Shown here piece after piece: positions 1 through 64,000 of a stretch of DNA of 64,000 bases (the stretch's first letter is position 1; the number at the start of each line of letters is the position of its first letter). The notes below the pieces were generated by a model, which had not been told where the DNA came from, ran no database searches, and saw nothing but the letters and a program-made list of their open reading frames with translations. This DNA comes from Gemmatimonadota bacterium (GTDB taxonomy: Bacteria; Gemmatimonadota; Gemmatimonadetes; Longimicrobiales; RSA9). The DNA lies in contig SLCC01000066.1 in the NCBI GenBank assembly GCA_007126035.1, positions 1,104 through 65,103 on the forward strand, read 5' to 3'. The translations under genes and the position numbers were made by a program.

Positions 1-982
1 TCCGTTCGGTAACGGAGATCATCATGATGGCGATCACGCCTACTCCACCCACCAGCAGCGCCACGGACGAGAGAGCTATCATCACTATGAAGAACAGGCC
101 GGTGATGTTGTTGAACGTCTCCAAAACCTCTTCCTGTCTGATGATGGCGAAGTTGTTCTCGTCTCTGGGCCGGAGGCCGCGCATGACCCGCATGGTAGCA
201 ATGACCTGGTCCATGGCCTGCTCCTGGGTCGAGCCGTCCGCCGTCACGATCAGGGCGTAGAGCATACCATCCCAGGTCCGGAGATGCTTGAGCGACGCCG
301 TGTAGGGCACGACCGCGTAGTTAGTGGCCATCTCCCCGAATATGCTGGCCTGCGGCTCGAAGACGCCGATCACTGTGAATGGGATACCGTTGATCCGGAC
401 GGACCGCTGGATCGGGTCCAAGGCCCCGAACAACGACCTGGACAGAGGCCCGGACAGGACGACGACGGGGCTGGACGCCGACACATCGGTGGGCAGGAAG
501 TTGTGGCCGGCCACGAAGCTGCCCGTGGTGAACTCGTCCCAGCCGGCACTGTTGCCCGAGATGGTGACGCCGCCCACGGGTGAGCCGGCGGGTCCCTGCA
601 CGGACGCTGTCTGCTGCAGCTCCACAATGGCCGTCCGAACGTGGCTCAGCTCCGTCAGCCGGTGGACCTCGCTGGGGTGGACCGGTGGGTTCCGGCCCCA
701 GGCCGGCCCGGAGTGGCCGTTGATCTGGATCCCCATGAAGTTGTAGCGCACCACCATGAAGTTCTTCGGTCCCGCGGCTTCTATGCCCTCCATCGCCTCG
801 GCACGTATCCCGGCTATGGCGGCGCTCATTGTGACCACCGTGGCCACGCCTATGACTATGCCGAGGATCGTCATGACGGACCGGAACTTGTGGGCCCGTA
901 GCTGGTCCAGGGCGATGAGTATCGCCTCAGCGATCCGCTCGACCGCCGCCACGACCCGGTCCGCCAGTCGCTCAGGCCACAT
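1..982 (-). CDS. ABC transporter permease, MacB/FtsX family (5' part only; gene runs off left edge)
   Basis: Absent from the ORF track because there is no stop in the window. My reverse translation from the ATG (complement of 980-982) gives MWPERLADRVVAAVERIAEAILIALDQLRAHKFRSVMTILGIVIGVATVVTMSAAIAGIRAE... This is the typical N-terminal TM1 of MacB-type permeases and is paralogous to the 986-2227 and 16017-17225 products. The start lies 3 nt after the upstream permease stop. Confidence 0.8.
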   Translation of the reverse strand, partial: MWPERLADRVVAAVERIAEAILIALDQLRAHKFRSVMTILGIVIGVATVVTMSAAIAGIRAEAMEGIEAAGPKNFMVVRYNFMGIQINGHSGPAWGRNPPVHPSEVHRLTELSHVRTAIVELQQTASVQGPAGSPVGGVTISGNSAGWDEFTTGSFVAGHNFLPTDVSASSPVVVLSGPLSRSLFGALDPIQRSVRINGIPFTVIGVFEPQASIFGEMATNYAVVPYTASLKHLRTWDGMLYALIVTADGSTQEQAMDQVIATMRVMRGLRPRDENNFAIIRQEEVLETFNNITGLFFIVMIALSSVALLVGGVGVIAIMMISVTER

Positions 983-985
983 GGC

Positions 986-2227
986 TCACTCTGCCCTCAG
1001 GGCCACGACGGGGTCCAGACGGGACGCCCGTGACGCCGGGTACAGGCCGGCCAGCACGCCCACGACTATGCCCATACCGGCGGCCAGGGCCAGCCAGTGG
1101 TAGCCCACGGCGGCAGGCATGGGAGAAACCGCTTCAACCAGCTTCGCCAGCCCCAGCCCCAGCCCTATCCCGATGCTGGCGCCCACGAACGACAGTGTGC
1201 CGGACTCGACCAGGATCTGGAGCAGGACATCGCGACGTCGTGCGCCCACGGACTTGCGCATGCCTATCTCCTGCGTCCGCTCCACTACGGACATGAGCAT
1301 GATGTTCATGATCACCATGCCGCCCACCACCAGGGCGATGCCCACCAGGGCGGGGAAGGCGATGAAGAGGATGCGGCTCATGGTGGCCCAGAAGGCCATG
1401 GACTGGTCCTGTGTCTCGAGCTCGAAGTTGTTGGGCTGGTCAGGCCGTAGGCGGTTCCGTACCCGCATGATCGCCTCGACCTCCATCTTCGCCAGCTCCA
1501 GCGCCGTGGGGTCGTCCGCCTTGACCAGGATGTTGTCTACCACCCCACGAGGGTTGGTCATGCGGCCCATGGGCGAGCTGGCGGGCGCGATGGCGCGGTT
1601 GTCCAGGGACATGGTGAACAGGGTGCCCTGGGACTCGAGCACTCCGATCACCTCGAAGGACACGTCCCGGATCCGGACCGTCCTACCCAGAGGGTTCAGC
1701 GAGCCGAACAGCGTCTCGGCGGTTTCCGAGCCCAGCACCACGACTGGCAGCCCCGCTTCTGCCTCGAGCGGACCGAACAGCCTGCCCTCCGCCACGTCCC
1801 ACTCCCGGATCCGGAAGATCTCCGGCGATGCGGCGCTGAGCCATACGCCACTCACCTCCTCGCCCCGGACCGAGCGGGCGCGGCTCGTAGAGGAGCTCTC
1901 AATGGCTACGCGGGCCGGAACCGTCAATTGCTCCCGTATCGCCTCCGCGTCCTCGGTCCGGAGACGAGGCCGGCGTCGCCACTCCCGCCACTGCTCATCG
2001 CTCGGGTTCATCATCATGGACGGCTGGCGGCTCACGGTCAACGTGTTCAGGCCGAACAGCGACCGGGCGAAGTCCTCCTCCATGTACCGGTTCATGCCCT
2101 CCACGATGGTGACCACCGCGATGAGGAACATCACGCCGATGACCACACCGATGACGCTGAAGAAGCTCTTGAGCTTCTGGGCCCGGATCTGGGCGAACGC
2201 GAGACGGATGGCGTCCCGCAGGCTCAC
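986..2227 (-). CDS. ABC transporter permease, MacB/FtsX family
   Basis: 413-aa ORF. N-terminal TM ([26 protein letters not shown]), large periplasmic domain, and C-terminal FtsX TM bundle ending ...[18 protein letters not shown]. Overlaps the ATPase gene by 4 nt. Confidence 0.9.
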
Positions 2228-2928
2228 ACGGCTACCTGGGCGGCCTGGGTCTCGTCGCTCTCGATGAGGCCGTCCAGCAGCGTGATGCGGCGGTTGGCGT
2301 GCAGGGCCACATCGTGCTCGTGGGTCACCAGCAGGATGGTCTGGCCGCTGTCGTGGAGCTCGTCGAAAAGGGCCATGATCTCCGCGCCGGTGCGGCTGTC
2401 CAGGTTACCCGTCGGCTCGTCCGCCAGCAGGATCGCAGGATCGTTGACCAGCGCCCTTGCCACCGCCACCCGTTGCTTCTGGCCGCCGGACAGCTCGCTG
2501 GGCCGGTGGGTCATGCGATCCGCCAACCCCACCCGCTCCAGCACGTGCTCCGCCCGCTCGCGCCGTTCGCGGGCGCCGGTCCCGCCATAGATCAACGGCA
2601 GCTCCACGTTGTGCAGCGCCGTGGCCCGGGGCAGCAGGTTGAACGTCTGGAAGACGAACCCGATCTCGCGGTTGCGGATGGCCGCCAGCTGGTCGTCGTT
2701 GAGGCGTGCCACGGCCGTCCCGTTCAGCCAGTATTCCCCGGCCGTCGGCGTGTCGAGGCAGCCGATGAGATTCATGAACGTGGACTTCCCGGACCCCGAC
2801 GGGCCCATGAGAGCCACGTACTCGTTCCTCTCTATCTCCACGTCGATGCCACGGAGCGCGTAGATGATCTCCGCGCCCATTACGTATTCCTTCGAGAGCC
2901 CCTTCGTACGGATGATCGCCTGCTTCAT
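2224..2928 (-). CDS. ABC transporter ATP-binding protein (MacB/LolD-like)
   Basis: Walker [10 protein letters not shown], signature [15 protein letters not shown], Walker [14 protein letters not shown]-loop LVTHE. Start trimmed from ORF-track 3003 to ATG 2928 ([11 protein letters not shown]...), 7 nt after the adaptor stop. Confidence 0.9.
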
Positions 2929-2935
2929 CTCCACC

Positions 2936-4231
2936 TCACTCCGGCTTCGGTGTGGTCGTACCATTACGCCTCGCACCCGGTAGGACGCGCACGGCGCCGC
3001 CATCGTTCAATCCGCGGACGGCTTCGTACGGACCGGCCACGATGCTGTCTCCCACGCCGAGCCCCCCCAGGACCTCGAAGTGCTCCCGGCCCGTTATGCC
3101 CACGTCGACCCTGGTGAACCGTGCGCGGCCGTCCCGGATGACGAACACGCCTTCCACGTCGTCATCCTCGGGGCTGATGCCAGAAACGGGCACTTCACGG
3201 GTGGAGCCGAGGTCGTCCTCGAGGCTTTCCAGCGACGAGCGCTCCCGGACGGTGAGGGCGATGATGGGGATGCCCAGCGCTTCTTCCCGCCTGGCCGTCA
3301 CTATCTCGGCCGTAGTCGACAGGTCGGGTCGGATCCCCAGCGGTGGGTCGTTCAGCGTGATGACGATCTCGAAGTCCACGCCCTGGGACTGCTGGCCGCC
3401 CCGGCTCTGGGGCGGGACCGTGGAGCTGTGGCTGATCTTGGTCACCCGTCCCGCGAACCGCTGCCGGGGGAAGGCGTCGATGGTGAGCGAGGTGCTGTCA
3501 CCGAGACTGATGCCGGGCACGTCCGTCTCGTCGGCCCTGACCACCGCCTCCATGACCGACAGGTCGCTCACCGTGAGCAGCAGGCTGCCCGGGTTGTTCA
3601 TCGTACCCACGATGGCCGTTTCACCCTCCTCGATGTTCAGGCGGGTGATCACCCCGTTGATGGGCGCGCGGATGACCGACTTGGCCAGCTGGTCCTCTGC
3701 CTCCTGGAGCATGGCCCGTGCGATCTCCACGCCGTGCAGCGCCGCCTCATAGAGCGCCTTCTGCACCTGCGCCTGCGTCTCCGTTTCCTCGAACTGCTGG
3801 GGACTGATCAGGTTCGGGTCGCGGCTCCGCATCTCCGTCGCCCGTCGCAAAGCCTGCTCCGTCTGGAGCAGTGACGCCCTGGCCTGGGCCTCACGCGCCA
3901 GCGACTCGCTGACTCCGGCCCGCGCCCGTGCCACCGCCGCCTCGTACTGTGTAGGGTCGATGCGTAGCAGGACCTGGCCCCGCTCGACCCCGTCTCCTTC
4001 CTGCACGTACAGCCCCGTTACCCGGCCCATGATGTCGGATTGCACGTCCACCGAGACCCGGGGCTGGATCCAACCGTTGGCCCGGACCACTGACTCCAGC
4101 CGCCGCAGCTCCACCGTCTCGACCCGGACCTCGACGCCGGCCTCGCCACGGGTGTTGAGCCCGGCGATGCCACCACCTGCCAGGGCGACCACCCCGCCCA
4201 CCGCCAGGACGATCTTCGTCTTTCGCTTCAT
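2936..4231 (-). CDS. Efflux periplasmic adaptor, HlyD/MacA family
   Basis: 431 aa. N-terminal membrane anchor ([19 protein letters not shown]), coiled-coil region, [18 protein letters not shown] lipoyl-like motif, beta-barrel C-terminus. Sits between the TolC and ABC genes. Confidence 0.85.
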
Positions 4232-4240
4232 TGCTTTGCC

Positions 4241-5740
4241 TCAGTCCTCAGGTATGGTCAGCGGCTGGCCAGTAGCGGCCTCCAGGGCCGTGAGCGCTTC
4301 CTGGAACGCGTAGACACCGAGCAGGTGAGACCTGTCCGCCCGGGCCTTCATCGTCTCCGCCTCCAGTAACTCTATGAACGACGCTACGCCCACGCTGTAG
4401 CGTTCCCTGGCAAGCCGGAGCTGGTCGTCTGCCAGCTCCCGGTTCCGCTCCTCCAGCTGGACCGCCCGGTAGGCGGCGCGCAACGAGCCCAGCGCGGCCA
4501 GCACGTCCGCCCTGACCCGCAGCTGCTCGCCCCGCAGGCGATGGGCTGCCGCTTCCCGGTTGGCGTGGGCCCGCTCGAGTTGGCGCTGCCGGTTCAGCCC
4601 CTGGAAGACCGGGACGGACACGCCCACCGACAGGGAGACAGGCTCACTGTCGAAGTTGAATGGGAACTGCCGGTTCTGGTCCAGTATCCGCGACCGCATG
4701 GTCTCAGTGAACCGGAACTGGGAGCAGTCCACCGGCGGCATGGGCGGGTTCAGCCGACCCAGCAGGTCGTTGGTCTCGATGCACTGGAGGGCCGCGTTCG
4801 CCATCTGCTCTTCCGCCCGGTCGATCAGGTACTGGTCGCTGCCGACCCGGCGAGTGTAGCCGGCGATACCGGTGGACATGGACAACCGGGGCCAGAACGC
4901 GCTGCGCGCCATCCCAACCTCGGAGTCGGACGCCGCCGCGGTGGCCCGCGCCACCTCGAGCTCCGGCTGCCCGCCCATGGCCATGCGTATGAGGGACTCT
5001 TTCTGCCAGTGCGGCTCGAAGACACCGACGTCCGTGGTGAGTTCGACGTCGGTATCCAGGTCCACGCCGATGACCTGCAGGAGTCGCAGTCGCTCCGTCT
5101 CGTAGCCTGACTCGGCGCGGAGCAGCTCGACCTCGGCGCGACCTCGCTCGACCTCAGCCTGCCGGACCTCGAGCAGCGTCACCGACTCGACGGCATGCCG
5201 CGCCTCGGCGAGGCCCAGGTTGCCTTCAGCCCGGTCCAGCTCCGCGCGTGCCAGGTCCACGGCGTCGCGCATCCGCAGGGCGGCCAGGTACTGGCGTGTC
5301 ACACCGGACCTCAGGTTCTGGTCCGCCACGTCTATGCGGGCCCGGACCACGTCCCGGGACGCTCGCTCCTGGCCCAACCGGTAGAACGTGGAGCCATCGA
5401 GCGACAGTTGGAGGCCCAGGCTGTAGCTCGAGAAGTAGTAGGAGGGCGTCTCGCCCAGGCCGATGTCACCGGAGGTGAAGTTGCCCAGCCGGGCCTGGCC
5501 GCTGCCCTGATAGCTCATCCCGCCACCGACGGACGCCGTGGGCAGGAAGGCCGCGTACGCCGACCGCACTCCCCACTCGGCCACCGGCTCCTCGCCCAGC
5601 TGGATCCGGTAGTCGGGGTTGTGCTCCCGGGCCAGGGCAATGGCCTGTTCCAGGCTCAGTCGTGGCGGCGGGGCCTGGGCCTGGGCTGCGAGCGGGAACA
5701 GCAGGAAGGCCAGGAACGAAAGCAGAGACGTTCTCTTCAT
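4241..5740 (-). CDS. TolC-family outer membrane efflux protein
   Basis: 499 aa. Signal peptide MKRTSLLSFLAFLLFPLAAQAQA. Long helical repeats with the typical LEQAIALAREHNPDYR opening and a duplicated OEP architecture. Confidence 0.85.
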   Translation of the reverse strand: MKRTSLLSFLAFLLFPLAAQAQAPPPRLSLEQAIALAREHNPDYRIQLGEEPVAEWGVRSAYAAFLPTASVGGGMSYQGSGQARLGNFTSGDIGLGETPSYYFSSYSLGLQLSLDGSTFYRLGQERASRDVVRARIDVADQNLRSGVTRQYLAALRMRDAVDLARAELDRAEGNLGLAEARHAVESVTLLEVRQAEVERGRAEVELLRAESGYETERLRLLQVIGVDLDTDVELTTDVGVFEPHWQKESLIRMAMGGQPELEVARATAAASDSEVGMARSAFWPRLSMSTGIAGYTRRVGSDQYLIDRAEEQMANAALQCIETNDLLGRLNPPMPPVDCSQFRFTETMRSRILDQNRQFPFNFDSEPVSLSVGVSVPVFQGLNRQRQLERAHANREAAAHRLRGEQLRVRADVLAALGSLRAAYRAVQLEERNRELADDQLRLARERYSVGVASFIELLEAETMKARADRSHLLGVYAFQEALTALEAATGQPLTIPED

Positions 5741-5869
5741 CGTGTATCGATCCAGTCAGCCGGGGGGTGTCCGTTGTCGTCCTCCGTACGCCGGCGCCGC
5801 TGGGCCGGTTTCAGGCCACCGTGGCGCGGCTGGTAGGATTCGCGTCGCCCGGTCAAGGACGGCAGTGGG

Positions 5870-6559
5870 TCAGTCGGGCAGGGCCAGGCGCTCCGCCAGG
5901 AACCCGGTCTCCGGGATGCTGAGGCGCAGGAGCTTGCCCTGGTCGTCCACCCAGAGCGTGCGTCGGGCCATGCCGTTCGCCTCGAAGCTGATCCGGCGGG
6001 CCGAGACCCGCTGCCCTGCCACGTCGATGTTCTCACGACCCACCTCCCGCACGGTGGCTGTGACCTGTCGGTACAGGCGGGGAACGATCACGGGAGTGGC
6101 GACACCGTCACGGGCGGCCACTACGAAGTGGTGGTGGTGCGTCACGTCGTCGTCCACCACGACGGCACGTTCCCCGACGAGGTACTCCCGCATGGATTCA
6201 CCTGTGGGTGAGATGACCTGCGCCCGGAACCGGTTGCCCGTGAGCTGGCCTCGCACGGTGACCCGCTCGGGCCCGGTGCTCTCCACCTGGTAGGTCGACG
6301 GGCGATGGCCGGTCCCGTCGACCTGGAGCAGGGCTCTGGTCTGATAGCCCGTGTCGAGGGTGATCCGGCCCTGTGCCACCACGGTGGCGCCTGTGCCGCT
6401 GCCGGTCTGCCGGATGCTGAAGGTCTCGGTACCTGTCGGCGCACCTCGCACGGACAGGCGGAAAGAACCTTCGTCCAGGATCACGGCCTGCGCCGAGCCG
6501 GCGGGGGGTAGGACCAGGAACGCCGCTGCCGCTACCGCCAGAGCTGTACGAACGGACAT
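5870..6559 (-). CDS. Hypothetical secreted protein
   Basis: Start moved to ATG 6559, preceded by GGAGG 5 nt upstream on the minus strand. Signal peptide MSVRTALAVAAAAFLVLPPAGSAQA. Beta-rich, with no family I recognise. Confidence 0.5.
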   Translation of the reverse strand: MSVRTALAVAAAAFLVLPPAGSAQAVILDEGSFRLSVRGAPTGTETFSIRQTGSGTGATVVAQGRITLDTGYQTRALLQVDGTGHRPSTYQVESTGPERVTVRGQLTGNRFRAQVISPTGESMREYLVGERAVVVDDDVTHHHHFVVAARDGVATPVIVPRLYRQVTATVREVGRENIDVAGQRVSARRISFEANGMARRTLWVDDQGKLLRLSIPETGFLAERLALPD

Positions 6560-6632
6560 CCGGACCTCCGGTTGGGTTGCAGCAGTGTACACCGCGGCGA
6601 GTGTGGAGTTCGGCACCGTCGCCGTCTGACCA

Positions 6633-7376
6633 TCACAGGGTGTCCGACGCCTGATCCGGCCGGGTGAAGACGGCGCGGCGGATCACGTCGAGGATACGCT
6701 GGTAGATCAACTCGCCCTTCTCCCCGGCGGCCAGGGACGGGCGGCCGACGGAGCCGGTGCCGCCGACGGGCGGGGCGGGCATTGCGCCGCGCATGTAGCG
6801 TCGGAACTCTTCCGGTGCAAGGTTGAAGTCACGGGCGCGATCCATCCGTACACGGTCAGGGTAGAGGTATAGCATGAGGGACGTTTCGGCCTCGCCGGCG
6901 TGCTCGGCCGACTGGTCCCCTTCGACGAGGTCGTGGATGGGCACGTCCCAGATGTCCACGACCCGGATACGGGATGCACTGGCGAGCAGAGAGGCGAGGG
7001 CCTCGAGGTGGGGGTCGTGACGATGCGCAGTGAGGATGATGAACTCGGTGACGCCATGGCGTTCCCAGCTCTCTATCAGCTCGTTCAGGGCCCGGTGCAG
7101 CGTCTTGCGGCTGAGCGTTGCGGTGCCGGCGTATGCACGCTCGGTCTCCACGTTGACGCCGAAGTTGAAAGTGGGGGCCAGCAGGACCCCGAGCTCTTGT
7201 GACAGGTCGGACGCGATGCGGCGAACGATGAGCATGTTGCTACCGAGGGGCAGGTGTGGGCCGTGCTGCTCGAGGGCGCCCACGGGCACGATCAGCCTAG
7301 GGTCGCGGGCCAGGTGTGCGGCCACGTCGACCCAGCTCAACTCGTCCAGTCCGAGGCAATGGTTCCCGCTGCTCAT
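6633..7376 (-). CDS. Creatininase-family amidohydrolase
   Basis: 247 aa. Family hallmarks LIVPVGALEQHGPHLPLGSN, ILTAHRHD and AEHAGEAETSLMLYL. Confidence 0.8.
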   Translation of the reverse strand: MSSGNHCLGLDELSWVDVAAHLARDPRLIVPVGALEQHGPHLPLGSNMLIVRRIASDLSQELGVLLAPTFNFGVNVETERAYAGTATLSRKTLHRALNELIESWERHGVTEFIILTAHRHDPHLEALASLLASASRIRVVDIWDVPIHDLVEGDQSAEHAGEAETSLMLYLYPDRVRMDRARDFNLAPEEFRRYMRGAMPAPPVGGTGSVGRPSLAAGEKGELIYQRILDVIRRAVFTRPDQASDTL

Positions 7377-7385
7377 GGGGACATT

Positions 7386-10300
7386 ATGATGCGTACATCG
7401 CCGGCGCGCACGGTGTGGGTGCTGAGCCTGGGCTCGCTCCTGGCCCTGGTGGTGTGGACACGTACCCTGTCAGGCTGGGTGTTGCCACTGGCTCTCCTGC
7501 TCCTGACTGCCGGCGCGGTCGTCGAGCTCCGGCGGCCGCGACCGAAGGGCTGGCGGCTGGCGGAGCCGCTGGCGCTAGCGGTGCTGGGCCTGGCACTCCT
7601 GGCCGGGGTGGGGACCTCGATACGGCTCGAGGCCGGGGAGCGGGCCTGGCCCACGGTCCAGGCCGCCAGCGAGCATCGGCTGGCATCCCGTCTCGAGGAC
7701 CGGGTGCAGGCGCTGGTGCAGCGTGGCGGCGCGGCAGCCGAGCTGGCGGCGGAGCTGGTCGAGGGGTGGCTGCCGGAAACGGTCGGGGTGGGGCGGTCAC
7801 CAGATCGCTGGTTCGACGAGCTGGAGTCCATTCGCAAGCGCACTGGCGTCGATGCGGTGGCCCTGCTGGAGTCGGACGGTCGGCCCGTGGCCTGGGCCGG
7901 TGACCATCGGGGCCAGATACCCCGGCAGGTACTGGCCGATGGACAGCGGGTGGTCTACCCTGGCGGCACCCTCTTCTCCTACCTCTACAGCGTGACCCCT
8001 GCGGACGCCGGGCTCCGGGCGGTCAGTGCCGTGCTGGTACAGGCCGGGCCGCCGGTGCGGGGGACGACTGGCTCGGTGGCCGACCGGTTCGAAGCGGTTA
8101 CCGGTCAGCGGCCGCGGTTCGGCCACGGGTCCTCGCTCGGGGCCCAGTGGACGCTCGAGCTGGACGGCCAGCCGGTGCTCCACGCCCGCTGGCCGGCCCT
8201 GAACCACGGGGAGTGGCGCAGCGACGTGTCCCGGACCGGTCGCCGCGTGGTCTTCGGGCTGGCGCTGGTAGCCCTGGGGCTCCTCTGGGCCAGCTGGCTC
8301 AGGCCTCTCGGCGACAGGAGCTGGCCTGCCGGGCTGGTGCCCATGGGCGCACTCAGCCTCACGCTGATCCTGGCGCCGCTGCGGCAGATCCTGGGTATGG
8401 AGCGGCTCTTCTCCCCGGGATTCTTCCTGCTGCCCATACCTGGCGACTTCCTCATCGAAGGCGTCATCGTGGTCCTGCTGCCGCTGGCGGCGTTGGTGTC
8501 CACCATGAAGCCCGCCCCCGTACGGCCGCCCGAGCTCTGGCTGCGCCTGGGCATTGGGGCCGCCTTGGCCGGCGGTGCCTTCGCCGTGGGCGCAGGGCTC
8601 ATGGCCGCCAGTGCCGGCCATCCAATGCTCACGGGCGGCGGGCCGCTCTGGTACGTGCTGATGCCCACCACGGTAGTGCTGCTGGCGGTGCTGACTGCGC
8701 CCTTGATCCCCAGGACCACCAGGCCGGATGGTGGACGGACGCCCCTTGTGTTCGGCTCGGCCGCCGTGGTGCTATCCATGGCGCTGGCCTGGGGGCTCAC
8801 CGCCTGGTGGCGGCCTGACGGACCGCCTGCAACGCCCATCCTGCTGCTGTGGTCCGTGCCGTTCCTGTTGGCCGCACGGGCCGTGTCCGCCTATGTCGGC
8901 CGGGGCGAGAGGCTCCTGCGTTGGCTGGCCGTGGGCTGGCTCGCCTCCACCGCCGTGGTCCCGCACCTGTGGACCACCAGCCAGGCGACACGGCTGGCGG
9001 CGGCAGAGACGGAGGTGGCCGCTTTCGGCGCCCGGATGGACCCCTATCTGACCTACCTGCTGGTGCGCTTCGGCGAGGAGCTCCACCGTGCCGACGACCG
9101 GGGCGAGCAGGGCGCTGACCTCCTCTACGAGGCCTGGGTCGAGAGCGGGCTGGCCAGTGCGCCCTACCCGCTCGAGATCACCCTGTGGGACGAAGAGCTT
9201 CAGCCGGCGGCGCACCTGCCTCTGGGCGTCCGGCTGGACCCGGGTGGGCCGGCGGACCTGGAGCTCCGGGAGATTTTGCGGACCACCGTGGTGCGGGACG
9301 AGCCGGAAAATATCCCCGCCACTGGCGGCGGAGTGGGTCGCTTCCTCACTGTTCCCCTGGCTGGAGGCAGCGCCGTCTCGGTGGCGGTGGCACCCCGCGC
9401 CAGCCTCAGGCCCGCCTCGCCACTGGCCATGCTGATGGAGGGGTCCGGCGATGGTGTCCAGCTCGAGCTGCTCCCCGGCGACGGGCTCCTGACACACGAG
9501 GACGCGGTCTGGCGTCGCACTGCGGACGGCTGGCGCAAGGAGATGATCCTGCGGGAGGGAACGGACGTCTACCACGCCCATCTCGATCTCCGCGTCCCGC
9601 CCGCCGGCGTCCGTCTGGCCCGGGGCGTGCTCCTGGTTGGGCTGGCGCTGACGGTCTTCGTAGGGCTGTGGGTGGTAGGCCGAACCGCCCAGGGCGATCC
9701 GCCCTCGCCGCCAGGGGGTTGGCTCGGCTGGTTCGGCGGCTTCCGCGCCCGCTTGATCGTGGCCCTGTTCGCCTTCTTCCTGCTGCCCACGGCAGTATTC
9801 GGCTGGGCCGCCTACCGGGCGCTGGCCGAGGAAGTGACCCGGGCCGCTCGACAGGTGGCGGAGCGCGGGGTGGTCCACGCCGCCGCCGCCATGCCGGACG
9901 GGGTCCTGACCGAGACCGCGCGGAGGGCCGGGGAGGACGTGCTGTACTACCACCACGGCCTCCTCCATAGCGCCTCGCTGCCCGAGGCCCAGGAACTGGG
10001 GCTCTACAGCGCCTGGATGCCTGCCGGTCTCTACAGCGAGCTGCGGAGCGGCGAGGCCATGGGCGGCTCCGAGATGGGCGAGCTGGCGGGTCGATCCTAC
10101 ATGGTTTCCTACCGCCGGCTGGGCAATCCCTTCGAGGCGGTAGCGGTACCCGTGTGGCTGGCGGCCAGGGACGTGGAGGTCAGACAGCAGGAATTCGCCC
10201 ACCTGGTCCTGTTCGGACTACTCATGGGCGGACTGCTCTCTTTAATGCTCTCGGTACGGGTGGGCCGGACCCTGGCACGCCCCATCGCCGAGCTGCGCCG

Positions 10301-18681: not shown

Positions 18682-20223
18682 ATGTTGGCGACGATAACGA
18701 GTGGCGCGGTACTGGGTGTCGACGCATACCCGGTGCGTGTGGAGGTGGACCTGGCCCGCGGGCTGCCATCAATGGCCATCGTGGGGCTGCCCCAGGGCGC
18801 GGTACGAGAGGCCCGGGAGCGGGTGGGCGCGGCGCTGGCCAACGGTGGGTTCAAGGTCCCGCCCCGGCGGGTCACGATCAACCTGGCCCCGGCCGACATC
18901 CCCAAGAGCGGGAGTGCGTTCGACCTGCCCATCGCGCTGGCGCTGCTGGCAGCGGGCGGGACGTTCTGGGAGTCGGACCTGTCAGGCACCTGTTGCGTGG
19001 GCGAGTTGGGCCTTGATGGTGCAATTCGCCCCGTCCACGGTGTGCTCGCCGTGGCCCTGATGTGCCGGCGTGAGGGGATGAACACGCTGGTGGTTCCCGC
19101 GGCCAACGCGGCGGAGGCGGCGGTGGTCGCGGGCCTGGACGTGCGGCCGGCTGCCAGACTGGGCGATGTGGTACGGTTCCTGTCCGGCGGCGGACCCCTT
19201 CCTCCAGCAACTGCCGAACGGTTCGAGCAAGGCACGAGCGGGGGTGTTCCCGATTTCGCCGACGTGCGGGGCCAGGAGACGGCCCGCCGGGCGCTGGAGA
19301 TCGCCGCCGCTGGATCTCACAACCTCCTGATGCTGGGCCCGCCAGGCGCCGGCAAATCAATGATGGCTCGCAGGCTGCCATCGATCCTGCCGCCCATGAC
19401 GTTGACGGAGGCAGTGGAGGTGACCAACGTGCACTCCGTTGCGGGACGGCTCCGGGGCGGAATCGGGCTGCTGAGAGAACGTCCGTTCCGGGCTCCGCAC
19501 CACTCCGTGTCCGATCCGGGACTGGTGGGCGGCGGCGGAATGCCCAGGCCCGGAGAGGCCTCCCTCGCTCATCACGGGGTTCTCTTCCTGGATGAGCTGC
19601 CCGAGTTCCGTCGCTCCGCGCTGGAGTCACTCCGCCAACCGCTCGAAGAGGGTATGATCCACATAGGCAGAGCCCGCACAGCAGTCCGGCTGCCAGCCCG
19701 CTTCATGCTCGTCGCTGCCATGAACCCGTGCCCGTGCGGTCACATGGGTGACGGCACCGAGCGCTGCATCTGCCCGGCGGAGCGGGTCCGACGCTATCGC
19801 GGGCGGATCTCCGGTCCCCTGTTGGATCGCATAGACATGCACGTGGAGGTGCCGCGTCTGGCGCCGGACCAGCTCGTGGGCCGGGGCCCCGCAGAAGGCA
19901 GCACGGCGATCAGGGCCCGGGTCAGGGAGGCACGGGAGCGGCAGCTCCGGCGCTACGATGGCACGGGCGTATTCGCCAACGTCCAGCTCGATCCCAGGGG
20001 GACTCGCCGCCACTGCCGGCTGGACGACGCTGGCATGGCGCTCCTGGAGGCGGCGGTGCACCAGCTACGGCTTTCCGCCCGCTCCTACCACCGGATCCTC
20101 CGCCTTACGCGCACGATCGCCGACCTCGACGGTACCGAGGCCATCGATCCCATACATGTAGCCGAAGCGGTCCAATATCGGAGCCTTGACCGGCCGATCG
20201 CCGAGCCGGCCCCCGTCCTCTGA
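18682..20223 (+). CDS. YifB/ComM-family Mg-chelatase-like AAA+ ATPase
   Basis: Start trimmed to ATG 18682 (MLATITSGAVLGVDAYPVRVEVDL). Walker A GPPGAGKS. LFLDELPEF. C-terminal ...SARSYHRILRLTRTIADLDG. Confidence 0.9.
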   Translation: MLATITSGAVLGVDAYPVRVEVDLARGLPSMAIVGLPQGAVREARERVGAALANGGFKVPPRRVTINLAPADIPKSGSAFDLPIALALLAAGGTFWESDLSGTCCVGELGLDGAIRPVHGVLAVALMCRREGMNTLVVPAANAAEAAVVAGLDVRPAARLGDVVRFLSGGGPLPPATAERFEQGTSGGVPDFADVRGQETARRALEIAAAGSHNLLMLGPPGAGKSMMARRLPSILPPMTLTEAVEVTNVHSVAGRLRGGIGLLRERPFRAPHHSVSDPGLVGGGGMPRPGEASLAHHGVLFLDELPEFRRSALESLRQPLEEGMIHIGRARTAVRLPARFMLVAAMNPCPCGHMGDGTERCICPAERVRRYRGRISGPLLDRIDMHVEVPRLAPDQLVGRGPAEGSTAIRARVREARERQLRRYDGTGVFANVQLDPRGTRRHCRLDDAGMALLEAAVHQLRLSARSYHRILRLTRTIADLDGTEAIDPIHVAEAVQYRSLDRPIAEPAPVL

Positions 20224-20322
20224 CACCGGCGGGGCATATCTTGCCCACGGGTGTAGTATGCCATAGCTTCGCGCCGGGCGCGGCAAGGGTGTGGTCGGTG
20301 ATCTCCGGAAGGGGGCTGTCGG

Positions 20323-21150
20323 TTGGACGAAGCGTTACTCCAGGCCAAGTACGGCACACTGATCCGGATCCTCGAGGATTGCGAGTCCGTCTGTATCGGG
20401 TATTCCGGCGGCGTGGACAGCGTCTTCCTGGCGAAGGCAGCGCTGCTGTCGCTGGGTGCTGAGCGCGTGCTGGCCGTCATCGGCCGGTCGCCCTCATATC
20501 CCGCGGCCCAGTTCCGGGCAGCGGTGGAGTACGCCGAGCTGCTGGGGCTGCCGTGGGTAGAGGTTTCCACGCACGAGATGGAGTCGTCGGGCTACGTCAC
20601 CAACTCACCGAGCCGGTGCTACTTCTGCAAGGACGAGCTGTGGTCCAGGCTGGCGGCAGTGGCGACGCGGCACGGTCTGCACACGGTGGTGGACGGGGCC
20701 AACGCGGACGACGCCCATGACCATCGGCCAGGCGCCCGGGCCGCGCGGGAGCACGGCGTCCGCTCGCCGTTGCAGGAGGCGGGGCTGGCGAAGGACGAGA
20801 TCCGGGAGCTGTCCCGAAGGGCGGGGCTGCCCACCTGGGACCAACCGGCGTCGCCTTGTCTGGCGAGCCGTCTGGCATATGGCCTGGCGGTTACGCCGGA
20901 GCGCCTGGCACAGGTCGAGGCGGCGGAGATGTTGTTGCGCAGGCGAGGTGTGCGTGAGGTCCGGGTCCGTCACCACGGGGATGTGGCACGGATCGAGGTG
21001 GCGCCCGGCGAGCTGGACGCGGCCGCTCCGACCATCGTGGCGCTGGTGCCCCGCCTCCGGGCCCTTGGGTTTGACCGGGTGCTGCTGGACGTGGAAGGGT
21101 ACCGGCGGGGCGCGCTGAACGAAGCGCTGGTCCAGTTGACCGCCTCATGA
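20323..21150 (+). CDS. larE: PP-loop ATP pyrophosphatase, LarE-like sulfur transferase family
   Basis: TTG start. PP-loop YSGGVDS. CYFCK. Conserved Cys context PASPCLASRLAYG. 275 aa. Confidence 0.75.
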   Translation: MDEALLQAKYGTLIRILEDCESVCIGYSGGVDSVFLAKAALLSLGAERVLAVIGRSPSYPAAQFRAAVEYAELLGLPWVEVSTHEMESSGYVTNSPSRCYFCKDELWSRLAAVATRHGLHTVVDGANADDAHDHRPGARAAREHGVRSPLQEAGLAKDEIRELSRRAGLPTWDQPASPCLASRLAYGLAVTPERLAQVEAAEMLLRRRGVREVRVRHHGDVARIEVAPGELDAAAPTIVALVPRLRALGFDRVLLDVEGYRRGALNEALVQLTAS

Positions 21151-21350
21151 GCGTGGACCGGCTGGCGCAGGCCAGGGACCTGCTGGAACGGGAGGGCGTG
21201 GAGGCCGCCATCAGCGCGGCCGGGGAGTCCGGCGACATTCTGGCAGTCCGCGTCCATGTCGCTGAGCGGCCCCGCCTGGCCCGGCTGGCGCCGGGGATAC
21301 GGGCGCTGGGGTTCCGATACGTTGCAATCGAGCTGGTTGACGGTCCGTGA
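21147..21350 (+). CDS. Small hypothetical protein resembling the LarE C-terminal subdomain
   Basis: ATGA overlap with the larE-like stop. Third-position G/C is high by hand count. DRLAQARDLLEREGV...SGDILAVRV...LAPGIRALGFRYVAIELVDG parallels upstream ERLAQVEAAEMLLRRRGV...HGDVARIEV...LVPRLRALGFDRVLLDVEGY. Confidence 0.5.
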   Translation: MSVDRLAQARDLLEREGVEAAISAAGESGDILAVRVHVAERPRLARLAPGIRALGFRYVAIELVDGP

Positions 21351-21363
21351 CTGGAGCTGCCGC

Positions 21364-21957
21364 ATGAGAGTCTTTGTCGCTATCAACTTCACGGTCAAGG
21401 ACCGCCAGCGAATGGCGCGCGCCGTCCGCCGGATGCGGGATACGGGCTTGCCGGTGCGTTGGGTGGAACCGGACCAGATCCACCTCACGTTGAAGTTCCT
21501 GGGGGAGGTGCGGCCGGAGCGGATCGGGCAGGTCAAGGCGGCGGTCGCCCGAGTCGCGTCGAAGACGCGGCCGTTCACTCTCAACATGCGTGGCTCCGGC
21601 GCATTCCCCACCACGCGCAGGCCCAGGGTGATATGGTTGGGTGCGGAAGCCACCCCGGAGCTCCGGTGCCTGAAACATGACCTGGAGTGGGAGCTGGCGC
21701 CCCTCGGCTTCGATAGGGAGGTCAGGGCCTTCCACCCCCACATCACTCTGGGTCGGGCCCGGCCCGACGCCAGGGCGGGCGACTTCCGAGGGTTCGAGGA
21801 GCTGGTGGCCAGCATGGATTTTCGGGCCGCCATCACCGTGCGCTCGATAGACCTCATGAAGAGTACGCTGTCCGCCCGGGGTGCCCGCTACGACAAGCTG
21901 ATGAGCGCGAAGCTGGGGCAGCCGGCAGCGGATATCCTGGCCCGGGCCAGCGGCTGA
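21364..21957 (+). CDS. thpR: RNA 2',3'-cyclic phosphodiesterase (2H family, ThpR/LigT)
   Basis: Start trimmed to ATG 21364 (MRVFVAINF). Two HxTx motifs: HLTLKFLG and HITLGRA. Confidence 0.85.
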   Translation: MRVFVAINFTVKDRQRMARAVRRMRDTGLPVRWVEPDQIHLTLKFLGEVRPERIGQVKAAVARVASKTRPFTLNMRGSGAFPTTRRPRVIWLGAEATPELRCLKHDLEWELAPLGFDREVRAFHPHITLGRARPDARAGDFRGFEELVASMDFRAAITVRSIDLMKSTLSARGARYDKLMSAKLGQPAADILARASG

Positions 21958-21966
21958 GGCGGACAG

Positions 21967-22605
21967 GTGGGCGGCTGCATCGGTCGGTTCCTACTCCTGG
22001 CGCTGGTGCTGGGCGCCGGTGTGCTGGCCTGGCAGCACCGGGATCGCTTGATGACGACGCTCGATGATCTACGCGGCCGCGAGCTCGAGGTGTCGCCGGA
22101 GCTGGCGGCGGTGGCGGACAGCAAGCTGGCAACATTGAGCGTCGGGGACGGCGTCCGGCGTGTCGCCCTGACGGCGCCGGAGCTCCAGAGCCTCATCGAG
22201 TACCGATGGGGCGGGCTGCTGCCGCCGGATGTGAGCGAGCCCCGGGTCGACCTGGGCAAGGGTAGGGTCATCCTCGAGGCCACTGTCGCGACCGCCCGGT
22301 TCGGTCGGGTCTCGGAGCTCCGTGAGATCGTGGGGTTCCTACCGGATACGACCACCCTGCGAGCGGCGGGCAGCTTCATCCCGCTGGACGACGGACGGGT
22401 AGGGCTCGAGGTGCACGACCTGAGCGCCGCCGGCATCCCGCTCCCGCGCCAGCTGATCCCGCCGATCCTGGCCCGGTTCCCGGGCTCGGGCGAGCAGGAC
22501 CTTCCCCCGAACGCGCTGGCCATTCCGCTGCCACCCGGAATCAGGACGATATTCGTGAGCGGTGACACGATGGTCTTCGTGGGCAACTTGGAACAACCAT
22601 ACTGA
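21967..22605 (+). CDS. Hypothetical membrane-anchored protein
   Basis: GTG start. N-terminal TM helix GRFLLLALVLGAGVLAW. No recognisable family. Ends 3 nt before the sigma-54 activator gene. Confidence 0.5.
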   Translation: MGGCIGRFLLLALVLGAGVLAWQHRDRLMTTLDDLRGRELEVSPELAAVADSKLATLSVGDGVRRVALTAPELQSLIEYRWGGLLPPDVSEPRVDLGKGRVILEATVATARFGRVSELREIVGFLPDTTTLRAAGSFIPLDDGRVGLEVHDLSAAGIPLPRQLIPPILARFPGSGEQDLPPNALAIPLPPGIRTIFVSGDTMVFVGNLEQPY

Positions 22606-22608
22606 GCC

Positions 22609-23972
<1,364 letters not shown>

Positions 23973-23976
<4 letters not shown>

Positions 23977-24161
23977 CTGAACCGACCGCTTTCCTGCTGA
24001 TCCTCCTGTTCTGGGCGGTGGCCTCCATGGGGGGCGGCTTGTTGCTCGCACTGCTCGCCCGCCGGCTCCACCCGGCCCTGTCCCTGCGCCGGCTGTGGCT
24101 CTTCTACACCATCCTCCTCGGCTTCGCCCTGGCCGCTATCCTGGCAATCGTCTACCGCTGA
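23973..24161 (+). CDS. Small two-TM membrane protein (62 aa)
   Basis: GTGA overlap with the activator stop. 56 of 62 codons end in G/C by my count. Two hydrophobic helices (FLLILLFWAVASMGGGLLLALLA and LWLFYTILLGFALAAILAIV). Confidence 0.5.
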
Positions 24162-24258
24162 TCCAGACCTGCTGCTCTTGCCGCCGGGCTCCTTCTTCCG
24201 CAGGTTGCCTCGTTTCATTAACGGCAACCAGCCCGTACGGGCGGCAGGAGGTCGAGAG

Positions 24259-25758
24259 ATGGCCGAAAGGTTCAAGAACTATATCAACGGGCAGTGGGTG
24301 GAGCCAAGCACAGGCGACTACCATGAGAACCGGAACCCGGCACGGTGGGACGAGGTGCTGGGACTGTTCCCTAGCTCGGCCGCCGAGGACGTGGAACGGG
24401 CCGTCGAGTCCGCGAAGCGGGGGTTCCAGGTCTGGCGTAAGGTGCCCGCCCCGCAGCGAGGCGATGTGCTGCGGCGGGTCGGTGACCTGATGACCGCCCG
24501 GAAGGAAGAGATCGCCCGCGTCATGACCCGCGAGATGGGCAAGATCCTTGACGAGACGCGTGGCGACGTGCAGGAAGGCATAGACACGGCATACTACGCT
24601 GCCTCCGAGGGCCGGCGCCTCTTCGGGCACACCGTGCCCAGTGAGTTGCGGGACAAGTGGGCCATGAGCTACCGGCGGCCCATCGGCGTATGCGGCATCA
24701 TCACGCCGTTCAACTTCCCCATGGCCATCCCCACCTGGAAGATCTTCCCGGCACTGGTGTCCGGTAACAGCGTGGTCTTCAAGCCGGCCCACGACGTGCC
24801 CCACACCGCTACGCTGCTGGTCGAGATCCTCCTCGAGGCCGGCGTCCATCCGGAGGCGGTACAGCTGGTCCACGGCACCGGCAGGAAGATTGGCAACGTG
24901 CTGGTCGACCACCCGGACGTCCCGGTAATCTCCTTTACCGGGTCTACCGGCGTCGGCTCCGCCATCGGCGAGGTGTGCGGTCGCATGCACAAGCGCCTGT
25001 CCCTCGAGATGGGCGGCAAGAACGCACAGATCGTCATGCCCGACGCCAACATGGAGCTGGCTCTGGAAGGCGTGCTCTGGGGCGCTTTCGGCACCACGGG
25101 CCAACGGTGCACAGCCACCAGCAGACTCCTGCTCCATGACCAGATCCACGACTCGTTCCTCGAGCGGCTCGTGGAGCGAGTCAACGCCCTTAAGCTGGGC
25201 GATGGGCTGGAGAAGGACACCGACGTGGGGCCCATGATCAAGGAAGACGCCCTCCAGAACACGGCCGACTACGTCGGTATCGCACGCGAGGAGGGCGACG
25301 AGATCGTGACCGGCGGAAAGCGCGCCGGAGGCCACGGCCTGGACGGCGGCTGGTTCTTCGAGCCTACCATCCTGGCCGGAGTGAAGCCCGGCTCACGCCT
25401 GGCACTGGAAGAAGTCTTCGGGCCGGTCCTCAGCGTCATGCGCTTCGCCGACGTGGAAGAGGCCATCCACATCAACAACGAAGTCGAATACGGACTGTCC
25501 AGCTCGATCTACACCGAGGATGTGCGCAACTCCTTCCTCGCCATGACCGAGCTCGACAACGGGATCACCTACGTCAACGCGCCCACCATCGGCGCGGAGG
25601 CCCACCTGCCTTTCGGCGGCGTCAAGCAGACGGGTAACGGGCACCGGGAAGGTGGCTGGGAGGTCTACGAGTTCTACACCGAGACCAAGGTGGCCTACGT
25701 AGACTATTCAGGACGGCTGCAGCGGGCGCAGATCGACACCTACGACTTCGCACCCTGA
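24259..25758 (+). CDS. NAD(P)-dependent aldehyde dehydrogenase
   Basis: Start trimmed to ATG 24259 (GGAGG upstream; MAERFKNYINGQWVEP). Motifs FTGSTGVG, LEMGGKNA and GQRCTATSRLL (catalytic Cys). Confidence 0.9.
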   Translation: MAERFKNYINGQWVEPSTGDYHENRNPARWDEVLGLFPSSAAEDVERAVESAKRGFQVWRKVPAPQRGDVLRRVGDLMTARKEEIARVMTREMGKILDETRGDVQEGIDTAYYAASEGRRLFGHTVPSELRDKWAMSYRRPIGVCGIITPFNFPMAIPTWKIFPALVSGNSVVFKPAHDVPHTATLLVEILLEAGVHPEAVQLVHGTGRKIGNVLVDHPDVPVISFTGSTGVGSAIGEVCGRMHKRLSLEMGGKNAQIVMPDANMELALEGVLWGAFGTTGQRCTATSRLLLHDQIHDSFLERLVERVNALKLGDGLEKDTDVGPMIKEDALQNTADYVGIAREEGDEIVTGGKRAGGHGLDGGWFFEPTILAGVKPGSRLALEEVFGPVLSVMRFADVEEAIHINNEVEYGLSSSIYTEDVRNSFLAMTELDNGITYVNAPTIGAEAHLPFGGVKQTGNGHREGGWEVYEFYTETKVAYVDYSGRLQRAQIDTYDFAP

Positions 25759-25891
25759 GTTGGACGGGTGCCGGCTGGGCACCGGCCAGAAGCGGGATGT
25801 GGTGGGGGGTGGCACGAAGCCTCCTGACACGCTATGATCCCATTCCCGCCGCGTGTCCGGCCGGAGCTGACACTATCGCAGAGTCCCCACT

Positions 25892-26656
25892 GTGGCGACC
25901 GTGGACCCATCGCAGCAGACATCGCGAGAGCAGCCTGCCGCTCGACCGGCGCCGCCGGTGCAAGGCCGTCTCGCCGCCTTCGGGCGTTGGACCTGGGACT
26001 GGATCAGGTCCCTGGCCATAGCCCTCATCCTCTTCCTGGGCGTCCGCACGTTCGTCATCGAAGCATTCAGGACCCCCACCGCCAGCATGGAAAGCACACT
26101 GCTGGTCGGTGACTTCCTGCTGGTCAACAAAGCAGTGTACGGCGCTCAGGTGCCAGGCACGCCCGTCCGACTGCCCGCCTTCGGCGAGCCGGAAAGGGGC
26201 GATGTCATCGTCTTCACACCACCCCACGAGCCCCGGAAGAACTACGTGAAGCGGGTGGTGGGGTTGCCAGGCGATACCCTCTTCATGCGCGACAAGGTCC
26301 TGTTCGTCAACGGGGTGCCCCAGTCCGAACCATACGCCCGGCACGGTGACCCGCTGGACGCCCATTCCGCGGCGATGCAGTGGCAACTGGGCCACCTGGT
26401 GGCCCCGGCGGACCTGGCTCGTTATCGTCCCAGCAGGGATAACTGGGGACCCCTCCGGGTGCCCCAGGCCCGGTACTTCGTACTGGGTGATAACCGCGAC
26501 GACTCGAAGGACTCCAGGTACTGGGGGTTCGTCGCGCAGGAAGCAGTCAAGGGAAGACCCATTTTCGTCTATTACTCGTTCGACCCTCTAGCCCTCAGTC
26601 AGCTCCCCTGGCTGACCGAGATCCGCTGGAACCGGATAGGCGGTTCCATCGACTGA
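25892..26656 (+). CDS. lepB: Signal peptidase I
   Basis: Catalytic Ser box PTASMESTL, Lys box YVKRVVGLPGD, and GDNRDDSKDSRYWGFV. Confidence 0.9.
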   Translation: MATVDPSQQTSREQPAARPAPPVQGRLAAFGRWTWDWIRSLAIALILFLGVRTFVIEAFRTPTASMESTLLVGDFLLVNKAVYGAQVPGTPVRLPAFGEPERGDVIVFTPPHEPRKNYVKRVVGLPGDTLFMRDKVLFVNGVPQSEPYARHGDPLDAHSAAMQWQLGHLVAPADLARYRPSRDNWGPLRVPQARYFVLGDNRDDSKDSRYWGFVAQEAVKGRPIFVYYSFDPLALSQLPWLTEIRWNRIGGSID

Positions 26657-26753
26657 ATGGCTCCGACACCGACAGGGCGTGAACAGGCCCTCCTCCATAG
26701 ATGCCGGACCGGCACACGCCGGGAACAGAGTCACACGGTCGCGGGAGTCCCGG

Positions 26754-27611
26754 ATGAGTTTCACCGGCACGCGCAAAGGCAAGAATGACGAAAGCTCACT
26801 CGACCAGTACCTCAAGGAGATCAGCGCCTATAAGCTGCTGACCCGTGACCAGGAGGTCGAGCTCGCCAAGCACATCAAGCAGGGCGACGACGAGGCCCTC
26901 GACACGCTGGTCCGGTCGAACCTCCGGTTCGTCGTGTCCGTCGCCAAAAAGTACCAGAACCAGGGCGTGGCCCTCTCCGACCTCATCAACGAGGGCAACC
27001 TGGGCCTGATACGCGCTGCCCATAAGTTCGACGAGACCAAGGGGATCAAGTTCATCTCCTATGCGGTGTGGTGGATCCGCCAGGCCATCCTCCAGGCACT
27101 GGCCGAACAGAGCCGTATCGTACGCGTACCCCTCAACCGGGCCGGCGCGCTGCACCGCATCGGAAAACGCTCCGCCCTGCTGCTCCAGGAGCTGGGCCGG
27201 GAGCCCACCGTCGAAGAGTTGGCGGACGAACTGGACATCTCCGAGGACGAGGTGCGGAGGACATTGTCGCTCTCCCAAACGCACCTCTCCCTGGACGCAC
27301 CGCTCACCCCAGGCGAGGACAATCGTCTGCTCGACTACCTCCCCGACCAGTTCTCACCGGGGCCAGACGACGAGGCCTTCGACCGCGCACTCCTCAATAC
27401 CGTCGAAGATGCCCTGGGAACACTCAAGGAGCGAGAGTCCAGGATCCTGCGACTCTACTTCGGCCTCGACGGCCACGAGCCCATGACCCTGGAGGAAATC
27501 GGCTCCCTCCTCGGCGTTACTCGGGAACGGGTGAGGCAGATCAAGGAGAAGGCCCTGCTCCGGCTGCGCCACGCGAGTCGGGCGCGCTTCCTGGAAACGT
27601 TTATGCGGTGA
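26754..27611 (+). CDS. RNA polymerase sigma factor, RpoD/SigA family (compact, about 285 aa)
   Basis: Start trimmed to ATG 26754. Region 2 DLINEGNLGLIRAAHKFDETKGIKFISYAVWWIRQAI. Region 4 TLEEIGSLLGVTRERVRQIKEKALLRLR. Confidence 0.9.
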   Translation: MSFTGTRKGKNDESSLDQYLKEISAYKLLTRDQEVELAKHIKQGDDEALDTLVRSNLRFVVSVAKKYQNQGVALSDLINEGNLGLIRAAHKFDETKGIKFISYAVWWIRQAILQALAEQSRIVRVPLNRAGALHRIGKRSALLLQELGREPTVEELADELDISEDEVRRTLSLSQTHLSLDAPLTPGEDNRLLDYLPDQFSPGPDDEAFDRALLNTVEDALGTLKERESRILRLYFGLDGHEPMTLEEIGSLLGVTRERVRQIKEKALLRLRHASRARFLETFMR

Positions 27612-27613
27612 TG

Positions 27614-27632
27614 GCCCGGCCGTTGGCCGGGC
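27614..27632 (+). terminator. GC hairpin immediately after the sigma-factor stop (no U-tract)
   Basis: GCCCGGCC-GTT-GGCCGGGC. Perfect 8-bp stem starting 3 nt after TGA 27609-27611. Confidence 0.35.
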
Positions 27633-27637
27633 AGGAG

Positions 27638-27913
27638 GGCGCGGCCCCTGGCGGGGCCACGCAGGTGGGCTCGGCTTCGCCTCGCAGGGGGGCGCGGCCC
27701 TGGCGGGCCACGCATGTGGGCGCCCTTCGGGCGCAATGGCTCGGCTTCGCCTCGCAAGGGGGGCGCGGCCCTGGCGGGCCACGCATGTGGGCGCCCTTCG
27801 GGCGCAATGGCTCGGCTTCGCCTCGCAGGGGGGCGCGGCCCTGGCGGGCCACGCATGTGGGCGCCCTTCGGGCGCAATGGCTCCTCGGCTTCGCCTCTCA
27901 GGGAGGCGCGGCC
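27638..27913. repeat. Tandem array of a 70-73 bp GC-rich hairpin-bearing unit (one short, three full, one partial copy)
   Basis: Unit: GGCGCGGCCCTGGCGGGCCACGCATGTGGGCGCCCTTCGGGCGCAATGGCTCGGCTTCGCCTCGCAGGGG. Copy starts are 27638 (53 nt, internal 19-nt deletion), 27691, 27762, 27832 and 27905 (9 nt only). Periods are 71, 70 and 73 bp. Confidence 0.9.
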
Positions 27914-28581
27914 TCGTAGCCCAGCAAGGTGGCCTCGAGCCGAACCGTGCCCGCCGGGACGGCCGGGAACGTGAAGTTGCCGTGGCCGTCGGCGATGCGC
28001 AGCGGCCCGTCCGCGCCGAGTCGCACGCTCACCCCGGCCAGTGGCCGCTCCGTCTCCCCGTCCACCACGCGGCCGCTGAGCCGTGCCGGGCCACCGGCGG
28101 CCGTCGCCAGTGTCAGCGAAAGATCGACCCGGTGGACCTCGCCTTCCGCCGTGACCAGCCGACCCGTGACGTCGGCGGTGGCGCGGGCGAAGCGAACGGG
28201 ATCTCCGACCCCCAGGCCACGCACCTCCACAACCCGACCGATGGTCCCCCGGACCGATGCCACTTCCGCCCTCGAGCGCCAATCGGCGACGAGGCTACGG
28301 GGGGCATGGATCCGCCAGGAGCGGACGATCCACGCGTCTTTGGGCAGGCGCTCGAACTCCAGAGTGCCTCCGGCGGCCGCCGCGGTCAGGCACCCGCCGC
28401 GCACGTACCGGTACTCTTGCGACCGGAGTGCTGCCGTCGCCACGTCCAGCCAGAGGGTGCCGGCCACGGCGGGTTGGCAGGACCGGGCGACCGGCAGGTG
28501 GGCTCTGGAATGGATAGCTGCGGAGCAGCCGGCGGGGACGCACCCGCTCCACCAGGACGGTGCCCGAACGCACGTCCACAT
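27898..28581 (-). CDS. Hypothetical protein with a C-terminal carboxypeptidase-regulatory-like (CarboxypepD_reg) beta-sandwich; N-terminus uncertain or possibly frameshifted
   Basis: C-terminus LSGRVVDGETERPLAGVSVRLGADGPLRIADGHGNFTFPAVPAGTVRLEATLLGYE is the typical CarboxypepD_reg pattern. The N-terminus from ATG 28581 is W/C-rich and unconvincing. See the finding on the frame switch. Confidence 0.55.
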   Translation of the reverse strand: MWTCVRAPSWWSGCVPAGCSAAIHSRAHLPVARSCQPAVAGTLWLDVATAALRSQEYRYVRGGCLTAAAAGGTLEFERLPKDAWIVRSWRIHAPRSLVADWRSRAEVASVRGTIGRVVEVRGLGVGDPVRFARATADVTGRLVTAEGEVHRVDLSLTLATAAGGPARLSGRVVDGETERPLAGVSVRLGADGPLRIADGHGNFTFPAVPAGTVRLEATLLGYEAAPP

Positions 28582-28697
28582 CTCGCTCGATGACGGCTGT
28601 GCGGAACAGGACGTAGGGCGCCGCCTCGGTCAGCACCCGCCTGCGAAGCCGCCAGGGGGCACCGCCCGCCTGCCCGGCAAAGCCGCGCCCTCGGCGC

Positions 28698-28726
28698 TTG
28701 ACACCCGCCCCCCTTCTGGATATCCT
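28698..28726 (+). promoter_or_regulatory. Candidate sigma-70-type promoter of rplM-rpsI
   Basis: TTGACA (28698-28703), 17-nt spacer, TATCCT (28721-28726). Lies about 50 nt upstream of the rplM ATG. Confidence 0.35.
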
Positions 28727-28776
28727 TGAAAGCTGTTCGCCTGGGGCACCTGTGCCCGTGACTCACGAGATCCGAG

Positions 28777-29205
28777 ATGAAGACGTACACACCGAAAGTC
28801 ACCGAGATCGAGCGGAAATGGTGGGTCGTGGATGCGGAGGACGCGATCCTCGGCCGCCTGGCCAGCCGTGTCGCGCAGGTCTTGCGCGGCAAGCATAAGC
28901 CCATGTGGGCACCGCACATGGACACTGGCGACTACGTGATAGTGGTCAACGCGGACAAGGTCCGGCTGACGGGGAAGAAGGAAGAGCAGAAGACCTACTT
29001 CCGTCACACGGGCTACATGGGTGGGGACAAGCACATACCCTTCCGCAAGATGCAGGAGGAGCATCCTGAGCGGGTGATCGAGCTCGCGGTGAAGGGGATG
29101 TTGCCGAAGAACAACCTTGGCCGCTTGATGCGGAAGAAGCTGAAGGTGTACGCGGGCGTGGAGCATGCCCACGAGGCGCAGCAGCCGGAGAGACTGGAGA
29201 TCTGA
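28777..29205 (+). CDS. rplM: 50S ribosomal protein L13
   Basis: [42 protein letters not shown]... 142 aa. Confidence 0.95.
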
Positions 29206-29603
29206 TGGCGACGACGGTTGAGCAGTATCACGGGGTCGGCCGCCGCAAGACCAGCGTCGCGCGGGTCTACCTGCGTCCTGGACGCGGCGAGTGGTTGGTG
29301 AACGAGCGGCCTCTGGCGGAGTATTTCCCCCGGACCTCGCATCAGCAGCATGCTGGCGAGCCGCTGGAGGTAACGGAGAACTCTGGCACGTACGACGTGA
29401 AGGTTGTGGTACGTGGTGGCGGCAAGACGGGCCAGGCTGGAGCGATCCGGCTGGGTGTGGCGCGGGCGCTGCTGCAGCTGGACCCGGAGTACCGTCCCAC
29501 GTTGCGGCAGAAGGGTATGTTGACCCGTGACCCGCGGGAGGTGGAGCGGAAGAAGCCGGGTCGTCCGAAGGCCCGCAAGCGCTTCCAGTTCTCCAAGCGG
29601 TAG
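29205..29603 (+). CDS. rpsI: 30S ribosomal protein S9
   Basis: GVGRRKTSVARVYLRPG...C-terminal PGRPKARKRFQFSKR. Overlaps the rplM stop (ATGA). TAG stop. Confidence 0.95.
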   Translation: MATTVEQYHGVGRRKTSVARVYLRPGRGEWLVNERPLAEYFPRTSHQQHAGEPLEVTENSGTYDVKVVVRGGGKTGQAGAIRLGVARALLQLDPEYRPTLRQKGMLTRDPREVERKKPGRPKARKRFQFSKR

Positions 29604-29810
29604 TCGTCAGGTGCAACGCCTGCTGGACCGCGCAGGTTCGCTCCTCTGGGAGTGGCCTCATGGTATCAGGATGAAGTGGTCGGTCGGTTCAGCCACGGAG
29701 TAGCGAGAAGAGAAAATCACACACCGACCGGACGCGGCGCCGGGGTCCCCGATGGGGCGGCGCCGCGGGGGAAGGCGGTGGACGAGAGAACCCGCGGAGT
29801 GAGAGAACGA

Positions 29811-30788
29811 ATGGCAGTCGCGCCGGAGATCAAGGACCTTCTGGAAGCCGGTGTCCATTTCGGGCACCAGAGCAGCCGCTGGAACCCGAAGATGCGTCAG
29901 TACATCTTCGCCGCCCGCAACGGCATCCACATCATCGACCTGCAGAAGACGCACCGCCTGTTGCAGGAGGCGCAGAAGACGGTGCACGACACGGTCACGG
30001 CTGGCAACCGCGTCCTGTTCGTCTGCACCAAGCGCCAGCTCCGGCAGATCGTGGAGCAGGAGGCGGAGCGGTGCGGCGCGTTCTACGTGACGGAGCGCTG
30101 GCTCGGGGGGATGCTGACCAACTTCCAGACGATCAAGCAGCAGATCCGGCGGCTCAAGGAGCTGGAGCGGGGGATCGAGGAAGGCGCCTACGAGTTCTAC
30201 ACGAAGAAGGAGCAGCTTCTGCTCGAGCGCGAGCGTGAGAAGCTCAACAAGTACCTGGTGGGCGTGAAGGACATGGGTAGGCTGCCGGGTGCCATCTTCG
30301 CTGTGGATGCGCGCAAGGAGTCCATTGCCATCAGGGAGGCGAACAAGCTGGGCATCCCGGTCATCGCCATCACGGACACGAACACCGACCCGGACGTGAT
30401 CGACTACCCGATCCCGGGCAACGATGACGCGATCCGTTCGGTAGCGCTCATCACCGGCGCCATCGCCGACGCCATCGAGCAGGCTCGGCGGGAGATGCCG
30501 GAGGACGTGGTGCGCGAGGACGAGGGTGGGGTGACCTATTCCACCGAGTTGGGAGCTCAGGAGGTCGAGGAGCGGCCGGGCGCGAAGAAGCCGAAGCGTC
30601 GGCCGAAGCGGCGTCGCCCGCGGCCGGAGGTGATAGCTCAGGTCCGTGCGGGTGGGGAGGCGTCGGCCGGGGAGCCGGCCAGCACGGAGCCGGCCAGCAC
30701 GGAGCCGGCCGGGGAGCCGGCCGGAGAGCCGGCCAGCACGGAGCCGGAGGGCGAGGAGAAGGAGCCCGAGGCCGGCGAAGAAGCTTAG
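29811..30788 (+). CDS. rpsB: 30S ribosomal protein S2 with an acidic, repetitive C-terminal extension
   Basis: Start trimmed to ATG 29811 ([28 protein letters not shown]). Motifs GGMLTNFQT and [14 protein letters not shown]. About 75 extra C-terminal residues rich in EPAST/EPAG repeats. Confidence 0.95.
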
Positions 30789-30820
30789 CGCACGCGGTGC
30801 GCCGTGGTTCGGAGTGGATG

Positions 30821-30865
30821 AGCGCCTCAGTGCCGCGAGAGTCGCGGGCTGCGGCGCTTTTTCTT
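30821..30865 (+). terminator. Intrinsic terminator/attenuator between rpsB and tsf
   Basis: Extended imperfect hairpin AGCGCC-t-CAG-tg-[CCGCGA-gag-TCGCGG]-g-CTG-c-GGCGCT, followed by TTTTCTT. Confidence 0.55.
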
Positions 30866-30897
30866 GAACGGGTGGTCCAATACTGGGAAGAGGAACG

Positions 30898-31731
30898 ATG
30901 GGGATCAGCGCGGCAGATGTGAAGGCACTACGGGAGCGTACTGGCGCCGGGATGATGGATTGCAAGAAGGCGCTGCAGGAAACGGGTGGCGACCTGGAGT
31001 CCGCCATCGACCTGCTCCGGTCCCGTGGTGCGGCCAAGGCGGCGAAGCGGGCGGGTCGTGAGACGGCGGAGGGCGCCGTGGCCAGCTACGTGGAGGATGG
31101 TATAGCCAGCCTGGTCGAGTTGAATTGCGAGACGGATTTCGTAGCCCGTACCGACGACTTCCAGGCGGCGACGCGGGACCTGGCCCGGCACGTGGCTCTG
31201 CACGGTGGCGGGATCGACGGCGAGGTCGGCGGCGAGGCGGTGCTGTCGCAGCGTTTCATGGGCGGCGACACCTCGGTGGGCGATACGATCACGGCCGTGT
31301 CGGCCAAGACGGGCGAGAACGTTGTGGTACGTCGGGCTGCCCGGTTCGAGTCGGCCGGCGGTCCGCTGAGCAGCTACGTCCACATGACGGGCAAGATCGG
31401 GGTGCTGGTGGAGTTGGCGGGTGCGGCGGATGTGGATGTGGCCCGCGACGTCGCCATGCACATCGCCGCGGCGAGGCCGCTGGCGGTGACGTCCGCCGAC
31501 ATCCCGGCCGAAGTGGTCGAGCGTGAGCGGGCGGTCTACCTGGAGCAGGTCCGGCAGGAGGGCAAGCCGGAGCATATCCAGGAGAAGATCGTGGAGGGCA
31601 AGCTTCGTAAGTTCTACCAGGAACAGACTCTGATGGAGCAGGCGTTCGTGAGGGATCCGGACCGCACGGTGTCCCAGATGCTTGGTGGTGCCACGGTCAA
31701 GCGGTTCGTCCGCTTCGAGCTCGGGGAGTAG
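30898..31731 (+). CDS. tsf: Elongation factor Ts
   Basis: ISAADVKALRERTGAGMMDCKKALQETGGDLESAIDLLR (UBA-like N-terminus). 277 aa. TAG stop. Confidence 0.95.
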   Translation: MGISAADVKALRERTGAGMMDCKKALQETGGDLESAIDLLRSRGAAKAAKRAGRETAEGAVASYVEDGIASLVELNCETDFVARTDDFQAATRDLARHVALHGGGIDGEVGGEAVLSQRFMGGDTSVGDTITAVSAKTGENVVVRRAARFESAGGPLSSYVHMTGKIGVLVELAGAADVDVARDVAMHIAAARPLAVTSADIPAEVVERERAVYLEQVRQEGKPEHIQEKIVEGKLRKFYQEQTLMEQAFVRDPDRTVSQMLGGATVKRFVRFELGE

Positions 31732-31732
31732 G

Positions 31733-32455
31733 ATGGCTGAAGCGGCGGGGCTCAAGTACGACCGCGTGCTGTTGAAGCTCAGCGGTGAGTCGCTGGCCGG
31801 TGGCGAGGGTTTCGGCATCTCGCCCCATGCCATCGCAAAGCTGACGGGCCAGATCCGGGCGGTCCATGAGATGGGGGTAGCCCTGGGCGTGGTGATCGGC
31901 GGCGGCAACATTGTACGGGGCAGCCAGGCCAGCGCCCAGGGTATGGACCGGGTCAACGCCGACTACATGGGCATGCTGGCCACGATCATCAACGCCCTAG
32001 CGCTCCAGGACGTCCTGGAGCGCACGGGCGTGGAGACCCGGGTGATGACTGCCATCAGGATGGAGCAGCTGGCGGAACCGTACATCCGTCGGCGTGCGCT
32101 GCGCCACCTGGACAAGGGCCGGGTGGTCCTGTTCGCCGGTGGCACTGGCAACCCCTACTTTTCCACTGACACTGCGGCGGTGCTGCGCGCCATAGAGATG
32201 CAGGCCAGTGTCCTGATAAAGGCTACCAAGGTGCAGGGGGTGTACAGCGCGGACCCGAAGCGGTACCCCGACGCCGAGTTCTTCCCTCGTCTCAGCTTCA
32301 TGGATGTGATGACCCGGGAGCTCAAGGTAATGGATGCCGCAGCTGTATCCCTGTGCAAGGAAAACGACCTGCCCATCATCGTGCTGGATATCGAGGCGCC
32401 CAGCGCCGTCGTGAGCGCCATCCGGGGCAATGACGTGGGAACGCTGGTCTCCTGA
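31733..32455 (+). CDS. pyrH: UMP kinase
   Basis: Start trimmed to ATG 31733. YDRVLLKLSGESLAG..., VIGGGNIVRG, FAGGTGNPYFSTDTAA. Confidence 0.95.
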   Translation: MAEAAGLKYDRVLLKLSGESLAGGEGFGISPHAIAKLTGQIRAVHEMGVALGVVIGGGNIVRGSQASAQGMDRVNADYMGMLATIINALALQDVLERTGVETRVMTAIRMEQLAEPYIRRRALRHLDKGRVVLFAGGTGNPYFSTDTAAVLRAIEMQASVLIKATKVQGVYSADPKRYPDAEFFPRLSFMDVMTRELKVMDAAAVSLCKENDLPIIVLDIEAPSAVVSAIRGNDVGTLVS

Positions 32456-32514
32456 GGCCGGTGCTCGTATCATAGCAGCGCCAGGTGCCCCGGGATTCAC
32501 AGAGAGGTGTGTCG

Positions 32515-33066
32515 ATGCCAGTGATCGATCAAGTGCGTGACCAGATGGAAGCCGCCGTGGACGCCATGCGGCGGGAGTTCGCCTCAGTCCGTACCGGCAA
32601 GGCCTCGCCGGCACTGTTGGACACTGTCCGGGTAGACGCATACGGTGCCAAGACACCGCTGAACCAGGTAGCCTCGATCAACACGCCGGAGCCCCGGCTC
32701 ATCGTGGTCCAGCCGTGGGACAAGTCACTGATCGGGGACATTGAGCGGGCGATCCGTGCCGCGGACCTGGGCCTCAACCCGTCGAACGACGGCAACGTCA
32801 TCCGGGTACCGATCCCGCCGTTGAGCGAGGAGCGCCGCAAGGACATGGTCCGTCTCCTGCACAGGATAGCCGAGGAGGGCCGGATCAGCGTGCGACACGC
32901 CCGCCAGGAAGCGAACAAGGACATCAAGCGTCAGGAATCAGAGCACGAGATCAGCGAGGACGAGGCGCGCCGTCAGCTGGCGGAGGTGCAGCGCCTGACC
33001 GACGAGTACGTGGGTCGGATCGATGACCTGATGCAGTCGAAGGAGGCGGAGATCCTGGAGGTCTGA
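32515..33066 (+). CDS. frr: Ribosome recycling factor
   Basis: Start trimmed to ATG 32515. REFASVRTGKASPALLD, NPSNDGNVIRVPIPPLSEERRKD. Confidence 0.95.
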   Translation: MPVIDQVRDQMEAAVDAMRREFASVRTGKASPALLDTVRVDAYGAKTPLNQVASINTPEPRLIVVQPWDKSLIGDIERAIRAADLGLNPSNDGNVIRVPIPPLSEERRKDMVRLLHRIAEEGRISVRHARQEANKDIKRQESEHEISEDEARRQLAEVQRLTDEYVGRIDDLMQSKEAEILEV

Positions 33067-33108
33067 CGCCCACCGCGTCTCCTCTTCTCCTCGCAGTACC
33101 GAGAGCAG

Positions 33109-33852
33109 ATGGAACCCAGCGCAATCGAGCAGCTCCGCAGCGGTGGGCGGCTACCCGGCCACGTGGCCATCATCATGGATGGCAATGGCCGCTGGGCCGG
33201 TGCCCGGGGTCTGCCCCGATATCGGGGGCACCGGGCCGGCGCTCGGGCGGTGCGGGAGGTCATCGAGGGTGCGGTCGAGGCGGGTGTGCCCATCCTGACG
33301 TTGTTCGCGTTCTCACAGGAGAACTGGCAGCGGCCGCCACGAGAGGTGAGCGCTCTCATGGCGTTGCTGCAGCAGTATGTGAAGAAGGAACGGGACGAGC
33401 TCCGGGAGCAGGGTGTGCGGGTGCGCATCTTCGGTGACCTGGAGCGAATGGAGTCGGGCCCCCGGGCCGCGATCGCCGAGATCGAGGAGGCAACGCTCGG
33501 GGGACGGATCCTGCAGTTGAACCTGATGATAAGCTACAGCGGCCGGATGGAGATCGTCCGCGCGGCCCGTTCCCTGGCCGCCGACGTCGCCGCTGGCCTG
33601 CTGGACCCGGCTCACATAGACGAGGCCGTGTTCGCGGCCCGCCTCTTCACCGGCAGCCAGCCGGACCCGGACCTGCTGATCCGCACATCGGGTGAACAGC
33701 GGGTCAGCAACTTCATGCTCTGGCAGGTGGCCTATACGGAGCTGCACATCACGCCCACGCTCTGGCCGGACTTTACCCGTCAGGATCTGTTCGAGGCCAT
33801 CATCGAGTACCAGAAACGGGAGCGGCGCTTCGGCCGCATCGGCGCCACCTGA
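33109..33852 (+). CDS. uppS: Undecaprenyl (isoprenyl) diphosphate synthase
   Basis: HVAIIMDGNGRWA, LTLFAFSQENWQRP, IRTSGEQRVSNFMLWQ. Confidence 0.95.
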   Translation: MEPSAIEQLRSGGRLPGHVAIIMDGNGRWAGARGLPRYRGHRAGARAVREVIEGAVEAGVPILTLFAFSQENWQRPPREVSALMALLQQYVKKERDELREQGVRVRIFGDLERMESGPRAAIAEIEEATLGGRILQLNLMISYSGRMEIVRAARSLAADVAAGLLDPAHIDEAVFAARLFTGSQPDPDLLIRTSGEQRVSNFMLWQVAYTELHITPTLWPDFTRQDLFEAIIEYQKRERRFGRIGAT

Positions 33853-33856
33853 CGCC

Positions 33857-34750
33857 ATGGCCGCTGGCGAGCTCACCAAACGTGTCGCAGTGGCGGCGGT
33901 GGGTATTCCCCTCGTCGCCCTGGCCCTCTACTTGGGCCGCTGGGCATTGGGTCCCGCCCTGGCGATCCTCTCTGCGGGTGCGGCGCTGGAGTTCTACAGA
34001 CTGGTCCAGCGACAGGACATTCACGCCCTGCGTGTGGCTGGCGCCCTGGCCGCCGCGGTCATGGTCCTGATTCCCACCGTCCTGCCCACCGTCTCCGCCG
34101 CGGCGCCGCTGCTCTGGAGCGGCACGTTCTTGTTCGTGCTGCTGATAGCCGTGCTGACGATATGGCAGCGGGGCCCGGACGGCAGGCCGTTCCTGACCCT
34201 GGCGGTAACAGTTGCCGGAGCGCTGATCCCGGCGGCGGCCATGGGTCACGCCATCTTCCTCCGGCATCTGCCGCTGACGCCGCCCGACGCGGCGCCCGTG
34301 GCCTGGTCGACCCTGGTAGGCTTCTCGCTGGTCGCCTATGCGCTGCTGGTGACATGGGCCACCGATTCGGCGGCCTTCTTCGCCGGCAAGCGTTGGGGCA
34401 AACGTCGTCTCATACCGCGGGTAAGTCCGAAGAAGACTGTGGTGGGCGCGGTGGCCGGTCTGGTCGGGGGGCTGCTTGCCGGCTGGGTTGTCGGTCATCT
34501 GGTGCTGGCCAACTGGCTGGGCGTGCCCCTGCACCCGCTGGCCGTGGCGCTCGGGGGACTGCTGCTGAGCGCCGTCTCCCAGGTGGGCGACCTGGCGGCG
34601 TCGGTCTGGAAGCGGGAGGCGGGGGTGAAGGACTCGGGCACGTTCTTCCCTGGCCATGGTGGGATCATCGATCGGATGGACTCCCTCCTCTTCACCATAC
34701 CCGGCACGTACTGGCTGATGTGGATCATGTTGGGCGGAGGTGGCGCGTGA
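33857..34750 (+). CDS. cdsA: Phosphatidate cytidylyltransferase
   Basis: Start trimmed to ATG 33857. Multi-TM protein. CTP-transferase signature SQVGDLAASVWKREAGVKDSGTFFPGHGGIIDRMDS. Confidence 0.85.
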   Translation: MAAGELTKRVAVAAVGIPLVALALYLGRWALGPALAILSAGAALEFYRLVQRQDIHALRVAGALAAAVMVLIPTVLPTVSAAAPLLWSGTFLFVLLIAVLTIWQRGPDGRPFLTLAVTVAGALIPAAAMGHAIFLRHLPLTPPDAAPVAWSTLVGFSLVAYALLVTWATDSAAFFAGKRWGKRRLIPRVSPKKTVVGAVAGLVGGLLAGWVVGHLVLANWLGVPLHPLAVALGGLLLSAVSQVGDLAASVWKREAGVKDSGTFFPGHGGIIDRMDSLLFTIPGTYWLMWIMLGGGGA

Positions 34751-35877
34751 TCGGGGTGTCCGTGCTGGGCTCCACGGGCTCCATCGGCCGGAGCACCCTG
34801 GCGGTCCTGGAACGTCACCGGGACCGTTTCCGTGTGGTGGCCCTCGCGGCCAGGCACAACCGGGAGCTGCTGGAGGCGCAGGAAGCCCGGTTCCGACCGG
34901 TTCTCACGGTACTGACGGAACCGGCGGCCGGTGCCCCGGACCACTGGGCCACAGAGGATGAGGGCCTGGTAGCCGCCGCGACCCACCCGGACGCCCGCAT
35001 CGTAGTCAATGCCGTGGTCGGTGCCGCCGGGCTCGAGGCGACGCTGGCGGCGCTGGAGTCGGGCAAGCGGCTGGCCCTGGCTAACAAGGAGTCGCTGGTG
35101 GCCGGCGGGCCACTGGTCCTGGACGCACTGAGCCGCGGTGGCGGCGAGCTGATCCCGGTGGACAGCGAGCACAGCGCTATCCTCCAGTGCCTGCCCGGCG
35201 GCGCTCCCCTCGGCGTCCGGCGCCTGATCCTCACCGCCTCCGGTGGCGCGTTCCGGGAATGGCCCCAGGAGCGGTTGGAGACGGTCACGCCCCTGGACGC
35301 GCTGCGCCACCCGACCTGGGACATGGGTCCCAAGATCACGGTGGACTCTGCCACGTTGGCCAACAAGGCGCTGGAGGTGGTGGAAGCCTACTTCCTGTTC
35401 GATCTGCCCTACGATCGGCTCGAGACGGTGGTGCACCCCCAGTCCATCGTCCACTCAATGGTGGAGTTCGAGGACGGCTCTGTGCTCTCGCAGATGGGGT
35501 TCCCCACCATGGAGCTGCCGATCCTGTACGCACTAACTCACCCAGACCGGGTACCAGACGGTGTTCGGCCGTTCGACCCGGTGAAAGCGGGGCCGCTCAC
35601 CTTCGAGCCGGTGGACCACGACCGGTTCCCGACGTTCGGGTTGGGCGTAGCGGCAGGTCGTGCGGGCGGAACAGGCCCTGCGGCGTTCAACGCAGGCAAC
35701 GAGGTCGCCGTGGCGGCGTTCCTCGGTGGGGTCGTGCGTTTTGTCGACATACCGAGGGTCATAGAACGTACACTGGAAGCGTGCGGCACGTCGCCGATCC
35801 GTAGCCTGGACGACGTACGCACCGCAGACCGCGCGGCGCGGGAGCGGGCGCGCGCCATCATTGAGGAGTTGAAGTGA
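34747..35877 (+). CDS. dxr: 1-deoxy-D-xylulose-5-phosphate reductoisomerase
   Basis: GTG 34747 overlaps the cdsA stop (GTGA). VLGSTGSIGRSTL, LANKESLV, PVDSEHSAI, HPTWDMGPKITVDSAT. Confidence 0.9.
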   Translation: MIGVSVLGSTGSIGRSTLAVLERHRDRFRVVALAARHNRELLEAQEARFRPVLTVLTEPAAGAPDHWATEDEGLVAAATHPDARIVVNAVVGAAGLEATLAALESGKRLALANKESLVAGGPLVLDALSRGGGELIPVDSEHSAILQCLPGGAPLGVRRLILTASGGAFREWPQERLETVTPLDALRHPTWDMGPKITVDSATLANKALEVVEAYFLFDLPYDRLETVVHPQSIVHSMVEFEDGSVLSQMGFPTMELPILYALTHPDRVPDGVRPFDPVKAGPLTFEPVDHDRFPTFGLGVAAGRAGGTGPAAFNAGNEVAVAAFLGGVVRFVDIPRVIERTLEACGTSPIRSLDDVRTADRAARERARAIIEELK

Positions 35878-37211
35878 TCTCGATCCTGGCAACCATAGTC
35901 ATCCTGGGCGTGCTCATTTTCGTCCATGAGCTGGGGCATTTCGCCACGGCCAAGTGGGCGGGGATAGAGGTGCCCCGGTTCTCCATCGGCTTGGGGCCCA
36001 AAGCGGTGGGATTCACCCGGGGCGAGACGGAGTACGTCATCTCCTGGGTCCCTCTGGGCGGCTACGTCCGGATGGCCGGGATGGAGGACATGGAAGCCCT
36101 GGAAGGCGAGCATGATTCCGAGCCGGCCCGGCGGAAGGGCCGGACCTTCGAGTCCAAGTCCCTACCGGTCCGGGCCATAGTCATCGCCGCGGGCGTGATC
36201 ATGAACGTGATCTTCGCCTGGTTCCTCTACACCGTGATCGCCATGGGCTGGGGTATCGGTGTCACACCGGGCCCCGTGATAGGCGATGTGGCGGAGGAGA
36301 TGGTCCCGCCGGAGGCCGCGGCGCTCCTGGACATTCCCCTGGGGGCACGGGTCGCCACGGTCAACGCTCAGCCGGTGGAAGACTTCTCGGACGTGCAGCG
36401 GTTCATGGCCATGGCCCGGGACACGGTGCGCCTGGAGTTCGAGAACGCTCCCGCCGTGACGGTCCCGGTCCCGGGCCCCGATACGGAGCGGGCGGACATG
36501 GTGCTGTCCCTGCGGCCGAGGCTGCCGACGCCGGCGGTGGTCGATCAGGTCGAGGAGGGCTCGCCAGCGGCCGAAGCGGGTCTGCGACCGGGTGACCGGA
36601 TAGTGGCCGTAGCCGGCCAGCCGGTGGAAGATTGGCAGGAGCTGGTTGCGGCCATCGAGAGGCGCCCCGGCCAGTCGACGCCCATCACCGTGGAGCGGGA
36701 CCAGGAGCGGCTCGAGCTGAGCGTTACGCCGGAGGCCCGGGAGGTAGCCGCCGCCGACTATCCGGTGGGCCGGGTGGGGATAGGGCAGGCGGCCGTGCCG
36801 CGGGAGCGACTGGGCCCGGTGGCGGCGGCGGCGTGGGGTGGTCAGGAGGTGGTCCGGATCACCCGGCTCATCCTGGATTTCCTCCGGGGACTGTTCACCG
36901 GAGCGGCGTCGCCACGCGACGTGGGCGGGCCCATCCTGATCTACCAGATAACCGATCAGGTGGCGCGGATCGGGCTCGTGGCGTTCCTGGATTTCATGGC
37001 CCTGTTCTCTATCAATCTGGCCATCCTCAACCTGCTGCCCATCCCGATCCTGGACGGCGGTCAGCTCGTGTTCCTGGCGGTGGAGGGCATACGTGGCAAG
37101 CCGCTCACCGTGGAGCAGAGGATTCGGCTGAGCCAGCTCGGCCTGGTGCTCATCGTTGGTATCATGGTCTGGGCCCTGGCCAACGACTTCCTCAGACTGT
37201 TCGGGCTCTGA
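35874..37211 (+). CDS. rseP: RIP metalloprotease RseP (site-2 protease, M50)
   Basis: GTGA overlap with dxr. HELGHF zinc motif. PDZ region. C-terminal NLLPIPILDGG. Confidence 0.9.
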   Translation: MISILATIVILGVLIFVHELGHFATAKWAGIEVPRFSIGLGPKAVGFTRGETEYVISWVPLGGYVRMAGMEDMEALEGEHDSEPARRKGRTFESKSLPVRAIVIAAGVIMNVIFAWFLYTVIAMGWGIGVTPGPVIGDVAEEMVPPEAAALLDIPLGARVATVNAQPVEDFSDVQRFMAMARDTVRLEFENAPAVTVPVPGPDTERADMVLSLRPRLPTPAVVDQVEEGSPAAEAGLRPGDRIVAVAGQPVEDWQELVAAIERRPGQSTPITVERDQERLELSVTPEAREVAAADYPVGRVGIGQAAVPRERLGPVAAAAWGGQEVVRITRLILDFLRGLFTGAASPRDVGGPILIYQITDQVARIGLVAFLDFMALFSINLAILNLLPIPILDGGQLVFLAVEGIRGKPLTVEQRIRLSQLGLVLIVGIMVWALANDFLRLFGL

Positions 37212-37223
37212 GGAGCCGGCGCG

Positions 37224-38045
37224 CTACAGCAGGCTGAGCTGGGCGGGCGCGAGCCGGGCCCGGAGCGCCTCGACCTCGATGGGCTCCCTGGGCTCATCCT
37301 GGTCCGCCACGTCCAGGAGACCGCGGTAGCTACGGGCGCCCAGGCTGGACTCTACCACCGCGTGGGCCATGGCTGGCTCATTGCACGAGTCGCTCAGGTG
37401 CGCCAGGACCACCCCGGCCAGGTCCGGGTGATACAACTCGTCCGCCAGCTCCGCCGCCGCCCGGTTGGACAGGTGCCCGTGGCTCGACGCGATGCGCTGC
37501 TTGACCGACCAGGGGTAGGGGCCGTTCCAGAGCAGGGCGTCGTCGTGGTTCGCCTCCAGCACCAGGATGTGGCAGGCGGCCAGCGCCGCCCGCACGCTGG
37601 TGGTCGGTCGGCCCAGGTCGGTGGCAACGCCGAGCTTCGAGCCCGTCAGCGTGTCGGTGACGGTCACCGCCACCGGGTCCACCGCGTCGTGGAGGGTGAG
37701 GAACGGCTCCACCAGGAGCGGGCCCAGATTGAAGGGCGACGGGGAGTGGTACTCCGTTACCTTCTCATCGCCCCGGAGCAGCCCCTGGCACGCCCTGCGA
37801 GTGGTGGGCGTCAGGTGGAGCGGCGTGCCGAAGCGCCGGGCAAAGATCCCCATGCCACGGGTATGATCGCCGTGGTCGTGGGTGATGAGGAGTGCGTCCA
37901 CCGACTCGGGGTCAACCTCCACTGCCGCCATCCGACGGGCCAGGTCCTTGCCGCTGAAGCCGGCGTCGATGAGCAGCCGGACTCCGTCCGCTTCCACCAG
38001 TATGGCGTTCCCTCGACTGCCGCTGCCCAGGACCGTGACGCGCAT
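37224..38045 (-). CDS. MBL-fold metallo-hydrolase
   Basis: MRVTVLGSGSRGNA...ITHDHGDHTRG (HxHxDH). 273 aa. Confidence 0.8.
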   Translation of the reverse strand: MRVTVLGSGSRGNAILVEADGVRLLIDAGFSGKDLARRMAAVEVDPESVDALLITHDHGDHTRGMGIFARRFGTPLHLTPTTRRACQGLLRGDEKVTEYHSPSPFNLGPLLVEPFLTLHDAVDPVAVTVTDTLTGSKLGVATDLGRPTTSVRAALAACHILVLEANHDDALLWNGPYPWSVKQRIASSHGHLSNRAAAELADELYHPDLAGVVLAHLSDSCNEPAMAHAVVESSLGARSYRGLLDVADQDEPREPIEVEALRARLAPAQLSLL

Positions 38046-38154
38046 CCGGTAAGCTCGGCAGTGGGGCAGGAGGTGTCAACGGCGGGTCGCAAGTCGATGC
38101 TCCCCAGCTGCGCGGGCGACTGGGTGGGAGGTCAGCAGACGGGGCGGCCGAGGC

Positions 38155-39354
38155 TCAGCCGCGCACTGCCTCCCACGCCGCCCGAAGCTGCCGCCGCGCC
38201 GGCTCTGTGAGCTCGATGCCCCGCCGGGCCATGACCGTGTTGGCGGTGGCGATGAACCGGTCGAACCCGTAGGCGGTGTCAGGGTCGCCCCAGCTGAAGG
38301 GCGGCACGTACTTGGGCGGCATACCACCGAAGATGTTGGTGCCGGCCTCGATCACGGTGCCGGTATTGATCATTGTGCCGATGGCGGTCTTCACATGATC
38401 GCCCAGGAAGCAGCCGACCTTCGACTTGCCCGTGTCCACCTCGCCGTCGGGCGTCCAGACCCGGACGGGACCGTAGTTGTTCTTGAGGTCGCTGTTGGTG
38501 GTGAGGGCACCCAGGTTGACCCACATGCCCACGTAGGCGTGGCCCAGGAAGCCGTCGTGGGCCTTGTTGGAGTAGCCCAGCACCACCGTCTCCTCCATCT
38601 CCCCGTGGACCTTGCAGTGCGGGCCGATGGAGACGCTGTGGAAGGGTCCGCCCAGGAGCGACGAGCCGGGGCCGACGTAGGCGGGCCCGACCAGGTAGGT
38701 GAAGGGGCCGACCTGCGCCCCGTCGTCCAGCCGGATCGGCCCGCTGGTCGTGTCCAGAACCACGCCCGGTGCCAGTTTGACGTGGCGGCCCAGTGAGACG
38801 ACGCCGTCGCCCACGCGGTAGACCGTGTCGGGGAGCGGGTCATCGCCCACGGCCGCCAGGTCCCGGGCCGTACGCTCGGCGTTGCCGCTCATCAGCTCCC
38901 AGGAGCGGCCCAGCAGCTGACCGGACAGCTCGTGCCCGGGCAGGTCGGGGGCGCGGGCGTCCGGCTCCCGGAAGAAGTGCTCGTCCGGCGGCCTGGCACC
39001 GGGCGCGAGTCGTATGCCCACCACCCTGCCGTCGGACATCAGCAGCGCTGGAGCCTGTGGCAGGTCGGCCGGGTCAGCGGCGAACCGGGACAGCAGGAAC
39101 ACGGCGCCGCCCTCGAACCCTTCGGGCTGAGCGAGCCGGGCCATGGACAGGACCGGCGGGGCCCAGGCCTCGTCGAAGTCTTCCAGGACCGGATCCGCCA
39201 CGTGGCCCACGCACTCGAGGCCCAGGGAGCGCTCGGCGCGGCGGCGCAGCGTCCGGGTGCCGAACAGCAACTCGCCTGCCGGCCGGGTCAGGATGAACGG
39301 GCGCCAGCGGCGGGCGACGTCGTCGTCGAACAGGACCAGGGCAGGGCGGGTCAT
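38155..39354 (-). CDS. GlmU-like putative sugar-phosphate nucleotidyltransferase with left-handed beta-helix (hexapeptide) domain
   Basis: Start trimmed to ATG 39354 (ATGA overlap with the upstream gene stop; MTRPALVLFDDD...). C-terminal hexapeptide-type repeats (IGPHCKVHGEMEETVVLGYSNKAHDGFLGHAYVGMWVNLGALTTNSD). Confidence 0.7.
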   Translation of the reverse strand: MTRPALVLFDDDVARRWRPFILTRPAGELLFGTRTLRRRAERSLGLECVGHVADPVLEDFDEAWAPPVLSMARLAQPEGFEGGAVFLLSRFAADPADLPQAPALLMSDGRVVGIRLAPGARPPDEHFFREPDARAPDLPGHELSGQLLGRSWELMSGNAERTARDLAAVGDDPLPDTVYRVGDGVVSLGRHVKLAPGVVLDTTSGPIRLDDGAQVGPFTYLVGPAYVGPGSSLLGGPFHSVSIGPHCKVHGEMEETVVLGYSNKAHDGFLGHAYVGMWVNLGALTTNSDLKNNYGPVRVWTPDGEVDTGKSKVGCFLGDHVKTAIGTMINTGTVIEAGTNIFGGMPPKYVPPFSWGDPDTAYGFDRFIATANTVMARRGIELTEPARRQLRAAWEAVRG

Positions 39355-40427
39355 CCGTCCACCTCCCTTACGCCGGCGGGCAGCGCGTCCAGCAGCGTCT
39401 TGAGGTCGGCCGCCCGCTGCCGGGGCAGCACCAGGGTCACGCTTTGGACCCGGACCACGACCAGGTCCTCGGCGCCGAAGACCACCACCGGCTCGTCCGC
39501 CTCGTTCCAGACCACGCAGCCACTGCTCTCCACCAGCTCCGCCACTCCCTGGACCACGTTCCCGGCGGCGTCGGTCGGCCGGGATCGGGCGACGGCGTCC
39601 CACGTACCCACGTCGTCCCAGTCGAACGTGGCGTCCATCACGCCCACCCGCTGGCTCCGTTCCAGCACGGCATGGTCGATGGAGAGGGTGGGCGCCACGG
39701 CGAAATACTCCTTCACGTCGCCGGCGTCCAGCAGGGGCAGGAGCCCCGCCAGCTCGGGTGCCACGGCCAGCACCTCGTCCAGCAGCCGCACCGCCCGCCA
39801 GACGAAGATCCCCGAGTTCCACAGGTAGTCGCCCGACTCCAGGTAACTGCGAGCCGTGTCCCGGTCCGGCTTCTCGATGAACGCGGCCACGGCGTGGGCC
39901 CCCGACCGGTCCAGGGCGGGACCCTTCCGGATGTAGCCGTAGCCAGTCTCCGCACGGGTGGGGCGGACTCCGATGGTGAAGAGCCGGTCGTGGGTGTCGG
40001 CGGCCAGCGCCGCCGCCGCCACCAGCTCCCGGAAGGCGGCGTCCGGCTGGATCACGTGGTCCGCGTGCAGCGAGACCATGATGGCATCAGGGTCGGCCTT
40101 CACCAGGTGGTGGGCGGCCCAGAGCAGGACCGGGGCGGTGCCCCTGGCATGTGGCTCCACCAGGAAATGGGACTCGTCCAGGTCGTCCGCCGCGCGACCG
40201 ATGGGCTCCACATAGGGCTCGCCGGTCAGGACCCGGACCCGGTCCAAGGGGATCAGCGGACGGATCCGCTCGATGGTGTCGGCGATCAGAGGACGGTCAC
40301 TGGCCAGCGGCAGGATCTGCTTCGGGCGAGAAGGCGTGGAGACCGGCCAGAACCGGGAGCCCACGCCACCGGCCAGTACCACGGCCCAGGTGCGGTCAGC
40401 GGTCGAAGATTTCGTCGATGCGGGCAA
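39351..40427 (-). CDS. Mannose-1-phosphate guanylyltransferase
   Basis: WAVVLAGGVGSRFWPVSTPSRPKQ nucleotide-binding loop. AADTHDRLFTIGVRPTRAETGYGYI. 358 aa, with no isomerase domain. Confidence 0.85.
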   Translation of the reverse strand: MPASTKSSTADRTWAVVLAGGVGSRFWPVSTPSRPKQILPLASDRPLIADTIERIRPLIPLDRVRVLTGEPYVEPIGRAADDLDESHFLVEPHARGTAPVLLWAAHHLVKADPDAIMVSLHADHVIQPDAAFRELVAAAALAADTHDRLFTIGVRPTRAETGYGYIRKGPALDRSGAHAVAAFIEKPDRDTARSYLESGDYLWNSGIFVWRAVRLLDEVLAVAPELAGLLPLLDAGDVKEYFAVAPTLSIDHAVLERSQRVGVMDATFDWDDVGTWDAVARSRPTDAAGNVVQGVAELVESSGCVVWNEADEPVVVFGAEDLVVVRVQSVTLVLPRQRAADLKTLLDALPAGVREVDG

Positions 40428-40788
40428 GGAGCTTCTTGGGGCTGAAAGGTTTGGTCAGAAAGTCGGTCGCGCCGTACTCCGCCGCCAGCTCCCGGTCCGC
40501 CTCCTGGCCCTTGGCGGTGAGCATGATGACCGGCGTGCCACTCCGGTGCGGGAGCTGGCGCAATTCGGCCAGCACGTCCAGGCCGCTGGCGTGGGGCATC
40601 ATTATGTCCAGGAGGACCAGGTCAATCGAGTCCTGCCCCCGCAATCGGTCCAGGGCCTCCCGACCGTCGTGGGCCAGCTCCACACGATAGGGCCCGTTCT
40701 CGAGCTTCATCTGGATGATCCGCCCGATGTACGGCTCGTCGTCCGCCACCAGTACGGTCTTACGAGCGGGGTCGGTCGCGGCAGTCAT
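40396..40788 (-). CDS. Stand-alone response regulator receiver (CheY-like)
   Basis: Start trimmed to ATG 40788 (MTAATDPARKTVLVADDEPY). Phospho-acceptor context LVLLDIMMP. ...IMLTAKG...TKPF. 130 aa. The 3' end overlaps the upstream gene start by 32 nt. Confidence 0.85.
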   Translation of the reverse strand: MTAATDPARKTVLVADDEPYIGRIIQMKLENGPYRVELAHDGREALDRLRGQDSIDLVLLDIMMPHASGLDVLAELRQLPHRSGTPVIMLTAKGQEADRELAAEYGATDFLTKPFSPKKLLARIDEIFDR

Positions 40789-40986
40789 TGGCAGGTCGGG
40801 AGTAAGGTGAACGGCCTGTGGCCAGCGGGTTGCCAGAATCGTGCCGAGCATGCGGTCGGGACCTTGCGAGGCTCGCGCGGGTACGGAGCGCAAACATGTA
40901 ATCAGCGCAGGCAGCAGTGTCAAGACGGAAGGCCGCGCCGCCGCTTGACATCCGCGTGCTGCGCGGTGTACCCTTCGCGTCCTGAT

Positions 40987-41556
40987 ATGAAGCGATTTGT
41001 CCGTAGACCGAAGCGCCTGCTCGTCGGGCTGCTCCTCCTCGCCGCCACGGCACCGCAGCTGGCGTGCGACGCGTTCGAGCCCACCTGGTTCGCCGTCCAG
41101 GACCTGGTGCTCCTGCACTCGCTGGCCCGTCCCGAATTCATCGGGATGCCGGCGGCATACGACTTCGTCGGGCAGCAGGCGGTGATCGTCGAGCGGCCCA
41201 AGACCCGCGAACCGTTCGACTTCGATGTGGCCGTAACGGAGATCCAGGGCGAGTTCCACGCCATGCCCGCGGGGATGTTCGAATGGTTCGACATCCGACC
41301 GGGGATCGCCGTGGACTCCAGCGGCATCAACTTCGAGGACATGATCCAGGCACCGAGGGACGGATACGTGACCGAGGAGACCGTACCTTTACGGAAGGGT
41401 TGGGTCTACGCCGTCCGGAGCCGACGCGACTTCCGGGGCTGCAACATGTTCGGCAAGTTCGAGGTGCTGGATCTGGACCCGGCCGGCATAGTGGAGATCC
41501 GCGCCATCCGGAACCCGCTGTGCAACGACCGTAACCTGGTACCACCCGACCCCTGA
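40987..41556 (+). CDS. Hypothetical lipoprotein
   Basis: ATG 40987. Signal and lipobox MKRFVRRPKRLLVGLLLLAATAPQLAC. No recognisable family. Ends 1 nt before serS. Confidence 0.55.
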   Translation: MKRFVRRPKRLLVGLLLLAATAPQLACDAFEPTWFAVQDLVLLHSLARPEFIGMPAAYDFVGQQAVIVERPKTREPFDFDVAVTEIQGEFHAMPAGMFEWFDIRPGIAVDSSGINFEDMIQAPRDGYVTEETVPLRKGWVYAVRSRRDFRGCNMFGKFEVLDLDPAGIVEIRAIRNPLCNDRNLVPPDP

Positions 41557-41557
41557 C

Positions 41558-42835
41558 ATGCTCGATATCCGGCGGATTCGCGAGGAGCCGGACCAGATCC
41601 GGGCACGGCTGGCCGTGCGCGGCAATCCGGCATTGATACCGGCCATCGATCGGGTGGTCGAGCTGGACGAGCAACGGCGCGGCCTGGTCGCGGAGGTCGA
41701 TGACCTGCGTGCCCGACGCAACGAGGTCTCGCCCAGGGTCGGTGAGCTGAAGCGTGAGGGCCGGGACGACGAGGCCGCAGGTATCATCCTCCAGATGCGC
41801 GAGCTGGGGGACAGGCTCCAGGAGCGCGAATCGGCCCTCACGGCCGTTGAGGCGGAGCTCGAGACAGCGTTACAGGAGCTGCCCAACACGCCGGCGGAGG
41901 ACGTACCGGCCGGTGGGGAGGACGACGCGGTCCTGGTGCGGGAGTGGGGGGAGGAGCCTCCGTCGGCGCAGCGTCGTCCCCACTGGGAGCTGGGCGAGGC
42001 GTTGGGCATCCTGGACCTGCCCAGGGGCGCCCGGATCACGGGCAGCGGATTCCCTGTCTACAAGGGCCTGGGCGCCCGGCTGGAGCGGGCGCTGGTCAAC
42101 TTCATGGTGGACCTCCACAGCGACCACCACGGCTACACCGAGATATGGCCCCCGCTCCTGGTGAACAGCGCGTCCGCGTACGGCACCGGTCACCTGCCCA
42201 AGTTCGGCGATGACATGTACCACGCCGTGGAGGACGACCTCTACCTGGTCCCCACCGCCGAGCTCCCGCTGACGAACCTCCACGCTGGCGAGATCCTGGG
42301 GCCCGAGGACCTGCCGATCCGCTACACCGCGTACACACCCTGCTTCCGGCGCGAGGCGGGCGCCCATGGCAAGGATACGCGTGGGCTGCTGCGGTTGCAC
42401 CAGTTCGACAAGGTGGAGGTGATGCGGTTCGAGCGGCCCGAGGCCAGCGACGCGGCCCTCGACGAGATGACCGGCCATGCCGAGGCGGTGCTCCAGGCCC
42501 TGGGGCTCCGCTACCGGGTCCTGCTCCTGGCAGGTGGGGACCTGGGCTTCGCCAATGCCCGGACCTATGACCTGGAAGCCTGGGCCCCAGCGGTGGGCCG
42601 GTGGCTCGAGGTCTCCAGCTGCTCCACGTACTTCGACTACCAGGCCCGGCGCGCCAACATACGGTATCGGCCGGAGCCACGGGCCAAGCCGGAGTACGTG
42701 CACACACTGAACGGCTCCGGGCTCGGCATCGCCCGCACGCTGGTAGCGTTGCTCGAGACGTACCAGCGACCCGATGGTAGCGTCCAGGTGCCCGAGGTCC
42801 TGGCCGACTACGTCGGTACCGACCGCATCCGGTGA
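41558..42835 (+). CDS. serS: Seryl-tRNA synthetase
   Basis: MLDIRRIREEPDQIRARLA... coiled-coil arm. Class II motifs FRREAGAHGKDTRGLLRLHQFDKVE and LNGSGLGIARTLVALLE. Confidence 0.95.
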   Translation: MLDIRRIREEPDQIRARLAVRGNPALIPAIDRVVELDEQRRGLVAEVDDLRARRNEVSPRVGELKREGRDDEAAGIILQMRELGDRLQERESALTAVEAELETALQELPNTPAEDVPAGGEDDAVLVREWGEEPPSAQRRPHWELGEALGILDLPRGARITGSGFPVYKGLGARLERALVNFMVDLHSDHHGYTEIWPPLLVNSASAYGTGHLPKFGDDMYHAVEDDLYLVPTAELPLTNLHAGEILGPEDLPIRYTAYTPCFRREAGAHGKDTRGLLRLHQFDKVEVMRFERPEASDAALDEMTGHAEAVLQALGLRYRVLLLAGGDLGFANARTYDLEAWAPAVGRWLEVSSCSTYFDYQARRANIRYRPEPRAKPEYVHTLNGSGLGIARTLVALLETYQRPDGSVQVPEVLADYVGTDRIR

Positions 42836-44044
42836 GTGGCGGGTGTGGCCATGCGCGCCCGCTTCTGGCCCGTGTGGTTGGCCCTTCTGGCCATCGCCGT
42901 CCTCGGATCTTATCTGCTCTATACAGAGCACCTGGTGAGGGAGCTCCGGACGGAGGCGGAAGTCCACCAGCGCATGTACGCCCTGGTCCAGCGTGGCCTG
43001 CTGTCCACCGAGCCCGGGGCGGAGTTGCAGGCGTTGACGGACCTGCAAGCGGAGTTGACCCGTCTGGGCGTGCCCATGGTGGCACTGAACGCTGACGGCG
43101 TCCCGTACGCCGCCGCCAACCTACCCTTCGAAGCGGACCTGGCCGTGGAGCGTGATCGCCAGCGGGTGCTCCGCTACGCCCAGGAGCTTGGCCAGAGGAG
43201 CCCGGTCATCGTGGAGGAGGAGGTGGGCGCAATCCACTTCGGCTTACCGCCCGTCATCGCCCGGCTCCGTTGGGCGGCCACCTTGCAGATAGCGGGCGCG
43301 CTGCTCCTGATCCTGGTCGGCTACGTGGTGGTCCGGGGCACGTTGCGGGCGGAGCGGGAGCGGATGTGGAGCGCCATGGCCAGGGAGCTGGCTCACCAGA
43401 TGGGTACGCCCCTCAGCTCGTTGCAAGGCTGGCACGAGGTTTTGCGTCTACCGGCCCAGGACCGGGCGGAGCTGGTATCGGACCGGCGGCTGGCCCGGGA
43501 GGTAGGCGCGGATGTGGACCGGCTCGAGCGGGTGTCACGCCGCTTCGAGATGATCGGCAAGCCGTCGCCCCTGTCGCCCGTCAGGCCCGAAGCGGTGATG
43601 CGCGAGCTCGAGGAGTACCTGAGGCCTCGCCTGCCCAGGGAGAAGCCGGGGGTGGAGCTGCGCGTGCGGGTCTCCGATGGGCTGCCCGACTTGAGAGCGA
43701 ACCAGGTCCTGCTGGTCTGGGCGCTGGAGAACTGTGTCAAGAATTCGCTGGACGCGCTGGCGGGACGTGGCGGCAGGATCCGGCTGGCGGCGCTGCCGGA
43801 TGTCAGGGGCGTATGCTTCGTAGTAACCGACGACGGGCCGGGCGTGGCCAGCAAGATAAGGGACCGGCTGTTCGAGCCGGGCGTGACCACGAAGGCCGGG
43901 GGCTGGGGCGTAGGCCTGTCCCTGGCGCGACGGATCGTCAAGGACGTGCATGGCGGCTCCATCGAGAGCCGCCGCCGCCCTGGCGGGGGCGCCAGGTTCG
44001 CACTGCGGATCCCGGTGGAGACAGGTGACCACGAACATGGCTGA
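42836..44044 (+). CDS. Sensor histidine kinase (two TM, HisKA-like, HATPase)
   Basis: GTG directly after the serS stop (alternative ATG 42851). H-box ARELAHQMGTPLSSL. ATPase boxes LENCVKNSLDA, TDDGPGV, GWGVGLSLARRIV. Confidence 0.8.
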   Translation: MAGVAMRARFWPVWLALLAIAVLGSYLLYTEHLVRELRTEAEVHQRMYALVQRGLLSTEPGAELQALTDLQAELTRLGVPMVALNADGVPYAAANLPFEADLAVERDRQRVLRYAQELGQRSPVIVEEEVGAIHFGLPPVIARLRWAATLQIAGALLLILVGYVVVRGTLRAERERMWSAMARELAHQMGTPLSSLQGWHEVLRLPAQDRAELVSDRRLAREVGADVDRLERVSRRFEMIGKPSPLSPVRPEAVMRELEEYLRPRLPREKPGVELRVRVSDGLPDLRANQVLLVWALENCVKNSLDALAGRGGRIRLAALPDVRGVCFVVTDDGPGVASKIRDRLFEPGVTTKAGGWGVGLSLARRIVKDVHGGSIESRRRPGGGARFALRIPVETGDHEHG

Positions 44045-46319
44045 GCTGGTGACGGACCTGCTGGCGTCACTGAACCCGGAGCAACGGGACGCGGTGGAGC
44101 ATTTCGAGGGCCCCCTGCTGGTCCTGGCCGGCGCCGGCTCCGGCAAGACCCGGGTCCTGACCACCCGGATCGCGCACCTGATCCACGAGTTCGGCGTCGA
44201 CCCCGGCTCGATCCTCGCCGTGACGTTCACGAACAAGGCCGCAGGCGAGATGCGTCATCGCGTCAGGTCGCTGCTGGGCCGGGAGCCGGCTGGCATGTGG
44301 ATCGGGACGTTCCATTCCATCGGCGCCAGGCTGCTCCGCCGGCACGCGCACCTGGTGGGCTGGTCGCCGAGCTTCACCATCTACGATGCCGACGCATCGC
44401 TGGCGGGTATCCGGCGAACCATGGAGCGGTTGGGCATCTCAGAGAAGCGGTGGCACCCGAAGTCCGTGCGCGCCGCCATCTCCGACGCGAAGAATCTGCT
44501 GGTGGACCCGTCCACCTACGAGGAGATGGCCCACGACGTGTTCTCCCGCACCGTGGCCAAGGTCTATACCCCGTACCAGGCCTCGCTCCGTGAGCAGAAC
44601 GCCTTCGACTTCGATGATCTGCTGGTGAAGCCGGTCGAGCTGTTGCGGGCACACGACCAGCTCCTGGCCAGCTATCGGCGCCGGTTCCAGTTCGTGCTGG
44701 TGGACGAGTACCAGGATACGAACCATGCCCAGGACGCGTTCGTGGAGCTGCTGGCCCGGGAGCACGGAAACCTCATGGTGGTGGGAGACGACGACCAGTC
44801 CATCTACGGATGGCGGGGCGCCGATGTGAGCAATATCCTGGAGTTCGACCACCGCTTCCCCGGGACCAGGCTGATCCGCCTCGAGCAGAACTACCGGTCC
44901 AGCCGCCGGATACTGGAAGCCGCCAACGCCGTCATCGCCGAGAACGTGCGCCGCAAGGGCAAGACGCTGCGGACCGAGTCCGATGACGGCGAGCGGCTCA
45001 CCCTGGTGGAGACAGCCGACGAACGGGATGAGGCTGACTGGATCACCAGCGAGATCGAGCTCCGCCTCAGCCACGACCCGGAGCTGGCGCCCCGGGAGTT
45101 CGTCCTGCTCTACCGCACCAACGCCCAGTCCCGTGAGCTGGAACGGGCGCTGGTGGAGCGGGGGCTGCCCTACCGGATCGTGGGCGGGACCCGGTTCTAC
45201 GAGCGGCGCGAGATCATGGACGTGCTGGCATACCTGCGCCTGATCTCGAACCCGCTGGATGCCCAGGCATTCGACCGGATCGTGAACTACCCGCGGCGGG
45301 GTATCGGCGACGTCGCGCAGCAGCGGCTCCGGGACTGGGCCACCGACCAGGGGCTCTCACTGCTCGATGCGGCCAGGCGCGGCCGACAGATACCTGCCAT
45401 GACCGGCGCGGCAGGTGCTGCGCTGGAGCGGTTCGCCGCCAGCATCGACGGGTTCCGCGCCCGGGCGGCGGAGCAGGAGGCGGGGCAACTGCTCGAGCAG
45501 CTGGTGGCGGACGTGGGTATCCTGGTGGCCCTGGCCGAGGAAGGCCCGGAGGCGGAGGACCGTGTCGAGAACGTGCGGGAGCTGGTGGCCGGGGCGTACC
45601 AGTTCGACGACCGGCTGCCCGAGCTGCGGGAGCTCGAGGACCTGCCGGCGGACGCCTCGCCCCTGGATCTGTTCCTCCAGGAGATCTCCCTCATCACCGA
45701 CATCGACCGGCACGACCCGGCAGCCAACGCCGTCACCCTCATGACCCTCCACACGGCGAAGGGGCTGGAGTTCCCCATCGTGTTCATCGCCGGCCTCGAG
45801 GACGGGCTCTTCCCGTTGGCCCGTGCGTACGACGAGCCGGAGGCCCTGGAGGAGGAGCGAAGGCTGTTCTACGTGGGAATAACGCGGGCCGAGCAGAAGG
45901 TCTACCTGACCCACGCCCGTGCCCGCCGCAGGATGGGGGAGCGCATAGACTGCATCCCGTCCAGCTTCCTGGAGCCGATCCCCCACCAGTTGCTGGAGCG
46001 GCGTCAGACGACCCAGCTCGAGCGGCAGAGCCGTGCCTTCGACTGGTGGGACGGGCGCCGGCCGACCAGGCGGCGATCGGTGCGCCGGGAGACGGATCCA
46101 GTGGCCAGCTCGGAGGACGGGTTCCTGGTGGATTACAGCGACAGCCAGGACCCGCCCCGTCTGGTCAAGGGTGAGCGGGTCCGCCACCCGGCGTTCGGCC
46201 CTGGCACGATCCGGGAGCTGTCCGGGTTCGGAACGGACCTGAAGGCGGTGATCGAGTTCGACCAGGTCGGGCGGAAGAAGGTGAAGGTCCGTTACGCGAA
46301 CCTCCAGAAGGAGTATTGA
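44037..46319 (+). CDS. UvrD/PcrA/Rep-family ATP-dependent DNA helicase
   Basis: Start trimmed to ATG 44037 (ATGGCTGA overlap with the kinase stop). Motifs AGAGSGKT, VDEYQDTN, YRSSRRIL, TLHTAKGLEF, and a C-terminal Tudor-like tail GERVRHPAFGPGTI. Confidence 0.9.
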   Translation: MAELVTDLLASLNPEQRDAVEHFEGPLLVLAGAGSGKTRVLTTRIAHLIHEFGVDPGSILAVTFTNKAAGEMRHRVRSLLGREPAGMWIGTFHSIGARLLRRHAHLVGWSPSFTIYDADASLAGIRRTMERLGISEKRWHPKSVRAAISDAKNLLVDPSTYEEMAHDVFSRTVAKVYTPYQASLREQNAFDFDDLLVKPVELLRAHDQLLASYRRRFQFVLVDEYQDTNHAQDAFVELLAREHGNLMVVGDDDQSIYGWRGADVSNILEFDHRFPGTRLIRLEQNYRSSRRILEAANAVIAENVRRKGKTLRTESDDGERLTLVETADERDEADWITSEIELRLSHDPELAPREFVLLYRTNAQSRELERALVERGLPYRIVGGTRFYERREIMDVLAYLRLISNPLDAQAFDRIVNYPRRGIGDVAQQRLRDWATDQGLSLLDAARRGRQIPAMTGAAGAALERFAASIDGFRARAAEQEAGQLLEQLVADVGILVALAEEGPEAEDRVENVRELVAGAYQFDDRLPELRELEDLPADASPLDLFLQEISLITDIDRHDPAANAVTLMTLHTAKGLEFPIVFIAGLEDGLFPLARAYDEPEALEEERRLFYVGITRAEQKVYLTHARARRRMGERIDCIPSSFLEPIPHQLLERRQTTQLERQSRAFDWWDGRRPTRRRSVRRETDPVASSEDGFLVDYSDSQDPPRLVKGERVRHPAFGPGTIRELSGFGTDLKAVIEFDQVGRKKVKVRYANLQKEY

Positions 46320-46654
46320 CGGTGAAGGTGGAGAAGGAGGACGTCCGTCGCACGGCTGAGCTGGCGCGGCTGACCCTGAGCGACGACGAGCTGAGCCTCC
46401 TGGCGGAGCAGCTGAGCACCATCCTCGAGCACATGGACGCGCTGGCGACGGCGCCGGCGGAGGATCCCGGCGCCGACGATCAGCCCCAGCAACAGGCGCC
46501 GGTCCGGCCCGACGTACCCGGAGCCGATCAGCTGGTGGTGTCGCCCGAAGTGATGGCGCCGGCCTGGGCCGACGACTTCTTCACCGTGCCCAGGATGGCC
46601 TCGCACGACGACCAGGACGGGGGGCGGGACGTGGACGGTGAGGCGCCGGGATGA
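46316..46654 (+). CDS. gatC: Asp/Glu-tRNA amidotransferase subunit C
   Basis: VRRTAELARLTLSDDELSLLAEQLSTILEHMDAL. The start is TTG 46316 or GTG 46322. About 20 residues of acidic C-terminal extension. Confidence 0.8.
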   Translation: MTVKVEKEDVRRTAELARLTLSDDELSLLAEQLSTILEHMDALATAPAEDPGADDQPQQQAPVRPDVPGADQLVVSPEVMAPAWADDFFTVPRMASHDDQDGGRDVDGEAPG

Positions 46655-48132
46655 CCGAGCACACCCGGGCCGGCGTACGACGCCTGACGGAAGAGGTGGG
46701 GACGGGCGCTCTGGACCCGGTGCGGCTGGCCGAGGCCGTGTCCGCAGCCATCGCCGCCAAGGATTCTGGCCCCAGTGGCCTGCGCGCGTTCCTGAGCCAC
46801 GATCCGGCGAAGCTCGCGGACCGGGCAGGATCACTGGCCCAGGAGCTGGACGAGGCGCGCCGGGCCGGCCGACCGGTGCCGGCCCTCAGTGGGGTGCCGG
46901 TGGCTGTAAAGGACAACCTCTGCACCCTGGACCACCCCACCACCTGCGGCTCCCGGATGCTGGAAGGTTTCCGGTCACCGTACGAAGCCACGGCGGTGCG
47001 CAGACTCCGTGCGGCGGGCGCCCTGGTCGTTGGGAAGACGAACATGGACGAGTTCGGGATGGGCTCGACCACCGAACAGTCGGCGTTCGGCCCGACCCGC
47101 AACCCTCACGCACCCGATCGGGTGCCGGGCGGCTCCTCGGGAGGCTCGGCGGCGGCGGTGGCGGCGGGTATGGTCACTGCGGCGCTGGGCTCGGACACCG
47201 GCGGCTCGGTCCGCCAGCCCGCCGCCCTCTGCGGCGTGGTGGGCATCAAGCCGACCTATGGGGGCGTGAGCCGGTACGGCCTGGTGGCCTACGCCTCGTC
47301 CCTGGACCAGGTGGGCACCTTCGGCCGGACTGTCGATGACGCGGCCAGCGTGCTCCAGGTCATCATGGGACCGGATCCCCGCGACGCCACCTGCGCCGGC
47401 CACCCACCGGCGAACCTCTTCGCAGCGGTCGACCGCGGCGCCGACGGACTGGTGGTGGGTGTGCCTGAAGAATACTTCCCCGAGGACATGGAGCCGGGCA
47501 TCCGTCGGCTCGCCGCCGCCGCCATCGAAGGGCTGGCACGGGAGGGCGCGGAGGTACGGCTGATGTCCCTGCCGCACCACCGCTTCGCCATTCCCACCTA
47601 CTACGTCCTGGCGCCCGCCGAGGCCTCCGCGAACCTGGCCCGCTACGATGGCGTCCGCTACGGGACCCGGACCGATGCGCCCGACGCGGACTGTACTTAC
47701 TCCCGCACCCGATCGGCCGGGTTCGGCACCGAGGTCAAGCGCAGGATCTTGCTGGGGACGTACGTCCTCTCCGCAGGCTACCAGGACCGCTACTACGGCC
47801 AGGCCCAGCGGGTCCGGCACCTGATCGCCGCCGACTTCCAGACAGCCTTCGATAGCGGTGTTGATGTTATCTTCACGCCCACCACCCCCGACGTGGCATC
47901 ACCTCTCGGCTACCGGAGCCCGGATCCGTACCGCAGGTACCAGGGTGATGCCTTCACCGTTGCCGCCAACCTGGCGGGCATACCCGGCGCATCGGTGCCC
48001 ATCGGCACGAGTCAGGGGCTGCCGGTGGGCGGTCAGCTCCTGGCGGCACGATGGCAGGAGCCGCGCCTGATAAGGGCCGCCGCCGCCCTGGAACGCGTGG
48101 CCGGGACCCCAGCCACGTCGATGGGGCGATGA
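46651..48132 (+). CDS. gatA: Asp/Glu-tRNA amidotransferase subunit A
   Basis: Amidase signature [14 protein letters not shown]...[19 protein letters not shown]. Confidence 0.95.
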
Positions 48133-49577
48133 GCGACAACGGCTTCGAAGCGGTCATCGGCCTCGAGATCCACGTCCAGCTCGGTACCGCCACGAAACTC
48201 TTCTGCGGCGACAGGTCCCAGTTCGGGTCGGCGCCCAACACCAACGTGTGTCCCGTCTGCCTCGGTCTGCCCGGCGCACTGCCCGTGACGAACGCAGCCG
48301 CTGTCGAGCTGGCGGTCAAGGCGGCCCTCGGCCTCCACTGCACGGTGCACCTCACCAGCGTCTTCGCCCGGAAACAGTACTTCTATCCCGACCTGCCCAA
48401 GGGCTACCAGATCTCCCAGTACGACCGCCCCCTGGCAACCGACGGCTGGCTCGAGCTGGTCGACGCCGCCGCGTCGCGCCGCAGGATACGGGTCCGGAGG
48501 ATCCACATCGAGGAAGACGCGGGCAAGCTGATACACGACCGGCTGCCCCGCCGCACCGCCATCGATCTCAACCGGGCCGGCGTGCCGCTGGTGGAGATCG
48601 TGACCGAGCCGGACCTGGCCAACCCCGCTGAGGCCCGGGCCGTCCTGGTCCGGCTCAAGCGGCTGCTCCAGTACCTCCAGGTCAGTGACTGCGACATGGA
48701 GAAGGGTAGCCTGCGGGTCGATGCCAATATCTCGCTCCGGCCACGAGGCGCCCGGACCCTGGGCACCAAGACCGAGATCAAGAACCTGAACTCCTTCAGC
48801 AACGTCGAGAGAGCACTCACCTCCGAGGCGGAGCGCCAGGCCGACCTGCTGGCCAGGGGAGGGGCCGTCACCCAGGAGACCCTCTTGTGGGACGCGCGGG
48901 CCGGCAGCGCCAGGGTCATGCGGAGCAAGGAGGAAAGCCACGACTACCGCTACTTCCCCGACCCGGACCTGCCGCCGCTCGTCCTCACGGCCCAGATGGT
49001 GGACCGGGTGAGACGGGACCTGCCAGAGCTGCCCGAGGCCCGGGAGCGACGCTTCCGCACCGAATACGAGATCCCCGGCTACGACGCCGACGTCCTCACC
49101 GCCGACCGGGACGTGGCCGACTACTTCGAAGCAGTGGCCCGGGACTGTGGAGATCCCAAGGCGGCCAGCAACTGGGTCATGACAGAGGTCCTGGCGTGGG
49201 CCAACGAGCAGGGCGCTCCAGTGAGCGCGTTCCCCGTGCCGCCTCCGCGCCTGGCCCAGCTGATCGAGCTGATCGCTGATGGCACCCTGAGCAACCGGCT
49301 GGCCCGTCAGGTGCTGACCCGGATGATGACGACCGCTGAACCGCCGCGCGCCATCGTGGAGGCGGCGGGCCTGGCCAGCGTCGGCGACCCGGACCAGCTG
49401 GAGGCCTGGGTCGCGGAGGTGGTCGATGCCCACCCGGAAGAGGCGGCCCGGTTCAGGGAAGGGGAAGCGAAACTGTTGTCGTTCTTCATGGGCCGGATCA
49501 TGAAGGCTTCGAGCGGGAAGGCCGAACCGCGGCAAACTGCGGAGCTGCTCCGCAGCCGTCTGCTGGCAGACCACTGA
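48129..49577 (+). CDS. gatB: Asp/Glu-tRNA amidotransferase subunit B
   Basis: Start trimmed to ATG 48129 (ATGA overlap with gatA). FEAVIGLEIHVQL, YFYPDLPKGYQISQ, EEDAGKLIH. Confidence 0.95.
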   Translation: MSDNGFEAVIGLEIHVQLGTATKLFCGDRSQFGSAPNTNVCPVCLGLPGALPVTNAAAVELAVKAALGLHCTVHLTSVFARKQYFYPDLPKGYQISQYDRPLATDGWLELVDAAASRRRIRVRRIHIEEDAGKLIHDRLPRRTAIDLNRAGVPLVEIVTEPDLANPAEARAVLVRLKRLLQYLQVSDCDMEKGSLRVDANISLRPRGARTLGTKTEIKNLNSFSNVERALTSEAERQADLLARGGAVTQETLLWDARAGSARVMRSKEESHDYRYFPDPDLPPLVLTAQMVDRVRRDLPELPEARERRFRTEYEIPGYDADVLTADRDVADYFEAVARDCGDPKAASNWVMTEVLAWANEQGAPVSAFPVPPPRLAQLIELIADGTLSNRLARQVLTRMMTTAEPPRAIVEAAGLASVGDPDQLEAWVAEVVDAHPEEAARFREGEAKLLSFFMGRIMKASSGKAEPRQTAELLRSRLLADH

Positions 49578-49612
49578 AGAACGAGGCGAACGCGGGCGGA
49601 TGACTCTCGCTG

Positions 49613-49644
49613 GCCGCCGCGACGAGGAACCCGTCGCGCGGCCG
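49613..49644. terminator. Strong GC hairpin between convergent gatB and the phospholipase-C-like gene (no U-tract)
   Basis: GGCCGCCGCGAC-GAGGAACCC-GTCGCGCGGCC. 11 bp with one bulged C. Confidence 0.35.
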
Positions 49645-49662
49645 CATCCCCGCGCTGGCAGG

Positions 49663-50586
49663 TCAGCCCGCCTCCGCGGGCCGGCTGAAGGGGCCGCGGC
49701 GATCCCAGAAGTCGAGCAGGTCTTCGGGCAGGGGAAAGAAGTCATCGGCCATGACCATCATGCGGCCCCGGTCCCGGGCATTGCCATCTCTAAGCGCCAG
49801 GCGCCGGACCTTCTTCGAGAGCTGCAGGTTGAAATCGCCGATGGGATCCCGACCCGCGGCGTGGGAACCGCTCCTTCGCAGCAGGTAGTCCACCATTGAG
49901 TCGAAGCTGGTGGCCAGGTAACGGTCCACATCCGTATCCGGGATGTCCCAGCGGGAGTGCTCGAGGACCCGGCTGAACACGTTCTGCCACCGGTCGTTGT
50001 CCTGGAACCGGACCATGCCCCGGAACAGGCGCCTGTTGGTCTCGAAGGAGAAGATGGTGCCGCTCAGAATGCTGTCGAAGAGGTTGTCGGCCTCGGCGTG
50101 GTCGTAATCCATGACCACCTCCCGGGCCCTGCCCGTATACACCTCCCCCAACTCCACGTCCAGCCTGTGCTCCCAGTAGGAATGCCCCAGCGCCTTCGAC
50201 GAGCTGGTGAGCATGAGCTGGCGCGGCACGTAATGGTTGTGGGCGACAGTGTCCGCCGCCAGGTGGCAGAGGTATCCGAAGCTCGCCGCCCGCAGCCGGT
50301 CGTTCCGAGCACCCGCCAGTATCTCCTCGCCCACGTGCCAGTAATGGGAGTGGCGGCCCGCGGGCACGTACTTCTTGGCGAAGGAGATGTCAGCTGCGAC
50401 GTTCCCGTAGAGGAAACTCAGCGGATAGCGCCGCAGCAGGTCCGTGAGGGCGGCGGGCAGCAGGTGCAGGGAACTTAGCAGGTGCTCGGCCAGGAATATA
50501 TGCGTGGCAGGGCCATAGGCGAACAGTCGCTCCGGCGTCAGCAAAAGGAGCAACAGGGCACCGCCGAGCAGTATGGCGAGCTTCAA
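49663..50586 (-). CDS. Zinc-dependent phospholipase C-family protein
   Basis: Signal or TM N-terminus MKLAILLGGALLLLLL. H-rich motifs YGPATHIFLAEH, HSHYWH and CHLAADTVAHNHYV, typical of this family. Confidence 0.65.
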   Translation of the reverse strand: MKLAILLGGALLLLLLTPERLFAYGPATHIFLAEHLLSSLHLLPAALTDLLRRYPLSFLYGNVAADISFAKKYVPAGRHSHYWHVGEEILAGARNDRLRAASFGYLCHLAADTVAHNHYVPRQLMLTSSSKALGHSYWEHRLDVELGEVYTGRAREVVMDYDHAEADNLFDSILSGTIFSFETNRRLFRGMVRFQDNDRWQNVFSRVLEHSRWDIPDTDVDRYLATSFDSMVDYLLRRSGSHAAGRDPIGDFNLQLSKKVRRLALRDGNARDRGRMMVMADDFFPLPEDLLDFWDRRGPFSRPAEAG

Positions 50587-50595
50587 CTGCCACCC

Positions 50596-50970
50596 TCAAC
50601 TGCGGATCCGCTTGGTCCCCCGTCGGAGGCTGGCGTGGGCCGAGTCCATCTGGCCCTCCAGCGCGTCGGCGATCTCCTTGCGCGCGTCGGCTACCAGCTC
50701 CGCTACCTCCTCGCGCATGTCCTCCACTACGGCGAGCCCGGCGGCTTGCAGCTCATCGGTCCACTCGCCAACCGCGCTGGCCTGGTGCCCGACCCGTTTC
50801 CTGGCCTTGGACGCCTTCTTCTTCAGCTTCTTCCGGTACGGCTTCAGCTCCTTCATGAGCCGCTGCCGGCGTGTCGGTGGCTCGGGTGCCATGAGCAGCG
50901 CGGCCCCCGCTCCCAGCAGGGCCCCCACCACGAAGGCAGTGACATACTCGGTGGTGTTGTCGTTACGCAT
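50596..50970 (-). CDS. YtxH-like membrane-anchored protein
   Basis: Only the last 124 codons of ORF 50596-52131 look real. MRNDNTTEYVTAFVVGALLGAGAALLMAP, followed by a K/R/E-rich helical tail. Confidence 0.7.
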   Translation of the reverse strand: MRNDNTTEYVTAFVVGALLGAGAALLMAPEPPTRRQRLMKELKPYRKKLKKKASKARKRVGHQASAVGEWTDELQAAGLAVVEDMREEVAELVADARKEIADALEGQMDSAHASLRRGTKRIRS

Positions 50971-51503
50971 CAGTCTTGTCCCGTCGGGTCGTTGTAGCGT
51001 CTGCGGACGGTCCGCAGGCGCGCGTCCTTCTCTTGCCGCAACGCCTGGGCCGCTGTCTGTGCTCCCCTGGCCATGGCGGCGGCATCCATGAGCAGGTCCT
51101 CCGCCTGGGCCTGTACCACCTCCAGCACCAGACCGAAGCGGCGGACCCGCTCCTCCAGGGAGCCCACGGCCCCCCTGCTCCTGTCCAGCAGGTCCTGTAC
51201 CGCCTCCTGCACGTCGTCGGCGTTGTCCCTGAATCCGGCGGTGATGTGGCCCACGTCGTCCGCGACGGTCGATGCCCTGTTCAAGACCGGCGTGACGTGG
51301 GGGATCAGCTGGTTCTTCGCCTCGTCGACCCGGTCCATGGCCCGACGCACGAGGAGGAGCACGGCCGCCGCGGCGACCAGCACGGCCAGGGCCGTAATGA
51401 CCATGACCACGGCCATCACGGTCTGGGCCCACATGATCCGCTCGAGCTGCGCTCCCAGCTCCGGCGGCGTTGCCTGCGCCAACATCCAGATGGTGGATCC
51501 CAC
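50970..51503 (-). CDS. DUF948-like membrane protein
   Basis: 177 aa. One TM (MAVVMVITALAVLVAAAAVLLLV), then a helical region. 1-nt overlap with the YtxH-like gene start. DUF948 and YtxH are a common pairing. Confidence 0.6.
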   Translation of the reverse strand: MGSTIWMLAQATPPELGAQLERIMWAQTVMAVVMVITALAVLVAAAAVLLLVRRAMDRVDEAKNQLIPHVTPVLNRASTVADDVGHITAGFRDNADDVQEAVQDLLDRSRGAVGSLEERVRRFGLVLEVVQAQAEDLLMDAAAMARGAQTAAQALRQEKDARLRTVRRRYNDPTGQD

Positions 51504-51608
51504 GCTCTTCTCCTCGCTCGCGAGCCGCTTTCACTGCGCACACACAAGGTAAGGCATGCCTGCGCCCGGAGGCCAGAATGCCGTTGCGGCAAGGCCCGGA
51601 CCCGTCGT

Positions 51609-51638
51609 TTGACGCTGCTTCGATGCGGCGGGTATGTT
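51609..51638 (+). promoter_or_regulatory. Candidate sigma-70-type promoter of murA
   Basis: TTGACG (51609-51614), 18-nt spacer, TATGTT (51633-51638). Lies about 60 nt upstream of the ATG. Confidence 0.3.
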
Positions 51639-51696
51639 TTTTCCATGGCTCTGCCATGGTCCGAGTTCTACGACACTCGCTGGACCGATATCGTAA

Positions 51697-52986
51697 ATGC
51701 CGAAATACATCGTGGAGGGAGGCGTCCCGCTTAGCGGCCGGATCCGGCCGGCGGGCAACAAGAACGCCGCTCTGCCAATCATATGCGCCACGCTCCTCAG
51801 CGAGGAGCCCGTCAGACTGGAGAACGTCCCCGATATCCGTGACGTCCGCACGCTCCTCGAACTCATGCAGCAGTTGGGCTGCTCCGTGGAGTGGGAGGGG
51901 AGCGATACCGTCACCATCCATGCCCGGGAGATCCGGATATCGGAGGTCGATAGGAGCCTGGCCGCCAGGATCCGAGCCTCCATCCTCCTGGCCGGACCGA
52001 TGCTGGCCAGGGTCGGCAGCATGCTGTTGCCGCCTCCCGGCGGTGACGTGATCGGGCGTCGTCGGGTCGACACCCACTTCCTGGCGTTCCAGCGCCTGGG
52101 CGCCCGCGTAGAGACGGCGGGCGGGTACCACCTGGAGGCGGATTCACTGACCGGTGCCGAGATCTTCCTGGACGAGCCCAGCGTCACCGCCACGGAGAAC
52201 GCCATAATGGCAGCGGCCCTGGCCCGGGGCACCACTCGCCTGCGCAACGCCGCCGCCGAGCCCCACGTGCAGGACCTGTGCAGGATGATCAATGCCCTGG
52301 GCGGCCGGATCTCGGGGATCGGCACCCACGTCCTGGAGATCGAGGGCGTGGAGCGCCTGGGCGGCGGCTCGTTCAAGATCGGTTCGGATCACATCGAGGT
52401 GGGTTCGTTCATAGGACTGGCCGCCGTGACTCGCGGGGACATCGTGATCGAGGACGCGGCCGTCGAGCACCTGGACTCGACGCTCCTGGCCTTCGACCGG
52501 CTGGGCATCCGCTGCGAGGCCCAGGGCCAGGACCTGCGGGTCCCCGCGGACCAGGACCTGGACATCAGAATGGACCTGGGCGGACACATACCGAAGATCG
52601 ACGACGGGCCATGGCCCGCCTTCCCCGCGGACCTGACCTCCATCGCCCTGGTCGTGGCCACCCAGTGCCGCGGCACCATCCTCATCCACGAGAAGATGTT
52701 CGAGTCCCGCATGTTCTTCGCCGACAAGATCATCGGGATGGGCGCCCGGATCGTGCTGTGTGACCCGCACCGGGCCGTGGTGGTCGGACCTTCGCGGCTG
52801 TATGCCGGCGTAATGGAGACACCTGACATCCGGGCCGGCATGGCCCTCCTCATCGCGGCGCTGAGCGCCGAGGGAGAGAGCCATATGTACAATATCCAGC
52901 AGGTCGAGCGCGGTTATGCCGCCATAGACCAGCGGTTGAAGCAACTGGGCGCCCGTATCACAAGGGAAGACTCGCGAGGCGATTAG
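51697..52986 (+). CDS. murA: UDP-N-acetylglucosamine 1-carboxyvinyltransferase
   Basis: IVEGGVPLSGRIRPAGNKNAALPI. Active-site region LPPPGGDVIGRRRVDTH; in my reading an Asp (GGDVIG), as in fosfomycin-insensitive MurA variants, occupies the usual Cys position. 429 aa. Confidence 0.95.
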   Translation: MPKYIVEGGVPLSGRIRPAGNKNAALPIICATLLSEEPVRLENVPDIRDVRTLLELMQQLGCSVEWEGSDTVTIHAREIRISEVDRSLAARIRASILLAGPMLARVGSMLLPPPGGDVIGRRRVDTHFLAFQRLGARVETAGGYHLEADSLTGAEIFLDEPSVTATENAIMAAALARGTTRLRNAAAEPHVQDLCRMINALGGRISGIGTHVLEIEGVERLGGGSFKIGSDHIEVGSFIGLAAVTRGDIVIEDAAVEHLDSTLLAFDRLGIRCEAQGQDLRVPADQDLDIRMDLGGHIPKIDDGPWPAFPADLTSIALVVATQCRGTILIHEKMFESRMFFADKIIGMGARIVLCDPHRAVVVGPSRLYAGVMETPDIRAGMALLIAALSAEGESHMYNIQQVERGYAAIDQRLKQLGARITREDSRGD

Positions 52987-52997
52987 AGGAGGGACCA

Positions 52998-53411
52998 ATG
53001 GCGGAAGAACATGACCGGACGCGAAACGTGGGCGACGACGTGAGGGACGGCATACGAGCCGGGCTGGGCATCCTGAGCGCGCTCAAGGACGCCGTCGAGG
53101 AGACGGTCCAGGAGATGACCGATCGCGGCGAGCTCTCGCAGGAGCGGGCACGGGAGACTGTCCGGGTCACGATGGAGCGGGCACAGGAAGCGTTCGATGA
53201 CGCGCGCCTCCGATTCGATTTCGTGCCCCGCCGGGAGTTCGAGGCGCTGAAAGCCGAAGTCGCCGACTTGCGCTCCAGGCTGGCCCGTCACGAGACCAGC
53301 CATGCCAGGCCCGGCACGGCTGCGCCAGAGGCCGAGGAGCCGCGACCCGAGCCAGGGCCCGGCGAGGCCGGACCAGGACCCGGCGCCGACATCCCGGTCA
53401 CCGAGAGCTGA
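52998..53411 (+). CDS. Hypothetical coiled-coil protein (phasin/UbiK-like)
   Basis: 137 aa. ILSALKDAVEETVQEMTDRGELSQERARE...VPRREFEALKAEVADLRSRLARHE. Pro/Glu-rich tail. Confidence 0.45.
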   Translation: MAEEHDRTRNVGDDVRDGIRAGLGILSALKDAVEETVQEMTDRGELSQERARETVRVTMERAQEAFDDARLRFDFVPRREFEALKAEVADLRSRLARHETSHARPGTAAPEAEEPRPEPGPGEAGPGPGADIPVTES

Positions 53412-53422
53412 GCCCGTTTCGG

Positions 53423-54202
53423 GTGACCGCGCCCGCGCGGGCCGAGGCTCCCAACCGTATGGTCCACGTCCGCGAGGAACGGCTCGATGGTGACCCGCCC
53501 CGCCACGTGCACCCCGGCTGGGCCCGGGCCTACCCGTGGCTGGTGCAGGGCACCACGGGCAGGGGCGGCCCAGACGGGGACTGGGACTTCGGCCTGTCCG
53601 GCGCCGCGCCCGTGGGAGACTCGTTGCGCCGCTGGAGACTCCTCCAATCGGCCGCCGACATGGACCGGGTGGTGCACAGCCGCCAGGCCCACCTGGACCG
53701 GGTGCTGAGCCACGACTCCGGACCGCCGGGACTGGCCTTGAGTGACGGCTTCGACGTCCACTACACACAGCGGGCCGACGTACTCCTGACCGTCTCGGTG
53801 GCCGATTGCACCCCCATCTTCATCGTCGATTGCCGGCGCCGCAGGATAGCTCTCCTGCACGCCGGCTGGCGTGGCACGGCCCACCGCATCATCGAGCGCG
53901 GGCTGGAACCCTTCGCCTCCGACCTGGCCGCGGTGCAGGTGCACCTGGGACCCGCCATCTGCGGCCCTTGCTACGAGGTGGGACCGGAGGTGCACCAGGC
54001 GCTGCGACTGCCAGCGCCCTGCGGACCGGCTACGATTGACATGCGCTCACTACAGGCGCGCCAACTGGTCGAGGCAGGCGTGCCCGCCGCCAACGTATCC
54101 GTCTCCCGGCATTGCACCCGGTGTAGCACCGATTTCTACTCCCACCGCGGGGGTGACGCCAGCCGGCAGCTCGGCTTCCTCGGCATCGCCGAGGCACCAT
54201 GA
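53423..54202 (+). CDS. pgeF: Peptidoglycan editing factor PgeF (YfiH / Cu_oxidase_4 family)
   Basis: SVADCTPIFIVD, LLHAGWRGT, ICGPCYEVG, CTRCSTDFYSHRG. Confidence 0.85.
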   Translation: MTAPARAEAPNRMVHVREERLDGDPPRHVHPGWARAYPWLVQGTTGRGGPDGDWDFGLSGAAPVGDSLRRWRLLQSAADMDRVVHSRQAHLDRVLSHDSGPPGLALSDGFDVHYTQRADVLLTVSVADCTPIFIVDCRRRRIALLHAGWRGTAHRIIERGLEPFASDLAAVQVHLGPAICGPCYEVGPEVHQALRLPAPCGPATIDMRSLQARQLVEAGVPAANVSVSRHCTRCSTDFYSHRGGDASRQLGFLGIAEAP

Positions 54203-54246
54203 CGCACATGGGCAGTGAAACCCCCTGACGCTTCGGCCCGGCAGGG

Positions 54247-54275
54247 TTGCACGTTCGTCTAACCTCTTTTATCAT
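54247..54275 (+). promoter_or_regulatory. Candidate sigma-70-type promoter of the rimP-nusA-infB operon
   Basis: TTGCAC (54247-54252), 17-nt spacer, TATCAT (54270-54275). Sits in the most AT-rich patch of this region. Confidence 0.4.
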
Positions 54276-54309
54276 CTTCGAGTGCGCGGCTCGAAGAAGG
54301 GCCGCTAGG

Positions 54310-54338
54310 AGTGGGGGGTACACCCCCACTTTTTTATT
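54310..54338 (+). terminator. Canonical intrinsic terminator in the rimP leader / after pgeF
   Basis: AGTGGGGG-GTACA-CCCCCACT (8-bp stem) followed by TTTTTTATT. Ends 8 nt before the rimP ATG (54347). Confidence 0.65.
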
Positions 54339-54346
54339 GAGAGGTC

Positions 54347-54835
54347 ATGGGCGAGCCATCGCAGGAGCAGGTAATCGAGCAGCGCCTGGCGGCGCTTGGC
54401 TTCGAGCTGGTCGAGCTCGAACGAGGAGGGACCAGGACGCGACCGGTCCTGCGGATACGTGCGGATCGACCGGACGCGGAGCCGGGGCAGGGGATCACCC
54501 TGGAGGATTGTGCGCGGATCAGCCGCTCCCTGGAGGAGTATCTGGATGCGCTGCCAGGGATGTCGGACCGGTATGTGCTGGAGGTCTCGTCTCCGGGGGT
54601 GGAGCGGCCGCTGGTACGGAGCCGGGACTTCGAGCGGTTCGCAGGGCACGACATCGCCCTCCGAGGGTACGGTCCCTTGGCAGGTCGTAGCCGACGGCTC
54701 GAGGGAGAGCTGCTGGGCCTGGCGCAGGGGCCGGACGGAGAGACCGTGCGGCTGCGGCTCAATGACGGAGAGGAAGTGGAGGTGCCTCGCGCAGAAATAG
54801 CGCGGGCTCACCTCGTGTTCCGCTGGAGCAACTGA
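54347..54835 (+). CDS. rimP: Ribosome maturation factor RimP
   Basis: LGFELVELERGGTRTRPVLRIRADRP..., LEVSSPGVERPL. 162 aa. Confidence 0.9.
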   Translation: MGEPSQEQVIEQRLAALGFELVELERGGTRTRPVLRIRADRPDAEPGQGITLEDCARISRSLEEYLDALPGMSDRYVLEVSSPGVERPLVRSRDFERFAGHDIALRGYGPLAGRSRRLEGELLGLAQGPDGETVRLRLNDGEEVEVPRAEIARAHLVFRWSN

Positions 54836-54842
54836 GGAGACT

Positions 54843-56294
54843 ATGGCTAACGAAGGGATGCAGGTGCTTGCGGCCTTCCGGGAGATGACGGCCAACAAGA
54901 ATCTCTCGGACGACGAATTGCACGATCTCATTCGTGACGGCATCATGGCCGCCCTCGCGAAGCGTTTCGGCCTCAATGTCGAGGCCGAGATCACCGTCGA
55001 CGAGGGCGGTGGCGGCATCCAGATCACCGTTCTGAAGGAAGTGGTGGAGGAGGTCGAGGACCCGTCCCGGGAGATATCCCTGGAGGAGGCGCGCTGGGAC
55101 GACCCCGACTTCGAGCCGGGGGATGTCATGGAGATCCCGGTATCGTTCGCCGAGTTCGGCCGGAACGCCGTGATGGCGGCAAAGCAGCGGATCATCCAGC
55201 GTGTCCGCGAAGGTGAGCGACAGAAGATTCGCGACGAGTTCGATGCCCGCGCCGGCGAGCTCCTGAGCGGCGAGGTCCAGCAGGTGGAGCGAGGTAAGCT
55301 CGTGCTCCTCATGAACGAGGCCCGTGATGCCGATGCCATCATCCCGTGGAAGGAGCAGAACCCGCGGGAGCGGTTCCGCCAGGGCGAGTCCATAAGGGCC
55401 GTGCTGAAGAAGGTGGAGGAGACGTCCAAAGGCCCGCGGCTCGTGCTCTCCAGGGCCGACCCGTTCTTCGTGGCAGCCCTGTTCAAGCTCGAGGTGCCGG
55501 AGATCCACCAGGGCATCGTTGAGATCAAAGGGATCGCCCGCGAAGTGGGCGGCCGCACCAAGGTGGCCGTCTCCTCGAGGGACGAGTCCATTGATCCCGT
55601 GGGCGCCTGCGTAGGGCTCAAAGGCGCTCGCGTGCAGGCAGTGGTGGGTGAACTCGGGGGCGAGCGAATCGATATCGTGCCCTGGCACCCGGACCCGGAG
55701 GTCTACGCCCGCCGCGCCCTGGCCCCCGCACGCGTTGCCAAGGTGCTGAGCGACGCGAGGCGGGGGGTGATCACCGCCATCGTGGACGAGGACCAGCTCT
55801 CCCTGGCCATCGGACGTAACGGTCAGAACGTCCGCCTGGCTAGCCAGTTGATCGGTTGGCAGCTCGACCTGTACGGTAGCCGGGAATGGCTCGAGAGAGG
55901 CGCAGACGCCGCCCTCTTCGGCAGGCCTGAAGAGGACGAGTACGACGGTGCCGACTTCCCCCTCACGGATCTGGAGCTGGATCCGGACACTCTGGCGGCG
56001 CTCGAAGGGGCCGGGTATACTACTTTTTTTGATATCATCGACCTCGATCGTGACGATTTCCTACGCATCGAAGGGGTCGACGAGCCGGTGGCCGAGCGGC
56101 TCGTCCAGGTCATCGACGAGCTGACGGAGGCAGAGGAGTCTGCCGCAGAGCAAGCGGAAGGCGGCGCATCGGCGGAAGAGATGGAAGAAGCGCGGCGTAT
56201 GGCCGCCGAGATCCTGGGCGTCGATGTCCAGGACCTGGACGACGGTGCCAAGACCGAGGAGCAGGAGACCGGAGAGCGGGAAGACGTCGCCTGA
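54843..56294 (+). CDS. nusA: Transcription termination/antitermination factor NusA
   Basis: S1 and KH regions (GRNGQNVRLASQLIGWQLDL, DPVGACVGLKGARVQ). Acidic C-terminal extension. Confidence 0.95.
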   Translation: MANEGMQVLAAFREMTANKNLSDDELHDLIRDGIMAALAKRFGLNVEAEITVDEGGGGIQITVLKEVVEEVEDPSREISLEEARWDDPDFEPGDVMEIPVSFAEFGRNAVMAAKQRIIQRVREGERQKIRDEFDARAGELLSGEVQQVERGKLVLLMNEARDADAIIPWKEQNPRERFRQGESIRAVLKKVEETSKGPRLVLSRADPFFVAALFKLEVPEIHQGIVEIKGIAREVGGRTKVAVSSRDESIDPVGACVGLKGARVQAVVGELGGERIDIVPWHPDPEVYARRALAPARVAKVLSDARRGVITAIVDEDQLSLAIGRNGQNVRLASQLIGWQLDLYGSREWLERGADAALFGRPEEDEYDGADFPLTDLELDPDTLAALEGAGYTTFFDIIDLDRDDFLRIEGVDEPVAERLVQVIDELTEAEESAAEQAEGGASAEEMEEARRMAAEILGVDVQDLDDGAKTEEQETGEREDVA

Positions 56295-56307
56295 TCACGC
56301 GCTCCAG

Positions 56308-56595
56308 CTGTTGGGACTCGCGGCGCGCGCAGGCGCCGTGGTCCCCGGGACCGAGCGGGTCCGGGAGGCGGTCCGGGCAGGAAGGGTCCACTACGCCCTC
56401 GTGGCGGCAGACCTCACGGCCACGGGCAGGGACAAGTTGGTCCCGCTGCTCGAGGGCCGGGAGGTTTCTTATAGTGTGGGGTATACCCGAGCGGATCTGG
56501 GCCGAGCAGTCGGTCGAGCCCCGCTAGCGGCGGTGGCGTTGACCGATGAAGGCTTTGCTCGTCGGCTGGAGGCGCTGTTGGCCACCGGCGGATGA
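56308..56595 (+). CDS. L7Ae/L30e-family RNA-binding protein (YlxQ-like)
   Basis: LLGLAARAGAVVPGTERVREAVRAGRVHYALVAADL...GRAPLAAVALTD. The ORF-track start 56224 overlaps nusA. I place the start at CTG/TTG 56308-56313, but the exact position is uncertain. Confidence 0.6.
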   Translation: MLGLAARAGAVVPGTERVREAVRAGRVHYALVAADLTATGRDKLVPLLEGREVSYSVGYTRADLGRAVGRAPLAAVALTDEGFARRLEALLATGG

Positions 56596-56631
56596 TGGCA
56601 CAGTGGGAACAGGGGAGATTGCAGGAAAAGC

Positions 56632-57819
56632 ATGCGCGTTTACGAAGTAGCGAAAGAGTTCGACGTTCCAGCGGACCAGATGATCCAGCTCCTGCGGGAG
56701 ATGGGCGAGGCGGTGCGTTCGGAGGCCTCCCCGGTCAATGACTCGGCCGTAGCCAAGCTGCGGGCCCGGTTCGAGCGTCACCGGCGGGCCGGCACTACCG
56801 ATGTGTCCGAGGTGGTCGAGGCCGCTATCGAGGATGCGCAGGTGCCGGTGCGTCGCCGTCGCCGTCGTCGCCGGACAGAAATGCCCGAAGCCGAGGCGGA
56901 GGCTGGCGCGGCCGGGCTGGAGGCCGGGCTGGAGGCCGGGCTGGAGGCCGAGCCGGCGGAAGGTCCGGAGCCGGAGGTGGCGGAGCCGGAGGTGGCCGCT
57001 GAGGCGCCGGCGCGGCCCGAGCCGACAGAAGCGGAAGAAGTCGTCGCAGAGCCGGTAGTCCCGGAAGATGACCAGGCGCCTGCGGCCGAAGAGGTCGAAG
57101 TGGAAGAGGCGGAGGAAGCGGAAGCGCCTGCCGTCGAGGCCGTGGTGGCAGAGGAGGAGGCGGAGGCGGAAGAACCGGCGGCACCCGCTGAGGCGGAGGC
57201 GGTGGCAGAGGAGGCGGCGGAGGCGGAAGACGTCGCGGTCGACGAGGATGTGGTCGAGGCTGAGGTGGTCGAGGCTGAGGAGGTCGAGGCTGAGGTGGTC
57301 GAGGAAGAGGCTTTGGAAGCGCCAGCGCCCCGACCTCCTCACGCCGAGCCCGTGGAGCCGGTGGCGGAGGAGGACCAGGAGGAGCTTGCTGCGGCCGCCC
57401 CGGACGTGGACGCCGGGGAGGCGGACCAGGAGCGGGCCAAGGAGCGACGCGAGAAGCCGAAGCGCCGGCCGAAGCGGGCCTCGGAGGGCATGCCCGGCCT
57501 GGCGCCGGCAGCGAGCGCCGGCCCGGGAGGCAAGGTCCGGATCCAGGCGGAAGGGTATACGCCGGACGGCCGCCCGCGACGGGACAAGAAGAAGAAGCGT
57601 CGGCAACGTGTGGACCAGGGCGCTGTGCAGGAGAATGTCCAGCGCGTCATGGCGGAGATCCAGGCGGGCACCGGCGGCCGGAAGCGGCGCAGGTCTCGCC
57701 ACGATTCCGAGTCCCGCCAGCAGGAGGCGGCGGAGCGCGAGCGGCGAGCAGTGGAGGAGGCGACCACCGTGAGGGTCAACGAGTTCCTCACGGTCGCCGA
57801 GCTGGCGGAGTTGGTCTAG
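56632..57819 (+). CDS. infB: Translation initiation factor IF-2, N-terminal part (ends at in-frame TAG 57817-57819)
   Basis: IF2_N motif MRVYEVAKEFDVPADQMIQLLREMG. Long acidic A/E/V/P low-complexity region, then a K/R-rich segment. Ends ...VRVNEFLTVAELAELV-TAG in the middle of the second IF2_N-type segment. Confidence 0.9.
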   Translation: MRVYEVAKEFDVPADQMIQLLREMGEAVRSEASPVNDSAVAKLRARFERHRRAGTTDVSEVVEAAIEDAQVPVRRRRRRRRTEMPEAEAEAGAAGLEAGLEAGLEAEPAEGPEPEVAEPEVAAEAPARPEPTEAEEVVAEPVVPEDDQAPAAEEVEVEEAEEAEAPAVEAVVAEEEAEAEEPAAPAEAEAVAEEAAEAEDVAVDEDVVEAEVVEAEEVEAEVVEEEALEAPAPRPPHAEPVEPVAEEDQEELAAAAPDVDAGEADQERAKERREKPKRRPKRASEGMPGLAPAASAGPGGKVRIQAEGYTPDGRPRRDKKKKRRQRVDQGAVQENVQRVMAEIQAGTGGRKRRRSRHDSESRQQEAAERERRAVEEATTVRVNEFLTVAELAELV

Positions 57820-57864
57820 GAGGACGCGACTGAGATCATCGCTAGCGCCTTCAAGAACCTTGGC

Positions 57865-59550
57865 ATGATGGTAACCATCAACCAGCGGCTGGACTTCGAC
57901 CAGATCGAGCTGTTGCTGGATGAGTTCGGCTACAAGGCCGTGCGGGAAGAGGAGTACGAAGGTCTGGAGGAGGAGGAACAGGAAGAGGAGCCGGCGGAGA
58001 ACCTGTTGTCCCGACCTCCTGTCGTCACCGTCATGGGTCACGTGGACCACGGAAAGACGTCCCTGCTGGACTACATCCGCAAGACGAACGTGATCGCCGG
58101 TGAGGCGGGTGGGATCACCCAGCATATCGGTGCCTACCACGTCACGCTGGACGACGGGCGGGCCATGAGCTTCCTGGACACGCCAGGCCACGCGGCGTTC
58201 ACCGCCATGCGGGCCCGCGGCGCCGATGTCACGGACGTGGTTATCCTGGTCGTGGCCGCCGACGATTCGGTGATGCCCCAGACGATTGAAGCCATCAGTC
58301 ACGCCAGGAATGCCGGCGTACCTATCGTGGTTGCCATCAACAAGATGGACCTACCCGGCGCGGACCCGGAGCGGGTCAAGCGCGAGCTGCTCGAGCACCA
58401 GGTGGTGGTCGAGGAGTACGGCGGCGACGTCCTGTCCCAGCCGGTGAGCGCCAAGGCCGGCGAAGGTATCGACGAACTGCTCGAGAAGGTCCTGCTCCAG
58501 GCGGAGATGCTGGACGTGAAGGCCAACCCCAACCGGGAGGCCCAGGGGATCGTCATCGAAGCAGAGCTCGACGTCGGGAAGGGTCCAGTGGCTACCGTCC
58601 TGGTGGTCACCGGGACCCTGCGTGTCGGTGACCACCTGGTCTGTGGCCTCCAGAGCGGCCGCGTCCGAGCACTGCTGGACGAGCGAGGCAAGAGCATCTC
58701 GGAGGCGGGGCCGGCCACGCCGGCTCAGGTCCTGGGCATCAGTGGCGTGCCGCAGGCAGGTGACAAGCTGATGGTCATGGACGCCGTCCGGGCGCAGGAG
58801 ATCGTGCAGACCCGCCAGCGGCTCGAGCGGGAGAAGAAGCTGCGTATCAGAGACCGTGGCGTGAAGCTCACGGATATCAGCCAGCTCCTGGCCGCGGGCG
58901 AGACGGCGCAGTTGAACGTGGTGATCAAGGGTGACGTGGACGGGTCGGTCCAGGCTCTCTCGGACTCGCTGGAGCAGCTTTCCACCAATGAGGTGGAGGT
59001 GAAGGTGATCCACCGCGGCGTGGGCGCCATCAACCGGTCCGACGCCCTGCTGGCGGCCACATCGAGCGCGATCATCATCGGGTTCCACGTCCGCCCAGAC
59101 GCCGACGCCCGGCAGGTGGCGGAGCAGGAAGGCGTGGATATCCGGCTGTACGACGTGATCTACGAGGCCATCGAGGACGTGCGCGCCGCGCTGGAGGGAC
59201 TGTTGGCCCCGGATGAGAGGGAGATCCTGCTGGGTGCGGCGGAAGTCCGACAGCTCTTCAAGGTGCCCAGGGTGGGGACCGTGGCCGGTTGTTACGTCAC
59301 GGAAGGGGTCATGCGGCGCAACGACCCCGTCCGCCTGGTCCGCGACGGCGTGCAGATCTACCGGGGCAACCTGGGCAGTCTCAAGCGCTTCAAGGACGAT
59401 GTGCGAGAGGTGCGCGAGGGGTTCGAGTGCGGCATGAACATCGACGGGTACAATGACGTGAAGGTCGGCGATGTGATCGAGTGCTTCACCATCGAGCAGG
59501 TGGCCCGGACACTGGCCAGCAGCGCGGGCGGCCGGACCGGCAACCAGTAA
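57865..59550 (+). CDS. infB: Translation initiation factor IF-2, G-domain and C-terminal core (same frame as 56632-57819; homology resumes right after the TAG at 57820)
   Basis: Codons 57820-57864 read EDATEIIASAFKNLG, then [18 protein letters not shown]1 [22 protein letters not shown]-terminal [12 protein letters not shown]. Confidence 0.9.
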
Positions 59551-59569
59551 CGGACCCGGTGGTGCGCCT

Positions 59570-59851
59570 GTGGTGATCGGGGTCATCCGCTGGGAGATCC
59601 AGGTCTACGAAGCCCAATCCCTCAAGGCGAAGCGCGCCGTGGTCCGCAGCCTGAAGGACCGGCTGCGGTCGCGCCTCAACGTGTCGGTGGCCGAGACAGG
59701 TTCCCACGACCTGTGGCAGAAGGCTGAGCTCAGCGCCTGTGCCCTGGCCGCCGACCGCCGGCAACTGGACTCGATCCTGGACAACGCTGACCGCCTCGTG
59801 GAGTCCGAGGTACGGGGCAGGATAATGGGTACGGACCGCATCTACTACTGA
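59570..59851 (+). CDS. DUF503-domain protein (YlxP-like)
   Basis: VIGVIRWEIQVYEAQSLKAKRAVVRSLKDRLRSRLNVSVAE. Conserved position between infB and rbfA. Confidence 0.8.
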   Translation: MVIGVIRWEIQVYEAQSLKAKRAVVRSLKDRLRSRLNVSVAETGSHDLWQKAELSACALAADRRQLDSILDNADRLVESEVRGRIMGTDRIYY

Positions 59852-59887
59852 GGCGGCGGCGCCGGGCCGACGCCGCACGATAGGATA

Positions 59888-60250
59888 ATGGCAGGGAAAC
59901 GGATCGACCGGATCAACGAGCAACTGCGACGCGAGCTGTCCCAGATCGTGGTTGGGGAAGTGCGGGACCCGAGGGTGGGGCCCCTGACAGTGACCCGGGT
60001 GACCACCGCCCCCGACCTCACCCTGGCCAAGGTCTACGTCCAGCTGGTGGGAGACGATGAGGAGCGGAAGGAGACCCTGGCGGGGCTCCGTGCCGCGACC
60101 CCCTTCATACGGACGGCGCTGGGTCAACGCGTGCCCATGCGCCGCGTGCCCGAGCTCCGTTTCGAGCCGGACCGGAACCTGGAGCACGCGCTGCGGATCG
60201 AGGAGTTGCTCAGGGACGTTGAGGCAGGGGACGAGGACAGGGAGGAATGA
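59888..60250 (+). CDS. rbfA: Ribosome-binding factor A
   Basis: RIDRINEQLRRELSQIVVGEVRDPRVG...VPELRFEPD. Confidence 0.9.
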   Translation: MAGKRIDRINEQLRRELSQIVVGEVRDPRVGPLTVTRVTTAPDLTLAKVYVQLVGDDEERKETLAGLRAATPFIRTALGQRVPMRRVPELRFEPDRNLEHALRIEELLRDVEAGDEDREE

Positions 60251-61110
60251 ACGGCGTTCTCCCCGTCGACAAGCCTGAGGGACCCACCTCCCACGATATC
60301 GTGGCCCGCGCCAGGCGCGGCCTGGGCATTCGTCGGGTCGGCCATACCGGCACCCTGGACCCTTTCGCCAGCGGGCTGCTCCTCCTCTGCGTCGGCCCGG
60401 CCACGCGTTTGGCTCAGTACCTGGTGGGGCTGGACAAGGCCTACGAGGCCACTGCCAGGCTGGGCACCTGGACCGATACGCTGGACCGGACCGGCAAGGT
60501 CATCGACAGCACCGGCGCCTGGGCCGACCTGAGCCCGGATCAGATCAGGGCCGCTTTCGAAGGGCAGGTGGGCCAGCGACAACAGAGACCGCCCGCCTAC
60601 TCGGCCAAGAAGGTGGGCGGCAGGCGCGCCTACGAACTCGCGCGCGGCGGTGAGACAGTGGATCTGGCGCCCATCGAGGTGGAGATCGAGCAGCTCCAGG
60701 TGCTGAACATCCGGGGGCCTGACGTGAGCTTTCGCCTCCGCTGCTCGAGCGGGACCTATGTGCGGTCCGTGGCTGCCGACGCCGGCGAGGCGCTGGGGGT
60801 GGGCGCCTATCTGACGAGGTTGCGCCGGACCGCCGTGGGCTCCGTCAGCATCGACGCAGCGTTGCCCGCAGACCAGCTCTCGGAACGCGACGCCGCAGCC
60901 CATCGGCTCATCGCGCCACTGGAGGCGCTGGACCATATGCCCGTCGTGGAGCTGGCGGCGGACGAGGTGCCTCGGATCAGGCACGGCCAGGGAGTCCCCA
61001 ACCTGGGGCGGGCCCCGGAGGGGCTGGTCGCATTGGCCCGCGACCGCTCGCTGGTGGCCGTGGCGGAGGCCACCGACCAGGTGCTCCGGCCGCGGAGGGT
61101 GTTGGCTTGA
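60247..61110 (+). CDS. truB: tRNA pseudouridine(55) synthase
   Basis: NGVLPVDKPEGPTSHDIV, VGHTGTLDPFASGLL (catalytic Asp), PPAYSAKKVGGRRAYELAR. Confidence 0.95.
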   Translation: MNGVLPVDKPEGPTSHDIVARARRGLGIRRVGHTGTLDPFASGLLLLCVGPATRLAQYLVGLDKAYEATARLGTWTDTLDRTGKVIDSTGAWADLSPDQIRAAFEGQVGQRQQRPPAYSAKKVGGRRAYELARGGETVDLAPIEVEIEQLQVLNIRGPDVSFRLRCSSGTYVRSVAADAGEALGVGAYLTRLRRTAVGSVSIDAALPADQLSERDAAAHRLIAPLEALDHMPVVELAADEVPRIRHGQGVPNLGRAPEGLVALARDRSLVAVAEATDQVLRPRRVLA

Positions 61111-62060
61111 CACAGGTCATCGATCCGGGACTGGCGCCAGGGCTACCGCCCCACCATCCCGGTACCGTGCTCACCGTCGGCACCTTCGATGGCGTGCACC
61201 GCGGCCACTGGGAGGTCCTTGCCGCGGTCAGGGAAAGAGCCGACAGGGTTCAGCTGCCTGCCGTCCTCGTCACCTTCCACCCCCACCCCCTGCGCGTCGT
61301 CAGACCCGACCAGGCGCCCAGGCTCCTGACCACACCGGTGGAGAAGAAGGAGATACTCGCCGAATCCGGGCTCGACTACGCTGTGTTCCTGCCCTTCAGC
61401 AGAGCACTGCGCGAGTATCAGCCGAGACGGTTCGTCCAGGAGATCCTGATCGGTCGCCTCCGCATGAAGCACCTGGTGATCGGGTACGACCACGGCTTCG
61501 GTCACGGGCGCTCCGGCGATGCCGAGACCCTCAGGAGGATCGGCATGGACCTGGGTTTCCAGGTCCACGTGGTGGGCGCGCTCCGGACCGATGGCTCCGC
61601 CATCTCATCGAGCCGTATCCGCAACGCGCTCCTGGAAGGAAAGGTCAACGAGGCAGCCGTGGCCCTGGGCAGGCCGTACTCCCTTCGCGGGCCCGTCATG
61701 AGAGGCGATGGACGGGGTCGGTCCCTCGGCTTCCCCACTGCGAACATCCACGTGCCGGAAGACGACAAGCTGCTGCCCCTGGAAGGCGTCTACGCCGTCA
61801 CCGGCACCTGCCGGAGCGGGGTGTTCAGAGGTGTGCTCCACCTGGGACCCAGACCCATGTTCCACGGCTCCCCGCCCTCCGTGGAGCTCCACCTCTTCGG
61901 ATTCGAGGATGACCTCTATGGCGAAGAGGTACGGGTCGACTTCTGCGCCAGGCTCAGGGACATCCACAGGTTCGCCACCGTCGACGAGCTGATCGCAGCC
62001 ATCCGGACCGACTGCCAGCGGGCGAGGGACCTGTTCGAGCACGGCGATTCAGCATGTTGA
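61107..62060 (+). CDS. ribF: Bifunctional riboflavin kinase / FMN adenylyltransferase
   Basis: TVGTFDGVHRGH, SSSRIR, GRSLGFPTANI, ...HLFGFEDDLYGEEV. TTG start overlaps the truB stop; its position is uncertain. Confidence 0.9.
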   Translation: MTQVIDPGLAPGLPPHHPGTVLTVGTFDGVHRGHWEVLAAVRERADRVQLPAVLVTFHPHPLRVVRPDQAPRLLTTPVEKKEILAESGLDYAVFLPFSRALREYQPRRFVQEILIGRLRMKHLVIGYDHGFGHGRSGDAETLRRIGMDLGFQVHVVGALRTDGSAISSSRIRNALLEGKVNEAAVALGRPYSLRGPVMRGDGRGRSLGFPTANIHVPEDDKLLPLEGVYAVTGTCRSGVFRGVLHLGPRPMFHGSPPSVELHLFGFEDDLYGEEVRVDFCARLRDIHRFATVDELIAAIRTDCQRARDLFEHGDSAC

Positions 62061-62168
62061 CGGCGGCGCACTTGTGCGAGCGTTGGAGTTTCGATACAGT
62101 TATCGATTGTGGTCAAATCAGGAAGTCCGCTTCCCGATCAGCGTAGACTCTCGCGGAGGCACCGAGGT

Positions 62169-62429
62169 ATGATTACCGACAAAGAAGACGTCATCAAGAA
62201 GTACCAACTCCACCCCGAAGACCGGGGTAGCGCGCAGGTCCAGATCGCGATCCTGACGGCGCGCATCAATCACCTCACCGATCATTTCCGGTCACACAAG
62301 AAGGATCATCACAGCCGTCGCGGCCTGCTCAAGATGGTAGGCCGGCGTCGTCGTCTGCTGGATTACCTGCGGCGCACGGATGTGGAGCGTTACCGCGAAC
62401 TGATTCAGGACCTCGGTCTGCGGCACTAG
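62169..62429 (+). CDS. rpsO: 30S ribosomal protein S15
   Basis: Start trimmed to ATG 62169. [48 protein letters not shown]. Confidence 0.95.
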
Positions 62430-62512
62430 GGCCCGCATCGAGGAGGCGGTGAGCCTGGTCGCCGGGGGGTGGCCGGGTGCGGATTGCGGCATGAGAAAGG
62501 CAAGCAAAGCGT

Positions 62513-64000
62513 ATGCAGAGAGTGGAACGGGAGTTCGCAGGCCGGAAGCTCGTCATCGAAACCGGTCGAATGGCACGTCAGGCCCACGGCTCGTGCCTTG
62601 TGCAGTATGGTGACACGGTGGTACTCGCGGCGGTGACGGTACAGGATGAGCCGACGCACCTACCCTTCTTCCCCATGACGGTCGAATACCGGGAGAAGAT
62701 GTACGCGGCAGGTAAGTACCCTGGCGGGTTCATCAAGCGCGAGGGCCGTCCGAGCGAGAGCGAGATCTTGACGGCCCGGATCATCGACCGGCCGATCCGG
62801 CCGATGTTCCCGGAAGGGTTCATGCACGAGACACAGATCGTGATCTACGTGCTCTCGGCCGATCAGCAGAACAACGCGGACATGCCGGCGCTGTTCGCTG
62901 CGTCGCTGGCGCTGAACGCGTCCAAGGTCCCGTTCGACAAGCCCGTTGCGGGTGTTCGGATCGGTCGGCTGGACGGGCAGTGGGTGCTGAACCCCACGTT
63001 CGAGCAGCTGGAGTACAGCGACGTGGACATGGTGGTGGCGGGCACTGAAGACGCCATCCTGATGGTGGAAGGCGGTGCGCTGGAGGTCCCCGAGGACGAC
63101 CTGGTGGATGCTCTTGTGGCGGCGCATGAGGGCATCAAAGATCTGATCGGGGTTCAGGAGGAGCTGCTGCGGGACGTGAACGTGCCGAGCATGGATTGGG
63201 CGCCGGTGGTGTCCATCACCGATGAGCTGCGGGCGCGGGTCGATCAGTTGGCGGAGGGCCGGGTCGTGGAGGCTCTGAACCTCCAGGACAAGCAGGAGCG
63301 GAACCAGGCTCTGGCGACGTTGCGTGAGGACGTGCAGGACCAGCTGACTGAAGAGTATCCGGAGGAAGAGGACCTGGCCGCCATCAAGATGCAACTCCGG
63401 ACGTCGGAGAAGGCGGTGATGCGGCGTCAGGTCCTGGAGAGGGGTGAGCGGATCGACGGTCGCGGACTGGACGATGTCCGGTCGATCACCTGCGAGGTGG
63501 GTCTGCTCCCGCGCACCCACGGCTCGGCGCTGTTTACCCGTGGCCAGACCCAGGCCCTGGCTGTGGCCACGCTGGGCACATCGGCGGACGAGCAGCGTGT
63601 GGATACTGTGGACGTGCCGGCAGAGACGTCGAAGTCGTTCATGCTACACTACAACTTCCCGCCGTTCTCCACCGGCGAGGCGAAGCCGATCCGTGGTACC
63701 AGCCGGCGAGAGGTCGGCCACGGGAACCTGGCCGAGCGGGCGATTCAGCCTCTGCTCCCGGCGTACGAAGATTTCCCCTACACCATCCGGGTGGTGTCGG
63801 AGGTACTGGAGTCGAACGGCTCGTCGTCAATGGCCAGCGTGTGCGGTGCGTCGCTGGCCCTGATGGATGCGGCGGTCCCGCTCAAGGCGCCATGTGCCGG
63901 GATCGCCATGGGCCTGATCAAGGAAGGGGATCAGGTGGCGGTTCTCACCGATATCCTGGGCGTCGAGGACGCGCTCGGGGATATGGACTTCAAGGTGGCG
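62513..64000 (+). CDS. pnp: Polyribonucleotide nucleotidyltransferase (PNPase), 5' 496 codons; runs off right edge
   Basis: Absent from the ORF track because there is no stop in the window. My translation from ATG 62513: MQRVEREFAGRKLVIETGRMARQAHGSCLVQYGDTVVLAAVTV...FFPMTVEYREKMYAAGKYPGGFIKREGRPSE... Confidence 0.95.
   Translation, partial: MQRVEREFAGRKLVIETGRMARQAHGSCLVQYGDTVVLAAVTVQDEPTHLPFFPMTVEYREKMYAAGKYPGGFIKREGRPSESEILTARIIDRPIRPMFPEGFMHETQIVIYVLSADQQNNADMPALFAASLALNASKVPFDKPVAGVRIGRLDGQWVLNPTFEQLEYSDVDMVVAGTEDAILMVEGGALEVPEDDLVDALVAAHEGIKDLIGVQEELLRDVNVPSMDWAPVVSITDELRARVDQLAEGRVVEALNLQDKQERNQALATLREDVQDQLTEEYPEEEDLAAIKMQLRTSEKAVMRRQVLERGERIDGRGLDDVRSITCEVGLLPRTHGSALFTRGQTQALAVATLGTSADEQRVDTVDVPAETSKSFMLHYNFPPFSTGEAKPIRGTSRREVGHGNLAERAIQPLLPAYEDFPYTIRVVSEVLESNGSSSMASVCGASLALMDAAVPLKAPCAGIAMGLIKEGDQVAVLTDILGVEDALGDMDFKVA

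Follow-up and report, generated by a model that had tools for sequence, protein, structure and literature searches.

The tandem array downstream of the sigma-factor gene in the window (the whole 64,000-nucleotide stretch analysed here) is best explained as the left arm, in expanded form, of a spacer made of hairpin modules, bound to one locus and evolving fast, which lies between an RpoD-like sigma gene and the rplM-rpsI promoter. The carriers of this hairpin-module spacer are a clade of uncultured Longimicrobiales (Gemmatimonadota). The features of the locus in the window are as follows.

26754-27611, plus strand: sigma-70 family gene of 285 aa with regions 1.2, 2, 3 and 4 (Pfam); stop codon TGA at 27609-27611
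27614-27632, plus strand: first hairpin after the sigma stop, GCCCGGCC-GTT-GGCCGGGC, then an AGGAGG linker, with no U-tract (sequence, fold)
27633-27667, plus strand: diverged module b′, GCGCG-gcccc-TGGC-ggggc-CACGCA + GGTGG (sequence, unit listing)
27668-27881, plus strand: three higher-order repeat units of 71, 70 and 73 nt in TRF phase (TRF, repeats, 43-mer found three times)
in each unit of 27668-27881, plus strand: module a, GCTCG-gc-TTC-gc-CTCGCA + GGGGGG (CM matches of 27-34 bits)
in each unit of 27668-27881, plus strand: module b, GCGCG-gccc-TGGC-gggc-CACGCA + TGTGG (by eye)
in each unit of 27668-27881, plus strand: module c, GGCG-ccc-TTC-ggg-CGCA + ATGG (by eye)
27882-27913, plus strand: degenerate terminal module a′ (CTC insertion, CTCTCA, GGGAGG linker) and the 9-nt start of a b module, GGCGCGGCC
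27908-28637, minus strand: CarboxypepD_reg/Plug paralog pseudogene fragment (homology searches; Pfam domain cut at position 61 of 82)
28636-28692, minus strand: degenerate right-arm modules in reverse complement (CCCGCCTGCGAAGCC..., CCCGCCTGCCCGGCAAAGCCGCGCCC), by comparison with the right arms of L161-L164
28698-28776, plus strand: rplM-rpsI promoter (TTGACA, 17 nt, TATCCT) and conserved 5′ leader (promoter scans)

TRF reports positions 27668-27913 as a repeat of period 70 with 3.5 copies and 96 per cent matches (score 442). A 43-mer spanning both of the hairpins first annotated occurs exactly at 27692, 27763 and 27833, with no occurrence expected from 100 shuffles. Reading the sequence directly, we agree with the initial annotation on unit starts of 27691, 27762 and 27832 (71, 70 and 73 nt), on a 53-nt short copy at 27638 without the ~19-nt GGCGCCCTTCGGGCGCAAT hairpin, on a 9-nt stub at 27905-27913, and on a stop codon at 27898-27900 (TCA, which is TGA on the minus strand). 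The GGCCCC/GGGGCC stem described for the short copy is present, the hairpin build of the array is confirmed, and its non-coding nature is upheld by periods of 70, 71 and 73 nt in the window and 21-25 or 46 nt in relatives. The count of two hairpins per unit has to be raised to three. The third, GCTCG-gc-TTC-gc-CTCGC, is the module common to the relatives, and the 70-nt unit seems to have arisen by amplification, as one block, of three diverged modules. In this reading b and c were recognised as diverged modules by eye; one copy of b scores only 10.6 bits with the CM, and the other b copies and all c copies are unlisted. At the array edges, module b′ makes up the 5′ part of the short copy (27638-27690), without hairpin c, while the a′ region gives a partial nhmmer match at 27884-27915 and contains the stop of the minus-strand ORF. 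The units in the window adjoin head to tail, with no unique spacers of the CRISPR type.

Arrays of the same module occupy the same spacer, from sigma to rplM, in related Longimicrobiales lineages whose sigma genes have a third-position identity of 58-62 per cent to that of the window. Orthology is certain because the spacer adjoins an essential, slowly evolving gene pair. The module is ~22-26 nt long and consists of a G-rich linker, GGNGG, and GCTCG-(perfect inner stem with a 3-4-nt loop)-CTCGC followed by A; it carries a tandem T.C/C.T mismatch, which is G.A/A.G on the opposite strand. All 36 distinct units compared have the same core, and the inner length varies from 5 to 14 nt. At inner-stem pair 10-23, twenty-two of the thirty-six distinct modules (from several lineages) have G-C and fourteen have C-G, with none unpaired. 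Of the 53 distinct units extracted, 52 have an inner sequence closed by one or more Watson-Crick pairs, and the mean inner stem is 2.09, against 0.46 when shuffled. The earlier proposal that hairpin pairing is maintained is thus borne out across lineages, by covariation at pair 10-23 and by these closures. Its original basis, a compensatory indel taken as a sign of selection, does not carry the argument, since in quasipalindromes template switching can generate both compensatory changes and perfect hairpins by mutation (PMC8794818); the same process is able to create and maintain hairpins (PMC8794818, PMC7202029). As a sequence-based argument for selection, covariation across lineages is stronger than a single compensatory indel. 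We rejected a CsrA sponge with CAGGA linkers: GGA occurs in L067, L068 and the window's edge modules and is absent from most linkers (GGCGG, GGGGG).

Past the sigma stop the modules are in forward orientation, and before the rplM -35 box they are reverse-complemented. Because the two arms carry modules in opposite orientations, the spacer is a long imperfect palindrome, with inverted arms that each consist of tandem subrepeats. CM matches fall on the plus strand in the left arm and on the minus strand in the right arm in L067, L068, L070, L155, L161-L164 and L170-L172. The 435-nt palindrome of L068 has a predicted fold of -311.6 kcal/mol (z = -13.3), and those of L070 and L155 have z-scores of -4.75 and -3.0. 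In the window, the degenerate right-arm modules are complementary to 27623-27648, where the left arm has its outer end. The inverted repeats there include I1 (26 nt, 85 per cent) and I19 (11 nt, 100 per cent) as well as I4-I9.

Module type and number vary among strains with identical sigma proteins, and the DNA between or beside the arms varies among near-identical strains. L170 and L171, which are 98.5 per cent identical in sigma, have different arrays, and only one of them has an IS after the right arm. Copy-number polymorphism is clear in relatives, both between L067 and L068 (one 68-nt block) and between L171 and L172, and the arrays of L161-L164 are of unequal copy number. The L173 spacer has collapsed to a single perfect hairpin. 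Modules are absent from the spacers of L157, L073 and L074 and are therefore dispensable. Relatives have a YjbR gene between the arms, where the window has the decayed fragment of a paralog, and some relatives have an IS directly beyond the right arm. What was considered a group II intron beside the right arm of L171 is an IS with HTH and rve-type transposase. Among the more distant metagenome relatives by sigma protein (at most 86 per cent identity), the twenty closest (L074-L094) were read; none has modules, and most are without sigma-rplM synteny.

The initial annotation placed the array between convergent genes, but the ORF on the minus strand is a truncated, internally deleted pseudogene fragment, and in relatives the array sits between co-directional genes (sigma, then rplM). 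The fragment (~730 bp) lies between the palindrome arms and matches an intact 782-aa gene in L165 in three blocks of 79-86 per cent nucleotide identity (blastn), with two internal deletions, one frameshift and both gene ends absent. Its ORF is 81 per cent identical to residues 257-374 and 533-612 of protein P0122 (BLASTP). The intact paralog is found on other contigs of the same samples. Public assemblies call a 189-aa CDS at 27898-28467 within the fragment. We discarded the idea that this ORF is an orphan: a word-indexed homolog search matched only the ORF itself, and an exhaustive search placed it as an internal fragment of ~800-aa proteins.

ENA and NCBI contigs contain an exact match to the sigma product, whose close homologs carry the JGI annotation 'RNA polymerase primary sigma factor'. 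On the other side, the rplM-rpsI promoter and leader are conserved in eleven loci, and the right arm ends directly at the rplM -35 box in all lineages. A GC-rich hairpin begins 2 nt past the sigma stop in the window, and one lies within a few bases of that stop in every related lineage examined except L157. Canonical intrinsic terminators have a U-rich tract of ~7-9 nt after the hairpin. No hairpin here is followed by a U-tract, and no terminator-like site was found in window positions 27400-28900 or in L161 positions 3300-4300; the suggestion of a terminator array is therefore not supported in its canonical sense. Mycobacterial RNA polymerase, at least, terminates poorly at hairpins without a U-tract (PMC3993855), and together with the missing U-tracts this makes true termination at the array doubtful. 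In relatives, the YjbR ATG lies a few bases past the last module or linker, with no promoter predicted between sigma and YjbR. Because YjbR starts right after the modules without a predicted promoter of its own, the array is probably read through. A replication origin or terminus at the array was rejected, as gene strands do not switch there and the GC skew keeps its sign across the window; the skew is near zero only over the initial 8 kb, well away from the array.

The copy number of the array in the window is only partly secured. Within the window's own species, assemblies range from one unit to at least three, and a de Bruijn collapse could account for the single one. That unit comes from an ENA k141 assembly with one full unit only, for which collapse and true polymorphism are both possible. 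In GCA_007120925.1, two NCBI contigs end inside the array, each aligning to the window on its own side; their aligned ranges overlap at window positions 27707-27806, consistent with at least three units. The Logan contigs all end at one same k-mer, in the last unit, and the Logan unitigs of six of seven runs branch at that k-mer, which requires at least two units. The single ENA unit and the ending of short-read contigs within the array are what would be seen if the copy number, or the array itself, came from mis-assembly. We consider this highly improbable: apart from the NCBI contig ends and the branching unitigs, the unit and its one-base variant (CAAGGGGGG) are common to independent assemblies, and many unrelated assemblies have arrays of this module, among them the apparently long-read L067 (its gene calls are frameshifted).

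We also looked for the module away from the spacer. A CM search of the 64-kb window with filters off gave three local matches and nothing elsewhere, the next best scoring 14.7 bits. At E <= 0.1, all three matches in the window and 77 of the 78 in 188 kb of related loci fall in the spacer. The exception (L165, 1805-1881, 25.9 bits) includes 29 nt at 96.6 per cent identity to another lineage's right arm. An exact 35-mer had no matches in JGI metagenomes. The pattern GGCCACGCN{4,30}CTCGGCTTCGCCTC in genome contigs returned 55 chance-type matches in unrelated taxa, mostly coding, and none from the source species. Two adjacent modules were matched only twice in viral contigs, both times in coding sequence and by chance.

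These searches bear on the idea of a REP-like array, which the initial annotation had raised and which, in the ~250 kb covered, is not supported in the sense of a dispersed family. In form the likeness is considerable. The module is an imperfect palindrome in the 20-40 nt range and lies outside genes, and the REP/BIME and REPIN elements of Enterobacteria and Pseudomonas are likewise short, GC-rich, extragenic or intercistronic imperfect palindromes, clustered in both orientations, with a conserved stem imperfection and a plausible role as 3′-end mRNA stabilisers or partial transcription barriers. Unlike them, the modules of one arm all point the same way rather than alternating, and a GTAG-type 5′ tetranucleotide was not noted. 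REPs and REPINs also number tens to hundreds per genome and are tied to the RAYT transposase (PMC3116915, PMC3337134), whereas nearly all copies here sit in one spacer. The modules might still belong to a mobile family of REP/BIME/REPIN-like or foldback type, with a RAYT-like enzyme or another single-strand DNA transposase to copy them, the sigma-rplM spacer being one unusually large cluster. The conserved mismatch, the inverted arms (as in REPINs and BIMEs; PMC3337134, PMC3116915), the second locus in L165 and the dissimilar between-arm DNA among lineages would fit. We regard such a family as improbable given the near-confinement of matches to one spacer and their absence from the rest of the window, JGI metagenomes and, chance coding matches aside, viral contigs; all lineages examined have the locus in a fixed place, with that one small extra cluster, and no RAYT came to notice along the way.

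Predicted folding differs between the strands. In the window, the minus-strand array folds with z-scores of -5.2 to -5.7, against -1.4 to -2.5 for the plus strand. A single unit on the minus strand forms exactly three hairpins (z = -2.8; 90 per cent of the ensemble), and on the sigma (plus) strand it does not form three clean hairpins (z = -0.5). In hairpin b, the plus strand of the extended stem (CGCGGCCC/GGGCCACG) contains a C.A mismatch where the minus strand has a U.G wobble. In relatives, single modules are weak hairpins of -5 to -9.5 kcal/mol, no better than shuffles, and array-level z-scores are modest. A rule that the outward-reading strand always folds better was rejected, since right-arm arrays have no consistent strand preference. 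No Rfam family in the window reaches its gathering threshold; the best match below threshold is chrB-a, with 26.7 bits against a gathering score of 43.9. The few weak Rfam matches are all on the minus strand, and with the better folds of that strand in the window they would suit a working RNA transcribed from it, as antisense or as the last part of a pseudogene transcript; with three clean hairpins per unit, it would be a small RNA or regulate the 3′ end of the sigma mRNA by antisense. Such an RNA seems very unlikely to us. A predicted minus-strand promoter was not found, the minus-strand ORF is a 5′-truncated pseudogene, relatives encode nothing on that strand and show inconsistent strand preference, and the Rfam scores are far under the gathering score.

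Our preferred account, tentative and a little short of probable, is that the array is a transcribed multi-hairpin barrier in a 3′-UTR or intercistronic region, growing by slippage and template switching. The left arm would be transcribed as the 3′-UTR or an intercistronic part of the sigma mRNA, and its stack of GC hairpins could slow 3′-to-5′ exonucleases, as REP/BIME clusters may inside operons; REPs stabilise upstream mRNA. The stack may also partly insulate the downstream promoter. Where both arms are on one transcript they would form a long duplex, a possible RNase III target, and copy number and arm symmetry might arise at the hairpins, through slippage in replication and template switching within one strand. 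The fold predictions argue against a barrier in two respects: the minus strand of the unit folds cleanly (z = -2.8) and the sigma strand does not (z = -0.5), and the relatives' single modules do no better than shuffles, with modest array z-scores. If the hairpins do nothing, the spacer would be a functionless by-product, a permissive site where a quasipalindrome is churned by slippage, template switching, breakage and repair, and hairpin complementarity and arm symmetry would come from mutational mechanism rather than selection. The extreme turnover among near-identical strains, the lack of modules in L157 and L073, the single hairpin of L173, the junk DNA and IS captured in or beside the spacer and the perfecting of hairpins by template switching (PMC8794818) all suit this possibility, which we take seriously and judge unlikely. 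Against it stands the core (GCTCG...CTCGCA plus G-rich linker), invariant in every distinct unit compared and kept in the same spacer despite near-saturated synonymous sites. Unconstrained sequence would be unrecognisable at such divergence, so that persistence of the core argues against a by-product unless a mechanism regenerates it.

That the T.C/C.T mismatch is invariant and never repaired weighs against a barrier for which any hairpin would do and points to a reader of specific sequence. The array could also be a set of binding sites in double-stranded DNA, like iterons or PHO boxes, with CTCG half-sites every ~10-13 bp upstream of the rplM promoter for a regulator or nucleoid protein that tunes ribosomal-protein or sigma expression. 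A mere hairpin has no need of the invariant GCTCG/CTCGCA core, CTCG recurs about once per helical turn in 21-25-nt units, and the right arm adjoins the -35 box throughout. Binding to duplex DNA, however, leaves unexplained both the inner-stem covariation with its zero unpaired cases and the variable inner length; modules b and c of the window were amplified although they had lost the CTCG core, and copy number is unconstrained. We therefore think a binding array improbable. It is similarly doubtful that a dedicated factor reads the module and that the mirror-image arrays form a programmed element and not just a passive stack of hairpins. Such an element could take two forms. By analogy with pre-rRNA stalks, the observations fit arms that would pair in a read-through transcript, with RNase III excising or regulating the insert. 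They also fit a foldback-like recombination or capture site beside the housekeeping sigma gene, which would have acquired YjbR, IS and gene fragments. Under either form, the GCTCG/CTCGCA core, the unrepaired tandem mismatch and the G-rich linkers would be recognition or design features.

Other known repeats resemble the spacer in part. Like MIRU-type minisatellites (VNTR), it has head-to-tail intergenic repeats of 40-100 bp (period 70 by TRF) in a high-GC genome; copy number varies between strains in MIRUs (PMC3635867) and, for the spacer, clearly so in relatives. The MIRUs of Mycobacterium tuberculosis differ in having many scattered loci and no mirror-image arms; here there is one locus, palindromic, with a ~24-nt hairpin sub-module. 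A GC-rich hairpin straight after the stop codon, and minimal spacers that are one long hairpin (L155, L173), recall the U-less inverted-repeat 'terminators' of the Streptomyces and Mycobacterium type, whose terminator activity is disputed (PMC3993855); unlike those, arrays here reach ~12 modules per arm and are probably read through. With satellite higher-order repeats the array shares three diverged monomers (a, b and c) apparently co-amplified as a 70-nt unit, and edge copies more diverged than central ones, but it spans ~300 bp of a bacterial intergenic spacer and the analogy is one of process only. Eukaryotic foldback (FB) transposons have two inverted arms of short tandem repeats in variable number, with nothing or variable DNA between them. 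The likeness to these is in architecture only, as the locus here is fixed, mobility is not evident and no target-site duplications came to notice.

If our reading is right, the spacer is a compact natural case of a terminator-type hairpin turning into a palindromic minisatellite. The steps can be traced across strains: higher-order amplification of diverged modules, mirror arms, collapse to one hairpin, and capture of genes or fragments. A core conserved despite saturated synonymous sites and extreme turnover raises the question of whether a sequence-specific reader or a generative mechanism keeps it. An impact beyond the fields of bacterial repeats and genome stability is unlikely. For uncultured Longimicrobiales, the spacer is a strain-level marker. 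It also carries a warning for annotation, as the public 189-aa 'CDS' is a pseudogene whose stop codon was supplied by the repeat.

The strongest tandem repeat of the window by far lies at 27668-27913, where TRF reports a 70-nt period in 3.5 copies with 96% matches (score 442). A 43-mer across both hairpins named in the initial annotation occurs exactly three times, with zero occurrences expected by chance. Reading the sequence bore out the described unit starts (27691, 27762 and 27832), the 53-nt copy at 27638 without the ~19-nt GCGCCC-TTC-GGGCGC hairpin, the variant stem GGCCCC/GGGGCC and the 9-nt stub at 27905-27913. Two hairpins had been counted per unit; both are there, and each unit also holds a weaker third, GCTCG-gc-TTC-gc-CTCGC. 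No additional copies of the unit were found elsewhere in the window (68% GC) with nhmmer, and no Rfam family was matched anywhere in it at the gathering score. With relaxed thresholds the sole match was chrB-a on the minus strand, at 26.7 bits far below its threshold of 43.9.

Features of the window around the array
Upstream of the array: sigma-70 family gene, 285 aa, regions 1.2 to 4
27633-27667 and 27882-27913: edge copies, more diverged than the amplified units
Within the 70-nt unit, by eye: module a, the canonical module, GCTCG-gc-TTC-gc-CTCGC
Within the 70-nt unit, by eye: module b, GCGCG-gccc-TGGC-gggc-CACGCA, then TGTGG
Within the 70-nt unit, by eye: module c, GGCG-ccc-TTC-ggg-CGCA, then ATGG
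27908-28146, 28140-28494 and 28492-28637, minus strand: pseudogene blocks, DNA match (79-86%) to three separated blocks of the P0122 gene
28698-28726: predicted promoter of the rplM operon, consensus-like
Downstream of the entire spacer: rplM-rpsI-rpsB-tsf operon

Judged by eye from the sequence, the unit appears to be three diverged modules (hairpin building blocks of ~22-26 nt) amplified jointly as a higher-order repeat. When the window was scanned with a covariance model (CM) of the module, filters off, the three a modules scored 27-34 bits and the next best match 14.7 bits. One copy of module b reached only 10.6 bits, and the remaining b copies and all c copies were unlisted. Close homologs of the sigma protein are named 'primary sigma factor' at JGI, and their NCBI names point to Longimicrobiales/Gemmatimonadetes.

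The array had been described as wedged between convergent genes; of these, the minus-strand CDS proves to be a pseudogene fragment. A word-indexed protein search with this minus-strand ORF returned the ORF itself as sole match. An exhaustive search gave 2,232 relatives. In many, ~800 aa long, the match begins about 260 residues from the N-terminus, which identifies the ORF as an internal fragment. At 81% identity in two blocks, residues 257-374 and 533-612, the best match is P0122, a 782-aa protein that carries a Plug domain and four CarboxypepD_reg domains. The three separated DNA blocks imply two internal deletions and a frameshift; about the first 155 and last 170 codons are missing, and the Pfam domain at the ORF C-terminus ends at position 61 of 82. 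An intact paralog is present on other contigs of the same samples. The GC3 pattern of the ORF is still coding-like, which suggests that its decay is recent. Its stop (27898-27900) does lie in repeat-derived sequence, as annotated, because the reading frame simply enters the repeat and runs to the first stop.

The spacer between the sigma gene stop and the rplM promoter is locus-bound, palindromic and made of hairpin modules. We compared this spacer in relatives that share 92-94% sigma-protein identity with the window; third-codon-position identity of the sigma genes is just 58-62%, so the lineages are deeply diverged. Most lineages examined carry arrays of a single module type, ordered as a G-rich linker (GGNGG), GCTCG, an inner perfect stem of 1-5 bp with a 3-4-nt loop, CTCGC and A. 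No modules were found in the spacers of L157, L073 and L074.

Arrays 3' of the sigma stop in relatives (loci from other assemblies)
L071: 21-nt units, at least 4 copies
L163: 22-nt units, 5 copies
L161: 25-nt units, 6 copies
L070: 46-nt two-module units, about 3 copies
L067, L068: differing perfect hairpins in a row, AGGAGG between

Modules run forward 3' of the sigma stop (left arm) and reverse-complemented ahead of the rplM -35 box (right arm, CCNCC-TGCGAG...CGAGC), which makes the spacer one long imperfect palindrome. The L068 spacer (435 nt) folds at -311.6 kcal/mol (z -13.3), that of L070 at z -4.75, and the minimal form in L155, one long hairpin, at z -3.0. In the window, degenerate modules remain in the right arm (28636-28692) and match the complement of the outer part of the left arm, 27623-27648 (85% over 26 nt); the pseudogene fragment occupies the space between. 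Across 188 kb of related loci, 77 of 78 CM matches fell within this spacer, those in the left arm on the plus strand and those in the right arm on the minus strand. The one off-spacer module cluster is small (L165 1805-1881, with 29 nt 96.6% identical to the L161/L164 right arm) and shares its contig with the intact paralog. L165 (ENA ERZ27301262 k141_1140789, 1-9744) encodes this 782-aa protein at 5102-7450, along with a Fic/MazE toxin-antitoxin pair, a group II intron maturase fragment and a second CarboxypepD_reg gene. Mobile elements abound here, and DNA may have passed between this region and the sigma-rplM spacer.

Fast turnover accompanies the deeply conserved module core, and foreign DNA has entered both the space between the arms and their flanks. 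Strains with identical sigma proteins vary in module type, in copy number and in the DNA inserted. L067 and L068 are one 68-nt block apart, and in L173 the spacer has collapsed, its first left half-module fused to the last right half-module to leave one perfect hairpin. A YjbR gene (123-128 aa) lies between the arms in L161-L164 and L170-L172. The arms of L175 also enclose a YjbR-family gene of 123-128 aa, and presence of the gene varies among strains with identical sigma proteins. In L164 and L171-L173 an IS (HTH plus rve-type transposase) directly follows the right arm in place of the rplM promoter; since it replaces the -35 region in some strains, rplM must use another promoter in these. 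The IS (L171 3510-4858, L172 3484-4586, L164 4076-4198, L173 2892-2992) sits exactly at the right-arm end, and its transposase (HTH_23 plus rve_3) is about 360 aa.

Other public assemblies contain the window's locus with at least 99.9% identity. Two contigs of the NCBI MAG GCA_007120925.1, one ending and one starting within the array, each match the window on their own side of the break, with aligned ranges overlapping at 27707-27806. Both carry a one-base variant unit (CAAGGGGGG), and their ends fit three or more units. At least two units are needed to account for six of the seven Logan contigs (independent runs), which begin at one k-mer of the last unit; the seventh begins further in. An ENA k141 assembly has one full unit and is 141 nt shorter, which may be de Bruijn collapse or true polymorphism. 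Recurrence across these assemblies argues that the array is not an artefact; the exact unit number is less certain.

The core GCTC...CTCGCA does not vary among 36 distinct modules, whose inner pair 10-23 is G-C in 22, C-G in 14 and never unpaired. The covariation score (0.215, against 0.102 in shuffles) was reached by none of 500 shuffles, and slid controls collapse. Pairing of the inner sequence starts at its outermost position in 52 of the 53 units extracted (mean 2.09 bp, against 0.46 shuffled), and both flanking mismatches (T.C/C.T; G.A/A.G on the opposite strand) are almost never repaired. Inner-pair covariation with an invariant core indicates that both hairpin formation and a specific sequence are maintained.

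Our favoured reading, held tentatively, is a transcribed REP/BIME-like hairpin stack that grows by slippage and template switching. The left arm would be transcribed together with the sigma gene. In the YjbR-carrying relatives no promoter was predicted between sigma and YjbR, whose ATG lies a few bases 3' of the last G-rich linker, the apparent ribosome-binding site. The implied read-through into YjbR suggests that the array is not a strong terminator. The absence of U-tracts agrees with this, as does evidence that U-less hairpins terminate poorly (PMC3993855); the proposed terminator array is not supported in the canonical sense. By analogy, the most economical function would be that of REP/BIME clusters within operons: the GC hairpin stack would block 3'-to-5' exonucleases and partly insulate the strong ribosomal-protein promoter, and both arms on one transcript would form a long duplex, an RNase III substrate. 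Slippage and template switching at hairpins could produce expansion, contraction, arm symmetry and the L173 collapse, and DNA capture between the arms would fit break repair at a fragile palindrome.

The same processes could leave a functionless mutational by-product, which we consider less likely. Template switching in quasipalindromes creates compensatory changes without selection (PMC8794818, PMC7202029), so the compensatory stem indel, which fits the cross-module pairing pattern, says little by itself about selection; the maintained pairing and core sequence weigh on the other side. The remaining likelihood is shared among a mobile family of low copy number resembling REP or foldback elements, a protein-binding array on duplex DNA, an RNA from the minus strand and artefact. 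The 70-nt unit folds on the minus strand into exactly the three hairpins a, b and c (90% of the ensemble, z -2.8); on the plus strand this fold is not formed (z -0.5), owing to pairing competition from the G-rich linkers. Whole-array values are z -5.2 to -5.7 (minus) and -1.4 to -2.5 (plus). No minus-strand promoter was predicted, and the strand preference is inconsistent among relatives. GC skew indicates leading-strand polarity for the plus strand and neither an origin nor a terminus at the locus.

In its way of working the array would be most like REP/BIME clusters, and it resembles MIRU-type minisatellites. Dispersal defines both, and the array does not show it within the ~250 kb examined, where the suggested REP-like family, in the dispersed sense, is not supported. 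It lacks the U-tracts of intrinsic terminators, and no Rfam family fits it. In architecture, with tandem subrepeats forming mirror-image arms that enclose variable DNA, it recalls eukaryotic foldback elements, but it gives no evidence of mobility. It belongs with intergenic hairpin repeats or minisatellites, as a variant of these; the invariant mismatch-bearing core, kept despite saturated synonymous divergence, is the one feature hinting at something more specific.

The rplM 5' leader (window 28727-28776) is conserved across lineages with saturated synonymous sites, with equivalents in L067, L073, L154, L155, L157, L161, L162 and L170. It runs from a AAAGCTGTTTCGC box through a GGGGC-loop-GCCC hairpin of variable stem sequence to ACGAGATC, has no Rfam match even at E <= 5, and is possibly a Gemmatimonadota leader of the L13/S9 ribosomal-protein genes not described before. 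At the 3' end (30664-30747) of rpsB (29652-30788), tandem repeats of 12/15 nt, in frame, give ribosomal protein S2 an acidic tail of the (A/E)GEPAST type; the length of S2 differs by sample (325 aa in L001 and L004, 336 aa in L005 and L006). Dense perfect and imperfect repeats at 56910-57310 (periods 12, 15, 18 and 57), rich in GAGGCG and GGAGGT, probably encode a low-complexity acidic protein segment. On the minus strand of a Lachnospiraceae MAG contig (L034, CAJUSK010000011.1, about 4740-5290), an intergenic tandem array repeats at least 4.5 times with a ~115-nt period. Besides GGCCACGCAG..GCTCGGCTTCGCCTCGC, which the window's unit also has, each repeat holds a second hairpin, GGGCTTCGCCC, and a palindrome, and its end resembles a terminator with a T-run. 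Small transcription units, unrelated to the window's array, may be what is repeated here. Several further chance matches (L014, L026, L046, L029 and L064) likewise contain the GCTTCGC mini-hairpin motif.

Follow-up and report, generated by a model that had tools for sequence, protein, structure and literature searches.

infB and its genomic context

The infB gene, encoding translation initiation factor IF2, lies on the plus strand of the window, which is the 64-kb stretch of DNA (G+C content, 68%) analyzed in this study. It is found within the conserved rimP-nusA-infB-rbfA-truB-rpsO operon context, which occupies positions 54347 to 62427 of the plus strand. The genes surrounding infB were assigned from gene calls and Pfam matches on a near-identical contig (L081) and mapped to the window. 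The genes are as follows.

54347-54835, plus strand: rimP
54843-56294, plus strand: nusA
56632-59550, plus strand: infB (translation initiation factor IF2; translation; Pfam), 972 codons including one internal TAG
59570-59851, plus strand: DUF503
59888-60250, plus strand: rbfA
60247-61110, plus strand: truB
61107-62060, plus strand: ribF
62169-62427, plus strand: rpsO

The 337-nt spacer between nusA and infB (positions 56295 to 56631) is without a called gene in this population, and an ORF of 123 amino acids (positions 56224 to 56595) is present in the window around this spacer. In a relative, L188, a gene of the Ribosomal_L7Ae family (ylxQ-like) is placed between nusA and infB.

An in-frame TAG interrupts infB within a conserved domain

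Translation of positions 56632 to 59550 revealed a sole internal stop codon, an in-frame TAG at codon 396, where the window reads GAG TTG GTC TAG GAG GAC GCG ACT (positions 57808 to 57831). When this TAG is read through, a normal IF2 of 972 codons is obtained. The relevant features of the gene are listed below.

56632-57819, plus strand: upstream ORF, 395 aa, carrying the first IF2_N domain, an acidic low-complexity linker, a basic region and the start of the second IF2_N domain (12 residues)
56910-56950, plus strand: 12-nt tandem repeat GGCCGGGCTGGA, translated as (A)GLEA units within the acidic linker; 3.4 units in the window
57781-57936, plus strand: second IF2_N domain (residues 384-435; Pfam, with X at the stop), broken by the stop
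57817-57819, plus strand: in-frame TAG, codon 396; T at base 57817, where 4/4 other assemblies spanning the position have G (GAG, Glu)
57818-57823, plus strand: AGGAGG, Shine-Dalgarno (SD)-like by sequence only, 42-47 nt upstream of ATG 57865
57865-59550, plus strand: downstream ORF, 561 aa (P0076, called on the 129,389-bp NCBI source contig), carrying the last half of IF2_N, the G domain and the C-terminal domains

A Pfam search of the read-through protein, with X at the stop, yielded two IF2_N matches followed by GTP_EFTU, EF-G_D2, IF-2 and GTP_EFTU_D2. The protein thus carries the domain set of a bacterial IF2, namely IF2_N, a GTPase with the P-loop GHVDHGKT, an EF-G_D2-like domain, an IF-2 domain and a C-terminal beta-barrel, and its best PDB matches are the IF2 proteins of E. 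coli and Pseudomonas (E = 7e-69 and 9e-67). With X at the stop, the second IF2_N domain was recovered as a single continuous Pfam match spanning the TAG. The C-terminal ORF alone keeps only the last 24 positions of the IF2_N profile, scoring 21.2 bits versus the cut-off of 25.3. In an alignment to PDB 3jcj chain f (residues counted by hand), the stop and the first Met after it correspond to approximately residues 326 and 341 of E. coli IF2, respectively. Chance is no concern in this case, as the subject is a single codon within an unmistakable IF2 gene.

These results are in agreement with the first-pass annotation of this DNA, which had described: a TAG interrupting infB inside a conserved domain, as borne out by the translation and the Pfam IF2_N match; two ORFs sharing one frame, as seen in both the ORF list and the translation; a seamless continuation of IF2 across the TAG, with IF2_N matching as one domain; and the ATG codons at 57865 and 57868 as the first in-frame starts past the stop, which remains so when ATG, GTG and TTG are all considered. 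It had also stated that a start at ATG 57865 would drop about half of the domain, and the 24 profile positions retained by the C-terminal ORF are consistent with this.

Other assemblies of the same population carry GAG at this position

Sister contigs were retrieved by exact-protein look-ups with neighboring genes and were aligned to the window by blastn. Four independent assemblies of the same population, approximately 99.98% identical to the window, span position 57817:

ENA ERZ27301261, contig k141_1412995, 146 kb (locus id L087): GAG at the site
ENA ERZ27301262, contig k141_1440268, 82 kb (locus ids L081, L082 and L100): GAG at the site
Logan SRR16248217, contig SRR16248217_47977 (locus ids L083 and L101): GAG at the site
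Logan SRR13089372, contig SRR13089372_116319, a contig also seen in a second sample (L102): GAG at the site

All four carry GAG (Glu), and in all of them infB was called as one intact gene, either 968 or 972 aa in length. Over the 6.7 kb between positions 56922 and 63676, the G-to-T difference at 57817 is the sole difference of the window from L101 and L102, and the IF2 of the window is 100% identical to the 972-aa IF2 of Logan SRR16248217, the stop codon aside. The observation named at first pass as refuting, an independent assembly with a sense codon one substitution away from TAG, was thus made four times. T is present in the window only, one substitution from the GAG of the sister assemblies, as would be the case for an assembly-private error or a sporadic allele. 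A scan of JGI metagenomes for an exact 30-mer pattern with N at the variable base gave no match. The difference is a clean substitution, and a frameshift or indel origin of the stop is thereby ruled out.

The TAG is absent from IF2 homologues

The closest relatives of the window's IF2 are labelled Gemmatimonadota or Longimicrobiales. The first-pass annotation had also suggested aligning infB of relatives at the stop. In 118 of the best 120 IF2 homologues the motif could be located, and all 118 are uninterrupted, with lengths of 711 to 1013 aa (the 711-aa homologue looks partial). Opposite the stop, nearly all of them have Asp, and a few have Glu, Gly, Lys, Asn or Gln; none has a stop. At the DNA level, the codon is GAC (Asp) in the relatives L188 and L001, and the visible path thus leads from GAC in relatives to GAG in this species and to TAG in the window only. 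When GTDB genomes and JGI metagenomes were scanned with protein seeds, the matches listed were mostly distant IF2 proteins, with L001 and L002 being useful.

The only short IF2 among the best 120 homologues is P0076 (561 aa), the window's own downstream ORF. Its sole cluster-mate at 90%, P0121, is an intact IF2 of 968 aa, which differs from the read-through protein of the window only by Glu at the stop and by one GLEA repeat fewer.

Other differences between the window and its sister assemblies

Approximately 60 kb of the window (positions 1181 to 34116 and 36651 to 64000) was compared with the sister assemblies. Besides the stop, three other candidate private substitutions of the window were detected, along with one indel:

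26073: candidate private substitution, I39T in signal peptidase
43093: candidate private substitution, synonymous transition
54995: candidate private substitution, synonymous transition in nusA
28736: 1-nt intergenic homopolymer indel approximately 40 nt upstream of rplM, TT in the window and TTT in ERZ27301262, the only assembly compared here

At position 51266 (I80V), the C allele of the window is common to the window and a Logan contig from SRR7083931. A second gene-breaking difference was looked for in the ~60 kb compared, and none was found; with no further disrupted gene in this region, a generally error-prone assembly is ruled out.

The population is nearly clonal over at least 8 sequencing datasets, with about 20 segregating substitutions in ~60 kb, some synonymous and others conservative. 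The datasets holding this population are ERZ27301261/2, SRR16248217-9, SRR13089370/2/3, SRR7083928/31 and GCA_007120925.1.

Origin of the internal TAG

The TAG is most probably a base error in the assembly consensus, or else a rare or recent deleterious allele picked by the assembler. The change from GAG (Glu-396) to TAG is one G-to-T base difference that is private to the window assembly, and infB of the population is an ordinary, uninterrupted gene of 968 or 972 codons. By this explanation, no recoding, split architecture or special internal start would be needed. A sequencing error or a population variant had been among the explanations offered at first pass, and it is the one favored by the GAG codon of the four independent assemblies. 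The allele is private and absent from relatives, and a single step separates it from a sense codon; the TAG is neither conserved nor programmed. We infer that it represents an error or a minority allele rather than the dominant genotype of a viable strain. In this infB, a random substitution produces a stop codon about 3% of the time, so one stop among a few private differences is unremarkable for an error; as a variant that had passed through selection in an essential single-copy gene, a stop would be very unlikely.

There are counterpoints to the error explanation. Substitution errors are rare in short-read consensus sequences, which counts against it. The private synonymous transitions at 43093 and 54995 look like genuine strain divergence, so the window assembly seems to represent a slightly distinct genotype, and the T at 57817 could belong to that genotype. 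In addition, judging from E. coli, a truncated IF2 starting near the stop is probably viable if expressed (PMC12919033).

The case resembles the "internal stop" pseudogene calls of draft genomes and MAGs, in that a single-base change affects an otherwise perfectly conserved, essential single-copy gene and independent assemblies of this population lack the TAG. A difference is that the window has no other gene-breaking change, so its assembly is not generally error-prone. The main relevance is one of quality control: infB should be annotated as intact with base 57817 flagged as suspect, or else listed as a pseudogene call specific to the strain. The TAG in infB provides no evidence for recoding or for a split initiation factor.

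Could the nonsense allele be real and tolerated?

A second explanation is that the TAG is a real nonsense allele, dominant in the strain and tolerated, with termination at the TAG and some restart of translation 45 nt downstream at AUG 57865 or 57868. The products would be a 561-aa IF2 without the N-terminal region and a free 395-aa acidic N-terminal fragment. We regard this as unlikely. The other private, synonymous-looking variants are in its favor, as they point to a distinct genotype. In E. coli, IF2 without residues 1-294 or without residues 1-387 is reported to support growth, about 50% slower in the case of 1-387 (PMC12919033, preprint); a product of restart would start at about residue 341 in E. 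coli numbering, which lies between both truncations. As these truncations support growth, the 561-aa IF2 is probably functional if made. In bacteria, ribosomes commonly reinitiate after termination (PMC5972666), and, as in translational restart after nonsense codons, a start codon in the same frame is present past the premature stop. However, production of the engineered E. coli truncations was driven by a plasmid promoter and a proper start site, whereas expression here would need an SD-less restart; unlike established restart cases, the one considered here is putative only and not selected for, and the allele is private.

The sequence around the candidate start argues against an efficient restart. 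None of the motifs GGAG, GAGG and AGGA is present within 20 nt upstream (including -18 to -6) of ATG 57865 or 57868, as compared to an SD core at 13 of the 26 gene starts checked in the window. For a factor that is both essential and abundant, restart would thus be inefficient. The first-pass annotation had pointed to AGGAGG as an SD-like box overlapping the TAG. The motif is indeed there, but an SD role for it did not stand: the six bases form part of two Glu codons, so that the intact GAG allele (GAG GAG) has the same box, and they lie 42 to 47 nt from the ATG. The usual SD-to-start spacing is 5 to 10 nt. AGGAGG as a newly created SD is ruled out on both grounds. Moreover, the MM dipeptide at 57865 is merely part of a conserved G-[LM]-M-V-T-I-N-Q motif and no dedicated start. 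The allele's absence from the four other assemblies also speaks against a tolerated nonsense allele, and a strong fitness cost would be expected.

Less likely again is a natural Gemmatimonadota strain that has infB E396amber as its dominant genotype. It would live either on the 561-aa IF2 from SD-independent restart or on full-length protein made by suppression, and the acidic N-terminal part of 395 aa would be released separately. If such a strain existed, it would be the equivalent in the environment of the engineered E. coli strains with N-terminally truncated IF2. An allele that was both real and dominant would offer a modest natural confirmation, outside the laboratory, that the N-terminal region of IF2 is dispensable, and it would show an essential gene being sustained by restart over a long range.

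Possible read-through, suppression or reassignment of TAG

It is very improbable that a real TAG is usefully decoded as sense, either by a CUA-anticodon suppressor tRNA encoded elsewhere or by context-dependent read-through, to give full-length IF2. The perfectly conserved flanks and the intact reading frame would fit such decoding, and an in-frame TAG in a conserved protein is also what stop-codon reassignment and programmed read-through (amber suppression, pyrrolysine) have in common with this locus. Unlike in those systems, TAG is a normal terminator here: it ends approximately 9 to 10 of about 55 credible genes in the window, including rpsI, rpsB, tsf, rpsO and aroA. In rpsI it comes right after ...RFQFSKR, the canonical C-terminus of S9, and in rpsO right after ...LGLRH, the canonical C-terminus of S15. 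The absence of a global reassignment, as noted at first pass, is thus confirmed, and reassignment of TAG is ruled out by these and the other genes (tsf and aroA among them) that it terminates at canonical C-termini.

Scans of the 64-kb window found no tRNA and no match to an Rfam family. The RNA fold of positions 57790 to 57910 is not distinctive (z = -1.8; 11 of 200 shuffles fold as well). A programmed read-through or recoding site would have a conserved stop, and sense codons are present at this position in the 118 homologues (Asp in most, Glu in a few) and the 4 sister assemblies. The suggestion of low-level read-through or suppression, made at first pass, thus drew no support from the non-conserved stop, from the tRNA scan of the 64-kb window or from the local RNA fold.

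A proposed programmed split of IF2

That IF2 is programmed to be made as two polypeptides, as a lineage feature analogous to the IF2 alpha, beta and gamma isoforms, has the bare presence of two in-frame ORFs to recommend it, and is refuted to near certainty by the uninterrupted infB of the sister assemblies and 118 homologues and by the fact that the only short IF2 cluster, P0076, is the window's own ORF, with P0121 intact as its cluster-mate. E. coli IF2 alpha, beta and gamma arise by internal in-frame initiation in infB. As with these isoforms (mentioned in PMC12919033), an N-terminally shortened IF2 would result from the same gene. In E. coli, however, infB is an intact ORF whose internal starts are located far upstream of the G1/IF2_N subdomain, whereas here the stop breaks the ORF, the candidate start falls within a folded domain and has no SD, and the arrangement is not conserved. 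A start of the IF2-beta/gamma type would be an internal start with a ribosome-binding site in an intact ORF; here the ORF is interrupted and an SD core is lacking. The genuinely split IF2 envisaged at first pass is therefore not supported, as no other split IF2 was seen among the best 120 homologues and ATG 57865 has no SD core within 20 nt.

Repeat variation and a possible junction

The copy number of the GGCCGGGCTGGA repeat is polymorphic, with the window and SRR16248217 having one unit more than the ENA assemblies. One unit more or fewer accounts for the 972-aa versus the 968-aa IF2. Several Logan contigs end exactly at this repeat (positions 56910 to 56950).

A second tandem repeat, with a 70-nt unit in 3.5 copies that are 96% identical, occupies positions 27668 to 27913. 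It is G+C-rich with internal palindromes and is intergenic, sitting between a sigma-70 gene and a gene with a CarboxypepD_reg domain (minus strand). Its copy number appears to vary within the population, as alignments suggest about one unit fewer in ERZ27301262.

At the gatA/gatB junction (window positions approximately 48147 to 48430), contig k141_1440268 of ERZ27301262 (L081, positions 1 to 1726) is 99.9% identical to the window on the right and only about 68% identical on the left (gatA). This break reflects either recombination at this point or an assembly chimera of two related genomes. L088, another contig of this sample, has a ragged end at the same junction, and the arrangement of the window there is backed by L087 and L089 to L091.
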